64,000 nucleotides of DNA from contig NW_026923547.1 of NCBI RefSeq assembly GCF_032062105.1, positions 124,001 to 188,000 of the forward strand, in the 5' to 3' direction. The stretch comes from Saccostrea cucullata (taxonomy: Eukaryota). Below the pieces are notes generated by a model, which saw nothing but the letters and a program-made list of their open reading frames with translations, was not told the origin of the DNA and searched no databases. Shown in pieces: positions 1 through 64,000 of this stretch. Position 1 is the stretch's first letter. Every line of letters starts with the position of its first letter. The translations under genes and the position numbers were made by a program.

Positions 1-3000
1 CACCACCTGGGTCCTTCTGTGGGCCGCCCGGATTCTGATGACCCCAAGAATAATCATAAATAGGAGGAAGCCCACACAAACCACAATAATGGCCACCATA
101 CCCACATCTGATCAAGGAAAAGACAAAGCTAGTTTTACACACAGTAAAAGATAAAAAAAGAACATGTAACTTTAACTTGCTTTTTGCAAGATTATATACA
201 TGTATGGTTATATAAGTATATTCAACAACACAATTTTGCTTTCACCTGAGGCCTGTTCAACAAAGCAAGCACTCCTGGACATTTCTGTTGGAGGTATAGG
301 GAATTTTAGTGAGTGCTCGCGAACGTTCACTCTGTTGAACAGACGTATGATCCTATGGCATACTTACTGGGAGAGGCTGCCCCGACAGCCATATTGCCTG
401 TACCACTAACAGAAGGAAGCTGGATGTGCTGAACAGCCTGCTGGGCTCTCAACGGCAGGATCACATTGTTTTCTTCTTGAACCTTCATTATCTAGAATAA
501 AAGAATAATGGCTTGTACTACATGTACTGTAAATGTTATTTTATTCCATGAGGTCTAATTCTGTGCAATAATTTCTGTCCAATCCATGAGTAGAAAGCTA
601 TGCAGACATCTTGGATTGTCATTATCAAGATGTCATTACCATATTCAAATAACAATTTGTAACCGACCAGTTTTTGTTTCTCTATGTATAATGTGCATGT
701 AAGTCTTGCTTATATATAGTGAAATAATACCTTGATGTCCATGGTATTGCTGATAAAGCGACCATTCTGTGAAGAACATGACAAATGGAAGCTACGTCCT
801 GTAAAGGGTTTATCTTTTTCATGGACGTAAAGAATTCCTCTCAGCACCAAGATATAATCCTCGATGTTATCTGCATCTAAAATAATGTCAACCTCATAAT
901 GAATGCTTTGAAGTATAACCAATTTGCTGCAAGATTGGATCTAATTTCAGTATCAAAACAGACACATGTATCATAGGAAAAGCTGAACTGTCTAAAGTGT
1001 ATGCGTAAAAGGTGAAGGAAAAAATCCACTTACTCGAAATGACCAGGCCCTCACTAGTTTGTGTGCCCTCAATTTTCATGTTGAACTCATTCATAATGGA
1101 TGTGGGCAGTTCAAGCCTTTCATGGTAAAGATCTAGAGGGGGATCTGCCTTAACAGTGCACATATCTAGCAGGATCAACTGGGCATCTGAAACCTTGCTA
1201 GTGGTGTCTTCTGTTGACAAAATAATAATCATTTCATTGAATTGCATGAAAACATAACTACCATTACTTTATGTATTTAAAAAATGAGCACATTAGGACT
1301 TGTCTTTGTGCCTTTTTGTAAAACAATGTACATGCATAATTTAACAACACTCTTTATACCATCATAATATAATGAAATATAATTTATTTTTTTAATCTTT
1401 TATATCTGTAAAGGCTTCAAGGTACACTAAAACTCGTTTAGTACTAACACAGATATTGCAAATTCAAAGACATAGTGAAGTTATCTTGGATCCCCAATTA
1501 TATTAATTTAACGAATTTAGTATATGGATATAATGAATTACGGATATAGCTAAGTAATTCCATAGGTCCCAGTGACTTCATTATAACCGAGTTTTACTGT
1601 AATAAGTTTATACTTACGTTTTGCCTTCTTCCTCTCCAATTTGAGCTGTAATTTCTCCTCCTTGCCCAGTTCTATGTCAGAATTACCATCTCTAACTTCA
1701 TCTTTTCCCAGAATGTGGTTCACTTTTCCTCCAGTTCTCTCCACAGCAAAATCTACAGATATATTGATGTCCTCAAATATCCTCAGCCCGGCCTTGAGTC
1801 TGTCCTCGTTGGCACTGAGGGAGGGGTGACCTCGCAGGGTGATGGAGGGGGTGGCTGCTGGTCTGACCAGGATATAGCTGTCTACTTTAGGGAGGAAGGT
1901 TTCCACTGACCCACAACTGAAAATAATTAGTACAGTTTTGTTTATAATAAACACATCCTCATCAAATATCAAACCAATGCTTGATATCTAGTTTGTAAAA
2001 TGAATAATTTGAAAGTACAAAAAATGCCACCTACACAATTAGTCTATCTTTACCTATGTCCAATGTAATTGTGACCATTCAGAATTAAAAACTAGAACTG
2101 TCCAAACGGGACAAAATACCCCCCGCTGGGTTTTTCAGAAGTAAGTTTTTCCATAAGAAAGAAATGGACCAGACACGAATTATGATATTTTTTTTCCAGT
2201 GACCTTGAACTTCCACAAATGACCTTGGGTCAAGGTCATGACACACCCTTGGGTCATGGGCAATCTTTGTGTGAAATGACAACCTACCAAGTTTATCCAT
2301 AGGAAAGATATGGACTGGACACGAATTATGAATTTTTTCTTCCAGTGACCTTGAACTTCCCCAAATGACCTTGGGTAAAGGTCATGACACACCCTTGGGT
2401 CATGGGTAATCTTTGTGTGAAATGAAACTTACCAAGTTTGTCCATAAGAAAGATATGGACCGGACACAAATTATGAATTTTACTTCCAATGACCTTGAAC
2501 TTCCCAAAATGACCTTGGGTCAAGGTGATGACACACCCTTGGGTCATGGGCAATCTTTGTGTGAAATGAGAACCTACCAAGTTTATTCATAAGAAAGATA
2601 TGGACCGGACACGAATTATGAAATTTTTCTTCCAGTGACCTTGAACTTCCCCAAATGACCTTGGGTCAAGGTCATGACACACCCTTAGGTCATGGGCAAT
2701 CTTTGTGTGGAGTAGTAGATTCTAATGTCCCTCTGTAAGAAAGATATGGACCGGACACGATTGCACAGACAGACGGACAGCTAGACAGACAGACGGACAA
2801 GGTGATTCCTATATACCCCCCCAAACTTCGTTTGCGGGGGGTATAACAAGTGCCAATACTGTTGTCATAATTTATGAAAATGCATCTTTATTTAGGCACC
2901 CTATATGAAATAGTTCATCAAGAACTTACTGAATAGCTGTGGACACTGTGAGGTTTCGCCTGCCTGGAGTGGGGAATTTCCTGCTGTTGATGTAGTGGAC

Positions 3001-6000
3001 TTCTCTCAATAAAGCCTGTACTTCAGATATATTCTTACTCTGAATTCTAAAGTCTGTCATCTCCCTATTAAAGCTCACAGTCTGCAAAAACAGGAAAATA
3101 ATATATGCTGTGATCTTTTCTATACACATGTACATACTACTTCTCTAACTGATTTTGATTATGCTTGCAAAAATGAGCATTAAGGTTACAACTCTAAGGG
3201 TACAATAAACGAAAGATCAGAAATTCTCTCACAAAACCCACAGACAAGATAACATAATACAGATTCTTACTGTTCCACTGTGCATGGCACTGAGAGCACT
3301 AAAGTCCAAGTTTTCCTGGCAGTTGTTCAGACATCGAATGACCCTCTCACTTTCTGTCTTGCCCTTTAAGATTGACAAACCAGCCAAATAACCACGGAAA
3401 TAGTGGTTAAATTTATGATGACCACCTGAAAATACAATGTATTTTACTGGTCAATGTTTTAGAGTCCTGCTACATTGTGTATTGCTACATTTTTTAAACT
3501 CTGAATAAAATGAACCCAAAACAACTGAAAAAAGTGGAGGTTACACTTGTCCTACTGTATATGCTCTCCAAGGGCAACATCTTCTTAATATAGAAGCTGT
3601 TCAAAAAGTCAGAAACCTTGTATTAGAATATACCTTCCCAGCATGCTCCAACAATGAGTTTGGTGTCATGAACTTTGTTTGACTTGTGAAGTGGCCAATC
3701 ATCAACCACTTCTGAATTGTCATCACTGGGTATTACCAGGTTCCCATCAACAAACAACTGAACCTAGAGGCAGGAAAAATATATGTCAAAATTAGAAGAA
3801 CTCGGACAAAAAAATAACCGAATTGTATAATAAAAATTTAAATTTTATGAAATATTTAATCAAAAAGATCCCAAAATACCCTGGTACTTCATGACAACAT
3901 AAACCTCATATACAGGACAACATTTAGACAAATTTTGAGATCATAATAGCCTTTCATTCATGTAGTATTTAAAACACTGTACTTACATGAGGGAAATTCA
4001 TGCTGATGGCATAGTGGTGCCACTCATCTCTTTGGTTGATCTCTGAAATTTTCCACCGCCATTCTGCGGGTCTAAAGACCTCCATGTCGGAGGCATCAGA
4101 TGCCTCTCTACGGACTAGGAGAACCAGTTTATCTCCATGTACAAACAAGGAGTAGTGGTGACGATTCATATCTAAAACAAACAAGCATTTCTTAAGTTTA
4201 AACTGCTTCCCAAAATGTTTGACATTCAATATTTTTTTATGAATTCTAAATGTTTTCTGAATACTGATTTCTGTTTATGAAAAAGTTTAAAACTTACTAT
4301 CCCCGTCAGACATGCAGAGGATGTGCTCCTTGGGGTACTTTTTATCCTTGATTTCAGAATGTTCATGCTTCATCCACATCATAATGGAGAAGTGCTTATG
4401 CAGGGTGTGGTTGAAGACATTTTCTGGCACCTCCACGGCATTGTTTTCACCATCAAAGTAAAACACCTGGTCACTCTCCTTCCCGTCATCAGTGGGCAGG
4501 AAGCGTGTCCAGGAAGACGTCAGGCTAGGGGATGGCAGCAAGTCTATACCGTGATCATTAGCACCTAAAAAATTAATTCAGTGTAAGTTTCAAAGAAATC
4601 AAGCATATCTTCTAGCAACATCACATTCAAATATCTAAGTATGCCAGTTTTAAACATAAGACGGAGTAATGAAAACAGGGAACCTTATATATTATTAAAG
4701 AATTTCCAAGAAAAAAATATCTTTTCTCCATTAATTACATTGTGGACATCAATGTGTGTTCACCTTTCCGGTTCCATCCTCGACTTCTTTATTAACAAAT
4801 GACAACAGATGATCAATGTCCGGGCGGTCAAGAAGCCATTCATTTAGCGTATTGATTTTGTTCGTCTAACTTACCACACAATTTTCTCTGTGAGGAGATG
4901 GAGTATGTGTCGCGGTCGCAGCCCTTGCCGATGTGACTGGTTGCCAGCTTCATTTGGAGGGTCACCTGGTCTGGGGTGCAGGTGTCATCACACCATCTCA
5001 GGATGGCTTTGGGGGCCACCCTCTGTTTTCCACTGCCAGCCAGGTACTGGAGGTGGTCTGGGAAATCTAGTGAGAGAAATATTAGATTAAGAATGAGGAT
5101 CATATAGATCAAATGATGCTTATTTTAAAATGATTCTTCTATCTAAATCATAACAATAATGAAATCATGTTTAGAACTTATCTGGAGATGACTGAAAATT
5201 GATAAAATATTCAACAAAGAATAATAAAAAGATTTAAATAATGGTATTTTTTCAATTCCAAAGTTCTACAATAGAATTAAAATTTTGATTTAATGCCAAT
5301 GTCTTGACCTTCTAGTCAATATCTTATTTTAACTTCATGTTTTTACAAAATACCTGAAAAAGTGCTAAAGTTATCAAAATAATCTACAGGGAAATTCCTT
5401 ATCTGTAAAAAAAACTACTCAACAGATTATCTTGTCAGAACTTAATCAACATATTAACAGCTGGTGAATCCTGTCTGAACAAACACAGCATGTTTGCATT
5501 GCAACAGATTTATAGAAAAGCTTCCTATGATACAAAGTTATCTGTGATATCCCCTTACTTGTCCATTGTGGCTTGCATTTTTCCCGGACTATGACGTTGA
5601 TAAATACCGCCTTAGACTGCCTTCCTCCACAGTCTCTGGCGATGATTTTCAAAATAAAGTTATGTCTATCTTGGTAGTAGACTTTCTGTGTGTTACGAAT
5701 GTTTCCTGAAACAAAGATGAAATATAGTTGTAAACTAAAATAGTTTGTTTCTTTTTATAATGAAAACAAAGATCTTATGCAATACCGGTATATTGTCAAC
5801 TTTTGGGATCTATAATCATCAAATGCAATAAGATGCCACATAGAGTATCATTTCTTCATTACCCTTCTTCAATCAAAATTTTTAAAAACATTTTTATGAA
5901 ATATTCATGATCATATTTTTAAATATTTTTATTCCTATGAAATGATTAAGCAACCGAAGCACAGACAAAGAATACAAGTATTCAGTAAAAAAATACAAAA

Positions 6001-9000
6001 TTTTATATCAGTTTGCCCAGATTTTTTCTGGCTTAAACACATAATTATCCACATCACATACAGAGATTTTACTTGCCCTGCATGATTAGACACGACTGGA
6101 AAACTATAATTGTTGATCTCTGTAAAAATGCATACTAGACATATGCTTTATGACAACTCACCATTCCTATCTACAGAGAATGGAACATTCGGGGTTTCCA
6201 GTTCATATTCACAGATCTGTTTGAACTCTTTTGTCCTGTCTTTGTCGTGGGCGTGTAGCGTGAACAAGGGGTCATATAACCTGTCCTCCTCCAGATCCAC
6301 CACATAGTCAGGCTTATCAAAAGTGGGGGCAAAACGGTCCACATCCTCCACCCGAACGAAAATTACAGCTCTGGAAACAAAGGTCATTTTATCATAAAAT
6401 TATTTCAAATAAAGACATTATCATTGATATGAACTACCAATATAATTAATTATCAAAAAAAAAAGTAACGGGTATATCATATACGTAACTGGTACTGTGT
6501 ATTTAGATATAAAGTATTTTATTATTCTGATCTGGAGAGGGGGGAGGGGGAAATAATAATCAACTTGTTACTCCTACACTGAGTTTGAGGAAAATGAGAG
6601 ATATTTGCAGATGATTTGACCAGTTATGCCATATCGTTTAATAAGGAACTGTTTGTAAAAACAATAACTTAAGTCTATGGCATTCTTTTCTGTTTTAAAT
6701 TTATTTGATTTTTTTTTCCAGGTATTAAAATTTCAACAATATACAAATTTTCTATAACTTCAATTGATAGTTACCACAAAAAAATTTCTTTTTTTTTTTT
6801 TTTGCCTAGATATTCTATTAACACATCAAACGAATTCTGGACATTCCTGGCTATTTATCTGTTGACGAGGAACTTGACGCTTCTAACTCATTTTCACCTA
6901 ATTTAATCTCTCATCACCCTATAATACTGTCTGTCTATCGTCCCCTTCTCATTTTCTCCTGTCTAAAGTGTAACTGACTCTATTGACTGGGGGTCTATCT
7001 CCAACAAATTTTACTGGGCTTCTATCTTCCTGTCAGAAAAATCAATAGAAGACCAATAGCAGACACTTATTTCACACCAAGAATATGCAACAAATTATAA
7101 TTTGTGAGAAAACTAACTGTACTACTTAGGTTGTTAAACGTTTCTTCCAATAACCATGATAACTGGGTAATAATGTTACTCTTTGTTAAATGTGTATTTT
7201 GACATGAATACATCCTCAATTTCATCAAATTCTGCTTCAGATGTTATTTACCAAGGAAATAAACTTTATCAGTTCATGGTATTACAAACACCAGTCTACA
7301 TGTATTATCCAGTTTTTAGTCATATTCTGAACCACAAAAAATGGCTGCTGTAGAGAAAGCTATTTTCAACATGTTCAATAGGGCAATTAAAATTTCTATT
7401 AGTTGTAAAAAATCAATTTTTCTTACATTCAGAATGTGATTTCCTGACTAAAAAGCTATTAAAAATTCATCTTAGTCAAATAGATCGTTAATAGTTTCTC
7501 TGCTCATTTGAACATAACTCAGCATTTCCATCAATCAAATGATATGTGTATATTATATTATTTTTCAACAGAGGAAATTTACCCAACAAGTATCTCTTGT
7601 ACCTAGTCCCCATCAAGGCAACTCAGTGGTATTCACCAAGCTCCAAAATATTAATAACAAGATTTAATCGAGTCTGAAATTAAATGAAGCTGCAGGAAAT
7701 TTAGGCCCCCTTTTCTCCCCCATTGGTACCTTCATTCTGAGTGGTTAGCTATTACTTAAGATTATAATTATTAAAATAATCTCTAAAAGGTTAAAAATCA
7801 ATTGCTCCCTTGGAGTATTAAATGATTTTAAGCAGAAAAACTCCACGCTACCACTACTTGAATAAAACTGTATTTCTTTTCTATGTCTTTATACAAAGCA
7901 TTTTGCGGACGTCTAACTCTAAATTGTTGAAGGCATACATGTCTGTCAATTACTGAATTAGTATAAGTTTTGTTCCCATGCAAAAATGTCTCCGCAGATA
8001 ATGCAATTTACCTAAACAATTTTTTTAATTAAAAGGTCTTCTGTCAAACTTTTTTTTGTTAATACATAGATTCTTCAAATTCAAAAGGCTGGATGGCTGA
8101 TAGTCATGTTTGAAAAGGGTTATTTACATTATGCATATTCATTCTAAAAACAGACAAAATGAATCAAGTTAATTTGATCAATGAGAGGAAATCTGACTTG
8201 AAAAGGGCAGAATTGTACAATTGTTCACTTAATTACACATAGGGAGCCCAGCAAAACTCAATCAATGGGATCTATACAGTACCACTGCCTAGTTGGTCAT
8301 TCAATGTCTCCAATGGAAATTGACCCTGATTAAATATTTATCTACCAAACAAATTGTTTTCAAAACATCTGAGATGTGGTCTCCTACCATGCAGATATAA
8401 ATTAATGTGCATTCATGTGCAAATACTGAATATGTTGAAAATTTAGGTTAATGCACTACTTGTACCTCAGCTTTTCTTGCTAACTTAATGCATATTTTAC
8501 ATAAACTGCAAATTTTTTTTAAATTTTGTTCATTTTTTTTTTGCATGCATGCTTATACACATAATTCACATTAACTGCTTGCTACCTGAAATTTTATTAA
8601 GTTTGTCAGGCACCAGATGGTTCCCTGCACAGAATAAGAAATTTATCTTGGAGTGGTCTAATGTACATTGTCAAGCTTTCTCTTTTTTTTTCAACGTTTT
8701 AAATTACCTGTTTGATTCACGTGCTGGTTGCCCACAATCATAAGCTATCACGGAGAACTTGTACCGTTTCCGCTTTTCAAATGAGACCTTTCGGCCATCA
8801 GCTACTTTCAATTGGGCTTCTCCTGTGGTTCTGTCCAATAGTTCCACAGTAAAGGGAATGTTCTTACGAGGGGAGATAAGTCTATATCCACATATAAACC
8901 CTGAAAGTGGAAAACAGTTAGATGTATTAACTATCACATGAAATCATTTAATAATATGGAATATTGTGAAAAATAATTATACAGCTTTTTAAAGTTATGT

Positions 9001-12000
9001 CTTTTAAATCTCAAAAATTCATAAATGGAAACCTTTTAATTAACTATGTACAGGTAGTATTTGAGCACTGAGTGGTGCAGGTAGTTAATTAATAAATAGA
9101 AATCTCATAAGTTTCCTGACTTCTGACAAAATTATGCTATGAGCTGCCAATACTCATTAAATAGAAATAATACGTAACCTAATTTAAATGCAGCGACACA
9201 GATTTTGATTTAGAGGAATTCTGAGAATCTTAATTTAAGGTCGTAACATCAATCTGACATGCTTATAATTGCACTGAACTAATTCAACTCTTAGTATATC
9301 TCATTTATCTTATCATTCAGGTTGTGAGTACAAATTACATATTAACCAGACAGTCTCATTGTCTAGTGTCCAATAGGCAATGTTCTCTAAGTTCTAGACC
9401 ACTTCAAAGAATTTTAAGCAGCATTATTCAAGAGAATAAATTATAAGCAATTATATGGAATTTAATCAATACACTGTTGCTATTAGAAATTTTTGTTTCT
9501 ACAATGAATAACTTTAGCTTTCAAATATGTAGTTCTTTCAATCCGATATCATGGCTTTTTCATAAAACATAGGTATAAAGGTTTATAAACACAAGATTTT
9601 ATAAATAATATTATCATTATATATGTACATATTTCAGTTCTTCTGCCAAAATTGATTCAGAAAATCAAGTTAGACAATATCAGATATATATCTAAATTGA
9701 CCTAGCATTATGATAAAGCTGCCAAAATCTGGTAGGTCTACATGATAAGTACAATTTTTGTTTCGTAAAACGTTAAATCAATACTGCTTTATTGGACTAT
9801 TCTCCTGGTACATTCATGTAGAAACAAATTCAGTTTTGCTCACAAAATTGGGATCATTAGTTTACACTGCATAAAAGCCCCAGTGACATTTACTGATGAG
9901 AGTACAAGTATTTGTCTGAAGTTAAATCATGCTGCAATAAGTGAATGTTCACAGGCAATAAACATGGTTGAAATACCATTGAAATTCAAACAAAAACAAC
10001 AACAAACAGAGTGTTTTACACTAGAGAACTTTTTTTTTTATTTTTAACATTCATTGAAAACATGTACGGAGCCAAGGGTATTTTTCTAATTTTGAACATC
10101 TAATACATCTACTAATAATCTGTAAAGGAAAAGGTCGAGGTGTCTGTCACTTACTTGCCCCGCCCACAGTGTCCTCATCTGTGGCTTTGAGTGGCTGATC
10201 AAGCTGAACTACCCGACTTCCTTCTGTAATGTTCCCATGAAAAACGGGAAATCCCCTACCATTTTTGAACTTTGAGTTTATTACTGGATCATGTGCATTG
10301 GTCTCTGAAAGGAAAAAAATATTGAACTTTATGAATACATAGAAAATTTCCTAATCTGAAAATTTAAGACAAAAAAAGATATTTTTGGATCAATCTGAAT
10401 GAATAAAAAATAAAATATTAAAGATTTCCTGATTATAATTTGTTTTTCTTGTCAGTAAAGGAAAAGAACACAGGTTAATTATAGATCAAAATTTATCAAA
10501 CAATTCCCTCCCATTCAAATTTCTAGCATCAACTAAAATATATTATCTATATTATAGTAACCTTCACTAGATCTAATTACAGTTAGTTAGACCCCTATGT
10601 TTGAAGTTATCTAATAAGCTGATTATCAAGAAATTCAATTCCAATCCAAAGAACACGCAAAGCTGAAATTTCAGTTTTTAAATAAAAAAGTTATACATCA
10701 AATATCCTCAGCTTTTCATATAAATTGTGACTCAAAAAAAATTACAGGACATTAGGAAGCTTTAAGGCATATGAAAAAGACATTACAGCATTAAAGAGAA
10801 TTCAATACTCTTGAATCATGCAGCGGCTATGCCATTTTTTAAAAAAGCTTTAGGATTATTTAAATTTTATCTCTTGATTTTTTAAAGTGAGGCTACAGAA
10901 AAGAAATGATAAATTTGACAAGAAATCTCCTTGACAACATTTATTCTGTCCCTGACAAATAAAAAAAATCAAGATTTAATTCGGAAATAAATTCCAAATG
11001 AAGACAGGTTTTTGGGATTGTAATCATGTTTAATGTTCTTGCTGAATGCAGTTAGACTGACATATGTCTCTTAATATTAAGTGCTAATCACATAAAACTT
11101 ATCAACATTTGTTAAAATATACTCATTTTTTAGCCACTGGAATATAAAAAATGAACTTTCTGAATATCAAAGACTATTGTAAGTGAACTAAACTTTCTCA
11201 AGGTAATGAAGGTATAGCATTAGCCATTTTCATCTTTATTAATATCACTGATGTTTCCATGATGGTTTATCTACAATGATACCTGAGAAAATGACAAACA
11301 CAATATATTCTACTAATTAATCACTGTGTTAACTTCCATGAAACATGACAAGACAATTCAGTCACTCCTGTTTTAAACAAGTGTTAAATGAGCAAGTAAC
11401 CATATCTGTGTATTCATCATAGAATGAAAAGTCTCTCGGGCATTGGCCTATTACAAACTTGTACAAAATGCAACTCTGTCAAACACCTGTATGACAGGGA
11501 GCCATTTTCATTCATAAGCCTTGTCTGTCCCTTCCCCAAGGCCCAGAGCCTTTTATGTGGACTAAAACTGCAAACCAGTTAAATAACAAGAAAATTAACA
11601 ACACCTACACTAATTTTCAATATCTGACTCAGAATAAAGGTGTAGCAGAAAATTCTCTTCATGTCTGATTTATCACATTTTTTAATTATGAAATTTTCCG
11701 TGAAAATAACAATAAGATATTATATAAACAAAGACGTTAATCTTATTTACAGCAGGTGTGCATTTCTGTTTAATCCTGCCATCTGACAGGCAAATAATAA
11801 ACGTTAGCATACAAGTTTTTGTCTTTTAAATCCAAGACAAAATAATTTTTAAAAAACAAAAACCAGCAGAATATGTGCAGGGAATAAATATTGTGTTCTC
11901 TAAAGGCTAAAGCCAGGAGACATACAAAGAGTCTCATATCGACAAATCCATCTATAAATCAAAGAATACGACTTCCTTTGTCATTTACATTAAATCAACC

Positions 12001-14309
12001 TCAAAGAATGCATCTAATATTTTGATATCTAACTATGACAGTATGGTTAATTTAATAATTAATATATGGAATATTGATTTCCAATGTCTCAAAAGAGAAG
12101 GGAAAGAATTTCTCAGATCTACACAAAAAGAATCTTTACAGAGTAGCCAAGGCACATAGAGCACCTGAACACTATAAATTCCCAAGATATTAAGCCAATG
12201 ATCATAAAACACATGGAATCTATAAGAACCAGCACCTCTGATTGCCACACAATGGGGGATAATAATAAGAATCCTCTTCCCTTTGATGTCTGATAAGGCT
12301 GCAGCTGGTTGTGTACATCATCAACTGTCAGGTTTGATTTACCTGAATACTAACCAGACCAATCACAGGGTCAAAAGGTTAATGATTAACATTCAAGAAG
12401 TACCACCCCACAAACTACACATTCTATAGAAGAAAAAGGAAATCGCAAATTCTGTACTATAAAAAAAAAGAAAACTTATTTCAGTCTATGATATTGAAAA
12501 TAAGTTAATTATGAACTCCACAGGTATTCTGGGCATAGTGATTATTAATTTCATTAAAATGCACTAGATATGAAAAGAAGAGATTTAAAGAAAAATTTTA
12601 TTATTAATATAAAGTAGTTTTTTGGATCATGGTCACTGATCCAGCAACGCTTACCATGCTTACTGAGGATAGATTTATATATGGTCATTCCAGCTCATGA
12701 AGTCTTTATTAACAAGATTGTAATACATGTAAACATTGGATTATTTAATATCTCAGTTTTAATATTTTTAATGGCCCAAAATTACAATTATTAAAGTTAT
12801 TCTCAATAGAAGTTAACACAGTTATTCTGGCCTTTGTAGTGTATCATGAATTTCAAAATTAAATATGCACTTTTTTGAAAAGAAATCCCCTAAATCAGTA
12901 ATTCACAACAATTTTTTTGTAAAAATCAAGGTTTCTTTTAATTTTACTTCTTTGATCATATGCATTGATATTACAAGTTTTGCCTGTTATTGACATGCTT
13001 ATGGAAATTACAAGACAGCTAGTCTTTGTATAAAACTATCAATTTACCACAGCAATAAAATAAAATCAAAATTCTGAAGTTTGAAACATCAAAGTTAGAC
13101 CAAATTAATCTATGCTCCTTGAAATACCAAATATTTTAAAATATTATATATAACCAGTATATTAATAGTATATATTTTAATGGCCCAAAATTACAATTAT
13201 TAAAGTTTTATACTCAATAAATTTTACCACAATTTGCTTTTTGTTGTTTTACAGACATTAATTGAACATAATAAACATATATTTTAAATAAAATGTGTAT
13301 GTGCTCTTTATTTTAGAAGTTATTTTTATTTTTGATTTCAGCAGTTTATTTCAAAGCCCCAAAATCAGTAACTCACAATTTATTATTTTTTTTGTAAAAA
13401 TCAAGGTAATGCTAATTTAATTTTTGATAAATAAAATCTTTGATATGCAAAATTAATCATTCTGTTAATAAACATTAAAAGCATTGAATCATGACATGCT
13501 TTATGAAAATTGCAAGACAAATATTTTACAAAAACAATATTATTTTATAATACTGTTTAATAAAGTGTATATACATAAATGAACAGTTCTAATTATATTA
13601 AAAGTTAAACCAAATTAATCTATGCTCCTTGAAATATCAATCATTTTAAAATGTTAAATAATAATTAACCTAATTATTCTTGTATGTGATGAATCTATCA
13701 ATATTTCTATCTAAAAAGAAAGTTGGCAGGGTCCTTTACTTGTGTTGGTGTAGTTAACTTTGTTTTTGTTTCTTTTTATTTCAAATGAAATAAAACTCAA
13801 TAACTTAACAAATAAGGACAGACTAAGTTTCTCAAAATTGTCAATTTTTGGACTAGGTCGATAATTAATTTAAAGATCAAAACAACTTTTGGAAAAGATC
13901 TTAATGTGATGGAGTGTCAATAAAAGGGCATTTCATTCAGGAAAAAAAACTATTCATGATCATTCTGGGTCCTTATTCCTTGATGATGATCACAGGTCCC
14001 TTTTTGAATGTGGAAGTTTTCCAAATTAAAATAGAATAAATTTTATTATTAATTTCTCTGTTGTACATAATATCAACGATTTTATATCCTCTTTTGTTAT
14101 AAAATTTCATCTAAGAGAACAAATTGATATTTGTTGCCATACACGAGTCTAACATGCACATGTAAATACAGTGAGCTACTGTCAGTACAAGCCAGTGCAG
14201 GGGGTTCTCGCACCTGTCTAAGTCTCCACCTTGATAATCACTTACCTGACATTCCAGAAATAAAATCCATTAAAACAAGGGTCGCCCCTATAACCCATAT
14301 TGCCTTCAT
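1..14309 (-). CDS. CLSTN1: Calsyntenin (cadherin-superfamily type I membrane protein), 3' end outside window
   Basis: Phase-consistent GT-AG exons: 14246-14309 (signal peptide MKAIWVIGATLVLMDFISGMS), 10155-10304, 8708-8900, 6162-6370, 5559-5705, 4875-5066, 4298-4564, 3987-4171, 3634-3763, 3271-3425, 2930-3081, 1618-1916, 1034-1210, 731-876, 368-491, <1-107. Two cadherin repeats (IAYDCG, VEDVDRFAPTF), KGCDRDTYS, LamG-like domain (MNRHHYSLFVH, WHHYA, DDWPLH, VGACWEG), YINSRKFPTPGRR, and TM segment IIVVCVGFLLFMIILGVIRIRAAH are calsyntenin hallmarks. Confidence 0.96.
2090..2846 (+). mobile_element. Non-autonomous Helentron-derived (HINE/Pearl-like) element with ~145-bp tandem core
   Basis: About 4 near-identical units (AAGAAAGATATGGACCGGACACGAATTATG...TGACCTTG) near 2156, 2302, 2447, 2591 plus a partial one at 2737, followed by a GACA/GACG microsatellite and a terminal hairpin CCCCCCAAACTTCGTTTGCGGGGGG; lies in a calsyntenin intron. 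Confidence 0.8.
12760..13655. repeat. Degenerate ~400-500 bp tandem duplication in calsyntenin intron 1
   Basis: TTTTAATGGCCCAAAATTACAATTATTAAAGTT at ~12766 and ~13175; CCAAATTAATCTATGCTCCTTGAAATA at ~13100 and ~13610. Confidence 0.75.
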
Positions 14310-14421
14310 TGTTTGAAATCTCGTAAAAACGAGAAAGTATCACTTTGTTGTCTTCAGTCGACTTTTGTTGTGGCCTTCTATCGTAGAAAATGGCTGACAA
14401 TTGATTCCATTATGCTAATGG

Positions 14422-14445
14422 TGACGTCATGGTAAACACTTCCGG
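14422..14445 (-). promoter_or_regulatory. Calsyntenin proximal promoter motif cluster (CRE, FOX, ETS)
   Basis: TGACGTCA (14422-14429), GTAAACA (14432-14438) and ACTTCCGG (14438-14445) packed in 24 bp, ~115 bp upstream of the ATG, in a locally CpG-richer segment. Confidence 0.5.
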
Positions 14446-14749
14446 TTTCAATTCCAAAAATAACCATAGAAAACCGGGAAAATCCGAACAGCGAATTTAG
14501 GTAGCCTGCTAATGGTGGAAAACACATTTCGATTTATTTATATCTAGTCATTTTACAATGGATTATAAACCGAAGTCCAAATGACTGGCCAGTCTGGGCA
14601 GGCCCACGGTCCACCCGACGTAAAGCCCACTAAAGGTGGACCACTTCCTGATTGGGGCTTAACTTTTATTTTAGACTCCTGAACTTAATGAAAATTACGC
14701 GAACTTTTAGTATCGTAGACCTAAATTATGTATCCGTCACCTGATATTA

Positions 14750-16208
14750 TTGTTCCCCGCTTTCGCGAGAACGAGGAGACATTAAATCTCATTCATCTAT
14801 AAGTCTGCCGGTCTGTATGTATAGCTGTCCGTCCGTCACAAAAACTTGAATCCTTCTTATATTTTTTGAATGAGAAGAGATAGGACTTTCATATTACACA
14901 TGTTTATTATATGTCGATAAGACCTTTCTAAATACAGTATGATTTTTGACCGCGTGACCTTGACCTTGAACTTTGACCTACTTTAAAAATAATTAAATTT
15001 TACTTTACATATAAAGTACATAACTTATAAATGAGAAGAGATACAAGTAGGGCTTTCATGTTAACGATGAATATATATATCGCATATGACAGGACCTTTT
15101 TAAGTACACTATGACTTTTCATCTTGAGATCTTGACCTTGAAGTTTGAGCAACATATATTTTTCAAATATGTCAATTTTTCCTTCCTTGAGAAGAGATAT
15201 ATAGCTTTCATATTGCACCACATGTGACAAGATATTTCCGAACACGCTATGATTTCTGACCCCTTGACCGTGACCTTCACCATTGACTTAATTAAAAAAA
15301 AACAAAAGAGCTCCATTAAAACGGGAGATGAGCTATGAAAGAACAAAAATAGGGTCGGGTCATTGAAAAAAATCTTCTTACGCAGAGTGAATACGGCGCG
15401 GATCTAAGGAGTTTGATTTTAATATTAGATTGTGTATCATGTGTATGTAAATTCTAAATAAATGCTACAAAAGTAAACCAGAGTTTTGTCCCCCGCTTTC
15501 GCGAAAGGAAGGGGACATTAAATCTCATTCTTCTGTCCGTCCCTCACAAAAACTTTAACCTCGCCCCATCTTCACAAGCCAAGGGTTTTCGGTCCGCTTC
15601 ACTTACCACAAAGGGAGTGAAGCGGACCAAAAAAACCCTTGGCTTGCGAAGATGACCTTGTCCATAACTTTCGAGTAACTGGAGCTATGACTTTCATATT
15701 TCACATGTGTATTCCTTGTGACAAGACCTTTCTTTGGGTACCACCAAATTTGATCTTTTGACTTTGACCTTGGAGATGGCCCACTTTGACACAAAAATTC
15801 CAATAGTTCACTTTGGCATAACTTTTGAACGGTAGATACTAGGACTTTCATATTTCACATAATATGTATTTTTTGTGGCAAGACCTTTCATTGAATACCA
15901 ACAATTTTGACCTTTACACCTTGATCTTGGAGATTTGCGTACTTATGAAAAAAAAACTTTAACCTTAATAACTTTTGAACGGTAAGAGATAGGGCTTTGA
16001 TACTTCACATACATAATCCTTGTGAGAGGACCTTTCATTGGATACTAAGAACATTGACATTTTGACTTGACCTATGAGTTTGACCTACTTTTGAAAAACA
16101 AGCCTTGACCCGGCATAACTTTTGATGGTTTAGGTCTAGGGCTTTCATACTTCAAATATTTAATCCTTGTGACAAGACCTTTCATTTGATATGAAGAACT
16201 TTGACCCT

Positions 16209-16251
<43 letters not shown>

Positions 16252-19100
16252 GCCATAACTTTTGAACGGTTAGGGCTAGGGCTTTTATACCCGTGACAAG
16301 ACCTTTCTTAAGAAACCAACAACTTTGCCCCTTTGACCTTGGAGTTTGTCCTACCTTTCAAAAACTTGGCCATTACTTTTGAACATGTGGTGCTGGGGCT
16401 TTCATATTTCACAATCGTATTTCTTGTGAGAAGAACCTACTTTGGGTACTAATATTTTAAATTTGCATTTGAGAAAAGTTAAATCTTCGCTATGTTGCTG
16501 TACGGGATCATCAGTGTTTCACAAACATATCTTTTATATTACCTGTGACAAGATATTTCCTACCATGCTATGATTTCTGACCCCTTGACCTTCACGATTG
16601 ACCTTATTTAAAAAAAATTCAACTTCTATGATAATTTTAAAATGACATATGATAGGGCATTAATATTTGACACAATATGTCATAAAATTGACATCTCACC
16701 CACAAAGACACCGAAAGCGGGGGACCACAATTCTTTGAATTTGCTTGTTCATTTAAATATAAAGGACAAAATCTTATTCTCAAGAACAACTGGGCCAAAA
16801 GATCTGAAACTTATATGGAAGCTCACTTAGGTAGTGGAGATTCTAAATACAGGCGCGGATCCGGAATTTATTTTCCAAGGGGGGTGGGGTGGTGATTCCA
16901 CCCAGTCAGAAAATAAATCCAATTCGGATATTTCTAAACAAGCAACGAAATAACCAAAACCAAAAAGAAGCAAATTCAAAGAATTATGGTCCCCTGCTTT
17001 CAGTGTATTTCTAGGTGAAATGTCATTTTTTATGGCATATTGTGTCAGATATGAACACCCTTTCATATGTCATTCAAAAGTTATCCCCGAAGTTTATTTT
17101 TTTTTTAAATAAGGTCAGTCGTGAAGGTCAAGGGGTCAGAAATCATAGGATGCTCAGAAATACATGTGTATCTTGTCACAGGAAATGCACACGTTAAATA
17201 TAAAAACCTTATTTCTTCTCAATCAAAAGATATAAGGAAAAATTGATGTTTTGGGGAAATTAGGTCAAACTTCAGGGACAAGGTCACAAGATCAAAAATC
17301 AAAGTGTATTTAAAAAGGTCTTTTCACAAGCAATGCACATATTTAATATGAAAGCCCCATGTCTTCTCATTCAAAAGTCATTAGCACTTCTCATTCAAAA
17401 GTTATGGCCAAGGTTAAAGTTTTTGTGACAGACGGACAGACGAACGAGATTCAATGTCCCCTCGAAAGCGGGGGACAAAAAAAGGGGGGGGGAGAAAGAA
17501 AAAAAAATTAACTTCTTCCATAACGTAGTCGTTCTGTTCTAAAGCTTCGTGTCTCTGATCTTCCAAACCAACTTAACAAAATATCTGCGTTTTCGAAGGA
17601 TTGGGGGGTGGGGGGGGGTGGGGGTTAGTATATGCATTTCATAACGCTTCACATTCCGGGGGGGGGGGTTGAACCCACCACCCCTGTGTACAACCCCTCT
17701 AGATCTGTGCATTTAAATTATTCGAATAATTATGGCCCGAGGGTAGTTGGGAACCAATATGGAATCCAAGTTTTTTTTACATTGATATAGATATTAAGAA
17801 AAATCTCTAAAATTCTTCTTCTCAAATACCATTGGACCAGAAAAGCTGAAACTTATGTGGAAGCTTTCTGAGATAGTGCAGATTATAAATTTTTCAAATC
17901 ATTACCCCAGATTTGGTGGTACCCGAAGAAAGGTCTTGTCACTTGAAATATACCTGTGAAATATGAAAGTCATAGCCTTACCCAATCAAAAGGTATGGAC
18001 AAGTTTAAAGTTTTCCGGATAAACAGACAGACGGACGGACAAAGTACATGACAAATTCTACATGTATATACATTTACCCTCGAATCTTTGATAACGGGGG
18101 CCTCGAATCTTTGATAACGGGGGCATAAAAATAAATTTTTCATATATTTTTAGGGTCTTGACCATCGTAACGGTCTCCTGTGATTATTTGTGGCCCACGT
18201 GTCCTTAATGGAACTGACAAAAACTTAAATATTTTTATGCCCCCGTAAGCGAAGACTCGGTGATACATGTATATAGTTTTTGCCCTGTTCGTCCGTTTGT
18301 CTGTCTTTCATTTTTCTGTTTGACCACAAAAGGTTAAACATTGCCTCTATCTTCTGATTGGTTGGAGCCTTGGTTTTAAAATTCATGTGTATTTCTTGCT
18401 ACAAGACCCATTTTAAGGTATAACTACATTTGACAATTTAACCATGAGCTTGGAGTTTGACCCATCTTTAATTTTTTTTTTTTCAAATTTTAACCATGGT
18501 CATAACTTTTATATAGTTGGTGCTATTGCTTTCATACTTCACATGTGTATATTTTGTGAGAAGGACTTTCTTTTGATGAAAATATTCTGACCTTGACCTA
18601 AAAGTCTGACCCACTTCTAAAAACTTAAACATAGGTCATAACTTTTAAACAGTTAGCACTATAGGCCTTTTATATTTCAGAGGTGTATTCTTTGCGACAA
18701 GACATTTCTTTGGATAGCAACAATTTTGACTTTTTTTACCTTGACCTTGAAGTTTAACCTATTTAAATAAAAACTCTAATCTTGACAATATCTTCTAAAT
18801 AAATTGTGTTAAGGTGTTTTATTTACATGTATATTAGTCCTTTTCCCTGGACATTACTGATTTTGACCCTTTGACCTTGGAGTTTGACCCAATTTTAAAC
18901 TTTAACCTTGGTCATAACTTTTGAACGACAGGTTCCTTGGCTTTCATATTTCACAGAGTTTTCATTGTTTCAAGTCTCTTTGGAAAGCAACAATTTTAAT
19001 CTCTTAAACTGATCTTGACCTTGGGGATAAACTTGCATTTGAGAAACTTTAACCTTTGCCGTAGGCTGCCATTCGGGGGTGTCAGTGTTTCATAAACCTA
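14750..19100. mobile_element. Cluster of nested and inverted HINE/Helentron-type non-autonomous elements
   Basis: Repeated terminal motif TGTCCCCCGCTTTCGCG...GGGACATTAAATCTC at ~14751 and ~15488, reversed at ~17445-17478; GTCC/GACG microsatellites; many TGACCTTGA / CCATAACTTT / GTGACAAGACCTTT core units; another copy at ~18233-19100. Confidence 0.75.
15567..15654. mobile_element. 88-bp hairpin MITE, AcademH-like
   Basis: CATCTTCACAAGCCAAGGGTT...AACCCTTGGCTTGCGAAGATG; flanks ACCTCGCCC / ACCTTGTCC match at 7 of 9 positions (degenerate 9-bp TSD); interrupts a HINE core unit. Confidence 0.6.
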
Positions 19101-19347
19101 TTTTGTATTAGATATGTATTAATAGTATTGTTGAAAATTACTTACTGACCAATAGCAAATACTTCTAAGGTACCAACCAGCTTAGCTTCGCAACAATGTG
19201 GTCAGTGTACTTGATAACAACTCCAGTCCACTGTACCCCTAGGTCCGGTTCGGAGAGAAATAAAACGCCTTATCTGACCCATGTAGGTCAAAGAGTCTGT
19301 GGAAATCAGTGAAAAGTTCCACAAAAATTAAACAGACCATCTTCAGA

Positions 19348-22300
19348 ATGATTTTCATCTCAGTTTACTTAACTTTTCTCTATTTTTTACGATGTTCTTG
19401 CGCCTTTTCTCGCGACAGTATGGCTGTAAATGGTAAGTTCTTTTATTTCCTCTTTCCCCCAAGTCAGAATCATGTTTTAGAACAGAAATTTTAATTTAAG
19501 TGACCTATCTCATAAGTGTCCTACCTCATTCTCAAATGATAAAATTAATTATTCTTTTTAATTCTCATTAAAATCAAAATTAAAATCGGGGGTGGGGGTT
19601 TACAATGATATGTTCATACGATATGTGCAAAAAACTTTTTAACCCTTTTTTGTATTTTAGGAGTGAAATATTAATATCACAGCGATTTTTTTTTGTTGTT
19701 GTAAATTTCATGCACTGATTTGAAGTAGAAATGTGGATTAAATTGATAATTCGCGAGAAGTAGAAAATATTTTTTGCTTTCATTTCTATCGATAATGTTA
19801 TGAAATTTTGATCTTAGATTGCCAGGATGATCCAACGTTAAAGTGCTGGTATTACGATGATTCTCAGTGTAAGGGAGTTTACGAACCTTTCGCCAGGTTA
19901 CATTGTCCTCTGAGATGTGGATACTGCCCAGGTATAACGAATTAAACCCGCTACCTGAAATTATCTATATAGGTTTTATATTTAAGTTTGACCATGTAAT
20001 ACTACATATATTTTACAATGAAGATGTAGAAAACGAAAACTATTGGCTTGTCATATGTTCTAAATGTTGGAATTTACTTCTTCGAGTGAATACGATTAAT
20101 GTTAAAAAAAAATTTGTAAGCAGTAAATTCAAAATGACAACTTGTGTGTTTTTTTTAAAATCTTATTACACAAGGGCCAAGGGGTGTTCAAATTCGTAAT
20201 TAATGGAGATTTTAGATGCATCTATTTAGGAAAAACCCCTCCATGTGTGGACAATATTCCTGACTGTGCTGATTATGGGAAAGCGATTTGTGGGAATGGG
20301 AACTTCCAGGGATTCCTTCGGGAAAACTGTCGTAAATTCTGTGGCTACTGCACTGGTAAGTTCTTATTTACTCATCAATACAAAAGGCTTGACATCCAAG
20401 TGAATACAAAATTACAAATCAACCGTTCGCCTTTGTTATTTAAATGAAATGAACATTTCATCGTTATCTATGTACAGTGTAGTATCATTTGTCAAAGTTC
20501 ATGTAATTGGTTTTCGGTCCTATATCGGGATGATTGGAGCAAATCGGATCGAACACCCTCTACGGGTGACAACAAATATAATTAGAAGAAATTCCCACAA
20601 ACCATAATATATTCATGTTCTTGCAGTTTCTAGTACTACCCAAACAACAAAAACTACAACAACAACCACCAGGATAACCTCGACCACAACAAAAACTGGT
20701 ACAACACCGGCACCAGCTACAACCAAAGCTGTTGTCTCCGGGACGTCCACAACACAGATGATGTTGTCCACAGGCACAGGTAAGGCAATTTTCTGACCAC
20801 GGAAGTCCCAATAAATGCATAGTTTTGTGCAATATGTTTGGAATGATTTTTAAAATTATAGACGGTAAACTTAGTCAGTTGTAGTGTTCTATGATTCAAT
20901 ATTCCTGTAGATTGTCGAGACGTACGCAGTGATTGTCAGCAACATCATCACGCCTGTGTCGGGGTGTTCCAAAGATGGGCCTTGAAAAAGTGTGCGGACA
21001 CTTGCGGATATTGTTCAAGTATGCACTATGCACCAGCTTATGACACAGTACATCTATTGACTTGTAATTTGGTTTGAGTTTTAATTTGATTTATAGAGGC
21101 GATCTTTCAATTATGGTTGAAAGGAGTATTTGCTCAGAAAGTTTGAATACATCGTCACCGACAAAAATTCGATGGTGAGGAAAGTCACAAATGTTGAGTA
21201 CAAATAATGGTAGAGAATTCTGATTGTATCTTTGACAGACTCTCCACTGTGTGAGGATACCGTAGACTGTACTCATCTCCCCGCAAGTCTCTGCATGGAA
21301 ACAAGTCTGCGAGACTTCGCCATGACGTCGTGCAGAAAGTACTGTGGATTTTGTACGTAACTTCATACATCAATGAATGCAGTTGAATGCATTTGAACGA
21401 TTCAACTTTCTAATGCTTTTCATTTTACAATTTTTTTGTTTGAAGGTACAAATAAAATAACACAGGCAGCAAACATGACAACACAAGGAGTTCCTATGAC
21501 AACCCCTCCTACGTCAATGACATCAACAGGTCCCATGAAAATTCCAACGAAAATTGTCAAAACTACATTTCCAGTTACAGGTCCTTCCCATTTTGTCTTT
21601 CATTTATTATTTGATCTCTAAAGTATAAAAATAACACTCTGTTTCTTAAAAAAAACCCTGAAATTTAAAAAAGAAAAATTTGTCTAGTACTTGTCACATT
21701 TGCTTTGCTTTACTTTCTCTTTACTTCCCTGTATTTGTAAATTTTCTTATCTACATCTGGATTTCTTATACTGCATTTGAAAATTGGATCTGGTTTACCG
21801 ATTTCATCTGACAATTTTTATTGCAACTATCAGGGTAACTATGAAATATAAAAGATATGTCAATATGCAGTCTGTGTACTTTATAGATGGATGTCCAACA
21901 TGCAGCAATGAGAAAAACCTTACAGTTTGCTTAGAAAATGTCACAAAATGTGGATCAATGGATGAGGTATAGTCTTCTTGAAACTAAATTTTTGTCTCAA
22001 ATATCAGCAGTGACTAATGATTATAGAGGTTTCAGGCACATAGCATCGTTTTTGAAAGTGGGGAGGGGGGGAACCTCGAAAATCCTATTTCGTAGGGGGG
22101 GGGGGGGGGGTAGTGCCCAACTTTTCCAAGGCCAACTTCTTTTTCCTTCCAATTTTTTTGGATACAATACTACATTTCCTTCATATCACTATACTGTGGT
22201 AAGAAGTGGGGGGGGGGGGGGCAACCAACCTTTCAATGGACATTTTCAATAGTAAGGGTAATGTTGGGAAAAAATGGGGGGGGGGGCAGCCCCCCCCCCC

Positions 22301-22811
22301 CCCCCCCCCCCCCCCTGTTGCTACGTCCCTGGGTTTTATATTTATCCTTTATTATTGCAGGGTTGTAGCCTAAATCTGCAATCAGGAACAATAACTGCTG
22401 GCTGCACAGCTAACATGTGGGCAAGTGGAAAAAATGGATATATTTTAAAAATTATATTTTAAAATGAAGTTAAAAAACTCTGTATATTGAGAGCATGACG
22501 ATGTCCAATTAATCAGTATTTTAAAAAAATCAATCTCTTTTTTCAGGCATGTTTAAAACTAGAAATGATGAATGAACGAGAATGTAACATAACCCAAGGA
22601 TCCATTCCTAGCTCCAATAAAAATTACACTTGTCACTTCTGCTGTCAGGGATCAATAAACTGTCCAGCCATATACACATTCCAATCAGGTATCACAGTTA
22701 CACGAAAAACATCAAACATTTCTCATCATGAACAATTCAAACAATTTTTGAGTATTTGTTTAAATAATATTATTTTATTTTTTAGATCTTCCTGCTGAAA
22801 AGGTTGGATAG
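19348..22811 (+). CDS. Secreted protein with four ShKT domains, two Thr-rich mucin-like linkers and a C-terminal Cys-rich domain
   Basis: Exons 19348-19432 (signal peptide MIFISVYLTFLYFLRCSCA), 19818-19931 (ShKT ...HCPLRCGYC), 20230-20355 (...NCRKFCGYC), 20627-20779 (Thr-rich), 20911-21018 (...KCADTCGYC), 21239-21352 (...SCRKYCGF/C), 21446-21580 (Thr/Pro-rich), 21887-21966, 22361-22420, 22547-22688 (CHFCC), 22786-22811 (stop). Symmetric phase-1 domain exons. Confidence 0.85.
22033..22331. mobile_element. Short TIR MITE with poly-G/poly-C tracts in an ShKT gene intron
   Basis: CAGGCACATAGCA...TGCTACGTCCCTG inverted termini; GGTTT on both flanks; superfamily not resolved. Confidence 0.55.
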
Positions 22812-24419
22812 CAAGGAACATTTGAATTAAGTTTATTTAGCATATACAATGTAACAATGTAATGTACATGTAATATATCATGGAGCATTGTATATATCTT
22901 AGTTTCATGTGCCATGTATATATCTTAGTTTCATGTGCCATTTGGTATTCTGATGCATCAACAAAAAATACATTCTCAAGATTTACAAAAAAAGTAAAAA
23001 AAGTATACAAAAATTTGTATCATTTTAATAAAAGTACCGGTATCACAAATCCAATATTCAATTTTGTTTTGATGTTTCCAGCAGGTATTTTTTTTCTAGT
23101 TCAATCCAAAAATCTTTCTTTTGCATACACACAAAGAAAAAACAATAACATTTTCATGTTTCATTTCAATACCGTATGATTCTGCAACAGGTATTGTGAT
23201 GCTTGAAGCACATGCAGCAAAAATAAAATATAATCTCAAGACTCATAAATATCAGAATTTGTATTCATTGCTACAAAACTTACAAATATATAGTATTTCC
23301 ATCTAATGTAGATGTTTGATACAAAAACAAAACAATAATTTAAAATTGAACTACAGAGGTAATATATTAATTCAGGTGAGATTTTGGCAAACAACTTGAA
23401 TTTTAAGACATAGGAATTGGGATAAAAAAAATAAATAAATGTATCAATCTCATTTAGCAAACAATAAAAAAAATATCAATCAAAAGGAAATCTTGTTCAT
23501 GACACTTTTGATAAAAAAAAAATCTAACACAAAGGTATTATGCAAATCGTGGTTAACACTGAAAATGTTCCAAGCATTTTTATTACAAAACATAATTTCA
23601 CAAAATGTGAATTGCAGAATTCTGTATAATGAACATATTTTTTTTATGCACTGAACTATTAAACTCACTATTCAAAAGATGTATTCTGAGATGGAAATTC
23701 ATGTATCTGAGAGCTATAAATAATGCACCTTCATAAATACTGTAAATTTCTATAAATTAAGAGGTAGAAGAAAGATATGAAAAAATCTACATTTTACTGT
23801 AACTTTCGCCTCCTAAAATTATATTTTAGCACTATATCAAAAGCAATCATAATCTATATCAAAAATAATCTAATAACTAACAAAAATGAAAACAAATAAA
23901 AATGAAAACCACTCTTTCTTGAGCAAATGCCATGCTATTTACATGTTTTAAATGCATAATACACATTCATAAAATTACAAACCAGGTTAAAAACTCCCAA
24001 CATTATATGTGGATTTCAACAAAGAAAAAAATAATATTGATCAACAAAAGTATCAATGAAAATTGACAGCGAGTATCAAGCAGTTTGTATTGTACTGGTT
24101 CATATCATTATAACTTTGAGATTCTGATATCAATACCCATTTAGTTTTACACTCACATTTTTTTCAGATCATTTTAAATTCACATGCTTTGAGCATCAAT
24201 TGATCTTGAACTTCACCTTACAAGCAACAGATAATGACACCCCCAATAAAAGTGGACATAAATGCTAATATGAATTTTATAGGAGTAACGAGTTGTACAC
24301 CTAAATTATGATATGTGTTTATATACCGGATAAATGTTACATTACATGCTGATCACTGATACAACATTACATCTGTTTGGAAACTCTGGAGAGTCTTTCA
24401 TATGTTTTCATATGAAGAT

Positions 24420-36804
<12,385 letters not shown>

Positions 36805-37485
36805 CTTTCCTGCGATTCTGTTCACTTTAGTCTTCGGCTCAAGTATTGCCTGTTTACTCGTGTTGTTGATGAAACCTCTATAAAAAGTAAATCCTATCGT
36901 TTTTGAAAGAATTATTTTTGAGTTCTTTTCGTTTTATTCAAATCCAATTCAATGTTTTTCATAGTTCATTTTACTCTTTTGGCGGTTTTTGTGTGTAGAA
37001 GCGATCCATATTTATTAATTTTCAACTGTTTTTAACTTGAAGTATTCATACACAGCAAACGTAGGCTTGTCCTTGTCATCCAATCAAAATTTTAGGAATA
37101 AATGACCTTGAACTTTTATATTCCTAACCCATTTATGCATGAATGAATGTGTCACAATGTGAAAACAGAGCCCAAAGAAAGTAAGAAAATATTTATTTTA
37201 TGTATCATATGTCAGGAAAAATAACTGGTACTGAGTATCTGTCTATGCTTAAATGGAAAGCAAACATTGTTTGTAGAGATGTATGCGACACACATGAAAA
37301 GAGTGTGTCTCTACACGTATCATAGGCGGATTCATTCAAAACCATGGGTGTAGGGTAGGTTTCAACCCCTTCTAAGAAAACAAAACTTTTAATTATAATG
37401 ACTGGTGATAACCAGAACATTGCTTTTCATGTAGAGGACCAAATATTATTTGGTATTTGCAAACAAATTTACCAGTTGATTCGGA

Positions 37486-37624
37486 CACAGGGGCTTGCTC
37501 CCGGCGTGTTACATAATTATTTTTTTTTTAAAAAATCATATACTAATATACTGTAATTTTATTATTACGGTATATGATTTTTTAAAAATAAATAATCATT
37601 ACACGCTGGGAACAAGCCCCTGTG
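37486..37624. mobile_element. 139-bp palindromic MITE (P-element-like termini)
   Basis: CACAGGGGCTTGCTCCCGGCGTG...CACGCTGGGAACAAGCCCCTGTG; flanks ATTCGGA / ATTCAGA (7 bp, one mismatch). Confidence 0.6.
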
Positions 37625-37766
37625 ATTCAGAGATTGAAAATGCCTCACTAGATTGATACATTACAATCATAAAATCTCTAGCATGTCTATAAGTCCACTA
37701 ATTCTAATTAAATTACAAACTGAGTATATTAACTTTTACAGGCTAATCTCTTCATATATTATATAG

Positions 37767-38235
37767 TGTGGTGGTTTTTACATGTATGTTATTAAATTTG
37801 TATGTAATTACAGTGTATTTATGTATATGTGCCTTATTTTATTCATATTTCCCTCTATTTGTCATTACTTGTTGTTTAGAGTTATTCCTCTTTGTTTATA
37901 ACCCGTTCGGGTTGGGCGCGCCCGGGTCTATAGTACCCGGCCGGGGTTTACTATTATTATATGCTATGTATATTGTGTAATCAGAAGAGTCTACATTATC
38001 ATTAATTACTGATCAGACGTATTTTTGGGGACTGGGGCTAAATTTCTACAATGGTAATTATTGCATTCTTGGATTTTATATGATATTGTTTCATATCTTT
38101 TACGTTTGTTTGTAAATTGTAAATATTGCAACAGAATATAGTTATAATTCTTTAAACACTGAAATTCTTGTCATTCTTTTATCCTTTGAACTCGGACTAT
38201 ATGTACGGGACTAACCCCTAGACAGTCCCGTTACA
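37767..38235 (+). repeat. 5' LTR (469 bp)
   Basis: TGTGGTGG...CCCGTTACA; differs from the 3' LTR by about 5 substitutions and one 3-bp indel by eye. Confidence 0.95.
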
Positions 38236-38245
38236 TAGATATTTT

Positions 38246-38256
38246 TGGGGGCTCGT
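38246..38256 (+). promoter_or_regulatory. Primer-binding site complementary to the tRNA-Pro 3' end
   Basis: TGGGGGCTCGT matches the known tRNA-Pro PBS (TGGGGGCTCGTCCGGGAT); starts 10 nt downstream of the LTR end. Confidence 0.8.
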
Positions 38257-38335
38257 TCCGAGGATAAAAGAATATTTTGGTGTTTTATCTTGGATTTTTA
38301 CGCGTCGATTGACGCTGTATATTTATTTACATACA

Positions 38336-39790
38336 ATGTCTTTTTGGGGAGGGTTTCTCGCAATTTTGCGATTTTTCATTCCAAGTTTTCTTCGTGTAAC
38401 TTGTAAATCGGATGAACAATCCTCTAAATCTGGAGGAAATTCTAAAATAGGAGGCAATGAAACTGCTAAAGTTTCCGACAATGCGAAAGTGAAAAATGTT
38501 AGATCCACGCACTTACTTGACGAAGATTCTGCATACGACACGCTTGTTTCATCTTTTTCTCCGTCATTGTCGCTGGAACATGGATATAAATCAGATAATT
38601 CTGATTCCAAAATAAACACTGATACCGAGTGTCCCCGAAATTCATCGTATTTCTCACCTAATCAATCAGAAAACAGATGTTTTTCGCCGATGTATAGACA
38701 AAATACAGACGAATCCATAGATCACGTGACGTCGTACACAAAGAGTATGGAGAGCCATTCCGATGCTAACTTTATGCGATCGAAAGCTAGCACACCGTGT
38801 GATTCTTACGCAAATAAATATGGCATAGACAAACTTAATGTTTGTAAAACACCTCATGTTAATTTTAAGAAAGAAGAAAGTCTTTATAATAATTATGGAA
38901 ACCGGTCTGAATCTAAAAGCAATCGTTTTAGAAAATACAAAGAACCGGACGTGTACAACGCAGAGAATACAGAATGGCCCGATTATTTATGTCATTTCGA
39001 GCAAGTTGCAATGTGGAACGAGTGGACAGATGCCGAGAAAGCTACTCAGTTAGCTATGAGTTTGAGAGGTCGAGCGCAAAGAGTTCTTAGTGAGCTCTCG
39101 TATAGGGAACTAGGCAGCTATGTCGAGTTAAAATGCGCACTAACTCAGCGATTTTCTCCACCCGAGCGTGAAACGGCATACAGGTGCGAGTTTCGTACTA
39201 GAAAACGGAAACCAGGTGAAACTGTGTCCGAATATGGATACTCGTTAAGGCGACTAGCTAGTCGCGCTTTCCCAACATTTCCTTCAGATATGCGAGAAAG
39301 TCTTACTGTTGAACAGTTTGTCACTGGTTTAGGTTGCCACGAACTAAAACGCTACGTGCAGTTTTCTCATCCTAAAACGCTAGATCGCGCTATTTCTCTG
39401 GCACTCGAATTTGAGTCATTTGAAGGGTCTCAGGACACCCCACGGAAACCGCGGGACATTGAGAAACCACATGTTGGTTATGCACGCGCTGTTCTTCCAC
39501 CCACGGATAAAAATGACAATAGTCATGTAAATCTTGAAAAACTAGAAGAATCTATTCAACACATGATTCAGAAAACACTGAAGTCTTTGAAATTTAAAGG
39601 GCATAATGGTCCTTACGAGAAAAGACCTAATGGTCATAGTGGGCCTCACGAAATAGTTTGTTACGCTTGTAATGAAACTGGCCATATTAGTTCTAAATGC
39701 CCAAAGAAAAACTCAAAGCAAAAAATTAAAAAGGGAACCCATAATGACTCTAGTCATTTAAACGAAAATGGGCTGAGCCCACGGCCGTAA
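38336..39790 (+). CDS. gag: Gag polyprotein
   Basis: First ATG at 38336; retrotransposon capsid region (WPDYLCHFEQVA..NEW..EKA.QL..SLRG.A) and CCHC knuckle CYACNETGHISSKC. Confidence 0.93.
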   Translation: MSFWGGFLAILRFFIPSFLRVTCKSDEQSSKSGGNSKIGGNETAKVSDNAKVKNVRSTHLLDEDSAYDTLVSSFSPSLSLEHGYKSDNSDSKINTDTECPRNSSYFSPNQSENRCFSPMYRQNTDESIDHVTSYTKSMESHSDANFMRSKASTPCDSYANKYGIDKLNVCKTPHVNFKKEESLYNNYGNRSESKSNRFRKYKEPDVYNAENTEWPDYLCHFEQVAMWNEWTDAEKATQLAMSLRGRAQRVLSELSYRELGSYVELKCALTQRFSPPERETAYRCEFRTRKRKPGETVSEYGYSLRRLASRAFPTFPSDMRESLTVEQFVTGLGCHELKRYVQFSHPKTLDRAISLALEFESFEGSQDTPRKPRDIEKPHVGYARAVLPPTDKNDNSHVNLEKLEESIQHMIQKTLKSLKFKGHNGPYEKRPNGHSGPHEIVCYACNETGHISSKCPKKNSKQKIKKGTHNDSSHLNENGLSPRP

Positions 39791-39799
39791 GCCCAGCCC
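39757..39799 (+). promoter_or_regulatory. -1 programmed ribosomal frameshift signal
   Basis: T TTA AAC heptamer (39757-39763) in gag frame, 6-nt spacer, stem GGGCTG (39770-39775) / CAGCCC (39794-39799) enclosing ACGGCCGT; pol is in the -1 frame, which has a stop at 39751-39753. Confidence 0.85.
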
Positions 39800-42700
39800 C
39801 TGAAAAACCCAGTCATGAAAATAGGCCAAAACAAGACACGAAAGCTCGTTTGTACAGTATTTCAAAAAGTTGTTGGTTTGTCAAAGCAAAACTTTGTAAT
39901 AAAGAAATTTATTTTCTTGTTGATATGGGGTCCAGTTGGAGTCTAATATCAAATGAAATTTTTGATTCATTGATTGGAAACAAAGATCTAGTTGATCTTC
40001 ACACTACATTGACTACGGCCGATGGGGATTTGCTCTCAGTGAAGGGTAAAACCGATGTAGACTTATGGATTAATGGGAAGGAATTTTTGACAACTGTTGT
40101 TGTTGCTCAACTTGGAGATTTGTCCGGTATACTCGGACTTGATTTTCTTTCAAAATATGAGGCTATAATGGACATGAACCTAGGACGACTACATTCACCA
40201 TTCTTTGGTGAGATCGGTTTAGTAAAAGAGGACAAATTACAAAGTACATGCGCACGCATTTATGTGACAGAGACAATTAGCATACCAGCTAAATGCGAGA
40301 TGTTTTTGAAAGGAAACACGGACTGTGGATTTCCACATGGTGTGGAAGGATTGATAGAACCACTTTCCGATGATAAACGAATTTTGTTACCAAAATCTGT
40401 TGTTAATGTACACAAAAAACAAAGTGTTTTCTCTGTCTTAAATCCGACAACAAAGACAGTGATACTTAAGAAAAATGCTACCGTGGCGTCCGTACAAACA
40501 ATTGAATCTGTAACTGAATTTGACAGCAAAAAAGTCACAGAAAGCCCTCCAGTGGAGACAAGCTTACCAAGCTTACCCGACTATTTGCAGTCCCTGGTCG
40601 ACAATAGCTCGAGTAGCTTAACTGAACAGCAACGCCAGCTGTTAAGCGACACATTAGCACGTAATGCTGACGTTTTTATGGGACCAAATACCCCATTAGG
40701 GCGTACAGATCTTGTGAAACACACAATAAATACTGACAGCGCTAAGCCAATCAAGTTACCACCAAGGCGTCTCCCTATGCACCAAAAAGCCGTAGCAGAT
40801 CAAGAAATAGACAAAATGCTTGAAGCTGATATAATAGAACCAAGCAGTTCACCTTGGGCTGCGCCAATAGTTCTAGTGAAGAAACGGGATGGAACTACAC
40901 AATTCTGTGTAGATTATCGAAAGCTAAATAACGTAACGATTAAGGATGCCTATCCCCTGCCACGAATCAATGAATCACTAGACACACTCTCCGGTGCTAA
41001 ATTCTTCTGTACTCTCGATCTTGCTAGTGGCTATTGGCAAGTCGCTATGGACGAATCTGATAAAACAAAGACAGCGTTCGCAACCCACAGGGGTCTATTT
41101 CAGTTTAAAGTGTTACCGTTTGGTTTATCTAATAGCCCTGCGACATTTGAACGCTTAATGGAAGCCGTTCTATCTGGCCTACAATGGGAGAAATGTCTAG
41201 TTTATCTAGACGACATCATAACATTTGGTGCCACATTCGAAGAAACTCTGGAGAACCTGACTGTCATCTTTGACAGACTTCGTACAGCGAATCTTAAACT
41301 AAAACCGAAGAAATGCGCCTTGTTTCAAGAACAAGTAGAATTTCTGGGTCATACTGTATCCCAAGAAGGTATTAGATGTAACCCCGACAAGATATCAGCT
41401 GTAAGGAATTGGCCCGTACCAACTTCCGTTTCAGAAGTACGCAGCTTTATAGGACTCGCATCCTATTATCGCAGGTTTATAAACAATTTTTCGAATGTCG
41501 CATACCCGCTAACCCGCTTGACACAAAAGAACAGAAAGTTTGAATGGTCAGAGGAATGTGAAAATGCTTTTGATACCTTAAAGCATCTCCTTACAACTGC
41601 ACCAGTATTATCGTACCCATCACCAACAGACGAATTTATATTGGATACTGATGCTAGCGCATATGGAGTCGGAGCTGTGCTCTCACAGATGCAAAATGGC
41701 GAGGAAGTAGTAATTGCTTATGGTAGCAAGACACTATCCAGATCCCAAATGGGATATTGCACTACATATCGAGAGCTACTAGCAGTCGTAACCTTTGTCA
41801 AACAATTCCGACACTATCTATATGGAAGACCCTTTTTATTAAGAACAGACCATTCTTCGTTGATCTGGTTGAAGAATTTTAAGGAGCCAGAAGGTTTACT
41901 TGCACGCTGGATATCTCTCTTGGAAACCTATGACTTCAAAATTGAACACAGAAAAGGAAGTCTTCATGGCAATGCAGATGGCTTGTCTAGGAAACCAAGG
42001 AAACGTTGCAAAAGAGAAGGATGCAACCAATGTTCATCCGGAGAATGCTCAGTCAATGCTTTGAGCTCAGCAGCTACTCAAGATTCAGACATTACCAAGA
42101 CTAACAGACCTGAATCCAATTGGGTAGAACAATGGAGTCCTCAGTACTTACAAGAACAACAGGACAAAGACATGGCAATAACAAAGGTTAAGCAACTTAT
42201 CATTCATCACAAAGAACGACCGAAATTAAATGATCCTTTGCCAACAGTTAACACCTTGCTTCGCCAGTGGCAGCGACTCAAAGTGGAAAACGATATACTC
42301 TACAGAGTATGGGAAGAAAATGAAAACGAAAGTCATCTCCAGTTAGTTGCCCCAAAGTCTATTAGGAGAGAAATTATGCAACATTTGCATAACAGTAAGA
42401 CGTCGGGACATCTTGGACGCGAGAGAACTCTGCATTCTATCAGAAATCGTTTTTATTGGCCGGGAATGACTGATGATGTTGCCCGCTGGTGTCAAACTTG
42501 TCAACCTTGTTCAAAGAAAAAGCCAGGCCCTGGACAAGGAAAGTCCCCAATGCAACACCTTGAAGTATTTGGTCCTATGGAATGTATTGCCATCGACATC
42601 TTAGGTCCCTTACCATTAACTAGAGAAGGAAAACAATACATTATGGTTGTTGGAGATTATTTTTCCAAATGGAAAGAGGCATTTGCATTGGAGGATCATA

Positions 42701-43635
42701 CAGCACAGACGGTTGCAGATAAACTTGTAACGGAAGTAATATGCCGCTTAGGCATACCATTTAGAATTCATACCGACCAAGGCCGTGAATTCGAATCGGC
42801 ACTGTTTGCTGAGTTGTGTTCTCTCTTGGAGATAATAAAATCTCGTACCACGCCATACCACCCTCAATCCGACGGTATGGTAGAGAGATTCAACCGCACA
42901 CTCCAGCAAATGTTATCCATCTTTGTCAATGAGAACAGATCTAATTGGGATGACCACTTGCCATATTTGATGATGGCCTACCGTGCCACGGTTCACGAGA
43001 GTACAAAATGTACTCCCAATCTGGTCATGTTAGGGAGAGAAATCAATCTGCCCATAGATGTTATAGCTGGTACAACTCCTACAAATACACCAGAGATTGG
43101 CTGCTATCATTCTTACGTAGAATGGATTCGCAATACCATGGAAATGACATATGGAATTGTTCATGAAAACTTGCGATCAAGTTTTAAGAAACAAAAACGA
43201 TACCATGATGTTAGACTGAAGCCACGGGAGTTTGCAATAGACGATCTAGTATGGAGATGGTACCCACCAAAAGCAAACCAAAAATTAGGATCCGGTTGGA
43301 CAGGACCCTACAGGGTTGTTTGGAAATTCTCAGACATAACCTATGAGATAAAACATGAAACAACAGGAAAAACAGTTGTGGTCCATGTTGATCACCTGAA
43401 GCAACTGCACGGTGACGGAATTGCAGAGAATCAATATGATTCTGACAATGACCAAGACGAATCTTGTCTGTACGATGAAAATTCAGATTCCGAATATGTT
43501 ACTATGAGCGATCAGGAGGAAATTGAGCCTTTGGCTTACAAATCGCCAGATCTGGATGCGGTTCAATCGAGACGCGCTGATGCTTTCTCGCGGAAAGGAA
43601 GGCTCATAAAACCCGTTTCTCGATATTCTCCTTAG
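39757..43635 (+). CDS. pol: Pol polyprotein (protease, RT, RNase H, integrase), expressed as a Gag-Pol fusion
   Basis: Uninterrupted ORF: PR FLVDMGS / ILGLDFL, RT LDLASGYWQV, LPFGL, YLDD, RNase H DTDAS / RELLAVV / TDH / NADGLSR, integrase HHCC, DDE core and GPY motif. Confidence 0.96.
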   Translation, partial: FKRKWAEPTAVSPAPEKPSHENRPKQDTKARLYSISKSCWFVKAKLCNKEIYFLVDMGSSWSLISNEIFDSLIGNKDLVDLHTTLTTADGDLLSVKGKTDVDLWINGKEFLTTVVVAQLGDLSGILGLDFLSKYEAIMDMNLGRLHSPFFGEIGLVKEDKLQSTCARIYVTETISIPAKCEMFLKGNTDCGFPHGVEGLIEPLSDDKRILLPKSVVNVHKKQSVFSVLNPTTKTVILKKNATVASVQTIESVTEFDSKKVTESPPVETSLPSLPDYLQSLVDNSSSSLTEQQRQLLSDTLARNADVFMGPNTPLGRTDLVKHTINTDSAKPIKLPPRRLPMHQKAVADQEIDKMLEADIIEPSSSPWAAPIVLVKKRDGTTQFCVDYRKLNNVTIKDAYPLPRINESLDTLSGAKFFCTLDLASGYWQVAMDESDKTKTAFATHRGLFQFKVLPFGLSNSPATFERLMEAVLSGLQWEKCLVYLDDIITFGATFEETLENLTVIFDRLRTANLKLKPKKCALFQEQVEFLGHTVSQEGIRCNPDKISAVRNWPVPTSVSEVRSFIGLASYYRRFINNFSNVAYPLTRLTQKNRKFEWSEECENAFDTLKHLLTTAPVLSYPSPTDEFILDTDASAYGVGAVLSQMQNGEEVVIAYGSKTLSRSQMGYCTTYRELLAVVTFVKQFRHYLYGRPFLLRTDHSSLIWLKNFKEPEGLLARWISLLETYDFKIEHRKGSLHGNADGLSRKPRKRCKREGCNQCSSGECSVNALSSAATQDSDITKTNRPESNWVEQWSPQYLQEQQDKDMAITKVKQLIIHHKERPKLNDPLPTVNTLLRQWQRLKVENDILYRVWEENENESHLQLVAPKSIRREIMQHLHNSKTSGHLGRERTLHSIRNRFYWPGMTDDVARWCQTCQPCSKKKPGPGQGKSPMQHLEVFGPMECIAIDILGPLPLTREGKQYIMVVGDYFSKWKEAFALEDHTAQTVADKLVTEVICRLGIPFRIHTDQGREFESALFAELCSLLEIIKSRTTPYHPQSDGMVERFNRTLQQMLSIFVNENRSNWDDHLPYLMMAYRATVHESTKCTPNLVMLGREINLPIDVIAGTTPTNTPEIGCYHSYVEWIRNTMEMTYGIVHENLRSSFKKQKRYHDVRLKPREFAIDDLVWRWYPPKANQKLGSGWTGPYRVVWKFSDITYEIKHETTGKTVVVHVDHLKQLHGDGIAENQYDSDNDQDESCLYDENSDSEYVTMSDQEEIEPLAYKSPDLDAVQSRRADAFSRKGRLIKPVSRYSP

Positions 43636-43955
43636 AAAAATAAATAAGATAAATATATTTCTTGGGGGTGGTGTTTATGTTATTTGTTTGTTTTAATGAA
43701 GTATAATCCTATGGAAGACCCAATTTTATGTCTGTTGAGGACATGATGACATGTAGTACATGGTATAAATTCCTACGGTTGGAATTGGGTAGATTTGTTT
43801 TGTATACACCATGGGTTTAGCTTTCGGTGTCTTATCTACCAGGTGTTATTTCCCATGAGAGAATAGTGATTCTCTGAGTGATGGGATGTGTACTTGTTGT
43901 GTCGGAGAAATGACAGTTGTCATTGTTGTATAATTGGGTGGGGATAGGTTATACA

Positions 43956-45448
43956 CCCATGGAAAAGTGAACTGCCTATATAGGCAGTTACTAGGCAGTT
44001 CTTTAGCAGTTTTACTAATTTTTAGCAGTTTTCAAACAGTTTCATGCAGTTTGATTTTTACTGCTCCCTAGTAACTGCTAGGACCTTGGGAGTAAACAGT
44101 TTTCCTTAGCAGTTTTTAAGCAGTAATCAGTGTCCCTAACAGTTATATCTTAGCTGCATATGCTTGAGGACAAGACAGTTTTCCTAAACAGTTTTGTAAG
44201 CAGTATATAAGCAGTTTCCTTGTATAATTTGATTGGGTTCAAGAGAAATTTAAGCTCAATGTTCCAACAAATATAACAAAAAGCCAACAACTGACCGCCA
44301 AAATTGAATTCTGGGTGCCAATTTGTATAGTTGGACAAAGGCTATATAAACCAATGAAGAGGGAGCCTGCTGGCCATAAGCTGCATTTAGATTTAATGAA
44401 GAAATGATGTAGTCATTTAACAATTGGTAAGTAATTACTACAATATATATGTGGCCTTTAATAAAGAGATAAATTGAATACATATGTTCTGTTCTAATTT
44501 TTTGTTTGAATTAAGGACATATATTAATAATTGCAATCTGTTTCATGATTAATTCCTTTCCATTTACAGACTTTTAGAAGAGGAGTGGGACAATATTCTC
44601 GTTGGCATACACAAATTTTTGTGTCTCTTTCTACTGAGATCAATGGATGATCTATAAACCTAGCTGAGCAATAAATTATTATGATTACCAAAAGAGTGCC
44701 AATTGAAATACTTTTGTGGTTTACATAAGGATAGAAAAACCAAACAATGTACTGGCCTTTAGTGCAATAGGACTTCTGTATAATCAGGACTTAATGCGGG
44801 ATGAAGTGGATATATATTTATTGCTGTTACTTAATTTTGACATTTTAATCATACCTTCAGTGTTGAATCTTGTTGAGCATCATATGCCCTGGGATATATA
44901 AGTTTTCTAAAAAGTCAGTGAGTATAACTGCATGGTTGTTTGTGTTAATAAGATACATGTAAAATTACAGATGCATAAAACAGTACTAGTGTTTAATTTT
45001 TTTTTAAACATTCATCATAGCAAATTCTGATTGCTTGATTGTGTAGTTAATCAATTGTACAAAATACAATAAATTAAAATGTAACAATTGATCTATTATT
45101 GTCATGTATTACAATTTTGATACGAGAAAACCTCTTCGTGACTCATTAATATTTATGTGATAAAAGGGAAATAGATAAGCAGTATACTGTAAGTCCACAA
45201 GCAGTTAGCAAAAACTGCTAAAGTAACTGCCTATGAACTGCTTAAGTAACTGTCTATGAACTGCTAAGAAACTGCCTATGAACTGCAAAGAAACTGGTAA
45301 GGCTAAGAAAACTGCTTATAAATTGCAAAAGGTTTGTTCATCCATCAGCAATCTGGGGAAGGTTAAGTAACTGCTCTAGGACTGCTTAAATGTTTAAACT
45401 GTTAAGGCTAAGAAACTGCTTAATAACTGCCTTCCACTTTGCCATGGG
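43956..45448. mobile_element. Non-autonomous EnSpm/CACTA (CMC)-type DNA transposon nested in the Gypsy element
   Basis: TIRs CCCATGGAAAAGTG / CACTTTGCCATGGG, 2-bp TSD CA, many GCAGTT subterminal repeats at the left end mirrored by AACTGC repeats at the right end; no long ORF. Confidence 0.8.
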
Positions 45449-45585
45449 CAGTTTATTTATTTTCCTTTCCAACTCTTTGCTGTTATAATGCAAGGTTTAT
45501 TAGTAAAAAGAAAATCTTCATACAGTTCTTTAATGGTAAGCAAATTCTATTTCAGGCTACAGATTTTCTTGAATTATTCGCGGAC

Positions 45586-46443
45586 ATGAGTGAAGTCAAT
45601 GCTGTCCTTGGACAGTGCCAGACCGACTTTATTGAAATCCTCTACGATCCGTCAGGAATGGTCTGCCCCGTGCTTGGATGTAAAGGGACAAAGTTTCCCT
45701 CCAAATCAAAATTCTCCCGACACTGGGAGGAGAGACACAAACTGTATGTCACCAAATTTATATGTTCCGTTAATGGGTGTAGCGCGGAGTGTAGGCGGAA
45801 ATCAGACATGAGGACCCACATTCGCCGAGCACATGAGAGCAATCAGGACAGAGTGGAATTCATACTCACTAAGTGTGATGTGATCCAGAGGGAGAACAAG
45901 GGTTATTTAGACCCAGGTCTATATATATTTAAAGGAGGATGCCTGAGAGAAACTACTGACCCAGTAGTGACCCAGGAACAGGAGGAGTCCACTACAGATG
46001 ATGGAATAACGCCGGTGGATGTGGAGAGTAGATGTTCTACTCAGACTGAGCCCACTGCACCAACAACCGACCTCAAGGAAGAAGAGCTGGAGACCAGCAG
46101 CAAGAAGAGAAGGCTTACTCTACAGGAGTACAGAGACAGGGAGGTCCCAGATCACCGGTCTACAGGGACCCAAACAACGTGGGTGAACCTACCCAGCCTC
46201 GACCTACCAAACCTCCCAGAGGCAGGCAATTCAGAGGAACTGCAGTCGTGCCTCATGTGGCTGTGCAACAGCATGGACGTAGTAGGACGAGCGAGAGCAT
46301 TGGTGAAAAAGAGGATAGAGGACGGTGAGCGAACGGAACTGGAGCGAGAGAGGGAAATGAGGCGTCAACTGGAGAAGAAGAACCGGGAATTAGAGGGCGA
46401 GATCAGGAAGTTGCGAGCGATGGACACACTGTTTGAGGAGTGA
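45586..46443 (+). CDS. Retrotransposon ORF3: 285-aa protein with two C2H2-type zinc fingers, acidic region, basic NLS-like motif and C-terminal coiled coil
   Basis: Intact ORF between pol and the PPT; CPVLGC-x13-HWEERH and CSVNGC-x12-HIRRAH; KKRRLTLQEYR; heptad-like ELEREREMRRQLEKKNRELEGEIRKL; acceptor TTCTATTTCAG ending at 45555. Confidence 0.8.
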   Translation: MSEVNAVLGQCQTDFIEILYDPSGMVCPVLGCKGTKFPSKSKFSRHWEERHKLYVTKFICSVNGCSAECRRKSDMRTHIRRAHESNQDRVEFILTKCDVIQRENKGYLDPGLYIFKGGCLRETTDPVVTQEQEESTTDDGITPVDVESRCSTQTEPTAPTTDLKEEELETSSKKRRLTLQEYRDREVPDHRSTGTQTTWVNLPSLDLPNLPEAGNSEELQSCLMWLCNSMDVVGRARALVKKRIEDGERTELEREREMRRQLEKKNRELEGEIRKLRAMDTLFEE

Positions 46444-46704
46444 ATGCGACCAATTGTGATTAACTGTGTAAATATGTGAAAGTTGTGGAATTGTTTATTT
46501 ATTGTTTAAAAAGTGTGTTTATTACCGTACATGTAATTGATTGAATGTCTGCTATCTTAAAGTTTCTGAATGTTGATACATGTGTATTCTAATTTTATAA
46601 TAATTGAATTTTAATGTATGTTACTTTGAAGTAATACTTGTATTTATTAGATATACATGTGATTTTATTTGGACTAATGTGTATTTTCATCCACATTAGA
46701 TCTT

Positions 46705-46717
46705 AAGGAAGGGGGAG
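46705..46717 (+). promoter_or_regulatory. Polypurine tract
   Basis: AAGGAAGGGGGAG immediately before the 3' LTR TG. Confidence 0.9.
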
Positions 46718-47183
46718 TGTGGTGGTTTTTACATGTATTTAATTAAAATTGTATGTAATTACAGTGTATTTATGTATATGTGCCTTATTTTATTCATATT
46801 TCCCTCTATTTGTCATTACTTGTTGTTTAGAGTTATTCCCCTTTGTTTATAACCCGTTCGGGTTGGGCGCGCCCGGGTCTATAGTACCCGGCCGGGGTTT
46901 ACTATTATTATATGCTATGTATATTGTGTAATCAGAAGAGTCTACATTATCATTAATTACTGATCAGACGTATTTTTGGGGACTGGGGCTAAATTTCTAC
47001 AATGGTAATTATTGCATTCTTGGATTTTATATGATATTGTTTCATATCTTTTACGTTTGTTTGTAAATTGTAAATATTGCAACAGAATATAGTAATTCTT
47101 TAAACACTGAAATTCTTGTTATTCTTTTATCCTTTGAACTCGGACTATATGTACGGGACTAACCCCTAGACAGTCCCGTTACA
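46718..47183 (+). repeat. 3' LTR (466 bp)
   Basis: Direct repeat of 37767-38235. Confidence 0.95.
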
Positions 47184-47422
47184 ATATAAATCTGTATATT
47201 ACCTATAACCAGATAAAATTTCAAGGAGATATCGAGTTTTGTTAGTTTTCAATTGGTAATTATTTTTGACTGCAAAATAACATTACAAAAAAGGCCAGAA
47301 AAGATCAGCATTTAAAGTCCGCTCAGCATATCCTATTTGGAAAAATTCATGTTTTAACAATCTTTCCTTTTTTTCAATTATTGTTCTAGACCTGAGGTAA
47401 AGTGAAGAAATATTTGTAGAGG

Positions 47423-50400
47423 ATGGAGGGTAGTACAAGGGACCGATTTAAATCCCTGCCAGATGGAGAGGTCCTTCCTCCATATTTCCTCACCCCACAA
47501 TCTGCCCCAGGAGGAATTCATCTTAAGAAAGTTGTCTTTCTTGGATATACTGACATGGCTGCAGCTGGAAGGTTTTTCTTGGACAAATTTCAAGAATTTT
47601 AGTTCACTCTTTATCTGAGTTATATATTTTGCTTTTTAACTTTTTAGCTTTGAATGAAGATTTTCAAATAACTTAAAACCTCTACAATGCTTACTAAAAT
47701 CAGTCTTTGAAAACAGCATCAAGAGTTATGCCCCTTTATACATTGGGATTACTTTGTTCATGGGAACTTGATCGAAAAGGTTTTACTGACTTTTATTAAT
47801 ACTACTGTAGATTCCTTATTTTTTGTGATTACTTATTATCGCGAATGGGCTCATCAACGTCAAATCTCAAAAGTAATAATTAGCGAATGAATAATTGGTC
47901 AAGAGATTTTACATAGATTTCAGCACCATAAAAATGAAGGCGAGTAATTTTATTTCGTGTGTGGTGCATAGTGTGGTGTGCTGAAATAACACGATAATTA
48001 ATTCCACATGTATATTTAGTAATCTACAGTATCAAGTGGAGCCATATCTTTAGGGGGGAAAAAATTCATCAAATCACCTTGCTCCCTCCCCCTCCAAAAT
48101 CAATCTAAAAGACATGCATACAACAGACATTTTTAATGGAGATGTGCAATGGTAATGGATTCTAAAAGGTAATAGCTTTACAAATATAGTCTCTTTAGCC
48201 TAATTCGTCCTGTTGCTTTGGTTTCCCGTCAAGTTGTCCTAATAAATGAAGCATCGATCTGATATCTGAAATCTATTATAAAGCCTAATTGATTGATCAG
48301 TCTGGAGCTATGAACCAAAATACAATGTAATAATGCATTTTGTGGTTTAAAAAAAAGGCTTTATGGATAGGTAACACAGAATTCTGGATAAATTGATTAA
48401 ATGAGCCAAAATAATGCTTAAAAACTGTTCCCAACAAAAAAAAAACATCTGGAAGGTGAAGCATCTGGATATCTGAAGGTCGAATGTATAATATGTACTA
48501 TATTCTATTTGCTAGCACTAAGCCCTAAAATTTTGCCACTTGTCGTACTTTTTGGCAGTCGAGCATTATTTGGTCTGAGTATGGGTAAGGAGTATGAGAC
48601 AGTAAAGATCCATGGACTGGAATCCGTGGAAATTGTGTGTAGGAGGGCGGAGCCTGAGGGGGCCACAGAGAGGAAGTTAGAGGCTATCCAAATCCTCCAC
48701 TGTAAATATGAAGAGGTAATGAGGAAGGTGTGGGATTATGTGCAGAAAATATATGATACTTAAATCAAAATATTTGGCACTAATGAAAATATGTCACACT
48801 AATTTAAATGAGGAATGTTGACAAACCTGCTCAGGGGAAAAAAAATACATGTAGCAATATTCTTTTCTATGGTAGAATTTCAAAACTGCTGGAATGGACT
48901 TCTGTTGCATTTGTTAACCTAGTCACTAATGAAATGCACAAATACAAACATATTAATTAGAATAAACCATTGAGACAGTAATAATTTTACCTTCATGAAC
49001 AGAATTGAAATGAGATTATTAAATATTAGCTCACCTCGACGAAGTCGAGATGAGCTTATATGCTATACCCCTGTTAAAGTCGAAGCCATACTTTAACCAA
49101 ATAAGTATTGGTGTATCTACTGATGGAAACTTCCAGACTAGCTTAAGTCCTAATAGAACCAAAATTGCATGGCTATTGATCTCTGGATGCACTCACTTAC
49201 TAAAAAAAAAATTGCCTTGCTAATAGACAACATTCATCAAAGCTGAGCTTTGTAATCTTTGATTTCCTATGTTTATATGTTATGTAATATAGTCATCTGT
49301 CCACAAGTTGTCTTAAAAAGTTGTGAACAGATTTTGATAAAATCTGAGGAAACAGTTTCCTTCTTGGAATGATCAAGATTCCAAGGCTAAAGATATTATA
49401 AATGTATTTTTTTTTTTCCATTTTTCCTATCTTCAACAAATGTAGGAATATATCTCAAAAAGTTATCAATGACAATTAATTTGGAGGAAAAAACCAAGGG
49501 TTTTTAAAACTCTACATTTGGGAAACCTATAGTACTTACAGTAACATATAAAGGGATATAACTTTATGAACTGAGAAGTTAACACTTTCCGACTGCCTTT
49601 AACAGTTTTTTTAAGAGGATTAGAATATCAATGTTTTTAAAACCAATAATGTGACCAAACACTTAAATGTCCCACACTGCTTTTGCATTTCTATTACAAA
49701 GACTGGTATATATTCCATTAAATAATAAAGAGTGAATTTTAATGGATAAGTTGAAGTACACTTACTTGCAGTATGCAATCTGTTGTTTGTGTTGTGTTCT
49801 AAATGTTGTCTTTGTAGTGCAGATGAGCCCAGCACACGTTTGGTGTGATCCTTTGGTGTCACCTCAATGCATTCCTATACATTCATGTCAACTAACAAAC
49901 TCTTATATTTCACACAAGTATGAGAGGTAAGAATCACCTTTATCTTTCAGTGTCAATCTCAAAGTGTACTCATATTTTCCAGTGAATTTTGTGAGGTAAA
50001 ATATTTATTGTTGATGATTTGTTATTCATAAAATTATGTTAGATCAACTCAAAATTTAAATTAGGTATTTTCTAATCATTTTATTTTCACTTGTAACAAC
50101 CCTACAGATATTATTGATTACATTGATAAAAACTAAAGAAGTTAACTCATAAATATTAAATACATATATGTATTCCAATGTGTGTTATCTGTTTTTACAG
50201 TTCACTTTGCTGGTTTTCAACTGTTTGATCCCTGCCTCTGTTTGCCATCACGTAGCAGACAAGATTCTAAGTCTCTGTGTAGAAAGGTCTGTATAGCACA
50301 TTTATCACCCCTTATATTATATGTTCTGATACAATGCACTTTGATGGTATGTGTATAATTTTAATGTCACCCTTGTAGTAATGTGAAAAAGTTGGTAATT

Positions 50401-53400
50401 TTGACAACACAGAAAATCTTACAACTTGATGAATTTGATGATGAAGTGAAGCCTATTTATGAGAATGCCTACAATACTGATCCTGGTGAGACTGATATTA
50501 ATAATAATACATGCACAGTAATGCACGCTTATTATGAAGTGCCGGGGACAGACAATTTTGCTTTGTTATAAACATTTTTCGTTTTATCCATTAATTATTC
50601 CCTTTATTTCAAAGTGAATAGGAATGAAAAATCACTTCACTATAAGCGTCAATTCCTTATAAGCACATTTGTTATAAGTGTGTTATGTGTGCATGCATAA
50701 ATAGGTGTTTTTCTTTTGTAATTTTTACTGAATACTGTAAACCATTGTTATTTGCAACATCTTTTATTTACGATAAATTAATTTGAGATATATGCATAAT
50801 ACATATACTTAGTTAAATGATACTATGCAAAAACAAAATAATATGTAATGGTTTGCTGTGAGAATTATTTGTGAGTCAAAGAAGATCGCATCACTAGTAA
50901 ATATCTCTCAGATGTGAACAATACATTGTAGTTGGTTTAAAGTAAAAGAAGTTTATTAAAGTTTTATGAAAAAAAACTGCATTTCAGTGACAAAACACCT
51001 GCCATTCCCAAAGGATACAAAAATTATGGATCCTTTCTTGTCATCATTAATACAGATGATTCAGGTATGTATTTCAGTAAATTAAGATTTTTAGCTCACC
51101 TCAACGAAGTTGGGGGGAGCTTACATATATTGCTTTGTTAATAAGTTTTTTGGAGCAGTTTTCTTTTCAAGTACTTCTATGTCCTATATTGATTAAACAT
51201 GCATGGAAGATGTTTCTAATGTGTTTCATTGTACCAGTCAAAGTTTCAGATGCTGCAATTTCAGCAAAGGAATGACCAGGTGAATGTTTTTGGTGCAGGT
51301 TAACATTTTTGGTGCAGTTTTTGGTGTAAAGATAACTATAAGCCCTATGTTGACCAAACTTACATGGATGGTACATCAAATACCAGACTTGCTTCGGATG
51401 CTGAATCTGACCTACATTTTCCCGTTGAGTGAACAGGTTAAAGTTTTTGGTGCAGGTTTCATTTCCAAGTTACTATGAGACATATAATGACCAAACTTGC
51501 ATGGATGGTACATCTTAGGATGTAGACTTGCTTCGGATGCTGAATCTGGCCTACATTTTTTTGAGTGAACAGGTTAAAGTTTTTGATGCAGGTTTCATTT
51601 CCAAGTTTCTATGAGACATATACTGACCAAACTTGCATGGATGGTACATCTTAGGATGCATACTACCAGTCTTGCTTTTATATATTTTCCGGTTGAGTGA
51701 ACAGGTTAAAGTTTTTGGTGCAGGTTTCATTTCCAATATATGAGACATATAATGACCAAACTTGCATGGATGGTACTTAGGATGCATATTACAAGAATGC
51801 TGAATCTGACCTACATTTTCCGGTTGAGTGAACAGGTTAAAAAGGTTTCATTTCCAAAATGAACCCTATAATGACTAAACTTGCCTGGATGGTACATCTT
51901 GCTACCAGACTTGCTTCGGATGCTGAATCTGACCTACATTTTCTGGATGAGTAAACAGGTTAAAATTTATGGTGCAGGATTCATTTCCAAGTAACTTTGA
52001 GCCCTATAATGACCAAACTTGCATGGATGGTACATCTCTAGGCTGGCTTCAGAAGCTGAAACACATTTTACATTAGTGAAAATGTTAGTTTTTTTATACA
52101 GGTTTCATTTCCAAGTAACTCTGAGCTCTATGTTGAACAAACTTGCATGGATGATACATCTTAGGATGCATACTAATGGACTTGCTTCAGATGCTGAATT
52201 CGAATACACAGATAATACCTAAAAGTTATGGGTGCAGGTCTATCACCAAGAAACTATAAGGCTTATATAAACCAAAGTTGCACAAATGATGCATCAAGGG
52301 ATGAAAACTCTCAATCTTGCTTCAGATGCTGGATTTTAATTACATTTTCATGATGAAGAACTAGTTTAAGTTTTTATATAGGTATATTCCAAAGTATCAA
52401 AATTGCATAAATTTTGCATTTTTGGATGTATACTTTTTGTTGGTTAATTGTGTGACTTAATTTGCCTTACTTAAAGACAACATTCGTTGAGGTGAGCTCT
52501 GTAATCTCTGATTACCTATGTTTGTTCCATATTACTAGTACTCCAAAAATTTCTCTATGATGAAAAAAATACATGTTGATTTGAAAACATATATGAACAT
52601 TTTTTTTTTAAAGTTAATTAGACCTTTGCATACATCTGTCATCACTGAAACTTTAAAGAAGCTTATACACAGATTTAAAATTACTATTTTCTAATATTAT
52701 AGATATAATATCATGGCATAGATGTTGTTTGACCATTTCATGCCAAAAAACATGAAATATACCGGTAATAGAAAGCAGTTTTAGAAACTTCTTTTATAGG
52801 GAGATTATTATAACTACCAATTTCAGGAAATTTTTGATTGACATATAGCCTAAAATTTTAAATTGAAAACAATGAAACTCTGTCCAAGCCCCTCTAAGAA
52901 ACTTTTCTCAGTTTGAAGATTTGCTATGTAAATGTCTTGTAATTTTGACAGTTTGAGGAAATGCCCTGTCACATTTTTACCTGCCCTGGCCATAAGGCAG
53001 TTCCTGGACCAGCCAATGACTACGATGGATCTTTTCAGGTATTCACAAGGGGGATAACTCTGTCAAATTTCTCAAAATACTCTTTCAGGTAGGAGGAAAA
53101 TGTTTTTCCAGTGCATTTATTATTTAATAGTAATTTCTGTATATATTTGTAGGCAATCACTCATTTTCATGCTGTGTTAAAGAAGTGGTCTAGACTCCAT
53201 TTTGATGAAGAATTCAGTCAGTCTCTGGTAAATGAAAGATGTACAAGAGTTCTAACATACTGTTTATTTGCATTACAGATAAAGACATTTCTTTTAAAAA
53301 AAAATGTATAAATTCTCAAGCATGAAGGATAAGGTGTTAAAAAAATTACCATATGATTATACATTGTATTTTACTATTGATATCAGTGTTTAAGCACTTT

Positions 53401-53500
53401 TCTTTTTCTCTATCTCTTATTACAACTACTATCAACCCATTCTTTATAATTTCAGACATATCGAGACCCTGGATCAGATTCAGATTTGATGTATGTTTAG
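47423..53500 (+). CDS. Uncharacterised PAC1/PAC2 (proteasome assembly chaperone)-fold-like protein with C-terminal HbYX motif
   Basis: Phase-consistent 3' exons 50201-50286, 50379-50485, 50988-51064, 52952-53038, 53153-53227, 53456-53500 (stop; AATAAA at 53522) give FTLLVFNCLIPASVCHHVADKILSLCVESNVKKLVILTTQK...KDTKIMDPFLSSLIQMIQFEEMPCHIFTCPGHK...DSDLMYV*. Candidate 5' exons 47423-47571 (…KKVVFLGYTDMAAAG), 48876-48921 and ~49820-49926 are tentative, and their phase joins are not fully resolved. Confidence 0.65.
51088..52520. mobile_element. HINE/Helitron-type element with ~125-130 bp tandem units
   Basis: Terminal hairpin AGCTCACCTCAACGAAGTTGGGGGGAGCT; repeated CCAAACTTGCATGGATGGTACATC / GAGTGAACAGGTTAAAGTTTTTGGTGCAGG; a shorter relative lies at ~49027-49275. 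Confidence 0.75.
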
Positions 53501-53915
53501 TGTATGATGTTTTATCTCCTCAATAAATTTTAATACCATTATCTGTACAAGTAATATTATTCTTGAAGTATTTTATGTAGTATTTTTTGTACCTTTAAAG
53601 AAATTGACCTAAAATTTTTGCTTTGTATGACAAAAATACATATTCTTAGCTAAATGCAGAATTTTTGTTAAAAATCAAATGAAGGAGTTTCATAGTGTAA
53701 ATTTTATTCAAAAGTACTCCTACAAAATATATACATAAAAACATTTCACAAAGAATTCAGGGATGATTTAAATGTATGTGAATGAGTGAATGACTGTCAA
53801 TAGTTTGCAGTATGTTGAACTGAGATTTATCCTGTCCTCACAATAAAATCTGTGTTGTGCAGAGTGGATTTTTTTTTCATGAAAGTGTTGATGATGAGAA
53901 TTTTCAGCTCCTTTG

Positions 53916-56900
53916 CTACCTCTTACTCTGAAAAAAAAATACAGGCTTGTAAAATATACATAGGTATACATGTATGCATATAAAAACAATTATATATTTA
54001 AAAAAAAAATATTTCTAATTCTATTACTGAATTCAAATGAAGACTTTGATAACAAGATGTTTGTAAAACGCATGCCGCCCTCCTCCTAATAATTGGAATT
54101 TTTCTAAGTCCAAGGGGCATAATTCTATCCAAAACGATCATATCCAAACCCAAACTTGACCTAGGTATTCTTATGCTAAATCTGTATACCAAATTTCATT
54201 TCAATATGTGCAACCTTTGCAAAGAAAATGAACAGAAACTGCAAATAATTGGAATTTTTCTAAGTTCAAGGGGCATTACTTTGTTTAAAATTGCGTCGTA
54301 CCCAAAACCAAACTTGACTTGGATATTTGTATGATAAATCTGTATACCAAATTTCAGGAATCACTTCAGGAATGATGAAGCTTATTTCAACTTTTGTTAT
54401 ACGATATAACATTACTTTGGGCAGTTTATGCTTTATAAACCATGAAGCGGTTTATAAATAAGCGTAAACTGGTCCAAGTTATATTATTTCGTATAACATA
54501 AGTTGAAATAAGCTTCATTCCTTATAATTTAATTTCAGTGTAGACAATGAGACCATTTTTCCTTTAGAAAAAGGCTTCAGATTGAACATACATGTATTTT
54601 AAAAGTAACGTCAAGCGGAGTAATATGGTTTCGACGTAACTGATTGTGATGTAGGCAACTTTTGTTATACGAGACAGATTAAATCTTTTACCCAATCAAA
54701 TGGGGTGTGTTATAACTTAAATTATTTCAATATGTGCAACCTCTGTCAAGGAAATGAATGGAAACTGCAAATAATTGGAATTTTTTCTAAGTCCAAGGGG
54801 CATAACTCTGTCGAAGAAACTGAGTATAAAAATGATGGTGCTATAAATATGACAAACCGACCGACAGACAGCAAAGCAATATGCCCTCCCTTCTTTAAAG
54901 GGGGGGGGGGGCATAAAAATAAAGGTAGCAGAAATTTTATTGTAAATATTTCCCCAAAGAAAGTTTTTATACATACTGTAAAATCACATATTTTCGTGAG
55001 GTCAAATTTTCGTGGTTTGAGGAAAAACTCATGGTTCATGGGGATTGATTTCGTGGATGGAGAATTGTTATGTTATGCATGTAATATTTTACATATTGTG
55101 GTAGACATAATTTGTGGGTCTCTTCATACCTCGAAAACAACGAAAATTAAACCCCCATGAAAATTTGTGATTTCACAGTATTTTTATGCTACATGACCAC
55201 ATACATATAAATTTATGATAAACTTAGCATTAAAAAAAAAGCATGCTTTGTACCTTGGCTTTTTTCTGTTCAAGGATTGTCACTTCTTTCTCCAGTTCCA
55301 CACAAGCTCTTTCTATCTCATAGTTTTTACTGACAAGACCTACCCAACTGAAAATACAAACAACAGTTCAATACATTTGGCAGCAATTTGCCTTTATCAG
55401 CATTGTAAAAATCTGATGGAACGGGGAATCTTTCCCCCTAATCCTGGGGATCAGGCTTTGAACAATTTAGAACCTACATTATATAAAGAAGCTTTCATTT
55501 CAGTTCAACATTTCAGGTCCAGTGGTTCTTGTGAATATTCTTGCCTTATCTTGTTTATCTCATCTTAGAAGGAGGCTTGGCCCTTCATTTGAATAAATTG
55601 AAATCCTTTCACCTACAGCTACTTTGTGCCAATTTTGGTTTAAATTGGTTCTATAGTTTTCAAGAAGTCAAAAATATGAAAAGTTTACAGACATATAGAG
55701 AGATGGTGAAATAAACCGACTGACTAACTCATTTTAGCTATAATAACCTTTCTGCAGACATACAGCTAAACAGATAGACACCAGACAATGGGTGATTAGA
55801 GAAGTTAATAATGACCTTTCTTCTAGATCCTTCAGTTTATTTCCAGCCTCAGTCTGTTCACTCTTTCTTCTCCAATTTATTTCTTGAATTTGTTTCCTGA
55901 AATAATATAGAGATTAAAATTAAGACTTGGTGCATTTGAAAGCTGAAAGTTGTTCCAAAAAAAAATCCATCTTCCATTATGCTGTGAAATCATGCATGTA
56001 AGTTTTTAAATGTCCTCTATTTTAGGAGTATTGAGAAACACCATGAAAATAATTTTATTCTTGAAAATCAGCTCTACAAGCTTGAGTGCATAGTTTAAAA
56101 AAATGTACATGTCCTTTGTAAATCTCAGCAAGGTCAAGATCAATATACATGTATTACACACCTGAGATCTTGAAGGTGTTTTTGAGCACTTTCCATCATT
56201 TGGACCAGAATTGTGTTGTATTCCTTCCAGGCATTTGAACCATTGTCAGACATAAGCTCCAAATTCAGTATTCTACAAGAAAAGTATACTGTCTTGTAAA
56301 CATGTTGAGTTACAGCTGCAAAGTTGAACCTTAGTATTTCAATCACAGATGTCTTGAATACTATGGATATGTTGAAGTGATTTGGAAGTCCCCAGTTCCT
56401 TCTCTTTAAGCATTTTACCCTCAATATCTCCAATCCTCAGATGTCTCAAAGTTTTATTCTTGGTCCCATCAAGTTTGAGATTATGAGGTTTGACTGTGGT
56501 TTATTTTTTAAAAATCACAAAGTTTTCTTTGAATGCTAAATCAAACCTAAAAATTCAAAAAGGTAGCCACGTCTAATATCTGACTACTTTAAGAAGTTCA
56601 TTTGAAGTAATGTATAGAAATTACTGTTGGCAAGGATGTCTAACATAAACTGCATTCAGATACAATATTGATTCAAGAAGAATTCTTAAAATATTCTCTG
56701 GAAATGAAGCATCAATACTCAAAACAAACCGTTTAATGTAAATGCATTCAAATTTATTTTTACAAAAATAAGAATTGCTGAAGCTGTCATACCTCAGAGC
56801 CTGATGTTCCAGCTGAGCTTGGGAGTTATCCACACATTCTGTCCAGGCTGAAATATCGGTCATCTTACCAGCTGAGGGCTGCGGCAACTCATACCTTTAT

Positions 56901-59900
56901 AAATAAATACATTGCTCTTCATATTAAAAAGAAAGAAAATTTTCACTATTATACTTGTATTTCAATTTTTCATTTATATCAAATACCATGCTAAATTTTC
57001 ACAAGTATTAGTAGTTTGGCTGTCCAAGTGTCTAAATAATATCCACTCATCTCCTGATGAGATGAAAGAATAAGAATCAGGCACCACTTGATTAACCTTA
57101 TAGATGATCAGCTAGACATACCTTTTCATACTCAACATATCCATCGGCAAACGAGCCTGCATTCTTTCATATTCATTTTTCATTATTTCAGTCTGCAAAT
57201 AATGTCAAAGTGATAAATACATTGCAAGGCATATTACATTTTTAAATGATCTGCAAAATTGTGCATGCTGGGAAACATATGATTTCTACTGAATTTTAAA
57301 GAAAAGTGATTTTGTGTAATGGTACATTAAGGTGGCTCATTACATCCACAGTTTATTTTAGATTTCAATACAGCACCACTTATAATGTAGATGTCAAATA
57401 TCCAGATGGGGGTATTGATATCATAAATATTTTTTATAGAATTTTTTAGTTTTTGTTTTATTTTAGTGAAATGTTTTATTTCAGGTTTATTATTTACAGA
57501 ATTTCTGAACTTTCAGTGCCAAATGATGGGCATCTTCTTAAGACAAGTACACACAGTGAAAATACCTCATAATATCTAATAATAATTTTATTAGAAAAAG
57601 TAATTTTCTCCTAAAAAAGAATTAATGTCATTATCTTTTTAATCTATGCACAAAACATTTTAAAAATGTGTTCTGAAGAGACAAGGAATGTATTTTAATG
57701 AATTACATGTGTCAAATTGAATGAAAAAAGTTTAAACGAAATGAAAAATCCAATTTAAAAAATATTTGGTATAAAACGTCCACTTTCAAGAGTTATCTTT
57801 CCTAAATAGCCAAGACTCAAAACACTATGGAACGTTTGACATTACATCTAAAATTCAGAATAAAGCTTTAAATTGCCAGAGTATACATTTAAATCAATAA
57901 AACAAATATATGAATTAACATCAAAACAGTAAATAGCGCAATTAAATAAAATTTTAATTTCAACAAGGTTGTAGATTTTAACTCGAATTTCCTCCATACA
58001 TACATGTCAGTGATTGATAGAGTTCACTGCATGCATGGCTATGAAATTGACATTACTTGTTTGGCGAAGATTTGACTGTTGCTTTCTTTTGTTTCTGCCT
58101 AAAAGCAATTCTTCTTGGTTTATGCATAATGAATCCGTTACTTTGTTTTCACTGTTTACAACACCGCATGTTTCATCTATTTTTAAAGCGTTTTAAAGGT
58201 CAGGGTCATATTATAGAGGTATCTATATAACTCGTCCCCTGAGCAAACCGGTCGACACAATGGAGGTTTATTTTTTTGTGTAGTACGTCATCAAAAAGTG
58301 GTGTAATGAGCCTCCTTAAGTAAGGAACAACTTGATACCTCAAAAGCATTGTAATTTGGGGCCGGTAAATATTCCAGGTAATTTTTGGTGGGTCTGTATC
58401 TTCTTGTTTCTTCCTCCACAAGTGAAAGAGCCTGTAATTATAACCATGAATTCAAAGTTCCTTTTTTCAAATGAAAAAAAACTATGACATAAATTATGAG
58501 GTAATCAACTGGTTCAAATTCAAATAATTTATACATTTACAATGAAGAATGGAAAACTAAATTTGAAAATAAGAATTTAAAATTTCAAAATGCATCATTA
58601 GGCAAGATATTCTTGGAAGTTTTAGACATGTTAGAGGTTCCACTTAGTGATATTTAGAGAACAGTTTACAATTATTTTATCAATTTAATCATAAGAAGTC
58701 TTACAATCATTTGGCCATTTCCAAATAATTATTAATTTAAGAGCTGATAATTAATACATTCAAAGGTGTAAAAAATAAATTGATACCTATGGTAAGAAGG
58801 TTTATTTATGAGTGTTTGAATTATGCGAAGTTTTGATTTTTTGCCATCAGTTTGGTTTCGTTATCGTACTTGAAAGAGTCGACATACTTTTACAATTCAA
58901 CAAATCTGAATCACCGCGACACTTAAGTCTGCAGAAAAACCTCTGTAGAGACACAAATTTTTCACATAAAACAACATTCCAGGTATTAAAGGTAAGTCTG
59001 ATATGTACTTTAACAAATACTAAAAACTTGTCTAAAATAAATATTTTGAACACTGGAAGATATCGGAATATTTTCGTATTGTCATTTTACTAGTTCCGAA
59101 TACCCATTTTAAACACTATTATAAATTCATTCTTCGTTGTTTTCTTCATTTTCAAAATGACTTATTATACTCCGCTTGAAAAGCAGGGGGAAGGGGTATA
59201 TAGTGATGGGATATTTGTCCATCCATCCGTCTGTATGTCCATCCGTCTGATATGTTTGGGGTACCCATTTCTTATCCACAACTGCTCTTCTACCACTGAA
59301 TGAAATTTAATGAGGCCTCACAGAATTAAATGAGGTTTTCACAGAATCTTTGTCAAATAGTGCCAAAGTACACCATCTATTTTATTTTTTGATCTGGCAC
59401 ATGATTTGGGCTCCCTTAGTATTACATGGATTCTGCCATTCTTTCTAATATTGAAGGGTATATCCATCTCTTATCCCCAATTCCTCCATTCCAATGAATA
59501 GAATTTAATGATACATGTACTTTCATAGATTCTTTATTACATTGTGCCATTGTACATGTGACCTCTATTTACTTTTTGATCTGACACTTATTTCGGGTCT
59601 CCCACAGCAGAACATGAACTTTGTCATAATAATCATATAGGAAGTGTGGGGTATCATTAAAGTGACCTCTGTGTTCACAGTACCCCTAGTATCTCTTTAT
59701 CCTTTTGAAAAACAACAACTTATTGGTAAGAAATTACTGTAGATGTATTTTATTCCACGTGGTCATATTAACTCATGATTCCGCAGAATCTTAATTTCTG
59801 TTTTATCTGCGGGTAGATAATTACGCGGATTTCTTAGACTGTCATTATATGCCTTACATTTACATTAAGTACAAATTCCATGGAAAATTTGTGACCGCAT

Positions 59901-61427
59901 ATATAGCGTAAATTAATACCACACGGAAAAAAGAACTATAGAAATTTAACTTTTCTTAGGCATGCCAATGGATAATGTGTGGGATGTATATTTTTTAATT
60001 TAGGGTTGAAATCCAGAATTGAATGGGTACCACTAGGGTATTCGGAACTCGTCGGCTTATTCGTAACTGGTAAAATGGACACCTATGTTAACTTGCGAAA
60101 TAATTGTTTTGGGGGGAAGGCTGAACTTTTATGAAACAATGTTTAATTCCACAAGTCATTGAACTACCTTGACAAAAAACTTAGATTTTGAAATAATGCC
60201 TCGTATATTTATAGCACCGCCGAATCAATTTCTTATGCGGAACTGGTCAAATAACTGTACTGTATGAAAAAAATGATTGAAAAGCTTAACATGTTTTGTC
60301 CATATTAGGTATTGGAATATGTATAATATTATTTAATATCTGGATATATCTGCATATTTTTTGTTCAAAAATATGGCTGTCTCAGAAAGTTTGACCAACA
60401 GTGCCTAAATAAATTATTAGCTCAGGTGGTACAGCATCTTGCTAGTGAATAAAGGGGGGTTGATTCGAATCCTAGCTGGTTTGGTAAGTCACATTTTTTT
60501 CTCATTGACAGCTAGATTTGATCCCAAGTCATGTCCTGAAATGAAAGATCTGCCAGGGAAGGGCTTGGGTTTGTGTTTTTTTTTTTTTTTTTTTTTTGGG
60601 GGGGGGGGGGGTGATGATCTTTCAGAGGAGATTAATGTAGCAGTCAGGTGAGTTCAATCTCCAGATAGTTCAGCTGGTAGAGTACCTGACTAGTAATTCA
60701 GAAATCAGATGACCTCATTTTAAATCCTTGTCTTGTCTACTGATTTTACATTTGTCCAAGATTAGACAAATGGAAGAACAGTTGTTGAATAGTATTGGTG
60801 TCTTTGAGATAAAAACCTTAAAAGGGACTAGAATGATTAGAATGTATCGATCAGGGAGGGGGTTACATATCATATGGCCATACTAGGCGGTAGCAGAACA
60901 TTCCAATGGCTGACTAGTGATTTGGGGGGGGGGGGTTGAATACTAGTTTAGAGCTTTGCATTTATCTCTCAACAGTTAGTTACAGAGTCGTAATCTTAAG
61001 CTATTCTTTATTGGGAAGTTGATGGTATGTTTTAATAGCACCCCCCCCCAATAATGTTAACTTCAGTCTAAATAGGTCTTTTAAAATTATCACTAAACCA
61101 AAATAGTGCAAATCGCTGTTAATATAGTAGTACCAGAAAAATCAATATGTTTGCAGATTAGCAATTACCTTTTTATACGTAAATCTTTTTTTCTTTCATT
61201 TTTATTTTCTTTAAAGATGTATATTGCGTTAGAATTTCCTCAGGAGATATAATTTGATTATGATAATTACTTCTTAAAAACATAAAATGACTTAAACTAC
61301 TGATGTGAATAAGTTTTTATAACATTTCTCTAGTTTTCATAAAAATACCTACTGCTTCTCTCACACCTGGCTCGTCGTAACCGCGATCATAATACGGAAG
61401 AGCATCGACGACAACTTCTCCTGCCAT
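53916..61427 (-). CDS. BCAS2: Pre-mRNA-splicing factor SPF27
   Basis: Exons 61353-61427 ([25 protein letters not shown]), 58339-58431 ([16 protein letters not shown]), 57122-57192, 56793-56894 (W.ECVDNS.AQLEHQA), 56162-56272, 55816-55896, 55254-55347 ([15 protein letters not shown]), 53916-53927 (SKR stop); minus-strand AATAAA near 53703. Confidence 0.97.
54050..54916 (+). mobile_element. HINE-type element (same family as 31119-32010) interrupted by an inverted-repeat element at ~54355-54722
   Basis: Same core units and terminal hairpin; the insert has arms GAAGCTTATTTCAACTT..GTTATACG / CGTATAAC..AAGTTGAAATAAGCTTC. Confidence 0.65.
54974..55180. mobile_element. Tc1/mariner-type MITE
   Basis: TA-CTGTAAAATCAC...GTGATTTCACAG-TA; a similar element lies at ~47801-48031. 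Confidence 0.6.
57331..58315. mobile_element. Non-autonomous Kolobok-type DNA transposon
   Basis: TTAA TSD on both sides; TIRs GGTGGCTCATTACATC / GGTGTAATGAGCCTCC (GG...CC termini rather than piggyBac CCC...GGG). Confidence 0.75.
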
Positions 61428-63550
61428 TTTGTTTTTTGCTGACACAAGGAAATAGCTCATTCGTAAAATAATTCGTAACCTCCTCTCCTTAATTAAGGAT
61501 ACCTGCAAATGAATAATGTTTTAAAACGAATTCATGTTGTGTTCTTACTTTAAATAATAAATTGAAACTTTAAATAAGGGAAAATGAGCATACACACATA
61601 CACACCAAAAAAGTCAATTCACATATTTACGTTTGCAACTGTACTATATAAATTATATAATTCATATATTTTCGGTTTTCACAAGAGATCTAGAAGTACA
61701 AATTTTGCAATATTGTTTGAATTAGGAAGATTCCACCTGCATTATAATATTGTCAGATTGTTAATTAAAAGTTGGTATAGATTTGAAAAAATGTCCATAG
61801 AATTTCTTTTACTTGATGAATGTAGTAAAAAGCTTTATGTGAATGGCAACCCGTTGTTTGCAGTTGTGAATACAGAAATTAAGAAAAATACTATGAATAT
61901 TAAAGATTGAGTAATTTGTTATGGGAAACATAAATTTAAGTCAATCTGGGATAAAACCTTATTAGATTATTATGTAAAAAAAAAAAAAAATGATATTCAA
62001 GTCAATAAAGTACTATGCTGATGCATGCAAATTAACCATGCACATAATTATGTGAAACTCAAACAAAATTTTGGTTATGGGAATTACTTATCAGTTGTTA
62101 AAAAATTTCATCACAAAAAACCTTGTTATGATTATGTGTTATGAGGGTTTTTAAATGACAAATCATTAATTATCAATCTATTTCTATATCAATGTTCTAT
62201 TAATTTTCGGTCTTGTTTGACATCTGTAGTTGAAGGTTAATTGTTTTCATTTGATGTTTAGAAAAGGGCATTTTTGCACATGGTAGCAATATCTAATTCT
62301 TGACATCTCTTTCCTGTCTCACAATATCAATGCCATTTACTCGTACTTGTTATCAACTTTATGGTTAGATCTTAGGATTGTGTTCTTTGAATTTATTATG
62401 CCTAGCTCTACCTAATTTCAGTGTTATAAAATAATGTCATACAGATCCCCCTATTCATGCAACAGTGCTTTCTATCCTAAATTTATTTGTATGAACAGTA
62501 CGAAAGTGGGTGGAGTTGTAGAAGATTAGCTGTGAGTGAGTTTGTAAATGAGTCAATCTAAGAAAATTCTTTGTAAAATTCAGTTTGCTCCATCTACGAA
62601 ATTTCAGAGTGTTCTAAATTGTATTTGTGAAATTTATATTTTTTACTTACAATAAATTCTGAACTTTAAAACTGTTTTATCAGTTGACACCAATATTACA
62701 TGGTGGAGTTCGAATCTATTATTTTTTTGGGTGGGGGGGGGCTATATCCCTTATAACAACTTTGAACATTTAGTTGGATTTTTTTCACCTTATTAGAAGA
62801 CTATTACTGAAAATGTCAGCAGACTTTGAACATAAACCAACTCAACATCACTCACCATCTTCACTGGATTATTTGATTGTCGAATGTTTTTACCAATTTA
62901 TAGTGCAGAAATTAATGGAAAAAATTTAAAATTCAGTGGGACAGAAGAGCAACGATCTGCAGTGCTGAACTTCTGTGTCCATTTTTGTACTTGTTGTTTT
63001 AACAAACAAAGAGATAATTAGATAACCTTCCCATACTAATTTTTATCAGCAATACATGTATTTTTTCTTTCTGAAAAAAACAAAAATGCGGGAATATTTC
63101 CGCCAATGATCAAGTTAATGAAAATTGAACGCATCCTCTAGAAACCGGAAGCTGATGTTATTGGGAAAGAGGTTTATTGTAAAAATTCATACGCTGAAAA
63201 GGTATTATTTTGATAAAATGTTGTTTTTAGTTTTTCGTTGATTTGAAAATAATTCTGTATGTTTGTCTTACAAGATTTATTCATATTTTATAATAATTTG
63301 GCAAGTTTATGGCGAGCAAGTTTGTAAATTTTAACTTGTGAGAAAACGGAAGTTGGAAGGACACTAACATTGTGGCTGTGTTGTTAGACCTTGTAAGTTG
63401 ACATATTTCAGGTGCCCGGACAAGTAAAATTGGATGCAAAAATCTATTCCTTTTCACGTTATATTTGATAAGTAATGCTTCTTTGATATATTCATATGCT
63501 CCTGACTATTCCAGATTCTTTCTTATCCCGTCACATTAAAGACGTTTGAA

Positions 63551-63637
63551 ATGGCGCGGTTGGTAGCCGTGTGCAGAGCAGATGACTACCAGTTTGATAG
63601 GAGACAGCTACCACTAGTCGTTGATGACAACTTGAAG
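63551..63637 (+). CDS. GGNBP2: Gametogenetin-binding protein 2, first coding exon (gene continues beyond window)
   Basis: MARLVAVCRADDYQFDRRQLPLVVDDNLK followed by a GT donor; matches the recalled vertebrate N-terminus MARLVAVCRDGEEEFPFERRQIPLYIDDTLT. Confidence 0.85.
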
Positions 63638-64000
63638 GTTGTGCTTTTACAGTTTTAATAATTGATATGCGAATTTCTTTCCTTTGCAATATCTCACTAT
63701 CAGATTTAAATGTGATTTTTTGATATTTTTTTTTAAGTTCTCAGACTTGGAATACTTGATATAGTATGATCAAGGAATGGGAAATCACAATGATTGTTTT
63801 GTTTACCTTTGATTAAACACATCATGCATATTTACAGTGATGATTAATTTGATGCATCTAAAGTTAATACAACTTATCCAGTATGTCTTTGCACAAAGAA
63901 GGTCAATTGCAAAATACCTTGAAAAATATACTGTGGCAGCCAAACGGGTTTGATCGCTGGTGCCTGGATAGCACAGTTAATAGAGCATTTGACTGGAGAT

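Follow-up and report, generated by a model that had tools for sequence, protein, structure and literature searches.

Which kind of protein is encoded by the open reading frame that lies between pol and the 3′ LTR of a Gypsy retrotransposon in Saccostrea cucullata, in the place where env would be expected? LTR retrotransposons are usually taken to depend on host transcription factors, and element-encoded regulators are a mark of complex retroviruses. An earlier, sequence-only reading of the locus had proposed that this frame, here called ORF3, encodes a nucleic acid-binding regulator and not an envelope protein. We followed up that reading in the window, by which we mean the whole stretch of 64,000 nt analyzed (positions 124,001 to 188,000 of contig NW_026923547.1), and among relatives of the element and of its third gene. 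All window coordinates below are on the forward (+) strand.

The window holds a young, complete Gypsy element

The Gypsy element in the window is young and complete, with gag and pol both open. The 5′ LTR (37767..38235, 469 nt, TG...CA) and the 3′ LTR (46718..47183) were aligned pairwise and are 98.9% identical, with five mismatches over 466 aligned nt and one 3-nt indel. The 4-nt flanks of the element, ATAG and ATAT, match at three of four positions, and perfect 4-nt target duplications were found around sister copies. A primer-binding-site-like run, which we take to be tRNA-Pro-like, is located at 38246..38265, and a polypurine tract at 46707..46717. By Pfam, gag (38337..39790) contains Retrotrans_gag and a CCHC knuckle, and pol (39754..43635) is open for 1293 aa encoding protease, RT, RNase H, and integrase in the Gypsy order. 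The paired TG...CA LTRs, the primer-binding site, the polypurine tract, and a gag followed by a PR-RT-RH-IN pol place the element in Ty3/Gypsy. A TTTAAAC slippery site with a hairpin (39757..39805) is found at the gag/pol overlap; the hairpin is estimated at -14.3 kcal/mol (z -2.1), with 7 of 200 shuffles equally good, and gag-pol is likely made by a -1 frameshift at TTTAAAC.

The 5′ end of gag (38337-38400) encodes a hydrophobic, amphipathic-looking stretch that is kept across several families and is a possible membrane anchor. Elsewhere in the genome, six near-identical copies of the element are arranged head to tail at G000:C3756:55566-97335 (L034, L035, and L074), with a period of 7878 nt and with single LTRs shared between neighbors, and similar arrays are present on C15401 and C1347. 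These arrays are either real tandem insertions or assembly effects.

In the window copy, 1493 of the ~1950 nt separating pol from ORF3 belong to a MITE (43956..45448), a non-autonomous DNA transposon that is not part of the Gypsy element. The MITE has CCC...GGG terminal inverted repeats and a 2-nt target duplication, which is CA in the window and TT and AC elsewhere. It has 55 matches in the genome and is missing in all four aligned sister copies; in sisters, pol and ORF3 are ~460 nt apart. The nature of the AT-rich flank of ORF3 had been misread, as much of it is the separate MITE. A GT-AG intron within the MITE (44425-44569) was seen in one RNA-guessed contig.

ORF3 coding begins at a splice acceptor

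As first read, ORF3 is intact between the pol stop at 43635 and the polypurine tract and 3′ LTR, and it is more GC- and purine-rich (GC 0.50, purine 0.60) than its flanks (GC 0.25-0.35); the GC content of gag/pol is 0.41. The start proposed at the time, ATG 45586, which would give a protein of 285 aa, did not hold. The frame is open from 45427 to 46443. Codons 45556-45585 contain six variable sites among five copies, with every change synonymous; ATG 45586 is replaced by CTG in two of the five copies; and sister families have an ATG directly 3′ of the acceptor, with a DFL(D/E)LFAD motif in common. We therefore place the start of coding at the splice acceptor, and the coding exon at 45556..46443, with 295 codons counted from the acceptor.

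The acceptor TTCTATTTCAG (45545..45555, AG at 45554-55) had been recognized from the start, and relatives keep it ahead of the coding start. In 22 of 22 ORF3 frames, an AG following a pyrimidine-rich run precedes the start of coding by 0-5 nt, and a further 15 of 15 have such an AG 0-9 nt ahead of it. The window family has no such ATG 3′ of the acceptor, and its start codon would likely be supplied by a short LTR exon ending in ATG/GT (the slash marks the exon end). A candidate donor, ATG/GTAATT (38051..38059, with ATG/GT at 38051-55), is found in the window and five sister copies and is in phase with ORF3. In the L040/L041 family, the homologous place in the LTR reads ACG/GTAAAT, and that family supplies an ATG of its own downstream of the acceptor. 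This complementary pattern of ATGs in two families argues for the putative LTR donor, whose score with a splice-site matrix is only moderate. Another in-frame ATG/GT, 20 nt before the acceptor, was rejected as the donor because the intron would be too short and because the site is not found in sister copies.

RNA data consisted of one raw oligo-dT run (47% of the run) and three RNA-guessed contig sets. In the poly(A) RNA of the oligo-dT run, ORF3 is covered by reads, at a depth of 8-14 over its 3′ two-thirds and 3.6 at its 5′ end, compared to 0-3 over gag/pol; the library is apparently unstranded, the mapped reads derive from sister copies, and the 3′ bias of oligo-dT priming could be the cause of this profile. 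No junction from the LTR to 45556 was present among 163 raw reads or 66 contigs. One RNA-guessed contig (run X1) joins single-copy host DNA at the GT site of a host intron (G000:C16793:4619-4638, L071) to the ORF3 acceptor, which indicates that the acceptor is likely functional.

The same chimeric joint on G000:C16793 shows the acceptor as able to trap host transcripts. The host exon involved, presumably isochorismatase-like, gave no Pfam match. Run X3 gave a second contig with a loose end at 45555, for which a genome search returned no match.

ORF3 encodes a soluble protein with a C2H2 finger pair and a coiled coil

No env family was found in ORF3 by Pfam search, and the protein has no transmembrane or signal segment. 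With a maximal 19-residue Kyte-Doolittle value of 0.96, it contains no hydrophobic segment, and its earlier exclusion as an Env is supported. The first 20 codons (45556..45615) encode an acidic-hydrophobic motif whose D/E-L pattern is kept in all families and which is a candidate activation region. This is followed by a folded module (45616..45960) composed of two C2H2 fingers (45664-45738 and 45763-45834), an extra helix, and an NxGYxDPG tail (45895-45918). The tandem fingers lie where they were first noticed, in the form C-x4-C...H-x4-H, and have the Cys2/His2 ligands and beta-beta-alpha fold of classical C2H2 fingers.

Residues 21-135 were modeled by AlphaFold2 as a confident fold of ~100 aa (pLDDT 92.9), and the C, H, W, R, D, P, and G residues of the module are invariant among homologs. 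The best PDB sequence match of the module was CTCF ZF6-7 (E 3e-7); ZF7 of CTCF has the same RKSD recognition helix. TFIIIA was also among the PDB sequence matches (E 5e-5). The pair superposes on DNA-bound tramtrack (Z 4.8, rmsd 2.1 over 62) and on CTCF (Z 5.2, rmsd 2.7 over 59), values of Z that are modest and, being under 8, fall in the common-fold range. No Pfam family reached its cut-off for the module (zf-C2H2 scored 17.8 versus a cut-off of 25.2), no solved structure matched the module tail beyond residue ~92, and Foldseek gave no match at E <= 0.001 with either model. VIA-align of the full model returned generic coiled coils only, and the ESM Atlas returned generic C2H2 clusters only.

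Arg at position +6 of finger 1, and Arg at -1 and Asp at +3 of finger 2, are fixed in seven of seven families of group A, the group that includes the window element; these families vary at +1, +2, and +6 of finger 2. For CTCF, two papers report that 5mC at motif position C2 obstructs D451 (PMC10325916) and that R448 contacts a conserved nucleotide (PMC10094706).

Downstream of the module, a basic patch is followed by an SLxEY motif, [ILV][ST][LIV]x[DEQ]Y, in an NLS-like region (46102..46131) that starts with the KKRR (46102) of the sequence-only reading. A TQT site of the LC8 (dynein light chain) type is located at 46162..46179, with a second site at 46036-46050. Among 26 full-length homologs, 9 of 35 rows having been dropped as partial, the SLxEY pattern is present in 20 versus 0.2 expected from shuffles, and [ST]QT in 19 versus 4.0 expected, mostly ~90 residues from the C-terminal end. 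SLxEY presumably resembles short motifs of cyclin T1 and SETD5; motif searches with it returned nothing useful. The TQT anchor is situated in a variable, disordered linker near the coiled coil, as in the layout of LC8 clients. The coiled coil (46231..46440) is formed by a long helix of residues 226-293 with a conserved ERxxRRxLExEN and, as had been supposed, reaches the C-terminal end. When the ORF3 site was modeled with LC8 of the host itself, it scored 0.36 compared to 0.05 for the best control (contact agreement >= 55%, partner pLDDT >= 41). Support at this level is weak, and a textbook pair can pass because the predictor has learned it; among reference pairs, 51 of 78 solved ones attained the mark used, as did 2 of 108 mismatched ones.

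ORF3 is inherited with pol and maintained by selection

In a mollusc Gypsy clade, ORF3 is a third gene of ancient standing that selection has preserved. A search of the S. cucullata genome gave 118 ORF3 matches among 136 scored of 255 candidates. Of 40 loci around the best ORF3 matches, 36 carry a pol that precedes ORF3 in the same orientation; among them are families in which pol is ~55% and ORF3 30-45% identical. The remaining four are fragments or truncated. Ten further weak matches comprised five with pol upstream, one with an integrase fragment, and four with none within the stretch read. In the converse test, 40 loci were picked by integrase alone; the module follows pol in 26 of the top 30 and is absent from all 10 that belong to a sister clade. 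Three of the four top loci that have no module are deletions relative to near-identical sisters, and one ends at the contig end. The sampled carriers of ORF3 form one side of an integrase branch with 100% support, and the integrase and ORF3 trees show the same family groupings and pairs where resolved.

Three outcomes had been named that would speak against the proposal: loss of ORF3 from sister copies, a dN/dS near 1, and a best match to one host gene unconnected with Gypsy pol. None of the three was observed. ORF3 is present in sister copies and in the families with ~55% identical pol, and its homologs accompany Gypsy pol and not one host gene, so it is not a lone capture. In six of six pairs within the window's family, the dN/dS of ORF3 is 0.07-0.15, far under 1; pol gave 0.15-0.17. 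Eight other measurable ORF3 pairs gave 0.12-0.48, and four pairs were saturated.

A profile search yielded 821 proteins at E <= 0.001, among which the named ORF3-like proteins are from Magallana gigas, Mytilus coruscus, M. galloprovincialis, and Sinanodonta woodiana. In three gene models of M. coruscus, a Gypsy integrase is fused to ORF3 homologs, and on these three models the linkage of ORF3 to pol extends outside the S. cucullata genome. Metagenome scans for DNA of relatives found none.

A piece of L045-family ORF3, 326 nt long, is present in six or more identical copies that lack pol (L069 and L070; C635, C2838, C5709, and C20031) and is probably carried inside another repeat. At L080:874-5118(-), a divergent element has an antisense ORF of 1415 aa upstream of its pol remnant.

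Variants and relatives of the module

The ORF3 proteins of distant families, designated group B (L094-L121 and L080), are shorter, at 157-210 aa. They keep the module and the acidic start, followed by a basic helix and an RD motif. The recognition residues (Arg/Asp), SLxEY, TQT, and the long coiled coil were not found in group B, and hence one mechanism may not cover the clade. One homolog of this type is named, from Magallana gigas.

The module is also found in 2-21 copies within long mollusc proteins (P0008, P0009, P0012, P0019, P0033, P0076, and P0102), the named ones being from Sinanodonta, Haliotis (with an RRM), and Gigantopelta (with a G-patch gene model). In a tree of 70 module units, some units of these proteins are interleaved with modules from the elements, and the multi-module proteins may reflect repeated domestication. 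The tree is poorly resolved, with 39 of 67 branches open, and recovered neither a host-first nor an element-first order. A search of the S. cucullata genome with P0036 found no multi-module host gene, the 46 matches being essentially ORF3 loci. In P0110, the module precedes an APE-type endonuclease domain, and this protein is possibly a LINE-borne module or a gene-model fusion.

In the sister Gypsy clade, a different zinc-finger ORF3 occupies the same slot at 4 of 10 loci (L124:2675-3403, L129:2629-3261, L130:2686-3381, and L131:2527-3159, all on the - strand). It consists of C2HC and C2H2 fingers, an acidic tract, an RKxTxP motif, an xQT site, and a beta-rich end, and has a dN/dS of about 0.07 in one pair. 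Its similarity to the window ORF3 is of the generic finger kind only (HHalign 85%, 57 columns).

A candidate target in the LTR

The recognition code applied to the ORF3 fingers presumably predicts a site of the form NCG-G. In the 5′ LTR of the window, a GC-rich block with inverted CGGG/CCCG repeats (37901..37949) is a weak candidate for the region bound by ORF3. CGGG occurs 8 times in this otherwise AT-rich LTR compared to 1.6 expected; with local shuffles, the values are 7 and 3.4 (p 0.023). For six group-A LTRs, CGGG ranked first of 136 4-mers against whole-LTR shuffles (28 versus 12.3), and seventh against local shuffles with the ends removed (23 versus 15.0, z 2.6). The z with local shuffles was likewise 2.6 in group B, whose fingers lack the Arg/Asp pair, and 1.8 and 1.5 in the other groups, with ORF3-less LTRs at 1.5. 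Only one of the six group-A LTRs, that of the window, had p < 0.05. The motif was first spotted by eye and the LTRs tested are mutually related, and we treat the CGGG block as a lead, not as weighty support.

Proposed function of ORF3

We lean, by a little, toward ORF3 being an element-encoded, sequence-specific DNA-binding regulator that would act on its own LTR to raise transcription. Splicing would join a short exon of the 5′ LTR to 45556, giving an mRNA without gag and pol, and the basic patch would carry the protein into the nucleus. Two copies of the protein may be paired by LC8 bound at TQT together with the coiled coil, and the fingers would then recognize a site that includes CG (NCG-G), for which the inverted CGGG repeats of the LTR are candidates. 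With Asp at +3, as in CTCF ZF7, binding might be sensitive to CpG methylation. The acidic N-terminus and SLxEY would recruit host transcription or chromatin factors.

A role in binding DNA fits the CTCF- and tramtrack-like finger pair with its fixed base-contact residues. The occurrence of the module in the Haliotis RRM protein and the Gigantopelta G-patch gene model means that RNA binding fits too, and gives a basis for a Rev- or Rex-like protein, which we consider unlikely. Such a protein, translated from the spliced transcript, would associate with unspliced genomic RNA and favor its export, its stability, or its escape from the LTR donor. A donor near the 5′ end would create a need to protect full-length RNA, and the PDB matches include TFIIIA, a protein that binds both kinds of nucleic acid. 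Against this reading, the Arg, Arg, and Asp residues are fixed at canonical DNA-contact positions, and the top matches are DNA-bound finger pairs. The same binding evidence would serve a self-limiting repressor, or an insulator-like protein that shields the element in the fashion of CTCF, its closest finger match, and the present data would fit either sign of the effect. We hold damping or shielding at the LTR to be improbable, as the conserved acidic-hydrophobic N-terminus has a pattern typical of activators, and a repressor carried in cis is less likely to be maintained by selection over the long term.

LC8 is more often a dimerization hub than a cargo adaptor, which counts against a role for ORF3 in transport or targeting. 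In such a role, the protein would travel with the particle or integration complex, reach the nucleus by way of LC8 and dynein, and tether integration to CG-rich DNA. The TQT site of 19 of 26 homologs, the weak LC8 fold support, and a DNA-binding module that could act as a tether agree with it, but the target duplications found are AT-rich 4-mers and group B has no TQT, and there is little likelihood that this is what ORF3 does. Passive capture of a host gene fragment could be suspected from the repetition of the module 2-21 times in long mollusc proteins. Together with an Env-like entry protein, it is nonetheless largely refuted by the low dN/dS, the inheritance with pol, and the absence of a transmembrane or signal segment, and we give either almost no credence.

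The preferred reading, an activator of the element's own LTR, can be extended to the whole mollusc Gypsy radiation. The radiation would then be "complex," with a methylation-sensitive C2H2 activator of the LTR made from a spliced mRNA and dimerized by LC8; the sister clade would have gained a second zinc-finger ORF3 independently, and hosts would repeatedly have made multi-finger genes from the module. This broader picture is possible, and we offer it tentatively.

Comparison with known systems

Complex retroviruses encode regulators such as Tas/Bel1 of foamy virus, Tax and Rex of HTLV, and Tat and Rev of HIV. ORF3 resembles these in being a 3′ gene with a putative spliced mRNA and a proposed action on its own element's expression, but its host is a Gypsy element, and neither Pfam nor PDB sequence matches indicated homology to them. 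The likeness to CTCF ZF6-7 and tramtrack consists of a tandem beta-beta-alpha pair with HxxxxH ligands and the RKSD helix as in CTCF ZF7; in contrast to those proteins, ORF3 has two fingers only, CxxxxC spacing, a conserved Trp, the extra helix, and the NxGYxDPG tail. ASCIZ/ATMIN proteins are LC8 clients with C2H2 fingers, TQT sites in a disordered region, and a coiled coil. ORF3 shares the C2H2 fingers and a disordered TQT next to a coiled coil, but has one or two TQT sites and no array, and its binding of LC8 is predicted, with weak support. Arabidopsis VANC is a transposon-encoded anti-silencing factor; like ORF3, it is an element-encoded protein proposed to bind a DNA motif of its own element, but its fold is unrelated, and the host of ORF3 is a retrotransposon.

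The known third ORFs of Gypsy elements, as described in PMC5408684, encode Env or, in bdelloid rotifers, a GDSL esterase or a DEDDy exonuclease, and the sORF2 products of the MDG1 group are small fusogens according to 10.1101/2025.03.14.642691. The Metaviridae with such genes (errantiviruses with env, the bdelloid elements, and MDG1 with sORF2) have in common with the window element the LTR-gag-pol layout, an extra ORF between pol and the 3′ LTR, and a likely spliced subgenomic mRNA. The ORF3 of the window differs in encoding a soluble protein that has no transmembrane or enzyme domain and the look of a nucleic acid-binding regulator. A literature search, with supplements, Repbase, and Dfam outside its scope, where the ORF may already be annotated, found no paper describing ORF3. 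Zinc fingers are absent from the main-text passages of PMC6238403, PMC10294476, and PMC13524379; those of PMC6238403, the source of the mollusc Gypsy clade names MolGy1-16 and C-clade, mention no ORF, and those of PMC10294476 no accessory or third ORF. ORF3 is thus a non-env third gene of Gypsy, of a zinc-finger kind that we did not find in print.

With a zinc-finger gene conserved among many of the Gypsy families of molluscs, the strategy of complex retroviruses would reach into the Metaviridae, and ORF3 offers a protein that is small, open to testing, and has a predicted site. Its finger module of ~100 aa has no Pfam family of its own and is common to transposons and host genes, making it a case in which the origin of zinc-finger genes from transposons can be studied.
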